From Heteronotia binoei (Eukaryota): a stretch of 64,000 nucleotides of DNA. Shown in pieces: positions 1 to 64,000 of this stretch. Numbering within the stretch: position 1 is the first letter of the stretch; each line of letters starts with the position of its first letter. The stretch covers positions 12,276,001-12,340,000 of the forward strand of contig NC_083237.1 of NCBI RefSeq assembly GCF_032191835.1. The letters are read 5' to 3'. A program made the position numbers and the translations under genes. The notes under the pieces are model-generated. The model was not told the origin of the DNA and made no database searches. It worked only from the letters and a program-made list of their open reading frames with translations.

Positions 1-194
1 ATTCCAAACCTTTAATCATTCTAGTTGCCCTTTTCTGCACTCCAAGAGTTGAGAGGGCTCTTAGTACAGGGCCCACTGTAAGCTCCAGGAGGATTGGCTA
101 CATCAGTGGGGCGTGGCCTAATATGCAGAGGAACAGTACCAATTACCAGATCCAGTGCATGAAGCAATCCATTAGACCCATGGATCATTCTAGA

Positions 195-1118
195 CTAGGG
201 TGTCCTACTGGACAGTCTCCTCAAGGCAATTTTTATGTCCTTGTTCCTCAGTGTATAAATGATGGGGTTCAGAAGTGGAGTCAGAGAAGTGTAGAACACG
301 GCCACCATCCCATCCAGCGGCCCCTGGGATCCTGGCCTCAGGTAGATGAAGATGAGTGGAATGTAGTAAGTCACCACTAGGGTCACGTGGGCTGTGCAGG
401 TGGAGAAAGCCCTTTGGCGCCCTTCTGCGCTGCGTATTTTCAGGACAGTGGACACAATATACACATACGAAGTCAGTATGAGAAAGAAGCAGGTTGTAGC
501 TACCAGGCCAACATCGACCATGGTCACCGTCTCGTTGAGTGCAGTGTCGGCACAGACTAATTTCAGCACAGCTGGGATATCACAGAAGATATAGTTCACT
601 TGGTTTCTCCACCCAAAGGGCAGGCGGAAAACAAGGGCCGTCTCCATCAATGAGTGAAGGCAGCCACCCAACCACGTGCCCACAGCGAGGGAAAGGCACA
701 TCCTACGGTTCATGATGGTGGCATAATGGAGCGGTTTGCAGATAGCCAGGAAGCGGTCGTAGGCCATCACGGTGTAGAGGAAGCACTCGGTACAGCCCAG
801 GAAGTGGAAGAAGAAAAGCTGGGACATGCAGCCACCAAAGGAGATGATCCCACCATTCTCCAAAAACCCGGTAATGATTTTGGGAACCACCACCGAAGAG
901 ACGGTCACGTCCAAGAAGGACAAGTGGCAAAGGAACCAGTACATGGGCTTGTGGAGCTGGGAACTGAGCAGCACAGCCAACAGGATCACAAGATTTCCCG
1001 AGAGCGTCAACAAATAGACAAGCAGGAAGAAGATGAATAAAGGGCCCCTTAGATCACGGGGGTGGGGAAGCCCAATGAGGATAAACTCAGTCAATGACGT
1101 TTGATTTTCACATTCCAT
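195..1118 (-). CDS. Olfactory receptor, family 10, OR10G subfamily (OR10G6/OR10G2/OR10G3-like), 307 aa, intact
   Basis: Carries the class II OR motifs LHKPMYWFL, MAYDRFLAIC, RAFSTC and TPLLNPIIYTLRN. The C-terminal pattern YY.P..FIYLRPGSQGPLDG..AVFYT matches the OR10G clade as recalled. Likely start is M-ECENQT at 1118, just after a splice acceptor (ttttgtattgcag); the ORF-track start at 1172 is probably intronic. Confidence 0.95.
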   Translation of the reverse strand: MECENQTSLTEFILIGLPHPRDLRGPLFIFFLLVYLLTLSGNLVILLAVLLSSQLHKPMYWFLCHLSFLDVTVSSVVVPKIITGFLENGGIISFGGCMSQLFFFHFLGCTECFLYTVMAYDRFLAICKPLHYATIMNRRMCLSLAVGTWLGGCLHSLMETALVFRLPFGWRNQVNYIFCDIPAVLKLVCADTALNETVTMVDVGLVATTCFFLILTSYVYIVSTVLKIRSAEGRQRAFSTCTAHVTLVVTYYIPLIFIYLRPGSQGPLDGMVAVFYTSLTPLLNPIIYTLRNKDIKIALRRLSSRTP

Positions 1119-1221
1119 CCCTGCAATACAAAAGTTGTAGGTAAAATGAGCATGGAGAGAAATAGGGAACATAGAAGAGTAGCAGCTACATAGAACAGGC
1201 TTTGAATAATTCAGTTATAAC

Positions 1222-1761
1222 CAGGGCTTCAGTTATAACCAGGGCAGGAACTCCTTTGCCTATTAGGCCACACACCCCTGATGTAGCCAATCCTCCAAGA
1301 CAGGGGTGGCCAAACTTTGGCTTGGGAGCAACACATATTGTGTGGCTCTTGAAGCTCCCACTGCCCTGTTGGCCAGCTTAGAGAAGGCATTTGTCTCTTT
1401 AAATCACTTCTCCAAGCCAAGCTAGCTGGCACCTTGGAGAATGCATTAAAGTTGCTTTCTTTCCACTTCTCCCTCCCTCTGATCTGCTTTCCTCCCTCCC
1501 TGTCTTGCGGCTCTCAAACATCTGATGGTCATGTCATGTGGCCCTCAGACATCTAATGTTCATGTTTTGCAGCTATCAGACATCTGACGTTTATTCTATG
1601 TGGCTCTTAAGTTAAGCAAGTTTGGCCACCCCTGCTCCCAAGAGCTTACAAGGCTCTTCTTGCAGGGCCTACTGTAAGCTCCAGGAGGATTGGCTACATT
1701 GGAGGGGAGAGGGGTAGCCTAAACTGCAAAGGAGTTCCTGCTACCAACAAAAAAAGCCCTG
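1222..1761. mobile_element. Palindromic hAT-type MITE (CAGGGC termini) with a second hAT MITE nested at 1301-1634
   Basis: Outer 8-bp TSD gttataac/gttataat. Inner element has TIRs caggggtggccaaac...gtttggccacccctg, with ctccaaga duplicated around it. Confidence 0.8.
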
Positions 1762-1816
1762 GTTATAATTGGAGCCACACTATTCCCATTGTAATTAACT
1801 CCAGGCCTCAGATTCA

Positions 1817-2045
1817 GAAGAAGAAGAAGAAGAAGACTGCAGATTTATACCCCGCCCTTCTCTCTGAATCAGAGACTCAGAGCGGCTTACAATCTCCTAT
1901 ATCTTCTCCCCCCACAACAGACACCCTGTGAGGTGGGTGGGGCTGAGAGGGCTCTCACAGCAGCTGTCCTTTCAAGGACAACTCCTACGAGAGCTATGGC
2001 TGACCCAAGGCCATTTCAGCAGATGCAAGTGGAGGAGTGGGGAAT
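1817..2045 (-). mobile_element. Squam3-like (MIR/Ther1-derived) SINE; about 20 further copies across the window
   Basis: (AAG)n tail followed by the body ...cagacaccctgtgagg...ggctgacccaaggccatt...gaggagtggggaatc. The same body recurs near 9930, 18095, 19600, 20790, 24880, 27080, 28220, 30270, 35530, 44565 and 55605. Confidence 0.85.
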
Positions 2046-3988
2046 CAGTGGGAGCTCACAGGAGCACAGCTCCTGAACCTTTCTGAGAGTTCCACCTCCT
2101 GAGAGTTCCACCTCCTTGTCCATTGACTAGTATGTGCAGCTGCATAACAATCCCTGGATGAGCTCCACCACCTATTTTTCTACAAAATGACCCCTGATTA
2201 ACTCTATGGCACCCGGTACCAAAACAGAACTTTATTAGTTATATAAGCAAGGCCTAGTCTCGGCCCTACTAGCCATAACCAGGCCCAGTCAACAACCAAC
2301 AACACAACTGAGAAGAGAAACTAAAGCAAAGGTTTTACCTTATGGGATTGTGTTAAAATAAGCACACCACACAATAAGGAAACATCAGCAAATTCACAAC
2401 TGCCCCCGATGGAACATTCATCATCGTCTTTTTGTGAGTGGAAATCATAGCCTCCCCATACATCTTATATGAGTGATATTAATAGACCCATATCCTTGCC
2501 TGCATATTAGACTACTCCATAGTCTGATATTTCCAGAGACTTCGGGCTATCAATGACAACTCTTGCACTGTTAACAAGACACACCTAATAGGCTCAAATA
2601 TTAAACCAATGATTTAACAGAAGCATATGTATGTACTTGTGGTCACGTTGCAATGGACGTATGGAAATCCCAGCAACGGGCTTTCAAGGCAAGTGAGAAG
2701 CAAAGGTGGCTTTAACAGAAGTGGAAAAACAATCTGTTTATTTTTTTCCTGTGCTCCTTAGATGAAGAATGAGATAAAAATGTGATTGTGTAAGCACGGC
2801 AGACCACTGGAACACTGGCACACGTGGAGAAGCCACATTTTCGGAAGTCCTTTTTCCGGAACCATCTGTGGAACAGACTCTAGAACATTGAACCTTGACT
2901 GAGTCTGAACTACAGCTCAACACTGCTTACCTCAGAAGAGGTTTTCCTGATGGTCAGTATGTAGGCCAGAGACAGTGAAGAAAATATCTACTTTCCCCTC
3001 ACCAATAAGTAACCTCAGCTTACCCTTTCCCTTCAGACAGATCCCTGAAATGAAGAAAAGAAGTCATCTGTTTTGTAGGACATGATTTTTAAGTTTGCTT
3101 GGTGCCTCTTATTTTACAAACTAGGCATGTGTCTCCTACAAACCTTATTCAGCTGTCTAAATGGTCACCTTCCAATCTCTGACCTGTTCGTAACACACAG
3201 CATACCAAGAAAAAGATGCTGGTAACAGTGTGAGATCTTCAGAGTGCCTAGACAGACACACGTCTCCTATTAGCACAGACACCCAGCCTTTTGTCTTGTT
3301 TTGCCATAGTTTTGCTGAGGATTACTAGCAGAAGAAGGTTGAAGTCTCCTCTTGAGAAGGGTCGTATTGCACCATTTGTCATGTTTTTTGCAATAACAGC
3401 TCCTCTGCTGAATACATCCCACAAACCTCTGGCTGATTTCCTACCCTTCTTCTCAACTTTATAAGATTCGCTTCCCGCACGATCTTATGTATTCTCATCC
3501 TCCCTTATAGATTTCATTCCCACCAGTACCCCTTCACCAAGGTACTGAGATTGGGGAGTATTTTTGAATCAATATTTTCCCATGTGCTTTGTGTATAAAT
3601 TGTGTGACTTCATAGCGACTCCATAGGGGGTTACCACCAACCCATACAAATGTTGCTCATTATGGTATCCTCTAATTATTTCTTCCCATCAAAATACTAT
3701 TTTAAAAATGCCCCATACCTGTAAGCCCCTGACCTGGATATCCCAGGTTAGCCCAATCTCATCAGATCATAGAGACTGACAGACCAATCCTTAGTTCCGC
3801 TGCAGAGGCCCGCCCAAGCGTAGAACTAACATAAGTGGCATTCCAAAGGGGAGAAGTTACACCAAGCGGGGAGGGGAAAGGAGCACAGCTGCACAAGCGG
3901 GCATGAGAAAGAAGCTGTCGCCATGGTGATCCCACCAGTGCATGCGCTGTTGGCTCGCTGACAGGGCAGGGGGAGGGACGGGGCAGCG

Positions 3989-4455
3989 CACGACCACATG
4001 ATAGAGGTTTACAAGATAATGCATGGAATGGAGAAAGTAGAGAAAGAAGTACTTTTCTCCCTTTCTCACAATACAAGAACTCGTGGGCATTCGATGAAAT
4101 TGCTGAGCAGACAGGTTAAGACGGATAAAAGGAAGTACTTCTTCACCCAAAGGGTGATTAACATGTGGAATTCACTGCCACAGGAGGTGGTGGCGGCCAC
4201 AAATATAGCCACCTTCAAGAGGGGTTTAGATAAAAATATGGAGCACAGGTCCATCAGTGGCTATTAGCCACAGTGTATGGAGCACAGGTCCATCAGTGGC
4301 TATTAGCCACAGTGTATGGAGCACAGGTCCATCAGTGGCTATTAGCCACAGTGTATGTGTGTATATAACATTTTTTGCCACTGTGTGACACAGAGTGTTG
4401 GACTTGATGGGCCGTTGGCCTGATCCAACATGGCTTCTCTTATGTTCTTATGTTC
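3989..4455 (+). mobile_element. CR1 LINE 3' end, 5'-truncated
   Basis: ORF 3998-4267 (VYKIMHG...RTRGHSMKL...YFFTQRVINMWNSLP) is the CR1 ORF2 C-terminus. The 3' UTR ends in (ttatgttc)n and contains a 39-bp internal triplication at about 4240-4356. Confidence 0.92.
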
Positions 4456-6261
4456 TTATGTTCACAGGGTTGGCCTGTCCGTTGCATGTGACTGGGATGG
4501 GGGGTGAAAAGCCTGAGAGGCTGTCAATCCCCTTGTGCCCACCCAATGGCAGGCAGACAGGCAAAGGCATGCTCCCCCTGACTAGCCAAAAATAAACAGG
4601 AAGTACACAGTGCAGGAGTCCGCTCTCAAAGATTAGCCGGAATGTGTGTATGGGAACGAGCAGATAGATCCCAGCATGCCACCAAGTCCCACAGGCAACC
4701 TCCCCCCATTACAGAATCAGAGACACCCCCCCCCCGTGACGCCATGACACTCCCTGCTATGAGCGCGGAACCTTGCCCCCAGTGGCAAAGCAACACAGAG
4801 CGCAAGGCACCAGCCAACCCATTTCATCCACAACACCCCCTCCACAGTCCCCTCTTCTCTGTGCCATGAGCACAACAGCCCCGTGGAGTCCATTGTATTC
4901 TATGGGAACATAAGACAGAATGGCCCATAAGGGGGCGTCTTTTTTTAATTTTGTCCCCCTCAAAAAACACGTAGATCTGGTCCTGCCCCCTCTGCCCCCC
5001 CCCCAGAAGCAAGCAAGCTCACCCTCCAAGACATTCCCTCGAGGAGCCCACAGACAGAGTGGCAAAGGGGGTGGGGAGGGAGAGGGGCACAGGGAATGTG
5101 CAGCAGACGCCAAGCAGGAGAGACAAAATAAGGCTCACGTAAGACTTTATTGTGCTGGAACCAAGTGCAGCAGTATACCAGGGGGAACTTGGACAGTCTT
5201 GCAGGGCGTGAAGCTCCACTCAGAGAGGAGGGCGGGAACAGCTGACTGAGTGAGCGGGACTTGTCACAAATGGAAGCCTCGCTGTTGAATCCCCACCTGC
5301 AAAACAGAGGAAGAGACCCAAGAGTACCCGGGGAGGGGTTCCTGGACTGCTCGCAAGTCATCAGCCATGGCAGCCGCAGCATGAGGCTGTGCTTCGGCCG
5401 GGGATTCTCATAAAGGGACAGTCTCTGACCTACCTTCCCACAGGCATCGGATCAGCTACCAGACCCAACACACACCCACACACCTGGTGCCCTGGCAGGG
5501 GTGGGACCGAGGCAAAGGGCAGACCAGGAGGGGGCCTTCAGCAGCATGCAGGGGCCGTGGCAACCGCCCCATACCTGAGCTCGCTGCCAGGTTCAAGTGC
5601 CAGAGACGCTGTCATGCTGTCGAGCGAGGGTAGGGGGCGCAACTTTGGGGTGCGCACTTACCCATCCATGTGCGACCACCCTTGTGTGATGAGCCTCCGG
5701 AGGTCATGTACCTGTTGGGACTTGGGAAAGGGAAAGGTTAGCCGCAGAGTAGTGACTTTGTTCTCCTCCTTGCAAGTCAAAGAGCTTCCTCAGTACTGCC
5801 TAAGTGCCCTCACTGTGCAGCTCCCACCACCAAAGTGCCCTGGCCCTCATTCTAATCCTGCATGGCAGGAAGCTCTGAGGCAGAGTCCCATGTCGTGAGC
5901 CCTGCCTAAGGAGTTGTGTGTGGCCAGAGCGGAAGTCTTTGTAGGTGGGGGGGGGGCTGTGATTGGGTGCTGGAGAGGGGGCTCAGTCAGTCCAGGGTGT
6001 GAGGAGATTGGTGCAATGTTTAGTCGATTCCCTGAGGGGTTCTGAGGCTTCGGCGGGAGCGTCAGAAAACTTTGTTTTCGGGATACATGGGTGTCTATGG
6101 GATCCGCCAGGTATTTCCTTGTTGTAACTTTATGCTTCTCGCACAGGGCTTTTCCAGATTGAACAATCTTAGGAAGCTGACTAACGCTGGCCACATCCCT
6201 GGGGCCACCCCCTTGCGCGTCAGCATGACCGTCTATGCCCCAGCTGCACCGCTAGCTGGGC

Positions 6262-6988
6262 TAGGGTTGCCAAGTCCAATTCAAGAAACCTCTGGGGACT
6301 TTGGGGGTGGAGCCAGGAGACTTTGGGGGTGGAGCCAGGAGACACTGGGGTGGAGCTAGGAGCAAGGGTGTGACAAGCATCACTGAACCCCAACAGGAGT
6401 TTTGGCCATCGCATTTCAAGGGAAGGCACACCTTTTAAAATGTCTTCCTTCCCTCCACCCTCCCCTTCTCTGATTTCACCTCAGAGGCGGAGTGGGGACG
6501 CCGCTGCACTGCTGCCGCCTCTTCTCCGCTTCACTGTAACTGCTCCTCCGAGATGGGCTCAGGCTGAGCCCATCTTGGAGGAGCAGCTACGGTGAAGCGG
6601 AGAAGAGGCGGTGGCAGCGCAGCGGCGTCGCCCACTCCGCCTCTGAGGTGAAATCAGAGAAGGGGAGGGTGGAGGCAGGCCAGGAGCGTGGTAAGCCGCG
6701 AGTCCAGGTCCTAGAAGGACCCAGATTCGCGGCTCGCCACACTCCTGGCCTGCCTCCACCCTCCCCTTCTCTGATTTTACCTCAGAGGCGGAGCGGAGCG
6801 GGCGATGCCGCTGCGCTGCTGCCGCCTCTTCTCCGGTTCACCTTAGCTGCTCCTCTGAGATGGGGCGGCTCGCCACGCTCCTTGGCGCCGTTTCCCTCCC
6901 CTCCCCCCGCTTCCGTTTTTTTGGAAAGCGGGGGAAGAGGCTGTAAATTCTGGGGTCCCCCGCCAGGGCGGGAGGGTTGGGAAGCCTA
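6262..6988. mobile_element. Non-autonomous DNA transposon with TAGGGTTGCC termini, GC-rich variant (hAT-like)
   Basis: 8-bp TSD agctgggc/agctgggt. A sister copy at 54347-54974 has TSD taggttac/taggtgac. Confidence 0.85.
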
Positions 6989-7267
6989 AGCTGGGTGCAG
7001 CGCCTCTCTGCCAGAAGCCATGGGTGGACACACGCTGCGGCAGCCAAATGTGGGCGTATCTCCCATTTTCGTGGGTGCAGAGGGACTTATAATGGCGCAA
7101 CTGGCATTTACGCCCACATAGCTGTTAGTTCGGTTCCAGAGAACTTCCCCCCCACCCCACCTTAGAACTGTGCTCTGAGTGGAGTTAAAACGTTTCTTGG
7201 AGTTGCTTTAGAAGAACAATCTTACAGAATGGAATATTTTATTACCAGCATGTCAATTATGTCCTGA

Positions 7268-7780
7268 TAGTGTTGCCAAGTCCAATTCAAGAAATATCTG
7301 GGGTCTTTGGGGGTGGAGCCAGGAGATATTGGTGGTGGAGCTAGGAGCAAGGGTGTGACAAGCATAATTCAATTCCAAAGGGAGTCCTGGCCACCAGATT
7401 TAAAGGGACCGCACACCTTTTAAATGCCTTCCTTCCATAGGAAATAATGAAAGATAGGAGCACCTTCTTTGGGGTGCATAGAATTGGACCCCCCTGGTCC
7501 AATCTTTTTCAAACTTAGGGGCTAGCTTGAGGAGAGGCCCTGGATGCTATGCTGAAAATTTGGTGCTTCTACCTCAAAAAACAGCCCCCCTCCCCGAGTT
7601 CCAGATACTCGTGGATCAATTCTCCGTTATTTTCTATGGGAATAAGTCTCCATAGGGAATAACAGAGTTCCCTGCAGACGTTTCCCTCCCCCCACCCCTG
7701 CTTTTTGATGACCCTAAAGTGGGAGGGAGGGCCTCCAAAATGGGGGATCCCCTGCCCCCACCTGGGGATTGGCAACCCTA
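7268..7780. mobile_element. TAGGGTTGCC-family MITE
   Basis: TIRs tagtgttgccaa/ttggcaacccta, perfect 8-bp TSD tgtcctga, and an empty site at about 9570. Related copies lie at about 14900-15420, 22853-23660 and 55494-56282. Confidence 0.9.
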
Positions 7781-7789
7781 TGTCCTGAC

Positions 7790-7980
7790 CAGAATGGCCT
7801 GGGTTTGAATGATTTCATCAGATATGAGAAGCTAAGCAGGGTCAGCCCTGGTTAGCACTTGGATGGGAGACCACCAAGGAAGTCCAGGGTTGCTATGCAA
7901 AGGCAGCGGATGGCAGATCACCTCTGGTTCTTGCCTTGAAAACCAAACAGGGTTGCCACGAACCGACTGCAGCTTGACAG
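7790..7980 (+). mobile_element. 5S rRNA-derived SINE (SINE3 type, RTE-like tail); other copies at about 9575, 18590, 19250, 25400-26000, 26700, 34400 (-) and 45910 (-)
   Basis: Head gaagctaagcagggtcagccctggttagcacttggatgggagacc matches the 5S internal promoter region. The tail ends ...gggttgcca...cttgacag. Confidence 0.85.
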
Positions 7981-10731
7981 TACCTACTATCAAGGGTCAT
8001 TTTGGAGAAAAATAGGTGGTGGATCTCATTAGCATAACTGGTTATCATATGCCCCCCCTCCAACCAAAAGCAACCTGATGCAAGAAAGGAAAGCCCCGAG
8101 CGAGTGAGGCCTGCTTGGGCTGGTTAGAGATCCAGCCAGCCCAAGCAGACCTCGCTCACCTGGGGCTCTCCTGGGCTGCTCCCCCACAGTCACAAGGCCA
8201 CCAAGCCACCAGCCACCCAAAATCACTTAAGAAGTGGAGAAAGGGTGGTGCGGACTTCTCCAGGGGTTAATGAAGGCTGCTGGGGGTGTGGCAAATCCCA
8301 CGATGGCTGGCTGGCCGCCTGCTCTCCTAATCCAGGGATTGTTATGCAGCTGCACCTACTATTCAATGGACAACGTAGGTGGGGAGGAAGAGGGGGAACC
8401 CTCAGAAAGGATCTGTGCTCCTGTGAGCTCCTGCTGAATCTGAGGCATGCTTACTATCATCACCATTCTTGGAGGAGGACATACAATTTAAGGTTGTCCC
8501 CCCCCGCCGCCATTTTTAAACTCTTTTATTGTATAGACAGCCAAATAAATTACAGTTTCAGTCTGTCATATCATTTTCAAACCAACATAGAAGATATGTT
8601 GTTATTATGGGAGGGGGGCTGTTTTTTGAGGTAGAGACAAATTTGTAACATAGCATACAATGCCGCTCCTCAAAACACTCTCCAAGTTTCAAAAAGATTG
8701 GACCAGGGAGGCCAATGCATTACAATTTGTGAGGTATTTCTGAGTTTCCTGCATTGTGCAGGGAGTTGGACTCGATGACCCTGGAGGTCCTCTATGATTC
8801 TAATACAAACTGCAGAAGAGAATAAGAGTCTCGTGACACTTTAAAGCTGTCAAGCTGCCTAAGCTTTGGCAGACTAACACCCACTTCAACAGAAGCATGG
8901 GCCTCTTCTTAATTACCAGAGGTATATGAGAGGTTGTGAAGAACACAGGCTTTTAAACAGCAGATCAAGGGGTCCTGAAACGATATTCGTTATAAAAAAC
9001 TGAGATGTAATCAAAAAAAATTCCTTCGACAGTTTACAATAGCAAAAACTGGTACTCCCCACACTTTTACTGAACGAGTTAGTATGGGTAATGACTGAAG
9101 CCTTTGCTAAGCCTTCAGGAGACAGTGTCAAACTTCTGAACGAGTTCTACCTTTGAAGTTACTTTGCTAGAAAGTCTCTGAACCTTTCTAAGTCCGGATT
9201 CTTTAGGCCCAGCAACAGAAACCTTTCATAAGCATAACCCTTGAGGCAAAACTCAGGCGCATTAAAAAAAATTGAAATAATCTGTTTGAAAACAATCTCA
9301 GCCAGATAAAGCTATATTGATCACCGATGTTCCCATTCAATCTTTCGCCAATTCAGCAAGGTTACCAACTCCCTCCCATACAAAAAAAATGAATTCTGTT
9401 TAAAGTGCCCTCTACCTGAAAACCCCTGACCTGGATATCGCAGGTTAACCAAATCTCATCAGATCATAGAGACTGAGTGGGGTTAAGCACTGGTTAAAAC
9501 ATTTCTCGGAGATGCTTTAGAAAAAAAATCTTAGAGAATGGAATATTTTATTGCCAGCATGTCAATTATGTCCTGACCGGAATGGCCTGGGCTAGAATAA
9601 TTTCATCAGATATGAGAAGCTAAGCAGGTCAGCCCTGGTTAGCACTTGGATGGGAGACCACCAAGGAAGTCCAGGGTTGCTATGCAAAGGCAGGGGATGA
9701 CAGATCACCCCTGTTTGGTTCTTGCCTTGAAGACCAAACAGGGCTGCCATAAATCGACCGAAGTTTGACAGGACTTATTATCATCACCAGGGCTTGTTTT
9801 AAACCGGAATGCCCAGGAACGCAGTTCCGGCTGGCTTGGCATCAGGGAGTGTGGCCTAACACGCAAATGAATTCGTGCTGGGCTTTTTCTACAAAAGAGC
9901 CCTATGCGAATCCATGGTGACATCATTGGAGCCAGTTTGGTGCAGTGGTGAAGTGTGCAGACTCTTATCTGGGAGAACCAGGTTTGATTCCCCACTCCTC
10001 CACTTGCACCTGCTGGAATGGCCTTGGGTCAGCCATAGCTATCGCAGGACTTGTCCTTGAAAGGGCAGCTGCTGTGAGAGCCCTCTCAGCCCCACCCACG
10101 TTACAGGGTGCCTGTTGTGGGGGGGGAAGATATAAGAGATTGTAAGCTGTTCTGAGTCTATTTCAGGGAGAAGGGTGGGGTATAAATCTGCAATTCTTCT
10201 TCAAGGAGGTGTGGCCTGATATGCAAATGAGTTCCTGCTGGGCTTTTTCTACCCAAAAAGCCTTGATCGTCACCATTCTTGAAGGAGGAGATAAAGAGAA
10301 GGAAATTAGGGTTGTTGTTGTTTTTTTCATTTTAAAACTCTTTTATTGTATAGACAACCAAATAAATTACAGTCCATCATAGCATTTTCAAACCAACATA
10401 CAAGATATGTTATTATGATGGATCTTTTCTTATAACAACAAGTTGCAGCAAGCTAATTAGTCAATGAAACAAAAGCAAACCTTCAGTCTGAGATGTTTGT
10501 GAGGTTTTTAATTCACCAGAAAAAATACATATCCAGGCTGACCATTGATTCATCACATTCTGAGATGACAGATTACCCTCAAATTGCTCTACCCAATCTG
10601 TAATTTTGTCCAGCATAAAATATTCCCTAGAATATTAGACCTCCTTTAAATTCCAGAATATCAGGAGACCTCCAATTGATAAGAAATTTAGAAGAAACCA
10701 GCTACTAAGGAAGGCTCGTGTTTAAGCTGAG

Positions 10732-11652
10732 TTATGCTTTCCTGCTATTTAGTCTCAAGATCACTGTTTTCATCTCCTTGTTCCTCAGAGTGTATATAAC
10801 AGGGTTCAGAAAAGGGGTCACTGTGGTATAGAAGATGGCCACCACCCCTCCCACTGGATCTTGGGCTCCGGGTCTCAAATAGGTAAAAGTGAGAGGGATA
10901 TAGCAGGTCATTACAATGAGGACATGGGATGTGCAGGTGGAGAAGGCACGCCGCCTTCCTTCAGGGCTGTGAATCCTCAAGATGGCGGAGACAATGTACA
11001 CATAAGACGTTAGAATAAGAAGGAAGCAAGTCATGGCAACGATCCCCACATCAACCAAGGTCACCATCTCATTGAGTGATGTGTCAGCACAGGCAAGCTT
11101 CAGCACAGCTGGAATGTCGCAAAAGATGTAGCTCACTCGATTATCTGGTCCGTAAGGCAACCGAAAGGTGAGGGCTGTCTCCATGGCGGAGTGCAAACAA
11201 CCACCAATCCAGGTTCCCATAGCAAGCCAAAAGCATGCCTTGCTGTTCATGATGGTGCCATAATGGAGTGGGCGACAGATGGCCAGGAAGCGATCGTAAG
11301 CCATGACGGTGTACAGGAAGCATTCAGCGCATCCCACAAAATGGTAGAAGAAGAGTTGGGTCACACAAGCTCCAAAAGAGATGATACCGCCATCTTCCAA
11401 AAACACAGCTATCAGCTTGGGCACCACCACTGTTGAAGTGGCAATATCCAGGATGGACAAATGGCAGAGGAACCAGTACATGGGCTTGTGAAGCTGTGGT
11501 TCATACACGACAGCCAAAAGGACCAAGAGATTACTAAGGAGGGTCAGCAAATAGATGCACACAAAAAAGATAAACAAAGGGACCTGTAGCTCGGGAGGGT
11601 ACGGAATCCCCAACAGGACAAAAGTCATCAGGGTTTGATTTTCACACTGCAT
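10732..11652 (-). CDS. Olfactory receptor, OR10G subfamily, paralogue of 195-1118, 306 aa, intact
   Basis: Carries MQCENQT, LHKPMYWFL, MAYDRFLAIC, RAFSTC and PFLNPVIYTLRN; no stops. Confidence 0.95.
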   Translation of the reverse strand: MQCENQTLMTFVLLGIPYPPELQVPLFIFFVCIYLLTLLSNLLVLLAVVYEPQLHKPMYWFLCHLSILDIATSTVVVPKLIAVFLEDGGIISFGACVTQLFFYHFVGCAECFLYTVMAYDRFLAICRPLHYGTIMNSKACFWLAMGTWIGGCLHSAMETALTFRLPYGPDNRVSYIFCDIPAVLKLACADTSLNEMVTLVDVGIVAMTCFLLILTSYVYIVSAILRIHSPEGRRRAFSTCTSHVLIVMTCYIPLTFTYLRPGAQDPVGGVVAIFYTTVTPFLNPVIYTLRNKEMKTVILRLNSRKA

Positions 11653-14600
11653 TTCTCTCGTGCATGCAGGGATACAGAGTAGAGTGACAAAGCAAGATGA
11701 CCTTTAAAAATGCCGAAACATCTAGGATACCTTGCCAACTTCCATACCATCTCTTATATTTCTTCATGGCTGGGTATAGTTCCCATGCATTATAAGTGGA
11801 CAGGTTCGGAACTGAAATTATTTTCTCAGAATCCCTCTGTTCGGCGACTTGAACAGTTATGTCCACATACCTGCTTACTTCTGCTTCCTTCCCTAGGCAC
11901 AAATGAGTTAACTGAGTGCATTAAATCCCTACCCTCTGATAACTGCAAGTTCTGTTTGCATCCTTTCTCTTCTTGACTTTCTGATGTTCTGCAGCTCAAT
12001 GGTAGAGTGCCTGTTGTGCATGCAGGAATTCTTGCGTTCGGTCACTGTTACTGCTAGCTAAAATTCTCTTGGGTAGCAGGGCTACTGGAGGAAAGGTGAT
12101 ACGATGTAGCCCAACCTCATCAAATCTCAGCAGGGTAGGTGCTAGAATGGGAAACCACCATCAATGAATATCTCACAATAGATCATTTTGTTCCTTGGTT
12201 TTGGCTTTTCCCTGCACCTTTTGGAGTCTTTATAACATTGTGGTTTTGTGCGATCTCGCATATTGCTCTTCTCCCTGGTGCATTTCTTCTATATTGGGTC
12301 TCTTGTGCTCAAGATGTTGAGATCGGGTAATGTCCTTGGACTAATAATTTTGCTTAGTTTGTAACAACGGGGAGGGAAGACTGTGTAGCCTTGTAATTGC
12401 ACTACTCATCACAACGCTAATTGTTGTCTGTCTCCCGTATGAATGAATTGCTCCCACTAATTACTACGAGAGGAAATATATGGAGCAAACTTCTACATTA
12501 ACATTCTATAGTCAAAGGAGGCTCAATCTGATAGGGTTGCGGATGGCACTAACAGAACTAGACAGAAAATAATAACCATCAAACACGGTATAAAGACATG
12601 GGTTTCTACAATGCACAAGCTTTACAAATGCTAAAAGCTGTAATGCCCTGAAAAAGTTTAGGAGCTTTAATCCTGGTTTAACTCTATCCCCAAACTGACT
12701 TTCTGCACTAGAATCAGAGAAACCAACTTTATGACTCTATGATTCTATGGTTTTAGTGTAGAAAGTCAGTTTGGGGACAGAGTTTAAACCAGGATTAAAG
12801 CTCTAGTGCGAAATTGGTCTTTTTTCCATATTAGGTTCTCACTAGGGCTTTTTTGTAGAAAAAGTGCAGCAGGAACTTATTTGATTATTAGGTCACATCC
12901 CTTGACACCAATCCTACTGGAGCAGTGTTCTTCTGTGTTCCTGCTCAAAAAAACCCCCTAGTTCTCACAATGCAAATGCCGTGCACTCAGCGTTAACAGT
13001 ATTATTGCAAGATTCAGGGTTTTTTTAAATAAAGGAATTTAAATTCATGCTGATTCAGCCCATAAGGGGGAAATGTCCATAAGCGAAATATAAAGCAAGG
13101 ATTTTTTGTTTGTTTGTTTGTTTCGGCAGCAATTTCTAGTTAATGTCCTGAGAAATATAAGGTTTGGAATGATGTTTATATAAATTACACAAGAGTTCAA
13201 GTCTTCAGCAGGATGGCCAAACGGAATAGAAGGCTTCTCTAATGCGATTTCGAATTCTTGAGGGTCGCTCAAGGTTCCGTGTCCTGATAGTTCTTGTGGA
13301 CATATCAAAGCAACATAGACTACATGAACACGTTAAATACACCACCTGTTTTTGTGGGAACAGATGGCAAGGAAGGAAATTTTAAAATTAATATTTTAGT
13401 TGTATCCTGAAAACTGCTGACTTCAGTCATAAATTTACAAGCTGGTTCCTCTTAACATCCATCAGAATATGTCAGACCTCACATATACACATAAACATAT
13501 ACCTCACATATACACCTCACATATACACATAAACATATACATATACATATATACATATGTGTGTGTGGGGCTTTTTTGCAGAAAAAGCCCAGCAGGAACT
13601 CATTTGCATATTAGACCACACCCCCTGACACCAACCTTGTTTTTCACAGGACTTTTTGTAGAAAAAGCCCAGGAGGATCTCATTTGCTTATCTGGCCACA
13701 CCCCCTGACACCAACCCAGCTGGAACTGCGTTCCTGCTCAAAAAATATAATCTTCTCCCTCCAAAATTCCATATAAGAAAGCATAGAGCAGCCAGGTAAA
13801 TGAGCAACAATATGCCAGTATTCTTTTTTTGGCAAAGAAAGGCAGAGGAACCAAATGACAATATAATTTATCAAAATTCCAGTCTTATTTCTTAATCTTT
13901 TCCAAGGAATTCTGCCCAAGCTCGAAAGCTCCTTCACTGGACTATGTGGTCCTGAGGATGGGCCTCATTTTAATAGTATTTTATTTGTACAAGAAGCGTA
14001 TTGGTTTCAAGATGATTTGTAGTGTATCTCTTTAGTGAATAAAACAATGTATAGTAATAACTTCTGGCTGAGATATCACTTTCTTTCACTTCACACACAC
14101 TCCTCCCTCTCAGATCCTCCTTTCTCTTCAGAATGTACTTTGACCAATCATTATTAGTTTAGCTCAGTTTAATCTTCCTCATCTTAACTCAAAATTCTGT
14201 CAACTTCTGCCACTCACAATATTAGGTCTTGACTCTCCCTAGTTACTACTATATCCTCTAAACTGTAGTCTGCTTTCTTTTTAGAATCTTAAAAGCTTTT
14301 CAAAGCACTAATATGGGATCGCCAACCAGGACTTTTTTTTGGTAGCAGGAACTCCTTTGCATCTTAGGCCACACCCCTCTTACATATCCAGTCCTCCAAG
14401 GGCTCTTCTTACAGGTCCTACTGTAAACTCTTGGATTGGCTATATCAGGGGGTGTGGCCTGATATGGAAAGGAGTTCCTACTACAAAAAAGCCCTGATGG
14501 CCAACCAATCACCTCATTCACTCATCCCACTTTTTCACCCTCCTCTTTCTTCTGCAACTTACCAAGCATTTAAAGAAACACACCATTAAAACTTTAAATC

Positions 14601-15614
14601 ATTACAGGTGGCAGGTCTCCTAAATTTAAATGCTGGTAAAAGACAATCCTTCAGCTGACCTAAAGGGTAGGGTTCCCACACTCCAGGTGGAGGCGGAAGA
14701 TCTTTCAGAATTTACAACTGATCTCCAGACTACCCAAATCACATACTTCTTATTCATTTACAACACTTATTTTGCTCCTCCTGCGGGGAAATGGCTGCTC
14801 TGGAAGGTGGACTGTATGGCAGGATACCCCATTGAAGTCCCTCCCCAAATCCCGCCCTACTCAGGCTCCACCCCCAAAATCTCCAGCTATTTTGCAATAG
14901 GGTTGCCAGGTCCAATTCAAGAAATATCTGGAGACTTTGGGGGTGAAGGAAAGAGATTTTGAGGGTGAAGCCAGGAGCAAGGGTGTGACAAACATAATTG
15001 AACTCCAAAGGGAGTTCTGGCCATCACATTGAAAGGGACCGCACACCTTTTAAATGCCTTCCCTCCACTGGAAATAATGGATAGGGCACCTTCTTTGAGG
15101 GCTCATTGAACTGGACCTTCTGGACCACTCTTTTTTAAACTTAGGGGATGTTTTGAGAATAGGCATCGGATGCTATGCGGCAAATGTGGTGCCTCTATGT
15201 CAAAAAACAACCCCTAAAGAGCCCCAGATACCCTCAGATCAATTCTCCATTATACCCTATGGGAATCAGTCTCCATATGGAATAATGGAGTGCAGGCAGA
15301 CATTTCCCTCCCCCACACACCAGCTTCTGACGACCCTGAAGCAGGGGGAGGGCCTCCAAAGCAGGGATCCCCTGCCCCCACTTGGGGATTGGCAAGCCTA
15401 TTTTCCAACCTGGAGTGGCAAACCTACTCCCAGCTTCCACCTTCAAATTTCCAGATACTTTCAAACTTGGAGTCAGCAACCCTCATTGAGTATCTAGGGT
15501 AGTGGTTTTCATGGTACAGTTTTTACACTACAATGGCAGACCAAAGAGACTTTCCTGGCTTCCTTTCTTGTTTCTCAGGTAAAATAAAATAACATATGCT
15601 TGACCTCTTTGTCT

Positions 15615-16526
15615 CTAGCCCCCTTTTAGTTTTCTGAACGCTGACTGAACCTCCTTGTTCCTCAGAGTATAAATGGTTGGGTTCAACATGGGTGTGACAA
15701 CGTTACAGAAGATCTGGATGGGGGTGGCTAATATGTCACTCAGAGACGGCTGGGTGTAGAGGAGGGCGCAAGGCCCAAAGAAAAAGCAAACGACCGTCAA
15801 ATGCGACACGCAGGTGGAGGCTGCTTTGCGTCGGCTTTCTGCGGAGCGCATCCTGAGCACAGAGATGGCAATTCTGATGTAGGACATGAGGATGAGTACG
15901 AAGCAGGCCATGGGCACCACACCGATGTTGGTGAAGCTCACTGTCTCGATGATGTAGGTGTCTGCACAAGCTAGCTTGACCACTGGGAAAATGTCACACA
16001 AGAAATAGTCCACCACGTTGGACCCGCAGTAAGGCAGTGTGAAGGTCAGGCTAGTTAAGATAGTGGCATGGAACGAACTGGTGAACCAAGTCCCAGCAGC
16101 CAAGAGGGCACACACTCTTTGGTTCATGATAAGCGTGTACCTCAGTGGGTGACAGATGGCGGCGTAACGATCATAAGCCATGACGGTGTATAGAAGGCAC
16201 TCCGTGCTGCCCAAGAAGTGGTAGAAGAAGACCTGGCACATGCAACCGCCCCAAGAGATGGTTCTGCTCCCTGCCCAGAGGTTGGCCAAGAGCTTGGGAG
16301 TGCTGATGGAGGAGAAGCCAAGGTCTACCACAGAAAGGTTGCAGAGGAACCAGTACATGGGCGTGTGGAGGCGGGCATCACAAATGATTGCAGTGAGGAT
16401 GAGCAAATTCCCAAGCAGGGTGAAGAGGTAGAATGACAAGAAGACGACAAAGAGGATGTTTTGGAGGCCTTCGGTGTGGGGGATTCCAAGGAGAACGAAT
16501 TCCAGGATCACTGTGTGGTTGGCCAT
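15615..16526 (-). CDS. Olfactory receptor, family 10 (OR10D-like), copy A, 303 aa, intact
   Basis: Begins MANHTVILEFVLLGIPHTEGL (OR10D-type N-terminus) and carries LHTPMY, MAYDRYAAIC and PMLNPTIYTLRN. Start is set at 16526, after a pyrimidine tract and AG acceptor. Confidence 0.93.
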   Translation of the reverse strand: MANHTVILEFVLLGIPHTEGLQNILFVVFLSFYLFTLLGNLLILTAIICDARLHTPMYWFLCNLSVVDLGFSSISTPKLLANLWAGSRTISWGGCMCQVFFYHFLGSTECLLYTVMAYDRYAAICHPLRYTLIMNQRVCALLAAGTWFTSSFHATILTSLTFTLPYCGSNVVDYFLCDIFPVVKLACADTYIIETVSFTNIGVVPMACFVLILMSYIRIAISVLRMRSAESRRKAASTCVSHLTVVCFFFGPCALLYTQPSLSDILATPIQIFCNVVTPMLNPTIYTLRNKEVQSAFRKLKGG

Positions 16527-16837
16527 TCTGAATCCAATCAATGCACTGCTAAGGAGGATGGTATATATACAAAAAAGAGACACAATCTCAGTAATTATCC
16601 TTGTCAATATGTAGTGTGTTTGCTTAGTCACTNNNNNNNNNNNNNNNNNNNNNNNNNNNNNNNNNNNNNNNNNNNNNNNNNNNNNNNNNNNNNNNNNNNN
16701 NNNNNNNNNNNNNNNNNNNNNNNNNNNNNNNNNNNNNNNNNNNNNNNNNNNNNNNNNNNNNNNNNNNNNNNNNNTTATGATGATGATAATGATGATATTG
16801 AATTTATTTCCCGCCCTCTCTGAATATCAGAGTCTCA

Positions 16838-18092
16838 GGCCGCGGTCACACTCACCATTAAATCCATTCCTAACCCGTTGCTATTATACCCCGCAGCTTT
16901 TTTACAACGAATTTCCTGATCCGACATCCCTCCATCCTTCAGTTCTAAGCAGCATTGGTCCCGTCATTGGTTGATCAGAGGTCTCAACAGGACCTCATTT
17001 TTTGAGATGTCATTCCGCACTCGCGCAAGCGCAGTACCGTGGGATATTGTGCTTGGCTTTTTTTTTTCAAAGGTGCCAGAAAAGGTGGGCGATCTGCCCC
17101 CCCCCCACCCAAATTTAAACACCCAGCCAGGGAGGGGAAGCCCAGGAGTTCTCTTTGCTGTCTCTCCACCTGGCGGGGAGACAGCAAAGGTGGATGATCT
17201 TCCTCTCTTTGCTCTCTTTGCATGGCAGCTCTCTTTGCTGTCTCTCTGCCTGGTGGGGAGACGGCAAAGGTGGGTCATCTTCCTCCCCCCCCCCATTTAA
17301 ACGGGACAGGGTAAAAGCCAGAATGGGCTGGAACAGGCCGGAATGAGCAGCAAACAACATAGACTGTCACGAAAAATGAACACCCCGCCAGGGTGTTTAA
17401 ATAGACCTCTCTTTGCCATCTCTCCGCCTGGCAGGGAGAAAGCAAAGGTGGCCGATCTGCCTTTTCTTCACATTTAAACTCCCCACCTGGGTGTTTAAAG
17501 GGGGGATGAAAAGCCCAGGAACTGCCTTTGCCATCTCCCTGCCTGGCAGGGAGACAGCAAAGGTGGGCGATCTGCCTCCCCCCCCCCCCCCAGGAAAGGT
17601 CCCCTGTGCAAGCACCAGTCGTTTTTGACTCTGCGGTGATGCTGCTTTCACAAAGTTTTCATGGCAGACCTTTTACGGGGTGGTTTGCCATTGACTTCCC
17701 CGGTCATTACACTCTCCCCCCCCCCCCCACTCCAGCAAACTGGGTACATATTTTACCAACCTCAGAAAGTTGGAAGGCTGAGTCTACAATTGCTGGTGCA
17801 ATGATATCATTTGGAGTGGGCTCTCACAGGGAAGTGGATGTGCGCTTGCAACGAGTCGGCTACAATGGAGCGTTCAAACATAAAAAGTGCGCGCAGGAGT
17901 CATTGGAAGCATTCTTATTCCGGATTTAATGTACTATCAAAAAAGTCCACGTCTCAGTCATGGCAGTTCGGGACATGAACGAGCCAGCAACCATTGCCAG
18001 ATGCTGATGTTTGGACAACCGCATAAAATCCGACATGCATCTGGCTTTCATCCATGCCCATCTTGTCAATTTATGTGCGTCTGACCTCGGCC
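16838..18092. mobile_element. PIF/Harbinger-like non-autonomous element, copy A only, inserted in a Squam3 SINE tail
   Basis: Termini GGCCGCGGTCACAC / GTCTGACCTCGGCC, 3-bp TSD TCA. Contains short internal palindromes and a partial Sauria SINE at about 17590-17790. The SINE is uninterrupted in copy B. Confidence 0.8.
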
Positions 18093-19932
18093 TCAGAGCG
18101 CCTTATAATCTCTTTTACCTTCCCCTCCCCAACAGACACCCTGTGAGGTAGGTGGGGCTGAGAGAGCTCTTACAAAAGTTGCCTTTTCAAGGACAGCTCT
18201 GCGAGTGCTATGGCTGACCCAAGGCCATTCCAGCATCTGCAATTGGAGGAGTGGGGAATCAAACCCAGTTCTCCCAGGTAAGAGTCCTCGCACTTAACCA
18301 CTACACCAAAATGACTCTCAGTTTGGATAAATACCCTGCGTTTCACTACCCAAAGGAGTCTCAGAGCAGTTTACAATCTCCTTTCCCTTACCCTTCCCAC
18401 AGCAGCAACCTTTTAAGGTAGATGGGGCTAAGACAGCTCTGACATAAACTGCTCATGAGAGCTGTTGCATGTGGAAGAGCGGGGAATCAAACCCGGTTCT
18501 CCCAGATAAGAGTCCATGCATTTAACCACTACACCAAACTTACTCTGCTGTGTGTGAGAGGTCAGAGATGTTCTTCAGTAGGGGGAGCCAGCCCAGGTTG
18601 GCCTGATCTCATCAGGTCTCAGAAGCAAAGCAGTATCAGCCGTGGTTAGTACTTGGATAGGAGACTGCCAAGGAAGATCAGTGGCAATGGCAAATCTCTG
18701 AACATCTCTTGCCATAAAACCCCACGGGTGTTGCCATAAATTGGCCATGACTTGACAGCGCTGCCTTATACTGAATCAGTCCCTCAGTCCATCAAAGTCA
18801 ATCTTGTCTACTCAGACTGGCAGCAGCTCTCCACATTCTCAAGCTGAGGCTTTTCACACCTACTTGCCTGGACCCTTTTCAATTGGAGATGCCGGGGATT
18901 GAACCTGGGACGTTCTGCTTCCCAAGCAGATGTTCTAACCCTGAGCCACCGTCCCTCCCTACTTTCCTCACAGTCACCAATTCACTTCTAAAGTAGGAAA
19001 GAAGGCAGATTTTTTTTTTACAAGAAACTTGTGAATGAATGAAGGGCATTGAACCCTCCCTTGTCTACAGTAGACAGTCTACTCAATGGCTTCCATGTTC
19101 ATCTGCAGCTCTGCCGAGCTACATTGCCTTGGCTTTTATTTAGAACATTTGTGAGCTTGCTTTTGTCTCCAAGGCAGCATACAATACGTTCTTAAAACAG
19201 AGTAGCCTAAAACCTTTAAACAGTCTGTAATATATAAGAGGTCCCCTTACCTGAATGGCCTAGGCTAACCAGATTTCAGATCTCAGAAGCTGATAAGCAG
19301 GGTTGGACCCAGTTAGTACTTGGATGGCAGACCACCAAGGGAGTCCATTGTTGTTACACAGAGGCAGGCAAAGGTCAACCACCTCGGTTCATCTCTTGCC
19401 TTGAAACTCTACAGGGTGGTCATAAGATCGCTGCAACTTGATGGTGCTTTCCACCATTACTGTCTAAAAGAGAAGCCACCTTCTCCTGTCTTTGTGAATC
19501 TTTATAGTAAGTTGACCCCCCCCCTTTTAGCCCAGGGTTGTTGACTGACCAGCGGCAGCTCTCTGAAATGAAGATGAAGAAGAAGAAGAAGAAGAAGATG
19601 GTGGTGGTGGTGATATTGGATTTAAATCCCACCCTATACTCTGAATCCCAATCTCAGAGCAGTCACAATCTCCTTTACCTCCCCTCCCCCCCCACACACA
19701 CACAAGAGACACCCTGTGAGGGATGTGGGGCTGAAAGTGTTCTCATATCAGTTGCCCTTTCAAGGACAACTCTTGCAAGAGCTATGGCTGACCCAAGGCC
19801 ATTCCAGCAGGTGCAAGTGGAGGAGTGGGGAATCAAACCAGGTTCTCCCAGATAAGAGTCCGCACACTTCACCACCACACCAAACTGACTCTGAATTATA
19901 AAACTTTTGCTGCAGCAGCTATCATTTGTTAC

Positions 19933-20450
19933 CTTCAATGCTGTGTGGTGGATGGAAATGACAAGCAAACATTTCAAACAAAGGCAGGGGAAAGGAAGAG
20001 AAACCTGTTGACCAAACAAGTGTCTTCTTACTTTGCATGAACAGAAGGTGGTGGAAATCCTGTTCTGTGGTCTTAGTACTCCTAGTGATTCTAATCACAT
20101 CCTCCTAGCCCAAAGCATACATATGTGAACTGAAAGTCCAGCTGGAAAGGATTGGCCAGAGAGGCACCGTCCGCTTTGGGTTCCTCCTTGAAGATCTACA
20201 TTGTTTCCAGATCCGTTCAGACTCAAAGCAGATCTTCTGCTTTGCAGGCAAAGACAGGTTTAATGACCTGAGGAAGCATCTATATGGCCTCTGCCATCTT
20301 TCTACAAGGAATTGAGACCCGGGAGACTTCCCTGACTCCCTGCCCTGTGGTAGAACCTAGGGATGGATTAGCTGCCTGATCGTATTGCATCAGTTGTTTT
20401 GTTCAGCTAATGAGCGGCCTGCCTGGAGAAGGATGGTGGAAAGATCAAGG
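19933..20450 (-). promoter_or_regulatory. Putative non-coding first exon and promoter of the copy-A OR (copy B equivalent at about 27386-27900)
   Basis: Minus-strand donor GAAG|gtaaca at 19933 (27386 in copy B), in unique non-repeat DNA. TAATGA homeodomain-type sites at about 20260 and 20408. Inference only. Confidence 0.45.
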
Positions 20451-20680
20451 GATCACCTTCCTTTGGGACACAGCTGTCAGATCTAGGGCCTTCTGGGGTT
20501 ACTGGCAGGGGTGGAAAGAAGAAGGTCCACCGTCTCATATGAGATGAGGCCACCACTATCAATCAGTCATAATCAGGGCTGCTAACAGTGGGGTATTAAG
20601 CAGGGAAGAAGAAATATTGCCAAACTTCAACATCGTACAGAAATTGTGTTCAGCTCGGTTGCAATTCTTACCTCATGTAG

Positions 20681-20701
20681 CAGTAGTAGTAGTAGTAGTA
20701 A

Positions 20702-20750
<49 letters not shown>
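20681..20750. repeat. (AGT)n microsatellite
   Basis: About 22 AGT units; the paralogous site near 28135-28180 has been replaced by (GGT)/(GGA) runs. Confidence 0.95.
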
Positions 20751-20752
<2 letters not shown>

Positions 20753-23005
20753 AAGAAGAAGAAGACGATTACGAAGGAAATGACGATGATGATATTATAT
20801 TTATACCCCACCCTCCACTCTGAATCTCAGCAGTTTACAATCTCCTTTACCTCCCACCCCCACAATAGACACCCTGTGAGATAGATGGGGCTGAGGGATC
20901 TCTGACAGAAGCTGTCCTTTCAAGGACAACTCTGCCAGAGCTGTGGCTAACCCAAGGCCATTGCAGCAGCTGCAAGAGGAGAAGTGGGGAATCAAACCCG
21001 GTTCTCCCAGATAAGAGTCCGCGCAGTTAAACACAACACCATACTGGCAATTGGTATTTATTTATTGAGGTCTTTAGACCAACTTACAATTCAATCAGGC
21101 ATCAAATACAACAGTAAAAATTCAAATTTAAGAACTGTTAAGGTGGAGTTTCCATAATTTGATCATTCCTGCACAAAACTTAGCAACTTCACATTTGATC
21201 TTAACATTATTATCAGATAAAAACCAGTGAAGCCTTGCTTCTTCTGTGTTCCATTACCGCACGCAATGTGTCTTTACCATTCGGTATGTCTCAGAATTCT
21301 CAGACCAGAGAGCATCTTCTGCTGATAGTTTCAGAGGGCAGCCATGTTGGTCCTCTCTATTCCTGGTAAATAACCTTTAAGCTGATTCAAATCATGCTGT
21401 CTTTCGACATCCAAGATTCTCTGTTTAAGAAAGGGTTTAACCAAATTGTACTCCATGTTGAGCAGATATTGTTTAGATAGTCCATAATAACCCAACTTGG
21501 ACTCCGTTTGGCCATGTTGGTCTGCAATAGCAGGTTCCAGTCCAGTAATACCTTAGAGCAGGGGTGTCAAATCAACCCCCCCCCCCCGGAGGGCTCCTAT
21601 CAGGGCACCGAGCAATTGACTGTGGTCTGCTTCCTTCTGCATCACGAAACCCCTCTCCATGAAAGCGCAATAATCAAAATTTAACTATTAAACAAATAGA
21701 AATATCTACAATCAAATCCAAACAGTACTACATTCTAATATAATATACAAGAAATCATACAGAAAAAGATCCATCCGGAATGCATGCCACTCCTACTGTG
21801 CTTTCTGTGACTAACGTCCAAATATAATAAAGTTTATCACAAAAAGTCCAACTGGAGAACCGGTCCAAAAATCATTTTGGGCCAAATAGCCCTTCTTCCA
21901 GGGACTGTCTTCTCAAAGAATGATTGTAGTAGCTAAGTAGTGCTGAAATTCAATTGTTACTCTTCATCGTGTATCATTTCTCTGTAAAAACAGGTGTCAG
22001 CATTTATAGTTCTTAATGAGGTACCACTCTCTTTCACTTCACACAAACTCATCCCTCTCAGATCCTCCTTTCTCTTCAGAATGTACTTTGACCAATCATT
22101 ATTTGTTTAGCTCAGTTTAATCTTCCTCATCTTAACTCAGGGTTCTCCCAACTTCTACTTCTCACAACATTAGGTTTTGACTCTCTCTGGTCACTAATAA
22201 GTCCTCTGAACTGTAGTCTGCTTTCTTTTTAGAATCTTAAAAGCTTTTCACAGCACTAATATGGGATTGCCAACCAGGACTTTTTTTGTAGCAGGAACTC
22301 GTTTGCATATTAGGCCACATCCCTCTTACATAGCTAATCCTCCAAAAGCTTCCAGGGCTCTTCTTACAGGGCCTACTGTAAGCTCTTCGATTGGCTACAT
22401 CAGGGGTGTAGCCTAACATGCAAAGGAGTTCCTACTACGAAAAAGCCCTGATGGCCAACCAATCATCTCATTCACTCATCCCACTTTTTCACCCTCCTCT
22501 TTCTTCTGCAACTTACCAAGCATTTAAAGAAACACACCATTAAAACTTTAAATCATTACAGGTGGCAGGTCTCCTAAATCTAAATGCTGGTAAAAGACAA
22601 TCCTTCAGCTGACCTAAAGGGTAGGGTTCCCACACTCCAGCTGGAGGCGGAAGATCTTTCAGAATTTACAACTGATCTCCAGACTACCCAAATCACATAT
22701 TTCTTATTCATGTAAAAGACTTTTTTTTGTTCCTCCTGCAGGGAAATGGCTCCTCTGGAAGGTGGACTGTACGGCAGAATACCCCACTGAAGTCCCTCCC
22801 CAAATCCCGCCCTACTCAGGCACCACCCCCCAAATCTCCAGCAATTTCCCAATAGGGTTGCCAGGTCAATACAAAAAATATCTGGGGATTTTGGGGGTGG
22901 GACCAGGAGACTTTGGGGTGGAGCCAGGAGACATTGGGGGTGGAGCCAGGAGCAAGGGTGTGACAAGCATAATTGAACTCCAAAAGGAGTTCTGGCCATC
23001 ACATT

Positions 23006-23292
23006 GGGCGTTTTCGCACTGACCTTCTAGTGGCGCGACCACCCTCTTCACACCGGAGGATCTGCCCGGATTTCGCACAAGAAGCGCCGGCGCACCCAAA
23101 AGAGCCGGCGACTTCCGTCGCGAAACCCGCTCAAACGGAAACCGCCAAGAAGCAGGAAAACGTTTGAGCGGGTTTTGCGACGGAAGTCGCCGGCTCTTTT
23201 GGGTGCGCCGGCGCTTCTTGTGCGAAATCCGGGCAGATCCTCCGGTGTGAAGAGGGTGGTCGCGCCACTAGAAGGTCAGTGCGAAAACGCCC
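23006..23292. mobile_element. Young foldback MITE, PIF/Harbinger-like: 132-bp arms and a 23-bp loop
   Basis: GGGCGTTTTCGCAC termini; one mismatch seen between the arms; 3-bp TSD ATT. The empty site catcacattgaaaggg is present in copy A near 15025. Confidence 0.92.
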
Positions 23293-23797
23293 ATTGAAAG
23301 GGACCGCACACCTTTTAAAATGCCTTCCTTCCATAGGAAATAATGAAGGATAGGGGCACCTTCTTTTGGAGCTCATAGGATCAGACCCCCTGGTCCAATC
23401 TTTTTGAAACATGGAGGGTGTTTGGAGGAGAGGCACCAAATGCTGTGCTGAAAATGCGGTGCCTCTGCATCAAAAAACAGCCCCTACAGAGCCCCCAATA
23501 CCCTCAGATCAATTCTCCATTATACCCTATGGGAATCAGTCTCCATGGGGAAGAATGGAGTGCCCAGCAGACATTTCCCTCCCCTCATCACTGGATTCTG
23601 ATGACCCTGAAGTAGGGGGAGGGTCTCCAAACGGGGGGATCCCCTGCCCTCGCTTGGGGATTGGCAGCCCTATTTTCCAGCGCAGTGCTTTTCATGTTAC
23701 AGTTTTTACACTACAGTGGCAGACCAAAGAGACTTTCCTGGCTTCCTTTCTTGTTTCTCAGGTAAAATAAAATAACATATGCATTTTCCCTTTGTTT

Positions 23798-24709
23798 CTA
23801 ACCCCCTTCTAGTTTTCTGAACGCTGCCTGAACCTCCTTGTTCCTCAGAGTATAAATGGTTGGGTTCAACATGGGTGTGACAACGTTGCTGAAGATCTGG
23901 ATAGGGGAAGCTAATATGTCACTCAGAGACGGCTGGGTGTAGAGGAGGGCACAAGGCCCAAAGAAAAAGCAAACGACCGTCAAATGCGACACGCAGGTGG
24001 AGGCTGCTTTGCGTCGGCTTTCTGCGGAGCGCATCCTAAGCACAGAGATGACAATTCTCATGTAGGACATGAGGATGAATACAAAACAGACCATGGCCAC
24101 CATGCCGATGTTGGTGAAGCTCACCTTCTCGATGATGTAGGTGTCCGCACAAGCCAGCTTGACCACTGGGAAAATGTCACACAAGAAATAGTCCACTATG
24201 TTGGACCCACAGTAAGGCAGCGAGAAAGTCAAGCTGGTTAAGATGGTGGCATGGAATGAAGCGGTGAACCAAGTCCCAGCAGCCAGGAAGACACACACTT
24301 TCCGGTTCATGATGAGCGTGTACCTCAGTGGGTGGCAGATGGCGGCATAACGATCATAAGCCATGACGGTGTATAGAAAGCACTCCGTGCTGCCGAAGAA
24401 GTGATAGAAGAAGACCTGGCACATGCAACCGCCCCAAGAGATGGTTCTGCTCCCTGCCCAGAGGTTGGCCAAGAACTTGGGAGTGCTGATGGAGGAGAAG
24501 CCGAGGTCTACCACGGAAAGGTTGCAGAGGAACCAGTACATGGGCGTGTGGAGGCGGGCATCACAAATGATCGCAGTGAGGATGAGCAGATTTCCAAGCA
24601 GAGTGACGAGATAGAAGGACAAAAAAACGACAAAGAGGATGTTTTGGAGGCCTTCGGTGTGCGGGATTCCAAGGAGAACAAATTCCAGGATCACTGTGTG
24701 GTTGGGCAT
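23798..24709 (-). CDS. Olfactory receptor, family 10 (OR10D-like), copy B, 303 aa, intact
   Basis: Begins MPNHTVILEF; about 23 amino-acid differences from copy A by manual comparison. Confidence 0.93.
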   Translation of the reverse strand: MPNHTVILEFVLLGIPHTEGLQNILFVVFLSFYLVTLLGNLLILTAIICDARLHTPMYWFLCNLSVVDLGFSSISTPKFLANLWAGSRTISWGGCMCQVFFYHFFGSTECFLYTVMAYDRYAAICHPLRYTLIMNRKVCVFLAAGTWFTASFHATILTSLTFSLPYCGSNIVDYFLCDIFPVVKLACADTYIIEKVSFTNIGMVAMVCFVFILMSYMRIVISVLRMRSAESRRKAASTCVSHLTVVCFFFGPCALLYTQPSLSDILASPIQIFSNVVTPMLNPTIYTLRNKEVQAAFRKLEGG

Positions 24710-24828
24710 TCTGAATCCAATCAATGCACTGCTAAGGAGGATAGTAAAAAAAAAAAAACACAAACTCAGTAATTATCCTTGTCAATATGCAGTGTGTTTG
24801 CTTAGTCACTGTGGAACTCCCTATTGGA

Positions 24829-24872
24829 AGAGGAGAGGAGAGGAGAGGAGAGGAGAGGAGAGGAGAGGAGAG
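24829..24872. repeat. (AGAGG)n microsatellite
   Basis: About 9 units; the paralogous position in copy A is an N-gap (16633-16775). Confidence 0.9.
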
Positions 24873-25473
24873 GATTGATGATGATGATATTGAATTTATT
24901 TCCTGCCCTCTCTGAATCTCAGAGTGACTTACAATCTCCTTTACCTTCCCCTCCCCAACAGACACCCTGTGAGGTATGTGGGGCTGAGAGAGCTCTCACA
25001 AAAGTTGCCTTTTAAGGACAGCTCTGTGAGTGCTATGGCTGACCCAAGGCCATTCCAGCATCAGCAGTTGGAGGAGTGGGGAATCAAACCTGGTTCTCCC
25101 AATTAAGAGTCCTCACACTTAACCACTACACCAAACTGGCTCTATTTGGATATATACCCTGCGTTTCACTACCCAAAGGAGTCTCAGAGCAGTTTACAGT
25201 CTCCTTTCCCTTCCCCTTCCCGCAGCAGCAACCCTTTGAGGTAGATGGGGCTAATACAGCTCTGACATAAACTGCTCATGAGAGCTGTTGCATGTGGAAG
25301 AGTGGGGAATCAAACCCGGTTCTCCCAGATAAGAGTCCATGCATTTAACCACTACACCAAACTTACTCTGCTGTGTGTGAGAGGTCAGAAATGTTCTTCA
25401 GTGGGGGGCCTTATCTCATCAGATGTCAGAAGCAAAGCAATATCAGCCATGGTTAGTATTTGAATGGGAGGCC

Positions 25474-25887
25474 TGTCAGTATAGAGTCCTCCGTCCACAG
25501 CATGAAAGAAGCAAGGAGCAGCAGGTGGATCTACAATGACAGCATCTGACAGGTCAGGTCAGATCAACCTTGGGAGTGAGCCGGTTCTGGCCAGACTGTA
25601 TCAAGGGGAAAGCACCTGCTGGAGTCAGCAATTGTGTGCACTGCCGTGATTGGCTGAGCTGTATATATAAGGACTATAGTGCCAGGCAGTATTTCTCTCT
25701 GTTGAGAGTTGGTTCCTGGCATAGCACTTTGTCACTCAGTTTAATGTTGTTCACCGCACTAGTTGTATTGTATATAGTTTGTAAATACACTACTTTTATA
25801 CTAGGTGCTGGTGTGTGGCTCAGTTTCTTTCCAGAGTCTACCTTCAGGCAGTTCTCTGTTTTGCACTCTGCACATGAACCACTGACA
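25474..25887 (+). mobile_element. Solo LTR, copy B only, inserted in a 5S-derived SINE
   Basis: TGTCAG...CTGACA ends, 5-bp TSD AGGCC, internal gattggc (CCAAT box) then tatatataa (TATA box). Confidence 0.88.
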
Positions 25888-26039
25888 AGGCCACCAAGGA
25901 AAATCAGTGTTTCTACCCAGAGGCAGGTAATTGGAAGCCATCTCTGAACATCTCTTGCCTTAAAATCCCGCGCGTGTTGCCATAAACTGGCCATGACTTG
26001 ACAGTACTTTCCACCACCAGCCAGCGTTAGTGATTACAC

Positions 26040-26400
26040 ATGAACATATGAAGCTGCCTTATACTGAATCAGACCCTCAGTCCATCAAAGTCAGTATTGT
26101 CTACTCAGACTGGCAGCGGCTCTCCACGTTCTCAAGCTGAGGCTTTTCACACCTACTTGCCTGGACCCTTTTCAGTTGGAGATGCCGGGGATTGAACCTG
26201 GGACCTTCTGCTTACCAAGCAGATGCTCTACCACTGAGCCACCATCCCTCACCTGACTGGCAGTGGCTCTCCAGGGTCTCAAGCTGAGGTTTTTCACGCC
26301 TATTTGCCTGGACCCTTTTTAGTTGGAGATGCCGGGGATTGAACCTGGGACCTTCTGCTTACAAAGCAGATGCTCTGCCACTGAGCCACCGTCCCTCCCT
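26040..26400 (-). mobile_element. tRNA-derived SINE with a duplicated 5' half (single-headed in copy A at about 18760-18960)
   Basis: A/B-box head (gtggctcagtggtagagc...ggttcaatcccc) occurs twice. Further copies lie at 29385-29600 (+) and about 53950. Confidence 0.8.
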
Positions 26401-28906
26401 ACCTCCCTCACAGCCACCAATTCACTTCTAAAGCAGGAAAGAAGGCTGATTTTTTTTTACAAGAAATTTGTGAATGGATGAAGGGCATTGAACCCTCCCT
26501 TGTCTACAGTAGACAGTCTACTCAATGGCTTCCACGTTCATCTGCAGCTCTGCTGAGCTACATTGCCTTGGCTTTTATTTAGAACATTTGTGAGCTTGCT
26601 TTTGGCAAAAGCCTGGTCTCCAAGGCAGCATACAATACGTTCTTAAAACAGAGTAGCCTAAAACCTTTAAACAGTCCGTAATATATAAGAGGTCCCCTTA
26701 CCTGGATGGCCTAGGCTAACCAGATTTCAGATCTCAGAAGCTGATAAGCAGGGTTGGACCCAGTTAGTACTTGGATGGCAGACCACCAAGGGAGTCCATT
26801 GTTGTTACACAGAGGCAGGCAAAGGTCAACCACCTCTGTTCATCTCTTGCCTTGAAACTCTACAGGGTGGTCATAAGATCACTGCAACATGATGGTGCTT
26901 TCCACCACTACTGTCTAAAAGAGAAGCCACCTTCTCCTGTCTTTGTGAATCTTTATAGTGAGTTGACCCCCCCCCCTTTAGCCCAGGGTTGTTGACTGAC
27001 CAGCGGCAGCTCTCTGAAATGAAGATGATGAAGAAGAAGAAGAAGGTGGTGGTGGCGGTGGTGGTGATAATTGATTTAAATCCCACCCTATACTCTGAAT
27101 CCCAATCTCAGAGCAGTCACAATCTCCTTTACCTCCCCTCCCCCCCCCACACACACAAGAGACACCCTGTGAGGGATGTGGGGCTGAAAGTGTTCTCATA
27201 TCAGTTGCCCTTTCAAGGACAACTCTTGCAAGAGCTATGGCTGACCCAAGGCCATTCCAGCAGGTGCAAATGGAGGAGTGGGGAATCAAACCAGGTTCTT
27301 CCAAATAAGAGTCCGCGCACTTCACCACCACACCAAACTGACTTTAAATTATAAAACCTTTGCTGCAGCAGCTATCATTTGTTACCTTCAATGCTGTGTG
27401 GTGGATAGAAATCACAAGCAAACATTTCAAACAAAGGCAGGGGAAAGGAAGAGAAACCAGTTGACCAAACAAGTGTCTTCTTACTTTGCATGAACAGAAG
27501 GTGGTGGAAATCCTGTTCTGTGGTCTTAGTACTCCTAGTGATTCTAATCACATCCTCCTAGCCCAGAGCATACATATGTGAACTGAAAGTCCAGCTGGAA
27601 AGGATTGGCCAGAGAGGCACCGTCCGCTTTGGGTTCCTCCTTGAAGATCTACATTGTTTCCAGATCCGTTCAGACTCAAAGCAGATCTTTGCAGGCAAAG
27701 ACAGGTTTAATGACCTCAATCCTGAGGAAGCATCTATATGGCCTCTGCCATCTTTCTATAAGGGATTGAGACCCGGGAGACTTCCCTGACTCCCTGCCCT
27801 GTGGTAGAACCTAGGGATGGATTAGCTGCCTGATTGTATTGCATCAGTTGTTTTGTTCAGCTAATGAGCGGCCTGCCTGGAGAAGGATGGTGGAAAGATC
27901 AAGGGACCACCTTCCTTTGGGACACAGCTGTCAGATCTAGGGCCTTCTGGGGTTACTGGCAGGGGTGGAAAGAAGAAGGTCCACCGTCTCATATGAGATG
28001 AGGCCACCACTATCAATCAGTCATAATCAGGGCTGCTAACAGTGGGGTATTAAGCAGGGAAGAAGAAATATTGCCAAACTTCAACATCGTACAGAAATTG
28101 TGTTCAGCTCGGTTGCAATTCTTACCCCATGTAGCAGTAGTAATAGTGGTGGTGGTGGTGGTGGAGGAGGAGGAGGAGGAAAAGAAGAAGATTGATGATG
28201 GTGGTGGCAATGGTTATGATGATGATTTTGGATTTATATCCCACCCTCCGCTCTGAATCTCAGAGCAGCTTACAATCTCCTTTACCTTCCTCCCCCACAA
28301 CAGACACCCTGTGAGGTGGGTGGGGCTGAGAGAGCTCTCCTAGAAGCTGCCCTTTCAAGAACAGCTTCTATGAAAGCTATGGCTGACCCAAGGCCATTCC
28401 AGCAGCTGCAAGTGGAGGAGTGGGGAATCCAACCCAGTTCTCCCAGATAAGAGTCTGCGCACTTAACCGCTACACCAAACTAGGTCTCGGTAGTTATTTA
28501 TTGCAGTTTGACCAGCTTACAATCCTATCAGGCATAAAAAACAATAGTAAAAAAATCAAATTTATGAACTGTTGAGATGGGGTGTTCCCGTAAATTGATA
28601 ATTGCTGCACAAAAGTTAGCAACTTCACATGCAGGCCCCGCTTGTGGGGTTCTGGCACCTGAGACAGAACCCCAACACGCACCCCCCTGGGAGAAAAGTT
28701 TCCGTGCGCACACAAAGCATGCGGGCACTGTGATGACATCACCCAGAGATGATGTCATCGCACCAGGCACTTGCCGCTTCCCTTCCCCAGCTCCCTCGGA
28801 GGATACTGGGGAAGAGAAGTGCCACTGTTTTTCGGCTCTGAGGGACTCGGAGAGCTCCTCCTCCTCCAGTTCTGTCCTTCAGCATCTCCTCCTCCGCTAG
28901 CTGGAT

Positions 28907-28945
28907 GCTTTTTGTGCTGGAGCCACCTGGCTTCCTTTTGCTGTG
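28907..28945 (-). other. V(D)J recombination signal sequence, 23-bp spacer
   Basis: On the minus strand: heptamer CACAGCA (28945-28939), spacer AAAGGAAGCCAGGTGGCTCCAGC (exactly 23 nt), nonamer ACAAAAAGC (28915-28907), directly after TGT GCT GTG AGA GG. Confidence 0.93.
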
Positions 28946-29234
28946 CCTCTCACAGCACAGAAGTAGACTCCAGCGTCGCTCAGCCTTGCCGCGTCTTTGA
29001 TGAGGTTGGTGGAGCGAGAGGCTTTGTTCACCTCCATCTGGTAGTCTCCAGCAGGAGAGAAACCTTCGTATGCCTGTCCCAGCCAAGACAGGACACCACC
29101 GGTGTGCTGTTTGTACCAATACATCTTGTCATGGCTGGTGACATTTTGATGGCATGGAATCAGAACTCTGTCCCCCTCTGTGCAGATGAGTTGCTTGGGT
29201 TGGAATACTTGGCCAAAGATAAATCTTGGAGCTA
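28946..29234 (-). CDS. TRAV: T-cell receptor alpha-type variable segment, V exon (resembles TRAV2/TRAV1/TRAV4)
   Basis: Open frame APRFIFGQVFQPKQLICTEGDRVLIPCHQNVTSHDKMYWYKQHTGGVLSWLGQAYEGFSPAGDYQMEVNKASRSTNLIKDAARLSDAGVYFCAVR. It has both conserved cysteines, the WYxQ tryptophan and DxGVYFC. Phase-1 acceptor tctctcttccccccccag|TA; followed by a 23-RSS. Confidence 0.9.
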
Positions 29235-30664
29235 CTGGGGGGGGAAGAGAGACTCAAGGTTAAAGAGGTAGAAAACCACAGAATCATACAAGAGATGGCA
29301 GCTTGACTACGCAAGGTTACTCTAGAGCACGTTTACTCTGGTCTAAGCCCATTGCTTTCAATAGGCTTAGACTGGAGTTACGCTGGGGAGGGACGGTGGC
29401 TCAGTGGTAGAGCATTTGCTTGGTATGCAGAAGGTCCCAGGTTCAATCCCCGGCAACTCCAACTAAAAAGGGGTCCAGGCAAGTAGGTGTGAAAAACCTC
29501 AGCTTGAGACCCTGGAGACTAGAGCCACTGCCAGTCTGACAAAACTGACTTTGATGGACCAAGGGTCTGATTCAGTATAAGGCAGCTTCACATATTCACC
29601 TATGCATAGGATTGTACTGTGAACTGATCTGTCAAGTCATCGTCTTACAAAGTTAATTTCCCCCTTCCCCCTCTTCTATTTAATCCTTGCCGCCTAGAAC
29701 AAATGGTGACAACTGGATGGGCCAAACTGGATGACCTTCAGATTCTGTTCCAAGAGGATAAGGTAACACTTCCCCACCCTGAATCAGCATTGGCGAGACT
29801 GGAGGTCTTCAGGAGGGGAAGGGAAGCAGTGAAATTCATTCCTCCCCCTCACCGCCTGCTGCTTCCACCACCAGCTATTTCCACTGGATTCAATCCATTG
29901 TCCAGAGCAGTGTAGAATATTGCTCCAAGAGGAAGACAGGTGACTTTCCCAGGACTGAGTACTCCATAGTGTAGGGGTATTTGTTCCGAAGGCTCCAGTC
30001 CTGACTAATCTTGCATTCACCTGCGAAGGTCACTCCAGCAGTGCCTGACCAGCAGAACTTAGAGAGCAGGGGAATTTGTATACTTCTGTCCCCTTTTTTT
30101 CCCAGTATCCTCTATNNNNNNNNNNNNNNNNNNNNNNNNNNNNNNNNNNNNNNNNNNNNNNNNNNNNNNNNNNNNNNNNNNNNNNNNNNNNNNNNNNNNN
30201 NNNNNNNNNNNNNNNNNNNNNNNNNNNNNNNNNNNNNNNNNNNNNNNNNNNNNNNNNNNNNNNNNNCGCCCTCCACTCCGAAGAGTCTCAGAGCGGCTCA
30301 CAATCTCCTTTCCCTTCCTCCCCCACAACAGACACCCTGTGAGGTAGATGAAGATATTGGATTTATATCCCGCCCTCCACTCCAAAGAGTCTCAGAGCGG
30401 CTCACAATCTCCTTAATCTTCCTCCCCCACAACAGACACCCTGTGAGGTGGGTGGGGCTGAGAGGGCTCTCGCAGTTGCCCTTTCAAGGACAACCTCTGC
30501 CAGAGCTATGGCTGACCCAAGGCCATTCCAGCAGGTGCAAGTGGAGGAGTGGGGAATCAAACCCGGTTCTCCCAGATAAGAGTCCGCACACTTCACCACT
30601 ACACCAAACTGGCTCTCCACACCAAACTGGCTCACCATAATAGAGAATAGCACATAAAGTTGCT

Positions 30665-30884
30665 GAACAAAGCAGGAGTCCAGTATCACCTTTAAGACCA
30701 ACGAACTTTTATTCAGAACATAAACTTCCATGTGCATGCACACATCTTCAGACGAGGAATGAGGTACAGTAAGCAGAGCTCACTCCTCATTCCTTGTCTG
30801 AAGATGCGCGCATGTGCACGAAAGCTGACATTCTGAATAAAAGTTTGTTGGTCTTAAAGGTGATACTGGACTCCTGCTTTGTTC
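30665..30884. mobile_element. Penelope-like element remnant as an inverted repeat (about 100-bp arms) with degenerate hammerhead cores
   Basis: gaacaaagcaggagtccagtatcacctttaagaccaac is mirrored at the right end. Each arm carries CTGAAGA-stem-GAAA-like sequence. Confidence 0.75.
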
Positions 30885-30964
30885 TGCTGCTTCAGAGCAA
30901 CACGGCTGCCCACCTTGATCTATGTAAAGTTGCTATTAAGGACACATGCCAGAAAATGACTCAC

Positions 30965-30992
30965 CAAGGATGAAGAGAAAAATGAAGCGCAT
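30965..30992 (-). CDS. TRAV: Leader exon of the TRAV gene (MRFIFLFIL)
   Basis: ATG CGC TTC ATT TTT CTC TTC ATC CTT G|gtgagt: consensus donor, phase 1. It joins the V exon in frame to give the signal peptide MRFIFLFILVAPRFIFG followed by QVFQP. Confidence 0.8.
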
Positions 30993-31539
30993 CCCTGTTA
31001 GAGGGACAGATGCATCCATCTCTCTTTCCCACCAATAAGGAGAATGCTTAGCCACGCCTGATTCTTATGAGGCCCTCCATCCTGAGATCAAATCATGCTG
31101 AAAGCGATTAAGTTCTGAGAACTGAGAACGCACCTGCAGTGCTGCAAAAGAATCGAGGCGTTCACTTTAATCTACAGGGTAAAACAAACCACCGTCGTTA
31201 GCTGACAGCTCTCCTCATAAGAGCCCCGTGGCGCAGAGTGTTAAAGCTGCAGTACTGCAGTCCTAAGCTCTGCTCTGAGTTCGATCCCAGCGGAAGCTGG
31301 TTCAGGTAGCCAGCTCCAGGGGACCTTTCCTCCTCACAATATTTGTCAGTCCCATTTCACTTTACAATTCTGTTAAGCGCATAATCAGTTTTGAGGATGA
31401 GCTGATCGGCTGCCTGTCTTAGACCACTTTCTTCAAAGAGTTGTTGCTGTTCAGTCGCACAGTCGAGTCCGGCTCTAGAGAGGTTTAGAAAAAAGTGTCA
31501 TGGGTAAGGAAGTGCTGCGGAAGACCCAAATCAAGACCC

Positions 31540-32270
31540 AAATCACTATGTATGGAATGTGCAAGTTGGACAGTGAAGGGGGGTGGAAATGATTCATTCA
31601 AAATGTGGTGTTGGAGGAGAGTTTTATGAATACCATGAACTGCCAAAAAGACAAATAAATAGGTTCTAGCTTTTTTAAAAAAGAGGGGGGCTGAATTCTC
31701 CCTAGAAGCTAAAATGACTAAACTGAGCCTATTGTATTTTGGTCACATTATGAGAAAACGAGTCACGGGAAAAGACAAACATGCTAGGAAAAGAGGAAGA
31801 CCCAACGTGAGATAGATTGACTCTTTGGCGGTTTTGAGACTGACTTTCTGGAGGTTTTCAAACAGTCTAGATGGCCTTGTAACAGCAAGACTGGTTCTGT
31901 GAACTTAGGCAGATCATGAGAAGGAGGGCAGGAAGGGGTCGCATCAGTGTTTAATTCTTGTGGCCGTTCCTTACAAGCCCAGGGAAATGCTGTTTGCCAC
32001 TTTGGGGTCAGAAAGGAATTTTTCTCCACGGCAGTTTGGCCAGGGATCTTGGAGGGGGATGGTTTGCCATCTTCTGGGCATGGAGCAGGTGACACTGGTA
32101 TATGGGGGGGGGAGGTATTTGTGAATTTCCTGCATTACGCAGGAGGTTGGACTAGATGTCCCCAGAGGACCCTTCCCACTCTATGATTCTATTCTATGAC
32201 TCCGTCAAGAAAGCCACGGCCTTCAGTTTGCAAGACCTGAGGCAAGGTTGTTAATGATAGGATGTTTTGG
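31540..32270 (+). mobile_element. RTE/Bov-B-like LINE 3' fragment, split by a CR1-derived insert
   Basis: Degenerate translation resembles MYG.ESWTVK...MWCWRR...SLEAKMTKL.L.YFGHIMR...GRP.RWIDS; homology resumes at about 32200. Confidence 0.75.
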
Positions 32271-33114
32271 ATGCCCTCACCATAATTCAGAAATGATGGC
32301 CCTTAACATACACACAGATTCATGGAAGACAGATTTCTCAATGACCAGGAGCCACTGAGAACTTCTTTGGACAGAGACAGAGTGCCTAGACCGCCAGCCA
32401 ACGAGAGATGGGAAAAGAGGAACAGACTCGATAAAGGGATTTTAAATGGGCTCCTATGTTTCGAGTTGCGTTTAAAGAGCCTTTCTTCTAGGGGCACCGC
32501 ATTAAATATCATGACTAAAGATCTTATCAGTGCCTTTCGCAGTGTGAGCTGCCATTGATTCGAGTCTCTTACCGCGCTGTCTCAAAAAGAAATGGAGAAA
32601 AAGTGAAGGACGGTAACCTTCTCTTGTCATCGTGCTTTCAAATTCAGTCCTCCGTCGGGTAAAGTTCAGCCTTTCCGCTTGCCGTTTTCTGATGAAACAA
32701 GGCTAAACAACATACGTTGTCATTGCCAACGCAACAGCCAGTGTGGTATAGCGGCTGCAGCATCAGTCCATGATTTGGGAGACCAAGAAGTTTGCTGGGG
32801 GTTTGCACAGACTTTCAGCCTAACCTACCTCACAGGGTTCTGAGGCTAAAATGGAGGACAGAGGAATGGTTTAAGCTACCTTGGGGGTGCCCACTGGAGA
32901 AGGAGGTGTATGAATTAAATAAATAACAAGCGAGTAAGCAGAACCAAAGCCTCTGCTTCTGTTTTAAATGCACCACTCCCCTTTCCTCAGTCCCGCCAAA
33001 ATCTACAAAACCCAAATTGTCATTTGTTTATTCCTGTTCCTCTCCTGCCCTCTTGTGGTCCTTTTGTCTCATTCTTCAAAATGATCCATTTACAGAAAGA
33101 GCCAAGTTGGGGGG

Positions 33115-33340
33115 ACACAGGGAGAGGAATTAAGTTCAGAGGAGGACTACAAAGATGGTGAGGGGCCTGGAAGTGACCAAATCGCATGAGGAAAGGTTGA
33201 AGGAGCTGGGGATGTTTCGCCTGGAGAGGAGGCAGCTGAGAGGTGATAGGATCACCATCTTCAAGTACTTGAAGGGCTGTCCTATAGAGGATGGTGTGGA
33301 ATTGTTTTCTGTGGCCCCAGGACCAAAACCAACGGGTTGA
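33115..33340 (+). mobile_element. CR1 LINE fragment
   Basis: Translates as [37 protein letters not shown]. Confidence 0.85.
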
Positions 33341-34112
33341 AACTCCTCCAGGGTACACGCAGCCTGTCCTTGTTCCAGGAGTGGGCCATGAGCTGTCTGG
33401 AGGCTTCCGGTCTGCCTCTTTCCCCGCCGGTTCTCTCTTCCCCACCAGCTCTCTGCCCCTTTCCCCGCTGAGCTGGCAGTCTGTAATCACCCATGGTTTG
33501 CTTTTCTCATTTTGTCTTCACAACAACCTTGTGAGGGAGGTTCAGCTAGCCCAAAGTTAACCAGGGAGCTTCATAGCAGAGATTGGATTTGAGTTATAGA
33601 CCAACACTTTAATCTAGAGTTACCATATTTTGAAAAGCAAAAAACAAACAGAGGATACATTTCCTGACTGACTACTTTAAACAAGCCGTCACTATGACAA
33701 ATCTCATTTTATTTTATTATGTGTTCAATTTCTATCTCACTCTTCCTTTGAACAGGCTCAGGGCGGGTTTCAGCAGTGATTATAAAACAATAAATCAGCC
33801 ATTTGAAAACTACAAAAGCCTTAAAACCTAATAAGATGGAGTTCAAACTATTTAAAGCTGTTTCCATGATGATCAGAGAATCAGAACGAGTGTTACATTT
33901 CCCCTAGCAAAAGTTCCGTCCGATTGTCACTTAGATATCAAGGTGGGCCAGGGGTGATACCATTCAAACTGTCCAGAAGCTTTGTGCTCCTTAATAACGC
34001 CCTTGGAGATTCTGTGTCACCAGTTCTGATCTCTGTGGGATCAACTTGCTAAAAGTTCAGAGCGAACCGACATTATTTCGCGTGAGGCTGTTCCTAGGCA
34101 AACACACGAGGT

Positions 34113-34213
34113 TATATATTTGGAGGCGAATGCCACTGCTGTCAAAAACGACTCCGGAGCCGAAGACAGTGACCAGCGGTTATTCCTGCCTTTGCCCCAA
34201 AAATCAGGTAAGT
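34113..34213 (+). promoter_or_regulatory. Putative TATA box and non-coding first exon for the OR4E1-like gene at 39044
   Basis: tatatatt at 34113, perfect donor CAG|gtaagt at 34207/34208, and an acceptor ctcttcttgtag two bases before the ATG at 39044. Inference only. Confidence 0.45.
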
Positions 34214-34799
34214 CTTTTCATCATTTAAAATAACAAACAATGTCCTTTTTTCAGTGGATTTTAGTGAACATGCTGAAGTTGCTCCAGAGAGCTGCTGTGC
34301 TCCTGTCTTTCAGGAAACAGGAATCTTGAGCCACCTTAAAGGCTAACCAGATTATTGTAGCAGAAGCCGTTTGAGGGCTCTAGTTTATTTTATTTGTATT
34401 TTATTTATTGGCTTCTGGTGACTCCGTAGGATTTTCAGGGCCAGAGAGACTCGGAAGTGGTTTGCCGTTGCCTGGCTCTCTGCAGCGACTCTGGACTCCT
34501 TTGGTGGTCTCCCATCCAAGTACTCCCCAGGGCCCTCCCTGCTGAGCTTCTGAAATCTGATCACTGAACTAACCTGGGCTATCCAAGGCAGAGCTCTGGG
34601 AACTCCAGCTGCCACAATAATTTGGGCATCCCCAAACCGGCTACAAGACTTCTTTGAGAGTTAAACCGGACAGAGAGCATAACTCCTCTGCTGCAATTTT
34701 AATTTCATGAGAACCTCTGTTTAGATTAGGGTTACGCAAGGAGTGATTTTATCCTTTAACCTCTCCACAACTGCTTCAAGTATCTAAATACCTAGGTCT

Positions 34800-35400
34800 T
34801 CATTTTAGTTACAATATGTCCTGGTCATGTCGCCATAAATCTACTGTCAATTTAGCAGCCGTTAATGGATTAGCCATTTCCCAGGGTTTTTTTTAATAGA
34901 GGTAACCAAATTGTTCCAGCGGCTTTAAAAATCCATAAGGCCAAAGTAATCCCGCAGTTATTGTATGGTATTCCAACTTGGATTCGTGCCTTTGAGCCTG
35001 ATATTGAAAGAGTTCTGTTCAAATTTGTTAGGAAAATCATGGGCTTACCACTCTGTGTCTCATATGCCACACTTTGTCTAGAAATAGGCCTCAATATGTT
35101 AGAAATTAGAGCATGGCTTATATTAATCAGATATTGGCTACATGTGCACTATTCCACCAACTGTGGGAGCTATTTATATCAAGTGCTGTCTGAATCCTCC
35201 TCGTTCAAATGGATTTCCTACATAGAGAGGAAAATAATCACCTTAGGTTTGTGTATGGACTCTCTCTATATGCTCCCTTTTACAAATGCATATTATCTAA
35301 TTAAACGCAAACTTTTAGATATTGAATTGCATACATCTTGCTGCGAATAAATCTTGCTCCGCTTTGAATTTTGGAATTTCCCTATGGGCCACTTACCTTC
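34800..35400 (+). mobile_element. Decayed non-LTR retrotransposon fragment (region C-terminal to the RT domain; clade uncertain)
   Basis: LYGIPTW...IERV..KFVRKIMGLP..V....L..E.G pattern typical of LINE ORF2 C-termini. Confidence 0.65.
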
Positions 35401-35529
35401 TCAAACACTATTATCAGCCGTAAAGAGTGGGAAAGTGAACCTTTTAAAGATCTAGGGCAAGGGATGGCCAAACTTGCTTAATGTAAGAGCCACATAGAAT
35501 CAATATAAAATGTTTGAGAGTTGAAAGAC

Positions 35530-36021
35530 ATGAACATAATGGAGAGCCAGTTTGGTGCAGTGGTTAAGTGTGCGGACTCTTATCTGGGAGAACCGGGTTT
35601 GATTCCCCCCTCCTCCTCTTGCACCTGCTAGCATGGCCTTGGGTTAGCCATAGCTCTGGCAGAGGTTGTCCTTGAAAGGGCAGCTGCTGTGAGAGTCCTC
35701 TCCAGCCCCACCCACCTCACAGGGTGTCTGTTGTGGGGGAGGAAGGTAAAGGAGATTGTGAGCCGCTCTGAGACTCTCTGGAGTGGAGGGCGGGATATAA
35801 ATCCAATATCTTCATCTACCTCACAGGGTGTCTGTTGTGGGGGAGGAAGATAAAGGAGATTGTGAGCCGCTCTGAGACTCTTCGGAGTGGAGGGTGGGAT
35901 ATAAATCCAATATCTTCATCTACCTCACAGGGTGTCTGTTGTGGGGGAGGAAGATAAAGGAGATTGTGAGCCGCTCTGAGACTCTTCGGAGTGGAGGGCG
36001 GGATATAAATCCAATATCTTC
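35530..36021 (+). mobile_element. Squam3-like SINE with its 104-bp 3' end triplicated, nested in a hAT MITE (about 35458-36408)
   Basis: cctcacagggtgtc recurs at 35715, 35819 and 35923; the array runs into an N-gap. Confidence 0.8.
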
Positions 36022-36903
36022 NNNNNNNNNNNNNNNNNNNNNNNNNNNNNNNNNNNNNNNNNNNNNNNNNNNNNNNNNNNNNNNNNNNNNNNNNNNNNNN
36101 NNNNNNNNNNNNNNNNNNNNNNNNNNNNNNNNNNNNNNNNNNNNNNNNNNNNNNNNNNNNNNNNNNNGGAGAGGTGGAAAGAAAGCAATTTTAACTAAAT
36201 TCATTTTCCAAGCCATGGGCTGACTTGGAAGGAAGGAAGATTGGGGGGGAGAAGCGGAAAGAAGGTAACTTTAAATGCACTCTACAAGCTGCTAGTTGGC
36301 TTTAAAGATTTAAAGAGACAAATGCCTTCTTCAAGAAGGCCAATAAGGCAGCAGTGCTTTGAGAGCCACACAATATGTGTGAAAGAGCCACAGTTTGGCC
36401 ACCCCTGATCTAGTAACAGCATGCCAAGGTTTGGTTTCAATCAGCACCATTATTTAGCTGAGTTTCCTCTTGAAAAATCACTGGGGTGATCTGGTCACAG
36501 AAGTCTATTTCGATACTGCAGTCTTATCCTAGGATCTCCTGGCTATTCTACACAATAAGTATTATTTATAGATAATGTAACTTAAATGCAATCTCTTCTT
36601 CCAGTCACCTGTCATTCAATCCTTTAGTGGCATATAAAATAGAGGAGACGGAACATAAAATACAGATTGCTTTTTAGATAGCAGTTGGACAAATATACCA
36701 TCAAATTGACTTTTTATGTCTTATCACAATGCAACTTGATGGCGCATTGCAAAAATGCAGCCACCTTCTCAGTTATGTCCAGAGAGCAGTCATTCAAGAT
36801 ACAATGAATCTTAATGGGGGTTGGAGATATTTAGTGTGAATTTCTGCATAGAATGGAGAGTAAAAAATAAACAGTTCCCCTGCCCGCTCCCCTTCCTATA
36901 GAG

Positions 36904-38008
36904 CAGGGGTGGCCAAACTGTGGCTCAGGAGCCACATGTGGCTCTTTCACATATATTGTGTCTCTCACAGTCCTCACTGCCCCATCAGCCAGCTTGGAGA
37001 AGGCATTTGTCTCTTTAAATCACTTTGCCAAGCCAGCCAGCAGCTTGGAGAAAGCATTTATAGTTAAAGTTGCTTTCTTTNNNNNNNNNNNNNNNNNNNN
37101 NNNNNNNNNNNNNNNNNNNNNNNNNNNNNNNNNNNNNNNNNNNNNNNNNNNNNNNNNNNNNNNNNNNNNNNNNNNNNNNNNNNNNNNNNNNNNNNNNNNN
37201 NNNNNNNNNNNNNNNNNGACATTTATTCTATGTATTTATTTATTCTATAACTTATACCCCGCCCTTTCCATAAAATGGCTCAGGGCGGCTCACAGCAAAC
37301 GATAAAACAATAAAACAAAGTACAGAATTATTACAATTAAAAAGTCGAAGCATTTAAAAACCTAAAAACCTTAAATTCTTAACATTAAAACTATTCAATA
37401 TAATTCACTGAAGTCTAATAAGCTACATTTATCCAGTCAGGCGTAGGCTAACCGGAAGAGGGTTGTCTTACCGGCCCTGCGGAACTGAGTAAGATCCCGC
37501 AGGGCCCTCACCTCTTCCGGTAGCTGGTTCCACCATGTAGGGGCCATTGTAGAAAAGGCCCTGTCTCTAGTTGTCTTGAGACGGACTTCCTTATGCCCGG
37601 GGATGGTGAGAAGGTTTTGAGTCCCAGACCTCAGTACTCTCTGGGGAACATGTGGGGAGAGACGGTCGCTCAGGTAGGCAGGTCCCAGGCCATATAGGGC
37701 TTTAAAGGTAATGACCAGCACCTTGTACCGGACTCGGTATGTTATTGGGAGCCAGTGCAAAGCCCGAAGACCCGGCCGAATGTGCCCCCACCTTGGGAGG
37801 CCCAATAACAGCCGGGCCGCGGCATTCTGCACCAGCTGCAATTTCCGGGTCCGGCACAGGGGCAGCCCCATGTAGAGGGCATTACAGTAATCCAACCTCG
37901 AGGTGACCGTAGCGTGGATCACTGTTGCTAGGTCGTCGCGGTCCAGGAAGGGGGCCAACTGCCTTGCCCCTATGTGGCTCTTATGTTAAGCAAGTTTGGC
38001 CATCCCTG
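36904..38008. mobile_element. hAT MITE (CAGGGGTGGCCAAAC) interrupted by an L2 LINE
   Basis: TIRs at both ends; TSD ctatagag/ctacagag. Confidence 0.8.
37230..37970 (-). mobile_element. L2 LINE 3' fragment
   Basis: ORF 37437-37958 contains TSRLDYCNALYMGLP...LQLVQNAAARLL...LHWLP, the L2 signature; (AAAT)-like tail. Confidence 0.92.
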
Positions 38009-38579
38009 CTACAGAGCCTCAAACCACTTTCGATTTCCGCAGAGCCATTCCCCTGTCATTGTGTGCGTGTGCGTGCGGAAAGTGCCATCAAGCTGTAGCT
38101 GACTCCTGGCGACCCCAGCATGGGGGTTTTGAGGCAAATGATGAAGCAGAGGCTGTTTGTTCTTGCCCTTCTTCTGCAGTCTTCCTTGGTGTTCTCCCTT
38201 CCAAAACCAGCCTATGGCATGCCATTCCACATCTTCACCTGTCATCTTCTTACTTTGAGCCTAGTAGCAGCTTAGCAGGGGAAGGATTTTGATCGGACAA
38301 GCAGGAACAGGAAATAGGTCCAGCAGCCGCTTTTCCGCAGAGACACCATTCTGATCAAAATCCGGACTTGGCAACCCCAGGGAGATGAAATGTTTGAATG
38401 CTCGTTTATATCTCTTTGTACATGGAAAATTATCCCATCAGGGGGAAACTCAGTTAAAACTGGTTCCCTGATAAGCTAACTTTGCTCAGGCAGTGAGTTT
38501 TGGACCAGAGTGAAGAGAAAGCCAAAGTGGAATCTTCCATATGCATTCTGAAATGATACATCTTCTTGAGACTGCAACA

Positions 38580-38661
38580 GATGGATGGATGGATGGATGG
38601 ATGGATGGATGGATGGATGGATGGATGGATGGATGGATGGATGGATGGATGGATGGATGGA
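38580..38661. repeat. (GGAT)n microsatellite
   Basis: About 20 units. Confidence 0.95.
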
Positions 38662-39043
38662 TAGATCAGTACAAGAAAAAGCATAAGGATTTTGCCATTG
38701 GGAGAGAGAACAGACCTCCATCAAGGAAATCTGTTAGATGTTTTTGTATGAGTCTGGTGTGTTGAGCTAGAATCTGGGAGAGCCAGGTTTGAATCCCCAC
38801 TCTGCCTTGGAAGCTGGCTGGGTGGCTTTGGTCCAGCCACACACTTTCAACCTAACTTACCTCACAGGGTTGTTGTGTGGATAAAATGGAGAGGCAGAGG
38901 GATATGTGATATGTCTCCCATTTGGGAGAAAAGTGGACATGCATGAATAAATACAAGTGTGAATTTTCTGTTATCTCCTTGCGTTTCCTTTCCCCTGACC
39001 ATCTTCAAGGCTATTATAAATATTCATTTGCTCTTCTTGTAGA

Positions 39044-40018
39044 ATGGAAATGGATGAAAAGGTGACTCCAAACTGGACTTTGGCAGGGCAAAACCAGACC
39101 TTGGTGACCGAGTTCATCCTGGTGGGCCTCTCCAATGACCCCAAGACCCAGCTGGTTCTCTTTGTGGTCTTCCTGGTGCTCTACCTGTTAACTTTGACCG
39201 GCAACTTCCTCATTGTGGTCACCATCATGCATGACCGAGCCCTCCACACACCCATGTACTTCTTCCTGAGCAACCTCTCTTTCATTGACATCTGTCACTC
39301 CACAGTGACCGTCCCCAAGATGCTGGCTGACTTCCTCTCCTCCGAAAAGACCATCTCCTTTGGAGGTTGCGTGGCTCAGATGTTCTTTCTTCACCTCTTC
39401 GCCTGCACCGAAATCTTCCTTCTCACTGTCATGGCCTATGACCGCTATGTGGCTATTTGCAATCCTATGCACTATCTCACTGTCATGAGCCACAAAATCT
39501 GCTTACTGTTGGCTGGAACGATCTGGCTGGGCGGTACGGTCCATTCTCTCGCCTTAATTGGCATGACCCTCAAGCTACCCTACTGCGGCCCCCAGGAGGT
39601 CGACAACTTCTTCTGTGACGTTCCTCCAGTCATCAAGCTTGCGTGCACCGACACATACATCATCGAGGTCGTCCTTATTGTTTCCAACTCAGGGCTGATC
39701 TCCGTGGTCTGCTTTGTGGTGCTGGTGGTCTCGTACGGGGTCATCTTGGTCTCCCTTCGCAACCGTTTTGTGGAAGGCCGGCGCAAGGCTCTTTCCACGT
39801 GCGCGGCACACCTCACGGTGGTGACCCTCTTCCTGGGGCACTGCATTTTCATTTACTCCCGCCCCTCCACCAGCTTCAAGGAAGACAAGGTGGTATCAGT
39901 CTTCTTCACGGCTGTGACCCCGTTGCTCAACCCCATCATCTACACGCTGCGGAACGAGGACATGAAGCGAGCACTCAACAAACTGGTTGGGCGGAAGGTG
40001 AACATGGAGAAGAAGTGA
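39044..40018 (+). CDS. OR4E1: Olfactory receptor, family 4, OR4E1-like, 324 aa, intact
   Basis: FLSNLSFIDICHSTVTVPKML, QMFFLHLFACTEIFLLTVMAYDRY, LIVSNSGLISVVCFVVLVVSY and KALSTCAAHLTVVTLFLGHCIFIYSRPSTS closely match mammalian OR4E1 as recalled. Confidence 0.93.
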   Translation: MEMDEKVTPNWTLAGQNQTLVTEFILVGLSNDPKTQLVLFVVFLVLYLLTLTGNFLIVVTIMHDRALHTPMYFFLSNLSFIDICHSTVTVPKMLADFLSSEKTISFGGCVAQMFFLHLFACTEIFLLTVMAYDRYVAICNPMHYLTVMSHKICLLLAGTIWLGGTVHSLALIGMTLKLPYCGPQEVDNFFCDVPPVIKLACTDTYIIEVVLIVSNSGLISVVCFVVLVVSYGVILVSLRNRFVEGRRKALSTCAAHLTVVTLFLGHCIFIYSRPSTSFKEDKVVSVFFTAVTPLLNPIIYTLRNEDMKRALNKLVGRKVNMEKK

Positions 40019-40961
40019 AGGTCCTTCTGAACAATGTAAAACTGGGGCAGTGCAGTATCTGGACCACAGTAGGCCCACAAGTAGGGTTGTCAGCCTCTTG
40101 GTGGAGCTTGGAGATCTACCAGAATTATAACTGATCTTCAGTCTTCTTCCGTGTTCCCACCAACCGCTTTAGGAAGAGGCAGAGAAGGCAGCGCTGTTTG
40201 ATCTTAAAGTGGGTCATAGGGACAAGAACAGTTTTGCAAATATGTGACACTATTGGGGTTGCCAACTTCCAGGAGGGGCCTGGAGATTCCCCCAGAATGA
40301 CAAATGGTCTCCAGTCTGTAGAGATCAGTTCCCTTCAAGAAAATGGTGGGCTTGGAAGGTGGAGTCTATGGAATCACATGCCTACTGAGATCCCTCCCTA
40401 AATGCTGGCCTCCCCAGGCATTGCCCCAAAATCTCCAAGAATTCCCCAGCCAAGAGTTGGCAACCCGACCTAGAGGAGAATCTGTTCTCCAAAGCAATGC
40501 AGCTTCTGTTTTTTTTTAACATTCTTGCTCCTGTTGATCTAGTTTGGTGTAGTGGTTTAGAGCAGCAGAGTCTAATCTGGAGAACTAGGTTTGCTTCCCC
40601 ACGCCTCCACACACAGTTGCTGGGTGATCTTGAACTAGTCACAGTTCTCTCTAGAGCAGTTCTCACAGAGCTGTCTCAGCCCCACCTACCTCACAGGGTG
40701 TCTGTTGTGGGGAAGACGATGGTAAGCTGCNNNNNNNNNNNNNNNNNNNNNNNNNNNNNNNNNNNNNNNNNNNNNNNNNNNNNNNNNNNNNNNNNNNNNN
40801 NNNNNNNNNNNNNNNNNNNNNNNNNNNNNNNNNNNNNNNNNNNNNNNNNNNNNNNNNNNNNNNNNNNNNNNNNAGCAAAATCTTCCAAAACCATTGCTTG
40901 AGCCATCCTCTGTGGTATCCCAAGCTGAATCAAGATTACCACATCTGCCCAAAGGTATATG

Positions 40962-42626
40962 CAGTGGTGGGATTCAGCCGGTTCGCACCGGTTCTACAGA
41001 ACTGATACCTAATTTGCTATCGGTTCGGCAGAACCGTTTGTTGGCCGGGTGCCTGCTGCTAATTTTTAAAACAAACTCTTTTAATCTGCTAATCAACATG
41101 GCAGCGCGGTGAGGAGCCTGAGTGCTGAGGCTCCAAGGAAAAATAACAAAAACACCGCAAAACACCAAAACTACATAAACGTAGAGTCTGTTGAATTTAC
41201 TTATCAACTGAGAAGTGTGTCTGGAGGAGCACTGGCAGCGGGGGCACAGGGAGGCGGCTAGAGAGAGGCGCTGGAAGCTGGCTGAGTGAGGTGTGCGGGA
41301 AGCGCCAGATGCTGGGGCCGCCGCAACCGCGGTCTGGACTGAACGGTTGGCCGGGTGACTGGGATGGAGAGCCGGGAAGTGTGACCTGTGCGGAGTGGAG
41401 GTCACTGGTGGGGTGGCGAGGCACATGGAGTCGGCTGGAGCGGGGTCTTGGAAGCCGGCCGGGTGGAGCGTGCGGCGAAAAACACTACTTTGTGATTGAA
41501 TGGGAGGTAACGTTGCTGGAGGCTGTGGCCGTTGTAGCCGTGGACTAAGGTGAGCAGCTCGGTCGGGCAGCTGAGACGGAGAGTCGGGGAGGCGAGGGAG
41601 GAACCGTGCAGAGTGCTGCCGCGGCTGCAGCTTGAGCAGGACTGGTGTTGTGCTCGGGGCTCGAACCGTGGGAGAGAGAACGAGGAAGGTGCGTATTTGC
41701 ATGGTGTGGCCGGAGGTTGTGACAGACGGAGGCCGAGGAGCGGAATATTGTGAGTGGGTGAGGTGGCGGACTGCCCCCAGGGCGTCGGCCTCGGTAGGCA
41801 CCCCCAACTTTCCCCCCCCCCACTCTCCACCTTCCCACCCTGCGGACACTACCTGGGCATGGCTGGGCGGGCAACCGGGAACTCCCCGACTGGGAAGCCC
41901 TGTACGGGGCTCAGGTGATATGGGGAGTCCTGGGGTGTGTGCCGAGCTGTGAAAGATCAGAGAAGAGGTGGTGCCTACAGGGCTGTGCTCTTCCCTGGCC
42001 GAAGCTGTAGGGGCTCAACTGAGCAGCTGGGAGGACACGGGGGAGGTCTCACCCCCCCTCTGGGTCGCCAAGCTGTGAGTACTACCAGGCCCCAAGAAAA
42101 CCACTTCCATGCGAACTGCACTCTGATAACAACGCACTAGCACTTTAAGAACAGCACTCAACTTGACTTAATAATTGGACTTCCATCCCACTGACTATAA
42201 GATTTTACTGACCACTAGTTGGAATTTATTATTAATTAATTAATCAGGGTTTTTTTAGTAAATTGATTGGTAAATGTAATTATTATTATATATTTATATA
42301 TTTGAATATATATCTATATTTATATTTTTAGCTTATTAATTGGGAAGATTGATGGGGGGATTATTTATTAATAATGCTAGGAATGAATTTATTAATTTTT
42401 GACTAATCAATTAGAGGGAGTATTAGGGTGGGTTTTCAAATTAATTAATCTTGAATAAATAAGTAGTGAGTCAGACAATTGAGGGACCGAAGTGGCTGGT
42501 GGGGTGCGAACCTAAGTGCAAGTGGAGATAACCTAGGTGGGAGGGGCAGGCCGTCCTAATATCGGCCTATTATCGGCAATACTCTGGCATAGAACCTGTT
42601 GTTAATTTATTTGAATCCCACCACTG
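40962..42626. mobile_element. hAT-type element with CAGTGGTGGGATTCA TIRs carrying about 1.5 kb of unidentified internal sequence
   Basis: Perfect 15-bp TIRs and a perfect 8-bp TSD ggtatatg. Confidence 0.88.
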
Positions 42627-44583
42627 GGTATATGGTACAGTCATCTTGGGATGCCGCTCTCCTTTTGGGGTGGGTTGAGAAGCCGACAATAAGCTCCAGC
42701 CCTTCCTGGTTATCTCCCCCAACAGGTGACTGCCACTGTCAAAATCAACCATGCCACACCTGGTGATTTTGCAGGAAATCTTTGGTTGAGGGATGCATTC
42801 TCTTCTGAGTGACTCTCCACCTACCATACTCTGAAAATTTGCTAATGGGGCTGGTCAAGATAAATATACCTAACAAATGAAAATGAATAAATATGTATAA
42901 AACAAAGTTATGCATTTATATATAACTGTCCCTCATGATTTATCTTGCATATAGCACTTTATATCTCCTGGATTTTGCATATGGGATGGGAGAGGAGAGC
43001 TTGTGGTGCAAAAATCTAGTCATCTACATTGCCTGAATCCATCCCTTAGGCTACAGAGATCTGTTCCCTTGGAGAAGATGGCTGCTTTGGAGGGCGGAGT
43101 CTATGGCATTATGCCCTTCTGAAGTCCTTCTTCAAACTCCACCTTCTCCCAGGCTCCACCCCCAAAGCTCCAGCGATTTCCCAACTTGGAACAAGCAACT
43201 CTAAATTCTGAAGATGACTGGCACTGTAGTGGTGGGTGTCTGATGGATATTTGCAGGGCTTTTTTTGAGCAGGAACGCACAGGAATGCAGTTCTGGCTGG
43301 CTTGGTGTCAGGGGGTGCAACCTAATATGCAAATGAGTTCCTGCTGGATTTTTTTTCTACCAAAAAACCCCCAAATAACCCCCCCCCTGGGTATTTGCTT
43401 TTCTCTTTTCAAAGCATTAGTTGGAACACAGGAACTGAAAACCTGAAAGGCTTTGTTAACTCCAGTCCTAGCTTGAGATTTTCCAAAACTTTTGAGGCCC
43501 CTGAGTGACATCCCTTGTGACTTAGTTGACAGCTGTACCACTGGCAATTCTCATGGCATCAGACTTTCCTTCTGCATCCCAAGCAGTGCCGTGAATGATG
43601 AATTATTGCTGGAGGTGAAGGATATATAGAATGGGCATCTCTCACAGCCAGAAGGGACACTGCAAAATGTAACAGCTCTGGTTTAGGTTAGATTTTCCTT
43701 TGTAACCTTTTGTTTTTGAACCAGCTTGTAGGACTCCTTTTCTCTTCGGAAGCCAAGGTACAGAGAAAGCCTAGAGCCGGGAACCTTTTTGGTTGCAGCT
43801 TTCCACAAAGAATGCAAAATGGGAAACGTTGCATTAAGAGAGAATTCAGAGCTAGATATCTAAAACGTAACCTGATTTTTTTCCACCAAGAATTGGCAAC
43901 TTCAGTTAGGACAACCTGAAGTTATAATTATCGTGTGCAGGAAAAAGCACATTAAGGCAAAGATCTTTCTCATTCCCTTGACTAGAAATCGGTGCTTTTT
44001 GTTCCAGCACATTTTTAGTATTGAAACTGAGCAGTTAAGTGAACATCCAGAAATCGCTCTGTCCAGCGTATCACAAGCCACACAGAAAACGTAAGTTTTG
44101 TTCCTTCCACTGGGGAAGGGGGATTTGGGTCTTCTTGAATGAATGAGCTGAATAAATTTTAACTGAGGATCTGGGACTGGCACAGGATAGATCTCCTGAC
44201 TGGAGACAGTTTCTTTTGGAATGAATGTATTGTGTTACTCGTTTCCCTTTTCCTATACAAGGCTGAGATTTTTTTAGTGCATAAAGTGGATCTGAGTCCC
44301 AGATATCACTGTCATGATGGTTCGGTTTGAAAAGCTGGTTCGTCACAATGACAACAGCATCTCAATGGTGCAAGTCAGTACGACTCAGTAGCACGTCAGG
44401 CTTCGAGTTCAAATCTCCACTTGGCCATGAAGCTCACTGATGGCGTAATCCTACATCAAGTTACAGCTTCCTAAATCCACTGAGACTCGGGGGACTTAGA
44501 AGAGTGTAGCTTTGTTTAGGATTGCTCTGTGTGTGTGTGTCCTTTGACCAATCACGCTCTCAGAGAGCCAGTTTGGTGTAGTG

Positions 44584-44708
44584 CAGGGGTGGCCAATGAT
44601 AGCTCTCCAGATGTTTTTTGCTTACAACTCCCATCAGCCCCAGCCATTGGCCATGTAGGCAGTTGTAGGCAAAAAAAACATCTGGAGAGCTACCGTTGGC
44701 CACCCCTG
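44584..44708. mobile_element. Short hAT MITE inserted in the head of a Squam3 SINE
   Basis: Long TIRs; 8-bp TSD gtgtagtg. Confidence 0.9.
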
Positions 44709-46241
44709 GTGTAGTGGTTAAGTGTGTGGACTCTTATTTAGGAGAACCGGGTTTGATTCCCCGCTCCTCCACTTGCACCTGCTGGAATGGCCTTGGGTCA
44801 GCCATAGCTCTCGAAGTTGTCCTTGAAAGGGCAGCTTCTGTCAGAGCTCTCTCAGCCCCACTCACCTCACAGGGTGTCTGTTGTGGGGGGAGAAGATATA
44901 GGAGATTGTAAGCTGCTCTGAAACTCTGCTTCAGAGAGAAGTGTGGGGTATAAATCCAATATCATCATCTTCTTCTCTCAGTCTAATCTACCTTGCAGGG
45001 CTGTTGTGAGGCTAAAATGATCCTGAGCTCTTTTGATGAAATGTGGGCTAAAGATCTGAAAAGCCATCTGGGTTTAGAAGAAAACTCAAGACTCACGTAG
45101 GGCTTCATCAATGGCTCTGTTTCTTTTCTTGCTGCTGCTGCTGCTGCTGATTTTGTAGGCTTGTTCCTGTTATGCATGTGTGTTACAGGGGGATTTTAAG
45201 AACACTTTATATGGTATTTATACTCCTTTTGAACATTTAACAGACCTATAATGTTTAATGCTGGCTTATTGATGGAGAGATAATGTTGGGAAATGCATGT
45301 TTTGGAAGGGGGAGAGTGGGTGTGAGGATGCAGAAAATGGCACCAAATGAAAGGTATGGGATTAATCTGAGTGAATGAATGCATGATGAATGGATGGATC
45401 ATAGAATCATAGAGTTGGAAGGGACCTCCAGGGTCATCTAGTCCAACCCCCTGCACAATGCAGGAAACTCACAAATATCTCCCCCTAAATTCACAGGATC
45501 CTTATTGCTGTCAGATAGCCATCTAGGATGGATGGATGGATGGATGGATGGATGGTTGATTATAGTCATAAAAAGGTAAAGGTAGTCCCCTGTGCAAGCA
45601 CCAGTCATTTCCGCCTCTGGGGTGACGTCGCTTTCACAGCGTTTTCACGGCAAACTTTTTACCGGGTGGTTTGTCATTGCCTTCCCCAGTCTTTGACACT
45701 TCCCCCCCCCAGCAAGCTGGGGACTCATTTTACCGACCTCGGAAGGATGGAAGGCTGAGTCAACCTCAGGCCAGCTACCTGAACCAGCTTCCCCTGGGAT
45801 CGAACTCAGGTCGTAAGTAAAACTTAGGACTGTGACACTGCAGCTTTAACACTCTGTGCCACGGGGCTCTGATTATAGCCATAGACCAGCACAATAATAT
45901 ATATTGCCATCAAGTTGCAGCCAATTTATGATGACCCCATAAGATTTTCAAGACAAGAGACCTTCAGAGGTGGTTTGCCATTGCCTGCTTCTGCATAGAG
46001 ACCCTGGGCTTCCTTGGTGGTCTCCCATCCAAGTACCAACCAGGGTTGACCCTGCCTAGCTTCTGAGATCTGATAAGACGGGGCTTGTCTGTGCTACCCA
46101 GGCACAATACAGCATACAATGCCAAAAATGTTCACATAGAAAAGCAATACATAGATGTTAATTTGAGCCAGAGAAAAGCAAAGTCGAACCGGGGAATGGG
46201 GAGAGAGGGGTTAAAAAAGCAGACGGGATAAATTTGAAGTC

Positions 46242-46572
46242 ATCTCATGTGTCATCCCAAAGCGGCCCCGTGGCGCAGAGTGGTAAAGCGGCAGTACTGC
46301 AGTACGTGGTCTGAACTCTGCTCATGACCTGAGTCCGATCCCAGTGGAAGCTGGGTTCAGGTAGCCGGCTCGAGGTTGACTCAGCCTTCCATCCTTCTGA
46401 GGTCGGTAAAATGAGTACCCAGCTTGCTGGGGGGGGGGGGAAGTGTAAAAGACTGGAGAAGGCAATGGGAAACAACCCCGTAAAAAATCTGCCGTGAAAA
46501 CGTTGTGAAAGCAACGTCACCCCAGAGTCGGAAACGACTGGTGCTTGCACAGGGGACCTTTCCTTTTCCTTT
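46242..46572 (+). mobile_element. Sauria SINE; other copies at about 45575-45870 (-), 57850-58155 (+) and 31220-31320 (partial)
   Basis: Head ggccccgtggcgcagagtggtaaag... with a Bov-B-like tail ...cttgcacaggggacc-(tttacc). Confidence 0.85.
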
Positions 46573-47069
46573 CCATGTGTTTCTGCCTGTAGAGCTTTGA
46601 AGCAAATTAACCTCCCCGTCCCATGCAGAAGTAAAATATACAGGAACAACCAAGAGATGCCAACAGTGTTGCTTAATCACAGTAACAAATTCGGAACTGC
46701 TTGGGGCAGAATGTCAGTCCTTTTTAAACTGCTGTTTAAAGAACACGACTTTAAACATTTTTTCAGCATGCACAAGGTGCTGTACGCAGGGCTTCCTTTG
46801 AGCAGGAATGCACAGGAACGCAGTTCCGGCTGGCTTGGCATCAGGGTGTGTGGCCTAATATGCAAATGCATTCCTGTTGGGCTTTTTCTACAAAAAAGCC
46901 CTGTGCAAAACAATGGTGATGTTGGGGATGTGGCCTAATATGCAAATGAGTTCCTGCTGGAATTTTCCTACCAAAAAAGCCCTGTGCGTATGGGATCGAT
47001 TCTGTGCCCAGTGGCTCTGTTAATTTGTTAGTTCCACTCACTGATTAATATCCTTGTGGGGAGCTACAA

Positions 47070-47760
47070 TTATAAAATTACAAGATTATGCATGGGATAG
47101 AGAAGGGAGAGAAAGAAGTCCTTTTCTCCCTTTCTCACAATACAAGAACTTGTGGGCACTCAATGAAATTGCTGAGCAATCCGGTTAGAACAGATAAAAG
47201 GAAGTACTTCTTCACCCAAAGGGTGATTAACACATGGAATTCGCTGCCGCAGGAGGTGGTGGCGGCTACAAGCATAGACAGCTTCAAGAGGGCATATGGA
47301 GCAGATGTCCCTCAGTGGCTCTTAGCCACAGCGTATTGTTTGAACTCTCTGTCTGGGGCAGTGATGCTCTGTATTCTTGGTGCTTTGGGGCAGGGGGCAA
47401 AGTGGAAGGGCTTCTAGCCCCACTTCTGAACCTCCTGATGGCACTTGCTTGGGGTTTTTTTTGGCCACTGTGTGACACAGAGTGTTGGACTGGATGGGCC
47501 ATTGGCCTGATCCAACATGGCCTCTCTTGTGTTCTTATGTGACACAGAGTGTTGGACTGGATGGGCCATTGGCCTGATCCAACATGGCTTCTCTTATGTT
47601 CTTATGTGACACAGAGTGTTGGACTGGATGGGCCATTGGCCTGATCCAACATGGCTTCTCTTATGTTCTTATGTGACACAGAGTGTTGGACTGGATGGGC
47701 CATTGGCCTGATCCAACATGACTTCTCTTATGTTCCTATGTTCTTATGATGTTCTTTCAG
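47070..47760 (+). mobile_element. CR1 3' end with four tandem 67-bp copies of its terminus
   Basis: tgtgacacagagtgttgg starts at 47471, 47538, 47605 and 47672. Confidence 0.88.
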
Positions 47761-48224
47761 ATTATTCAGGGAACAGATTTCAACTTCCATTATTCATTAC
47801 TCTATCCTTCCAAGGAGCTCTGGGTAGCATCCATAGTTCTCCCTTCCCTGTGTTAGCCACACAACAACCCTATGAGGTGAGAAGGCTGAGTGGCATGGCA
47901 AAGTGGAGATTTAGACACAGGTTTTCCAGGTCGTAGTCCTGCACTCTAACTAACCCTGGTAGCATCCATTAGCAAGCCTGAAGCAGCAACAAACTGAATT
48001 GTCCACATTCCCTCCTCCCTCCCCTCAGCTGTTTGTTGTAAGTAGGATCTTACGATGTAATGTTTTCATCACTGAATTTGTCAGGCTAATATTCTTGCTT
48101 TGCTTCAGCTCTGGTTTAGGTTTCTGATTAGTTTTAGATTTCTACAGTCCAAGTCCTATTGGACTATTCACTGGATGTCCCAAACTGTTGATTGTGTTGA
48201 CTTCCTCTGGACAATCCTCCTTGA

Positions 48225-48842
48225 ATCATAGAATCACAGAGTTGGAAGGGACCTACAGCGTCATCTAGTCCAACCCCCTGCACAATGCAGGAAACTCACA
48301 AATACCTCCCCCTAAATTCACAGGATCCGCATTGCTGTCAGATGGCCATCTAGCCTCTGTTTAAAAACCTCCAAGGAAGGAGAGCCCACCACCTCCCGAG
48401 GAAGCCTGTTCCACTGAGGAACCGCTCTAACAGTCAGGAAGTTCTTCCTAATGTTGAGCCGGAAACTCTTTTGATTTAATTTCAACCCATTGGTTTTGGT
48501 CCTACCTTCTGGGGCCACAGAAAACAATTCCACACCATCCTTTGTATGACAGCCCTTCAAGTACTTGAAGATGGTGATCATATCACCTCTCAACCTTCTC
48601 TCCAGGCTAAACATGCCCAGCATCTTCAACCTTTCCTCATAGGACTTGGTTTCTAGACCCCTCACCATCTTCATCACCCTCCTCGGGACCCGTTCCAGCT
48701 TGTCTATATCCTTCTTAAAATGTGGTGCCCCAAACTGAACACAATACTCCAGGTGAGGTCTTACCGGAGCAGAGTAAAGCGCTACCATCACTTCATGTGA
48801 TCTGGACACTATACTTCTGTTGATACAGCCCAAAATTGCATT
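48225..48842 (-). mobile_element. CR1 LINE 3' fragment
   Basis: ORF 48318-48833 contains LYSAPVRPHLEYCVQF...DIDKLERV; (TTCTATGA)-type tail. Confidence 0.92.
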
Positions 48843-49329
48843 TGAGTCCCGGTGAGAAACACAAGCTACAAATAATGTACATAAAGTACATAAAGTACAT
48901 AAAAAAATACTTTATTTTAGACTGTAAGGTCCTTGGAGACGGCATCTGTCCATTTTTGCCCATACACCCATGCAACGACCCAATGGCATATTAATGATGA
49001 CAGTGGATCAGATGGATTCAGTGTTCCCATTCCGCTAGCAGTGGAGTTTTCCTCTTCTGCAAGAATCTTTTCACTGGTGCTTGCTTCAGATGAGAGATAC
49101 ACCTACTGTAGGCTCCCTCGCTCTTTTGCTTCTGAGGAAAGCTCCACTTTTTTGTGGAAATGTAACTCTTGACCCAGCCCGTTAGTATTAACAAAAGACT
49201 TCCCTCTGATTCCACACAAAATCTAGATTTCCCCCTCCCCAAGCCAAAATTCATAGGAATGAATGAAAGTAAGAAGTCAAGAAATCTGGAATTATTCTAC
49301 CTAAAGAAGGGCCATTGGTTTGCATTGCT

Positions 49330-50040
49330 TGGTTATTATCATAATGCCCCTGTTTAAATTGATGGTGCGTTTTCCTTTGGAATACTGTGTACAATTCTGG
49401 TCACCACACCTCAAAAAGGATATTATAGCATTGGGAAAAGTCCAGAAAAGGGCATCTAGAATGATAAAAGGTTTGGAACACTTTCCCTATAAAGAAAGGT
49501 TAAAACGCTTGGGGCTCTTTAGCTTGGAGAAACATCAACTGAGGGGTGACACGGTAGAGGTTTACAAGATATGCATGGGATGGAGAAAGTGGAGAAAGAA
49601 GTACTTTTCTCCCTTTCTCACAATTCAAGAACTCGTGGGCATTCAATGAAATTGCTGAGCAGTCAGGTTAAAACGGATAAAAGGAAGTACTTCTTCACCC
49701 AAAGAATGATTAACATGTGGAATTCACTGCCACAGGAGGTGGTGGTGGCTACAAGCATAGCCAGCTTTAAGAGGGGATTGGATAAAAATATGGAGCAGAA
49801 GTCCATCAGTGGCTATTAGTCACATATATGTGTGTGTGTGTGTGTGTTTATGTGTGTATATGTATGTAATGTGTCTGTGTATACACACACACATATATTG
49901 GCCACTGTGTGACACAGAGTGTTGGACTGGATGGACCATTGGCCTGATCCAACATGGCTTCTCTTATGTGCTTATGTGACACAGAGTGTTGGACTGGATG
50001 GGCCACTGGCTGGATCCAACATGGCTTCTCTTATGTTCTT
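49330..50040 (+). mobile_element. CR1 LINE 3' fragment
   Basis: LEYCVQFWSPHLKKDI motif, one frameshift, duplicated terminus. Confidence 0.9.
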
Positions 50041-50784
50041 ATCTTCTTATTATTTATTTATTTGATTTCAAGCCTGCCCCCGCCTACACAGCAGGGCTCA
50101 GGGTGGGTAACATCACTGGATTAGCGGACTACAATGGATTATTAGATTTATTAATTAGCATTAGATTTATTACAGGTGTATTTGGTCCAGATTAGTGCCT
50201 GACCTGCACTTAATGGAGGTTGGGGGACCTCAATGCACCCATCAGAAAGAATAAAAAAAAGTGGATAGATGACGACATTGGAGGTCCCTTATGACTCTTT
50301 GATTCCAACTCTATGATTCTGTGACACCGTTAAGGACTGTGTTTGTTAGCCCTGAACAGTTCCACAGCTTGTGTTTGTACACAACCTAGAGAGAGGGAAA
50401 GTGGGTCACATAGTTTTGTCATATGTCTGCTGGGGGTAGGAGATCTCCCACCTTCAGTGCTTGTTGCCCACCAGCCCTCCCACGGCTGGCAGGAGAAAAA
50501 AAAACACACCATTGGCGATGGTTTGACATCACTTCCAGGAAAAACCTGGAAGTCCCATTAGTTCTTTCTAGGAATTACCAGAAACTCTGTGGTTTTACCA
50601 TAGAGCTTGTCTGGAAGTTTGTTGAGGGCAACAGAACAGGCAGAGCAGCCCCATTATAAAATCCCATTGGCTTTGTGTCTGTAGCCCAACAGAGCATCTG
50701 AATATTGGGGAAGGGGAATAAAGAAATGGGCATATGACACAGGTCAGCTGCCACTGATAATATACCAGCAACCAATAAACTGAA

Positions 50785-51042
50785 GGGAGGATAGACCACA
50801 TTTGCGGAGGGAGGATATGCCACATTTGTGGAGGGAGGATAGACCACATTTGTGGAGGGAGGATATGCCACATTTGTGGAGGGAGGATAGACCACATTTG
50901 CGGAGGGAGGATATGCCACATTTGTGGAGGGAGGATATGCCACATTTGCGGAGGGAGGATATGCCACATTTGTGGAGGGAGCGTATGCCACATTTGTGGA
51001 GGGAAGATAGACCACATTTGTAGAGGGAGGATATGCCACATT
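50785..51042. repeat. 24-bp minisatellite, about 10.5 copies
   Basis: Unit GAGGGAGGATA(TG/GA)CCACATTTG(C/T)G. Confidence 0.95.
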
Positions 51043-51581
51043 TTCCAAGTTGAGTTAGTTGAGATACGAGCTATACATTACCTGATGTTGCGTGGTTCTT
51101 TTTGAAGCAGCTGTTATTTTAACCCCAAAATAGTTTTGGGGCAGGATGCAAATCAATGTAGTGGAAAGGAGAAATGGCTTAGATTTCTGCGGTCATTTCC
51201 GGCTTAAAATAACCTTCCAAGTTGCTTTATCACTTGGAATGGTTAAACATATCCAGGATCCATATGCAGATTCCCTTGCAAGTGAAAAGGCAGTTCAGGG
51301 AGGGGCAGAATGAGGATTTGAACCCAGAGATTCAGATCTTAACCTGAGACTTGCTATTCCACACAGACTCTCAGGCATAAAGTTGAAGCCCTGGCATTGG
51401 CATTTCTACCTTTCATCAGAGCACTGCCCCAGTCTTATGCAGTGGGATAATCAAAGGGATGGCGATAGTTTAGCGCTACTGCACAGTATCACTACCACGC
51501 ATGCACAGTTTTAAAAAGCAGAGGGCAGGCGACCTGACAGCAGCAGCGACAACATCGCTAATGTCGGCTGCCTTCTAAAAT

Positions 51582-52107
51582 CAGGGCTTTTTTGTAGCAG
51601 GAACTCCTTTGCATATTAGGCCACACCCCCGTGATGTAGCCAATCCTCCAAGAGCTTGGAATTCTAGCTGGGCTCCTTTGCATATTAGGTCACACCACCT
51701 CGATGTAGCCAATCCTCCAAGAGCTTGGAATTCTAGCAGGGGCTCCTTTGCATATTAGGCCACACCCCCGTGATGTAGCCAATCCTCCAAGAGCTTGGAA
51801 TTCTAGCTGGGCTCCTTTGCATATTAGGTCACACCCCCTGATGTAACCAATCTTCCAAGAGCTTGGAATTCTAGCTGGGCTCCTTTGCATATTAGGTCAC
51901 ACCCCCTGATGTAGCCAATCTTCCAAGAGCTTGGAATTCTAGCTGGGCTCCTTTGCATATTAGGTCACACCCCCTCGATGTAGCCAATCTTCCAAGAGCT
52001 TACAGGGCTCTTCGTGCAGGGCCTACTGTAAGCTCCAAAAGGATTGGCTGCATCAGGGAGGTGTGGTCTAATATGCAAAGGAGTTCCTGCTACAAAGAAA
52101 AGCCCTG
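51582..52107. mobile_element. CAGGGC-family MITE with its internal unit of about 69 bp amplified in tandem (5-6 copies)
   Basis: Recurrent gaattctagctgggctcctttgcatattagg..cacacc between TIRs. Confidence 0.85.
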
Positions 52108-53005
52108 ATTTTAATACTGAATATTTGATCCTGCGCAGAAAAGAAAACATCAAATTTAAATCAGGAACCCCTTTAAGACACTACCGCAAAAAGGAAGAGA
52201 TGCAGAACATGCAACTCAAAGCTACTTCCAACGACTGGAGATCAACCACCCAGAAAATTGGGAGTAAGGTCAGCATGCAGAACAGACCATGGTTTTCCTC
52301 CTTAATCAGCTTTTCCCCACAGTTGATCAAAGTGACGTGGGGAATTCACTGCCACAAGAAGTGGCAGAGGCTACAAGCATAGACAGCTTCAAGAAGGGAT
52401 TAGATGAACATACGGAGCAGAGGTCCATCAGTAGCTATTAGCCACAAGGTATAGATGGAATACTATGTCTGAGGCAGTGACGCTCAGTCTGTCTTCTTAG
52501 TTCTTGGGAAGCAACAGTGGGAGGCTTCTGAAGTTCTAGCCCCACTGGTGGACCTCCTGAGGTTTGGCCACTGAGTGACAGAGTGTTGTGCTGGATGGTC
52601 CATTGGCCTAATCCAACATGGCTTGTCTTATGTTCTCATGTCTGGGGCAGGGATGCTCTGTATTCTTGGTGCTTGGGGGCCACAGTGGGAGGATTTCTGG
52701 AGTTCTGGTCCTACTGGTGGCACCTGAGCTTTGGCCACTGTGTGACACAAAGTGTTGGGCTAGATCTTCTATTGGCCTGATCCAACATGGCTTCTCTTAT
52801 GTTTTTATGAAGTCAGTTCAGCTCAGCAGAATAGTTAGGAGAGAGGGCATGAGGGACAGTAAGAACCAGGTGAATAGAGAGTCCAACTGAAAGCATCCAT
52901 GCTCAGCTTCGGTTGTTCATATTGGATGATTGGGATCTGAGATCTCTGAAGCCTTCATGGCAACTTTCTGCTCCTTCATTCTTTCCAACTGCAGCTGTGG
53001 TCAAC

Positions 53006-53947
53006 ATGGTCCTTGCAAATGACACCACCGTGAAAGCATTCATCCTCTCGGGCCTGACCACAAACCACAACGTTGAACTGGCACTCTTTGGTCTCTTCAT
53101 AGCCATCTACACCTCCATCCTCATTGGCAACATCCTCATTGTGGTCACGATCATCTATGATCAACACCTCCACACCCCAATGTACTTCTTCCTCAGCAAC
53201 CTCTCCTTCATTGACGTTTGCCATTCCTCGGTGGTCATGCCCAAGATGCTCGCCGACTTCCTGACAGAGACCAAGACCATCTCTTTCGGAGAATGCATAG
53301 CCCAGATGTTTTTCCTCCACCTCTTTGCCTGCACGGAGATCTTCCTCCTCACCATCATGGCTTACGACCGCTATGCCGCCATCTGCAATCCCCTCCATTA
53401 CACCACCATCATGAGCCGCCAGGTCTGCCTCCAGTTGGCCATAGCCATGTGGTTGGGCGGGCTGATCCATTCCATTGCCCTGACTGCTCTGACGCTCAAC
53501 TTGCCTTACTGTGGACCCAACTCCATTGACAACTTCTTCTGTGATGTGCCCTTGGTCATCAAACTGGCCTGCGCTGACACCTACGTCTTCGAAATCCTCA
53601 TAGTCTCCAACTCGGGGCTGATCTCGGTTGTCTGCTTTGTAGTTCTGGTGGTCTCCTACGTGGTCATCCTCATCTCCTTGAGGAACCGCTTCTCTGAGGG
53701 ACGGCGGAAGGCTCTGTCAACTTGTGCTGCTCACCTGACTGTCGTGACTTTCTTCTTGGGCCACTGCATCTTCATCTACCTCAGACCAGCCAAGAGCCTG
53801 GCTGCGGACAAGGTGGTTTCTGTTTTCTTCACGGCCGTCACTCCCCTTCTCAACCCAATCATCTACACCCTCCGCAATGAGGACATGCTGAATGCTCTGA
53901 ACAAATTACAAGGGCGACAGGTTGCTTCAGAAGGGAAAGGGTATTAA
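53006..53947 (+). CDS. OR4E1: Olfactory receptor, second OR4E1-like paralogue, 313 aa, intact
   Basis: Start set at MVLANDTT, after the acceptor ctttccaactgcag. Carries IIYDQHLHTPMYFFLSNLSFIDVCHS and FFTAVTPLLNPIIYTLRNEDM. Confidence 0.92.
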   Translation: MVLANDTTVKAFILSGLTTNHNVELALFGLFIAIYTSILIGNILIVVTIIYDQHLHTPMYFFLSNLSFIDVCHSSVVMPKMLADFLTETKTISFGECIAQMFFLHLFACTEIFLLTIMAYDRYAAICNPLHYTTIMSRQVCLQLAIAMWLGGLIHSIALTALTLNLPYCGPNSIDNFFCDVPLVIKLACADTYVFEILIVSNSGLISVVCFVVLVVSYVVILISLRNRFSEGRRKALSTCAAHLTVVTFFLGHCIFIYLRPAKSLAADKVVSVFFTAVTPLLNPIIYTLRNEDMLNALNKLQGRQVASEGKGY

Positions 53948-56900
53948 TGGGGAGGGGCTGTGGTTCAGGGGTAGAGCAGTTGCTAGGCATGCAGAAGGTC
54001 TCATGTTCAATCCCCAACATCTTCAGTTAAAACGGATCTGAGGTAGTAGGAGATGTGGAATAGAGGATGGTGTGGAATTGTTTTCTCTGGCCCCAGAAGG
54101 TTGGCCCCAGAACCAGTGGGTTGAAATTAAATCAAAAGAGCTTCTGGTTCAATATTAGGAAGAACTTCCTGAGTGTTAGAGCGGTTCCTCAGTGGAACAG
54201 GCTTCTTCAGGAGGTGGTGGGCTCTCTTTCCTTGGAGGTTTTTCAACAGAAGCTAAATGGCCATCTGACAACGATGAAGATCCTGTGAATTTAGGGGGAG
54301 ATATTTGTGAGTTTTCTGCATTGTGCAGGGGGTTGGACTAGGTTACTAGGGTTGCCAAGTCCAACTCCCAAAATATCTGGGGACTTTGGGGGTGGAGCCA
54401 GGAGACTTTGGGGGTGGAGCCAGGAGACACTAGGGTGGAGCTAAGGGGAAGGGGGGGAAACGGCACTGGGGAACGTGGAGAGCCGCCCCGTCTCGGAGCG
54501 GGCGATGCCGCTGCGCAGCTGCCGCCTCTTCTCTGCTCGCCGTGGCTGCTCCTCCGAGTTGGGCTCAGGCTGGGCCCATCTCGGAGGAGCAGCTGCGGTG
54601 GAATTGAAGGGGAGGGTGGAGGCGGGCCGGGGTCGTGGCGAGCCACGAGTCCGGGTCCTAGAAGGGCCCGGATTCACGGCTCGCCATGCTCCTGGCCTGC
54701 CTCCACCCTCCCCTTCTCTGGTTTTGCCTCGGAGGCGGGGCGGGCGATGCCACTGTGCAGCTGCCGCCTCTTCTCCACTCGCCGTGGCTGCTCCTTCGAG
54801 ATGGGCTCAGCCTGGGCCCATCTCGGAGGCGCAGCTGCGGTGGGCGGGGAGGGGGTGGCAGCGGCGCGGCAGCTCCTTGGCGCCGTTTCCCCCCGCTTCT
54901 GTTTTTGGGGGGAGCGGGGGAAGAGGCTGGAAATCCTGGGGTCCCCCGCCAGGGTGGGAGGGTTGGGAAGCCTATAGGTGACCCTGAAGGTCTACGATTC
55001 TATGAGATGTGAAAGACCTCTGCCTGAGAGCCTGGAGAGCTGTCACTCATCTAAATAGACAACACTTACTTCGAAAGGAAAAGGGTCTGATTCAGTGTAA
55101 GATGCTATACGTGAATAAAAAAATGCATTTACAAAAATGTGGGGCTGTTATGTTTTCCAAAGCAGCCTCCCTTCCACATTTAATGGGTCACCCAACCCCC
55201 TGTCCTCAACAAGTTCTTAGAATCATAGAGTTGGATCTCTAGGGCCATCAAGTCCAACCCTCTGCACGATGCAAGAAATTCACAAATACCAACACCCCCA
55301 CATCCCCATTGACTTCTGCTCCATGCCCAGAAGATACCAGGAAATCTCCAGGACTCCTGGTCAAACTGGCCTGGAGAAAAAATTGCTTCCTGATCCTAAA
55401 GTGGTGAACAGCATTTCCCTGGGCAGGTAAGGAAGGGCCACGAGAACTGACGCAACCCTTCCTGCCTTCCCTTTCATGAATTGCCTGTGTTCTAGGCTTC
55501 CCAATCCCCAGGTCCCAGAGGGGGATCCCCCGGTTTTACAGGCTTTCCCCCTCCCCCAGCCAGCTGGCCGGCGGGGGAAGCCCCGCCCCCACAGCTATCA
55601 TGCCAGTTTGGTGTAGTGGTTAAGTGTGCGGACTCTTATCTGGGAGAACCGGTTTTGATTCCCCACTCCTCCACTTGCAGCTGCTGGAATGGCCTCAGGT
55701 CAGCCATAGCTCTGGCAAAAGTGATCCTTAAAAGGGCAGCTGCTGTGAGAGCCCTCTCCAGCCCCACCCACCTCACAGGGTGTCTGCTGTGGGGGAGGAA
55801 GGTAAAGGAGATTGTGAGCCGCTCTGAGACTCTTCGGAGTGGAGGGCGGGATATAAATCCAATATCTTATCTTATCTTATCTTATCTTATGCACCTCCAT
55901 GAACGATTCCCATAGGGAATGATGGGGAATTGATCCGCGGGTATCGGGGGCTCTGGTGGGCGGCTGTTTTTTGAGATAGAGGCACCAAATTTTCAGTATA
56001 GCATCTAGTGCCTCTCCACAAAATACCCCACAAATTTCAAAAAGATTAGACCAAGGGGTCCAATTCTATGAGCCCCAAAAGAAGGTGCCCCTAGCCTTCA
56101 TTATTCCCTATGGAGGGAAGGCATTTAAAAAGGTGTGCGGTCCCTTTTAAACGTGATGGCCAGAACTCCCTTTGGAGTTCAATGATGCTTGTCACACCCT
56201 TGTTCCTGGCTCCACCCCCAAAGTCTCCTGGCTCCACCCCCAAAGTCCCCAGATATTTCTTGAATTGGACTTGGCAACCCTACTGTATTCACAGAATCAT
56301 CTTGGCTGTCAGAAGGCCATCTAGCCAGCCTCTGTTTGAAAACCTCCAAAGAAGGTTTCTTCTAGCCTTCACATTGGCAGCCTAATCAGTCATTTCAGGG
56401 TGCAGCTCTGAGAAGCTAAAAAAGTCCAGGCCACACCCACTGCGTGAGATAGCATTACAGTGCAGCGGCATGAAGAGCTACAGTTGCCTTCAACAGGGCT
56501 TTTTATGTAGAAAAGGCCCAGCAGGAACTCACTTGCCTATTAGGTCACATCCCCTGATATGAGTGTAACCAGGGCTCTATTTGTAGCAGGGACTTATTTA
56601 CATATTAGGCCACACACCCCTGATGTAGCCAATTCCATAATCACCACCTATCATTAATATCTGGAGGGGGGGGATTAGACCATTTCTCCCCTTTGCATTG
56701 TTTATTGGATCAATTATACTGTTTTTATTTCATTATTCTCTAATTTTGTACTTCAGTTTTACTGCATGTGTTGTATATATTATTTCTTGATTGCATCATT
56801 TTCCAATTCTGTAAACCTACCTTGAATCTAAGTGAAAAAGATGGACTATAAGTAAATATTTTAATATTGTGGGAGCTGAACACACATGACTTCTCTAGAC

Positions 56901-56958
56901 TCCATTTCCTAAATCTCCTCCACCCCAAAGTTGACCCGAACACTGGAAGTTGAAAAAC

Positions 56959-57398
56959 CAGGGCTTTTTTTGAGCAGGAATACACAGGAATGCAGCTCTG
57001 TCTGGCTTGGTGTCAGGGCTGTGGCCTAATATGCAAATGAGTTCCTGCTGGGCTTTTTATACAAAAAGCCCTGTGTGGAACAATGTTTACATCAAGGGGT
57101 GTGGCCTAATGTGCAAATGAGTTCCTGCTGGGCTTTTTCTCCAAAATGTTCTGTGTGAAACAATGGTGACATCAGGGGTGTGGACTGATATGCAAATGAG
57201 TTCCTGCTGGGCTTTTTCTCCAAAATGTCCTGTGTGAAACAATGGTGATATCAAGGGGTGTGGACTAATATGCAAATGAGTTCCTGCTGGGCTCTTTCTC
57301 CAAAATGCCCTGTGTGAAACAATGGTGACATAAGGGGGTGTGGACTAATATGCAAATGAGTTCTCACTGGGCTTTTTCTACCAAATAAAAAAGCCCTG
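56959..57398. mobile_element. CAGGGC-family MITE with five tandem units of about 79 bp, each with an octamer
   Basis: ATGCAAAT in four units and GTGCAAAT in one. Confidence 0.85.
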
Positions 57399-58882
57399 GA
57401 GTTTGGTCATTTCTCCATTCTCTTTTACCGGACCTTGCCATCTGCGTTGCTGAGCAATTTGACCTCATCAGCGTGGACGGTCATCTGATCCAAAGAGAAT
57501 TCTACTCTCTTTCTGCACAGAGGAGTTCCACAATGAAAGGTTTGAAGTTCCACTGTACTATGAATCAATTCCCTCTGGATCCTATTAAAAGTTCTATTGA
57601 ACAGTAAGTGGGATGATGAAAGTTTGCCAGGAAGTTTCTAAGGTTTTAATTAAACAAAAAACACAAGGTTACGTCCAGGGGCCTGAGAGCAGAGAAAACT
57701 CTGTTCACTCGGAGCTTCAGAAAGCATCAAGAAGAAAAAATCATGGGTGAGGTTGCAGAAGGGGAGGGAAAAAAATCAGTCTGGTTCTTCCCTTTAATTA
57801 AATAAATAAATAATAATTTAAAAATAAAATTAAAATTCCCCTTTAACTAAGAGCCCCATGGCGCAGAGTGGTAAAGCTGCAGTACTGCAGTCAGAGCCCT
57901 CTGCTCATGACCTGAGTTCGATCCCGACAGAAGCAGGGTTCAGGTAGCTGGCTCAAGGTTGACTCAGCCTTCCATCCTTCCGAGGTTGATAAAATGAGTC
58001 CCCAGCTTGCTGGGGGGAAAGCGTAGATGACTGGGGAAGGCAATGGCAAACCACCCCGCAAAAAGTCTGCTGTGAAAACGTTGTGAAAGCAACGTCACCC
58101 CAGATTCAAAAACAACTGATGCTTGCACAGGGGACTACCTTTACCTTTTTTACCTTTAATTAAATAAATGCCCTAAGTGACTAAATCATAGAATCAAAGA
58201 GTTGGGAGGGGTCCTAAAGGCCATCTAGTCCAACCCCCTGCTCAATGCAGGATCAGCCAAGATCATCCCTGACAAAGGTTCGTCCAGCCACTGCCTCAAG
58301 ATGGCCAGGGAGCGGAAGCTCATCACCACCTCCCTAAATAAATGAAATCGTCATATTCCTTCTCAATCTTAAAGGGTCAAACTGATGGGATACTAGGAGG
58401 CCCAAAATCAGATCTTTGTGTAAAGGAGATTGTAAGCCACTCTGAGACTCTGATTCAGAGAGAAGGATGGGCTATAAATCTGCAGTCTTTCTTCTTCTTC
58501 TTTCTAAAGGCACATTGCTGGATTTGGATTTGGATTGGGGCAATTAAAGTTGCCACTCTCCAGGAAATCTCTCGCTCTTACAACTGATCTCCAGGCAACC
58601 AAGCAACCAATTCTCCTGGGGAAAACGGCTGCTTTGGAAGGCGGAGTCTATGGCATTCTATCCTGCTGAGGTCCATCCCATCCCCAAACTCCGCCCTTTC
58701 CAGGCTCCACCCCCCAAATCTCCAGATATTCCCCAACCCTCAGCTGGCCACTCTAGACTGCATGAAGGAGATTAACCCTTCCACCCCCATGTGGTGTCAC
58801 TGATCAAAATGAACCTCCCCCTGACACACACACATCCATACACAGGGCTCTGTTTTGAAAGCTCTTGGAGGACTGGCTATAT

Positions 58883-59070
58883 CAGAGGTAGCCAACAGTA
58901 GCTCTCCAGATGTTTTTTGCCTACAACTCCCATCAGCCCCAGCCATTGGCCATGCATCTGAACAGCCTACTCAAGATTGCTACAGCACAGACGTTGTCCC
59001 CAGTTTCTGATGCAATAATGCAAGAGTTGTAGGCAAAAAACATCTGGAGCGCTATCGTTGGCCACCCCTG
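58883..59070. mobile_element. hAT MITE
   Basis: TIRs of about 45 bp; 8-bp TSD ggctatat. Confidence 0.9.
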
Positions 59071-59075
59071 GGCTA

Positions 59076-59375
59076 TATAATATAGTGGGTTCTATGCATG
59101 GAGAAGTCGCAGTTGAGTGATCACAAGCTCTTTAATAGACATGATATAGGGTAAGGCTACATTACAAGACTGGGAATGGGCGCCTACCGGCCCAATTTAT
59201 ATACATCTCTGGATTCCCAAGGTAGCCCATCATTGGGTCATTCAAACCGGTGGGGGCTTGTGATTGGTCCAGGGCTGCAGAGATTTGGATCCTGTAGCCC
59301 TTTGTTCACAAGTCCCCAAGCTCAGCCCGTATGGCTCCAATGAACCCGTGTTCTCTTGAGTCTACATACATAACA
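59076..59375 (-). mobile_element. Solo LTR (Gypsy-type)
   Basis: 5-bp TSD GGCTA; TGTTATG start on the minus strand; architecture parallels the LTR at 59681-59957. Confidence 0.82.
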
Positions 59376-59680
59376 GGCTACATCAGGGGTCTGTGGCCTG
59401 ATATGCAAAGGAGCTCCTGCTAGAATTCCACCCCTGCATATGGGCATTAGCCCTTTAAAGGGGGGGGGGGGGAACCTGGGTTCTCATGCTTTAAAGAGCT
59501 CATAGCAATGCAAGAGGATGCTGGTTTTGAGTAGCAAATCGATGCAGAAACAGTTGGGTTACAGTCCTCCCTCCTCAACACAGATCTGATCTGAATAAGG
59601 GTCCTTCGGGTTGCCCCCTCCACTTTGGGGGATTCATAGAGATTTGGGTGGTCGAACTGGAGTAAGACAGGGTTTGAGGA

Positions 59681-59957
59681 TGTAATGTACTGAGTGACGA
59701 GACGTGTTGAAGGCAACATACTTTATTGGCGAGTACATCACAAGAGGGAGAATCGCAGGCCGGGTCCCAATTATATACCTGCCCCGGAACAACCCTCCAT
59801 CTGGCCAGGTCCAATCCTGGCCAGTTAAACTTCCCGCCACAGATCTTGATTGGCGGAGCGTATTAGCGAGCTACATCCAGGGACCAGTGGGTTTCCACTG
59901 GTGGCCTCTATAGCGTGCGCTGTGCTGTACATAGAGACTTGAATGTAGGACATAACA
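59681..59957 (-). mobile_element. 3' LTR of the Gypsy element (277 bp)
   Basis: On the minus strand: polypurine tract cggggggaggag, then TGTTATG...CATTACA, with TATA (tatataa) and AATAAA inside. Confidence 0.88.
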
Positions 59958-59973
59958 CTCCTCCCCCCGTAGT

Positions 59974-62900
59974 TCAGGACACAAAGTCTTTCAGGTAGGC
60001 CGGTGCCTGGCGTTCCCTGGTTGACCTCCTCGGGGTTAATTGGGGAGTTGGTGCGGCTGCCAAGGCTGGCGGGGCGGTTGTTTCCCCGTGTTGGGGTGAC
60101 GCCGGACGATGACTGTCCGTCGCTTGTTGCTTGTCAGGAGTCCCTTCTCTGGTGAGGTTGCTTCTGCCGCTGTGGTGCTCTTCCACCCGTGCAGTTGGTG
60201 CGACCAACATGGGAAGGGTATCTTCCGGGGGTGTTGCTGTCAGTTCTTCCCCACTTCCCCCGCCCCCCATGGCTGTCGGTTTCTCTGGCAAAGTGTTGCA
60301 GCGTAGCTGATCGATATGCTTCCTAAGGATCTGGCCCCCCTCTGTCGAGACCTCGTAGGAGCGGGACCCGGTCACCCGCAGCACCCGGGTGGCTAACCAC
60401 TCTGGGCCACTCACAAAGTTTTTCGCGTACACTGGATCCCCTGGAAAGAACCCCCTAGTGGCTTCCCTGGTTTCGGGGGAACTGCGGAGGTCTGTGGCCC
60501 AGTCGGGGTGCAACCGGTCTAGTCTCGTGATCAGCTTCCTCCCCATTAGCAACTTTGCAGGGCTCAACCCAGTGATGGGGTTGAGGGTGATTTGATTATC
60601 TAATAGGAAGGCTGCCAGGCGGTGGTCCCAATCCCCCTGTACAATGCGCCCCAGGGCCTCTTTCATGGTGCACACCATGTGCTCTGTTCGGCCATTGGTG
60701 GCCGGATGGAAGGGGGCAGACCGGATGTGTTGTATTAGGTATCTGTTCAAGAACTCCCGGAATTCCCGGGAGGTGAAAGCGATCCCATTGTCCATGACGA
60801 GGGTATCGGGAATCCCATGCATGCAAAAGACCCTACGCAAGGCTCTGACCACCGCCGCCGTGGAGGTTGAAGCTACTAGAATAACTTCCAACCACTTGGT
60901 GTATGCATCCACCAGAATAAAGAATATTTGGCCCTGGTATGGCCCCACAAAGTCTAGGTGTAACCGGGACCACGGCCTCCTATTGGACTCCCAGCGGTGG
61001 ACAGGGGCACTGGGCGGATCAGGCCGGAACTCTTGGCAGGGTTGACACCTTCAAACCCACCCCTCAGTCTCTTCCTCCATTCCCGGCCACCACACATAGC
61101 TGCGTGCTAGGGCCTTCATCTGCACTATTCCTGGATGTGTTTCGTGTAGGGCTTCCAGCACTTGTTTCCGCAATGGGGGGGAAACCACCACCCTACTTCC
61201 CCAGAGAAGGCACCCCTTGTGTGTGGACAGTTCTTCCCTGCGCACTGCGAAGGCCCTGAATTCTGCGGCCTGTTTACCCTCAGGCCATCCCCGCCCCACC
61301 CAGTCTAAAACACGGGCGAGGATGCGGTCTCGACCCGTGGCTTTAGCTACCTCAGCGGTGTGGAGGGGCCTCTCTGGTAGCGTCTCAATAAGTATCACAT
61401 GGTGGACCGGGGCTGGGGCTGGGTCCATAGAGGGCAGCGGCAGGCGGCTGAGGGCGTCCGCATGTCCCATAGCTTTGCCCGGGCAGTGGACCAGGGCATA
61501 TGTGTAGGAATTGAGGAACTGATTCCACCACAGGACGCGCTGCGACAGAATTTGCGGCGTCTGGCAGTCTGGGGCGAGAAGGCCCAGGAGTGACTTATGG
61601 TCCGTGGCGATCGTGAAACACCTACCGTACAAGTAGTCGTTAAATTTATGCACCCCCACCACGATTGCTAAGGCCTCTTTGTCAATCTGGGCGTAGTTGC
61701 GCTCAGCAGGAGTCAGGGTCCTTGAATAATAGGCCACTGGAACCTCCCTCCCATCCGGGAGTTGGTGCCCCAGGACAGCGCCCACCCTGTATGGGGAGGC
61801 ATCACATGACAGAATCACTGGGAGGGATTCGTCAAAGTGGTGGAGCACATCGTTAGAAACTAGGAGGCCCTTGACTGCCTGAAAAGTGGCGGCCTGCTGC
61901 TTTCCCCAGACCCATGGGACGTTTTTATCCAGGAGCCTATGAAGGGGTTCCGCAATGGCTGCTTTGTGTGGCAAAAATGAATGGTAAAAATTTAATAATC
62001 CTAAGAAACTTTGTAGTTCCGCCTTGCACGTGGGGGCCGGGGCGTGGACAATTGCCTTGGTCTTGTCGGCCGTCGGGTGGATCTCCGCGGTGTCTACTGC
62101 AAACCCCAAGAACGCTACCCACGACACCCCAAGGGAACACTTTTCCCACTTAACTTTGAGTCCCACTGGAAACGGTGGAGTACCTCACGCAGACGGCTGC
62201 TGAACTCTGAAGTGTCCGGGGCGGCGATCAGAACATCGTCAAAAAATGATTGCACTCCAGGGATCCCTTTAAGGAGAGAATCCATTATGCTCTGAAAAAT
62301 CCCCGGAGCCACGCTTACCCCAAATTGTAACCGCCGCACCCGAAAAGCTCCCCTGTGAGTCACAATGGTTTGGGCTTCTGCCGTCTCGGTGTCTACCGGA
62401 AGTTGCTGGTATGCCTGAGCCAAGTCCAGTTTCCCAAAAACCTTAGAGCCTGCTAGGACTGCCAGTACGTGGCTGACTACGGGAATGGGGTATGGGTTGT
62501 CTTGCAGTGCCTTGTTTATGGTGCACTTGTAATCGGCGCATATGCACACATTCCCATTTGGCTTCATTGGGGTGACTATCGGTGTTTCCCAGGCGGCGTA
62601 GGACACCGGTTCTAGCACCCCCTGTGCCGTGAGGCGGTCCAGCTCCGCTTCTATTTTAGGTTTAAGAGCGAACGGGACCTGCCTGGCCTTGAGCCTTATC
62701 GGTCTCATGTGGGGATCGAGGGGTAAGGTGATGGGAGGTCCCTTATAACACCCCAGGGACCCATCAAACACTTCCGGGAATTTCCAGCACAAATGCTCAA
62801 AATTCTGCGTTCGCATTTGCTGCACCCCCACAATTTGAATGCCCAACGGTCGAAACCAGGCCAGCCCCAGTAAAGTGGTGAGCTGGCGTTTGACTACTAG

Positions 62901-64000
62901 TATTTCCAGCTTGCCCTTGAAGCTCTTATACTCCACCCTTACCGTGGCCCAACCCAAAACCTGTATGGGGTTTTTTTGGAAGTCCCGCAGTATGAAATCG
63001 GCTGGCCGCAGCCTGAAACGGCCCCTGGAGCAAAGTTTTCTAAGCAACTCCTCCGAGATTATGGAGATGGAGGAGCCCGAGTCCAGCTCCATTAGGCATG
63101 GGGCGCCCTCGATAGAGACCGACACCCTGACCTTGTTGGGGGTGGTGAGGGGCAAGTTCATTACCTCCAGGCTCATTGATGCGGTCAAGCATGCCTCCAT
63201 CAAGTCGTGGTTGGTGGACTGGCACCTGCGGGTCACCTTGGCCCGGCAAGCCCGTGCTGTGTGGCCCACTCTCCCACAGTTCCTGCAGTCCATGTTCCGA
63301 TAGGGGCAGTCCGGTCTCTCGTGTGGATCCCCACAGCTGGCGCACTTGGTGTTGGCTAGTCTCTCCATTGCTCATGGTCTCGTGGGTGCCCTTTGGCCTG
63401 TTCCTAGTTGGCGATGGAGCTGGTTTGCCTCCTCCTCCTCTGGGTGGCCCGGTGCTGTTTCTTCCTGGTGGACAGCTTCTGCTCGCAGGTTGTTGTAGCT
63501 TTTGGTGGCTCTCTCGAACGCGATGGCTTCATTGAAGGTGCTCTGTAGGGTGAGCTCCTCTTTCGCGAAAAGCTTTTGCTGTAGCCTTTCATCTCGGAGG
63601 CCCCAAACAAATCGATCCCTCAGGGCTTCGTCCAGCTTGTCGAAGCTGCAATTCCCCACGATTTGGTGGAGGGCAGCCAGGTAGACTGCGGCCGTCTCTC
63701 CCACCCCTTGATCTCTCCTGTGAAAGAGAAATCGGCGGGCGATGAGGGATGGCTGAGGCAAGAAGTGCCTGGTCAGGAGTCTGACTATCTCCTCGTATGT
63801 TTTCTCCGTGATCTTCGCGGGGGCCAAGAGACCCTTGGCGATCTCGAATGTGGCCTCCCCGCAGACACTCAGAAGCACGTCTCTCTTACAGCTCTCATCA
63901 GTGATCAGGTTTGCTCTTAGGTAGCAGTCGACCCGCTCTGTGTAGGTCTCCCACCTATCGGGGTTGGCCGGGTCAAACTCTGCAAGGTGGCCCGTCGTCA
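59974..64000 (-). pseudogene. Ty3/Gypsy (Mag-like) gag-pol, inactivated
   Basis: Gag (EFDP...WETYTER) begins at the window edge, followed by two Cys/His knuckles, protease LDSGS, RT FFDD, RNase H and a DDE integrase. In-frame TGA stops at about 63372 and 61051, and a frameshift at about 62165. Confidence 0.95.

Follow-up and report, generated by a model that had tools for sequence, protein, structure and literature searches.

The question raised by this locus is whether a V-like sequence lying among olfactory receptor (OR) genes of Heteronotia binoei is a genuine antigen-receptor segment and, if so, to which receptor class and locus it belongs and whether it is likely to be in use. We addressed this question within a continuous stretch of 64,000 nucleotides of contig NC_083237.1 (hereafter, the window), in which a first-pass annotation had described an intact T-cell receptor (TCR) alpha-type V gene hidden inside an OR cluster.

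The feature is a real, intact germline V gene segment. On the minus strand, it comprises a leader exon (30992-30965), a phase-1 intron (30964-29235), a V exon (29234-28946) and a recombination signal sequence (RSS; 28945-28907). The leader exon (L-PART1) encodes MRFIFLFIL, that is, an ATG at 30992-30990 and eight codons, plus a single base G at 30965; its donor reads TTG/GTGAGT, with the GT at 30964-30963, and this boundary was read directly. Among all phase-1 ATG-to-GT candidates in the 3.7 kb screened (29235-33000) it is the most hydrophobic, and both its ATG and its donor line up with those of the Phrynosoma (MFSTFFFLL+G) and Varanus (MSSIILCIIL+G) leaders. No comparable leader exon was found on the V-exon side of the assembly gap that lies within the intron, and the ATG at 29287 is out of frame with the V exon. 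The intron measures about 1.73 kb including this gap of estimated length; its GT and AG ends were read directly, the acceptor being ...ctcttcccccccAG at 29236-29235, and the splice sites and polypyrimidine tract are intact. The Varanus leader is also part of an NCBI gene model.

Read in phase 1, the V exon is free of stop codons and frameshifts and encodes V + APRFIFGQVFQPKQLICTEGDRVLIPCHQNVTSHDKMYWYKQHTGG...DAGVYFCAVR, in which the end of the signal peptide (V-APRFIFG) is followed by the V region QVFQP...YFCAVR(G). The first cysteine is encoded at 29154-29152, the tryptophan at 29118-29116 and the second cysteine at 28959-28957, and C27, W39 and C92 are invariant across the alignment of the V family; an NVT sequon is also present. 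The exon matches the Pfam V-set domain (E = 8.3e-10, 39.3 bits, cut-off 26), and the AlphaFold2 model of the V region is a V-type beta sandwich with a mean pLDDT of 87.9. Upstream of the ATG, blocks of a putative promoter region (30993..31110, minus strand), including GGGCCT..TAAG and GGCT.AGCAT.CT, align with Phrynosoma, and this 5' flank holds an in-frame upstream ATG at 31019-31017. Both tblastn and a general V-domain HMM applied to the six-frame translation agree with the earlier claim that this is the sole V in the 64-kb window, and neither a J segment nor a constant exon was found within the window.

The RSS, on the same strand, begins with the heptamer CACAGCA (28939..28945), which abuts the V exon and departs from the consensus CACAGTG at positions 6-7. 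It continues with a spacer of exactly 23 nt, counted directly (28916..28938), and ends with the nonamer ACAAAAAGC (28907..28915), which matches ACAAAAACC at 8/9 positions. A loose pattern, CACAG-N25-ACAAAAA with at most one mismatch, has a single match on both strands of the 64 kb, and that match is this RSS, beginning 2 bases past the last full V codon. Chance alone would yield about 0.6 matches to this pattern in the window, so the RSS owes its weight to its position and to its conservation in orthologues: position and 23-nt spacer are kept in four other species (Phrynosoma, turtle, alligator and Xenopus), and orthologous heptamers read CACAGTG or CACAGCG. The anatomy read directly, the V-set match and the like construction of the orthologues thus bear out the first-pass description of an intact V segment with a split leader and a 23-RSS.

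The surroundings of the segment consist only of ORs and transposons, with six OR genes in the window. Upstream of the V lies an intact OR gene on the opposite strand (39044..40018, plus strand; Pfam 7tm_4, E = 2e-48), which is 86.7% identical in amino acids to the neighbouring OR in Phrynosoma, whose 90%-identity cluster includes a Sceloporus 'olfactory receptor 4E1-like' protein, and 84% identical to the OR portion of a Varanus 'OR4E1-like' model. To judge from these identities, it is the orthologue of the 'OR4E1-like' genes that adjoin the V in other squamates, namely Phrynosoma and Varanus; in Varanus, the orthologous OR is on the other side of the V. Downstream, an intact OR gene on the same strand as the V (23798..24763, minus strand; Pfam 7tm_4, E = 6e-48) is about 51% identical in amino acids to the OR downstream of the V in Phrynosoma, where a typical TRAV-like V, with CALE and a canonical 23-RSS, follows 8.5 kb past that OR on the same strand.

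Comparable surroundings are found well beyond the squamates. In Xenopus, the V of this family (L006 10704-10988) sits between 'olfactory receptor 1509-like' (Olfr1509-like) receptors, a name that, like 'OR4E1-like', comes from the NCBI pipeline and reflects similarity, not proven orthology. It lies 45 kb upstream of TRDJ and constant exons on the same strand, with other Vs and two ORs in between, and the constant exons match human TRDC with 88 bits. In turtle and alligator, no OR was found within 10 kb of the family V, which lies inside arrays of TRAV-like Vs of the ordinary kind. The mammalian distal TRAVs are likewise interspersed with ORs: in human, the order is TRAV1-1 / OR10G2 / TRAV1-2 / OR4E2 / TRAV2; in mouse, Olfr1509/1508/1507 lie between TRAV1 and TRAV2; and in sheep, the most-5' TRAV is located among three ORs (PMC4574546), which confirms the earlier statement that mammalian TRAV1 shares this OR setting. 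The placement of a V among ORs is therefore an ancient arrangement, present also in frogs, other lizards and mammals. Because this neighbourhood is old and shared, the V is an ordinary one, and its portrayal as 'hidden' or 'isolated' overstates its singularity: Phrynosoma, Varanus and Xenopus have all kept the layout with OR4E-like neighbours, which also corresponds to the 5' end of the mammalian TRA locus.

The segment itself also belongs to a recognizable lineage. Orthologues were identified in Phrynosoma platyrhinos (KAH0626237.1), Varanus komodoensis (an 'olfactory receptor 4E1-like' model, P0204), a sea turtle (CAM4647991.1), Alligator sinensis (XP_025046929.1) and Xenopus tropicalis (XP_031761762.1), together with V genes of Ascaphus and Leptobrachium. 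The V-exon orthologues are 56-67% identical, and amino acid identity over the named reptile and frog V set ranges from 38 to 67%. An L-PART1 of 9-11 codons and a phase-1 intron are common to the window V and its reptile and frog orthologues (leaders of Phrynosoma, Varanus, turtle and Xenopus), the splice junction ...L-V-APR... is conserved in the family, and the lineage carries the signature QVFQP...C.QN.TS.D.M.WYKQ...FLG.GYDGT..AG.F.M.V..A.RST.L.RD.A.L.DAG.YYCAVRD. The maximum-likelihood tree recovers (window,(Phrynosoma,Varanus)) with support 100/99 within a ten-member squamate-turtle-alligator-frog family (support 99/87), whose branching approximates the species order, with frogs first off and the squamates forming one clade. 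This is evidently a low-copy lineage, orthologous across squamates, turtles, crocodilians and frogs, that has retained its OR4E/Olfr1509-like neighbourhood.

Pairwise comparisons support the view that the squamate V has evolved under purifying selection, as had been suggested earlier. The NG86 dN/dS ratio is 0.31 for window-Phrynosoma, 0.49 for window-Varanus and 0.20 for Phrynosoma-Varanus, and pN is below pS in each case (one-sided Fisher p = 3.8e-5, 7.4e-3 and 6.5e-9, respectively). These ratios are to be read for pairs, since dS is saturated and inconsistent among pairs, the sister pair Phrynosoma-Varanus having the largest dS, and selection on the window's own branch therefore cannot be isolated. 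A branch-specific dN/dS for the window lineage was dropped because the three-taxon arithmetic gives inconsistent dS.

The alternative that survives best, although we regard it as unlikely, is that the V looks intact but has been retired, a relic that no longer rearranges or is expressed in this species and whose frame is open by chance or because the loss is recent. Several features of the window copy are in its favour: the heptamer is non-canonical; an extra, unpaired cysteine occurs in FR1 (29184-29182), where the other squamate and turtle orthologues have tyrosine; 3+1 codons are deleted in FR2/CDR2 relative to other squamates; three transposon insertions have inflated the leader intron; and more than 29 kb separate it from the next V. 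A word-indexed search with the V exon in a collection of 5.8 billion proteins likewise returned no matching protein or transcript; close relatives of the V were reached only by exhaustive search of representatives. No rearranged V-J-C chain was recovered with the long Phrynosoma query, which gave two germline V+OR fusion models, this search being bounded by its length window and by sparse lizard transcriptomes.

Against retirement, however, stand the absence of any stop or frameshift, the intact splicing signals, the nonamer with its 8/9 consensus matches, and the significant deficit of pN relative to pS in each pairing of the window V with another squamate. The protein tree gives it a short terminal branch (0.12), and its indels are in frame and lie in a loop-bearing region. 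As for the heptamer, the CACAGCA type is reported to be common in squamate TCR segments, including TRB, and non-canonical RSSs have been shown to function (PMC11754216). An apparently functional segment remains the preferred reading.

The receptor class of the V was assessed by profile, fold and tree. With a profile of the family searched against the PDB, the best single-domain matches were TRAV4, TRAV26-1 and Vdelta1, at about 60-62 bits, versus about 25-32 bits for Ig kappa domains scored domain by domain in two scFv chains; the top 60 matches held no Vbeta-only chain and, though many MAIT structures have been deposited, no TRAV1-2 chain. A profile search from the turtle orthologue gave the same pattern, with Valpha/Vdelta best. 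Foldseek comparison of the AlphaFold model listed T-cell receptor entries throughout its top 50, the chain-assignable ones being all alpha with a TM-score of about 0.8; MAIT alpha chains came first in that list, but their identity is 25% and their E-values do not differ from those of other Valpha chains. The named sequence relatives are all labelled 'TCR alpha chain V region' except for one hyena record labelled 'TRDC protein'. Valpha/Vdelta chains are thus the best single-domain matches by both profile and fold, in line with the first-pass call of a TCR alpha-type rather than an immunoglobulin gene. Of the particular likenesses it had proposed, the one to TRAV4/26 agrees with the family profile, which leads with TRAV4 and TRAV26-1, and the one to TRAV1 finds no support in that profile, whose top 60 matches lack TRAV1-2.

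When the window V is searched alone with phmmer, it scores slightly better against mouse Vbeta8 (42-43 bits, beta-only chains) than against the best Valpha (about 37 bits), an observation that had been missed earlier. The tree, whose labels are heuristic (the motif after the second cysteine), with one named TRBV and seven named fish TRAVs as anchors, places the family in its best topology on the side of the fish TRAVs, away from the clade with the named TRBV. The branch that splits the alpha-like and beta-like sides is weak (48/88), and an AU test joining the family to the beta-like clade did not reject that grouping (delta lnL 18.6, p = 0.19). A placement in a V-gene tree, which had been proposed as a check, hence agrees with the alpha/delta side in topology and leaves a beta grouping unrejected. 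In view of that weak deep branch and the non-significant AU test, we base the class call on synteny together with the profile and fold matches rather than on the tree; they indicate that the V is most likely of the TCR alpha/delta class, and the tree agrees.

A beta-type identity, either as a TRBV orphon or as a V of the squamate-specific TRE locus that arose by TRB duplication, would account for the phmmer ranking of mouse Vbeta8/TRBV13 chains, for the CDR1-FR2 motif H..MYWYKQ and the FR1 cysteine (ICTEG), both of which recall Vbeta genes, and for the AU result. Gambon-Deza also notes that an automatic classifier had initially placed Vepsilon genes, wrongly, in TRAV or TRBV (10.1101/2023.09.04.556186). 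Nevertheless, we find this identity very improbable. The TRB locus is flanked by MOXD2/DBHL, with trypsinogen genes, and by EPHB6/EPHB5-like, and TRE, a squamate-specific lineage, lies between SLC43A3/RTN4RL2 and SLC43A1 (PMC11754216). The window V has ORs on both sides, and transposons, in place of MOXD2/DBHL-EPHB, which argues against a TRBV location; clear orthologues in turtles, alligator and frogs, and again the OR flanks, argue against an origin as a TRE V. The frog orthologue is 45 kb from TRDC, the family-profile and fold searches and the best tree all favour the alpha/delta side, and the V ends in CAVR, not CASS. The segment is therefore most likely neither a beta nor an 'epsilon' V.

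The leader intron contains an assembly gap of 151 N (30116..30266), separated from the V exon by 882 nt and from the leader exon by 699 nt; it touches no coding base, no reading frame runs across it, and the V exon and RSS lie on a single uninterrupted stretch. A high-copy SINE (30267..30617), partly tandem-duplicated and represented in the window by up to 17 further copies, abuts its upper edge. Elsewhere in the intron are a tRNA-derived SINE (29384..29598, plus strand; Rfam tRNA match at 29390-29461, 47.6 bits) with at least three other copies in the window and an inverted repeat (30657..30892) with 108-nt arms that are 86% complementary, probably a foldback or MITE-like insertion. Transposon sequence makes up about 570 nt of the intron; without it and the gap, about 1 kb remains, similar to the introns of ungapped orthologous loci (987 nt in Phrynosoma, about 855 nt in Varanus and about 500 nt in turtle). 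Leader and V exon are presumably contiguous across the gap, because those ungapped loci have an aligned leader of the same design 0.5-1 kb upstream. That the two exons are pieces wrongly joined across the gap, which would make the gene model partly an assembly artefact, is scarcely credible: a gap of estimated length abutting a high-copy SINE is a typical spot for scaffold mis-joins, but the order and orientation of leader and V exon are those of the ungapped loci, the flanking ORs across the gap are colinear with Phrynosoma, the intron has its expected residual length, and the gap is irrelevant to the V exon and RSS.

Considering these lines of evidence together, we think it likely, with good confidence, that the V is a germline, apparently functional segment of alpha/delta-locus type in the OR-interspersed distal (5') part of the locus. 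To our knowledge, squamates have no TRD genes; an alpha/delta-type V would therefore be a TRAV here. Most likely, then, the segment belongs to the TRA locus as a distal TRAV (formerly alpha/delta) and is a further member of an already known kind, the distal TRAV among ORs. By analogy with other TRA loci, the window would be linked to TRAJ and TRAC, and the V would be rearranged and expressed. Following established V(D)J biology, RAG1/2 in thymocytes would cut at the 23-RSS and the V exon would be joined to a TRAJ bearing a 12-RSS. With transcription initiated 5' of the leader exon, splicing would remove the 1.7-kb leader intron, and the V-J-Calpha chain so produced would pair with TCR beta or with the squamate 'epsilon' chain.

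On this reading, a squamate genome in which the segment is seemingly unannotated gains one correctly delimited, probably functional TRAV, and squamate immunology gains a concrete candidate for studying the fate of V genes shared between alpha and delta after the loss of TRD. It also draws attention to a recurrent annotation error, in which V and OR genes are fused: public gene models of Phrynosoma and Varanus join the V to the next OR gene, and one Xenopus model does likewise with a neighbouring V. Another Xenopus model (P0018), which bears an immunoglobulin name, has the family V spliced to germline TRDJ-TRDC. Its interpretation as a rearranged Vdelta-Jdelta-Cdelta was rejected, as the model joins germline V to germline J including the heptamer, and it was used as evidence of TRDC proximity only, not of usage.

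V gene families normally turn over by birth and death, and mammalian TRAV1 recognises MR1. Against this background, one may ask whether the lineage is a positionally fixed, low-copy one, beside the same ORs since before the frog-amniote split and kept by squamates under purifying selection after the deletion of TRD, and whether it could serve an innate-like or semi-invariant subset by recognising a ligand that is conserved and non-polymorphic. We consider this scenario quite unlikely; if true, it would mean that a squamate T-cell subset exchanged a delta chain for an alpha chain. To assign the V a role in any semi-invariant or unconventional T-cell population would be entirely speculative.

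Compared with known systems, the window V shares with TRE V and TRBV genes a 23-RSS, some beta-like CDR1/FR2 residues and the heptamer CACAGCA, which is also reported for squamate TRB; it differs from them in its flanking genes and in the proximity of its lineage to TRDC in Xenopus (PMC11754216 for TRE/TRB). Compared with the reptile and frog orthologues, the window copy has cysteine for tyrosine in FR1, the heptamer CACAGCA and a longer, transposon-filled intron, and it is four codons (3+1) shorter between FR2 and CDR2 than the V of the other two squamates, Phrynosoma and Varanus. The mammalian distal TRAVs lie at the TRA locus, whereas the window V is known without TRAJ/TRAC in its 64 kb. 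The window also has more ORs, six in 64 kb, and its V is only about 25% identical to TRAV1-2 chains, with a family profile that prefers TRAV4, TRAV26-1 and Vdelta1. The likeness to these mammalian segments lies in the overall design: a lone V with a split leader and a 23-RSS, placed between ORs of the OR4E/Olfr1509 kind at the edge of TRA/TRD, and with a predicted Valpha-type fold.

The V gene of the window lies on the minus strand and is intact, as the first-pass annotation had claimed, with leader, phase-1 junction, open V-set exon and abutting 23-RSS all present. Its leader exon (L-PART1, 30992-30965) comprises the ATG at 30992, nine codons in all (MRFIFLFIL) and one base, G, at 30965, and ends in a consensus donor on the minus strand (TTG, then GTGAGT). 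Following a pyrimidine tract and the acceptor AG (29236-29235, minus strand), the V exon reads from 29234 in phase 1 as V-APRFIFG-QVFQPKQLICTEGDRVLIPCHQNVTSHDKMYWYKQHTGGVLSWLGQAYEGFSPAGDYQMEVNKASRSTNLIKDAARLSDAGVYFCAVR(G), free of stops, and its V-set domain scores above the Pfam threshold (E = 8.3e-10). The RSS (28945-28907, minus strand) consists of CACAGCA, exactly 23 bases and ACAAAAAGC, and the heptamer begins two bases past the final complete codon of the exon. A loose search for RSS-type patterns on both strands of the window returned a single match, the V's own signal; because about 0.6 such sites per 128 kb are expected by chance, this match counts by its position at the V-exon end and its conservation. 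The bacterial-style ORF list gives just a 75-aa piece because an internal Met was taken as the start. Neither tblastn with the window's V nor a general V-domain HMM run on the six-frame translation found a second V within the 64 kb, in agreement with the earlier statement that this is the only one. The FR1 residue at 29182-29184 (minus strand) is Cys (TGC), an unpaired third cysteine of the V domain; Tyr takes this place in the orthologues from turtles and other squamates.

The V exon and RSS stand on uninterrupted sequence, and the leader intron contains an assembly gap of 151 N (30116-30266), separated from the V exon by 882 nt and from the leader exon by 699 nt, which no reading frame crosses. 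We infer that the two exons adjoin across it from the same design at ungapped orthologous loci and from a gene order colinear with that of Phrynosoma. At its upper edge the gap touches a SINE of which the window contains up to 17 additional copies; also within the intron are a tRNA-derived SINE (Rfam tRNA match 29390-29461) and an inverted repeat with 108-nt arms. Without transposons and gap the intron measures about 1 kb, comparable to the orthologous introns. Four more gaps, of 137-146 N, occur at 16633-16774, 36022-36167, 37081-37217 and 40731-40873; the first directly adjoins the 5' end of the olfactory receptor (OR) ORF 15615-16631, so the listed GTG start of this ORF may be wrong.

A word-indexed protein search gave no relatives of the V exon. 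Exhaustive searching recovered them in Phrynosoma platyrhinos (67% identity), sea turtles (56%), Alligator (about 49%) and the frogs Xenopus, Leptobrachium and Ascaphus (40-46%), and a separate later search added the V exon of Varanus komodoensis (58%). All orthologous loci fetched share an L-PART1 of 9-11 codons ending in phase 1 and the junction ...L, then V-A/S-P-..., while the spacer is 23 nt after a CAC-heptamer (CACAGTG, CACAGCG or CACGGTG) in Phrynosoma, turtle, alligator and Xenopus; the Varanus RSS has a CACAGCG heptamer, a degenerate nonamer and a spacer readable as 22-23 nt. The maximum-likelihood tree unites these sequences in a ten-member tetrapod family (support 99/87) whose branching broadly follows species order, with frogs off first and squamates in one clade, (window,(Phrynosoma,Varanus)), at 100/99. 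The sister position of the window's V to the pair Phrynosoma and Varanus, at 100/97, points to a squamate source beyond the iguanian-anguimorph group, for instance a lacertid, skink or gecko. An enclosing 27-member clade (99/96) also includes the V domains of Crocuta crocuta P0165 ('TRDC protein, partial') and Vombatus ursinus P0146, with the motif ...SVYWYLQ..., and these two may be the mammalian sequences closest to the lineage. Constraint is evident from the dN/dS comparison across lizard orthologues proposed in the first-pass annotation: values were 0.20-0.49 with pN significantly below pS, dS being partly saturated and the result describing squamate pairs, not the window's own branch.

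The reading that the gene has been retired would accommodate the heptamer CACAGCA, the Cys in place of the conserved FR1 Tyr, a region four codons shorter than in other squamates, a leader intron swollen by transposons and the lack of any transcript evidence for the window's V. We consider retirement unlikely; the heptamer is non-canonical, but CACAGCA is reported as common in squamate TCR segments, and the same paper notes that function has been demonstrated for non-canonical RSSs (PMC11754216).

The alpha class is not self-evident, because the window's V, queried alone, finds its highest scores with mouse Vbeta8 chains (42-43 bits for beta-only chains), followed by several Valpha chains at about 37 bits. 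The family profile ranks TRAV4, TRAV26-1 and Vdelta1 first among single-domain matches (about 60-62 bits), its top 60 include no Vbeta-only chain, and the best stretch within a single-chain alpha/beta construct shifts from the beta to the alpha domain; the turtle orthologue as lone query likewise favours alpha chains. An AlphaFold2 model of the window's V (mean pLDDT 87.9) matches T-cell receptor entries among the top 50 structures listed, and those tied to a chain name are all alpha, at a TM-score of about 0.8. Every named relative carries the label 'TCR alpha chain V region' except one hyena record, labelled 'TRDC protein'. The tree places the family with named fish TRAVs and ordinary TRAV-like Vs, apart from the clade that includes one named mammalian TRBV, the branch dividing the two sides being weak and a grouping of the family with the beta-like clade not rejected by the AU test (p = 0.19).

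Genomic context is stronger evidence of class than sequence, fold or tree. On Xenopus tropicalis chromosome 1, the family V is followed on its own strand, at a distance of 45 kb, by a J segment and by constant-region exons, the exons matching human TRDC at 88 bits, with four more Vs and one OR gene in between and another V and OR just upstream of the family V. The alligator gene model joins the family V to an ordinary 'CALSD' V, the turtle has other Vs 1-5 kb upstream, and in Phrynosoma the next V past the downstream OR is typically TRAV-like and its 23-RSS canonical. The neighbours of TRB in squamates are DBHL and an EPHB gene, and those of the beta-derived epsilon locus are SLC43A3/RTN4RL2 and SLC43A1 (PMC11754216; 10.1101/2023.09.04.556186). 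A beta V is therefore rejected, the lineage lying with TRDC in Xenopus and with TRAV-like Vs elsewhere. An epsilon V is rejected by these flanks and by the absence of that locus outside squamates, the family being found also in turtle, alligator and frogs.

Public annotations repeatedly mis-model this lineage, a point of minor interest. A TCR V exon, in Xenopus that of a neighbouring V, is fused to the next OR in Phrynosoma (KAH0626237.1, L001 10001-19410), Varanus (P0204, L005 10001-14407) and Xenopus (L006 3610-7727); these models read across the RSS, the Phrynosoma one begins at an ATG within the leader intron, and the Varanus one is called 'olfactory receptor 4E1-like' by the NCBI pipeline. 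They are annotation errors, not genuine fusion proteins. XP_031761762.1 of Xenopus tropicalis (L006 10001-59779), carries the immunoglobulin name 'Ig heavy chain Mem5' but models a TCR delta chain; no rearrangement produced its V-J join, which was spliced computationally, because the 'CDR3' is germline sequence (56073-56156) in which the heptamer of the J segment itself is still present.

Six intact OR genes surround the window's V: the four downstream share its strand, and the two upstream are on the opposite one. The first-pass annotation had treated this setting as remarkable; it is instead the expected context, the same V-OR arrangement occurring in Phrynosoma, Varanus, Xenopus, human, mouse and sheep. 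The Phrynosoma OR upstream of the V shares 86.7% protein identity with the window OR 39044-40018, in equal relative position and orientation, and its 90%-identity cluster includes a Sceloporus 'olfactory receptor 4E1-like'; the Xenopus OR between V and TRDC is named 'olfactory receptor 1509-like', such names being similarity-based labels and no proof of orthology. Human OR10G2 separates TRAV1-1 from TRAV1-2, and human OR4E2 separates TRAV1-2 from TRAV2; the mouse has Olfr1509, 1508 and 1507 in the interval from TRAV1 to TRAV2, and the sheep TRAV nearest the 5' end is set among three ORs (PMC4574546). This concordance among frogs, squamates and mammals is difficult to account for unless the block is old and conserved. 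The Varanus orthologue of 39044-40018 (L005 13445-14404) is found on the V's own strand and downstream of it, which implies a local inversion or reshuffling of the block between squamate lineages. Between V and upstream OR, a non-coding 76-nt block (window 34000-34075, L001 7302-7380; 76% identical), 4.8 kb upstream of the V exon in the window and 2.7 kb in Phrynosoma, could represent either a regulatory element or an ancient repeat. Farther off, ORFs at 59974-63878 (minus strand) encode the zinc knuckle, weak aspartyl protease, reverse transcriptase, RNase H and integrase zinc-binding and core domains of a Ty3/gypsy-type LTR retroelement, probably broken because these are split over several ORFs.

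The most likely mode of action of the window's V is the usual one for a 23-RSS V in the TRA locus. RAG would join it to a TRAJ segment carrying a 12-RSS, transcription would start from a promoter upstream of the leader, the leader intron would be spliced out, and a V-J-Calpha chain would be translated, its signal peptide MRFIFLFILVAPRFIFG being cleaved ahead of QVFQP; an in-frame ATG at 31019 could provide a longer signal peptide. The gene's anatomy, orthology, constraint and synteny are observed; that it is linked to TRAJ/TRAC, rearranges and is expressed is what we infer. TRD has been lost in squamates (PMC11754216), so a lineage that adjoins TRDC in frogs can only serve as TRAV here. It seems unlikely that the gene is a conserved V used by an innate-like subset that squamates re-routed from a delta to an alpha chain.

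Sequence orthology to TRAV1 and a MAIT-like role, a comparison made in the first-pass annotation, are not supported by the present analysis. The association between the V lineage and its OR neighbours has persisted from before frogs and amniotes diverged, which is of minor interest. The closest known counterpart is the set of mammalian distal TRAV genes interspersed with OR10G2/OR4E2, and positional equivalence of the window's V to TRAV1/TRAV2 is plausible.
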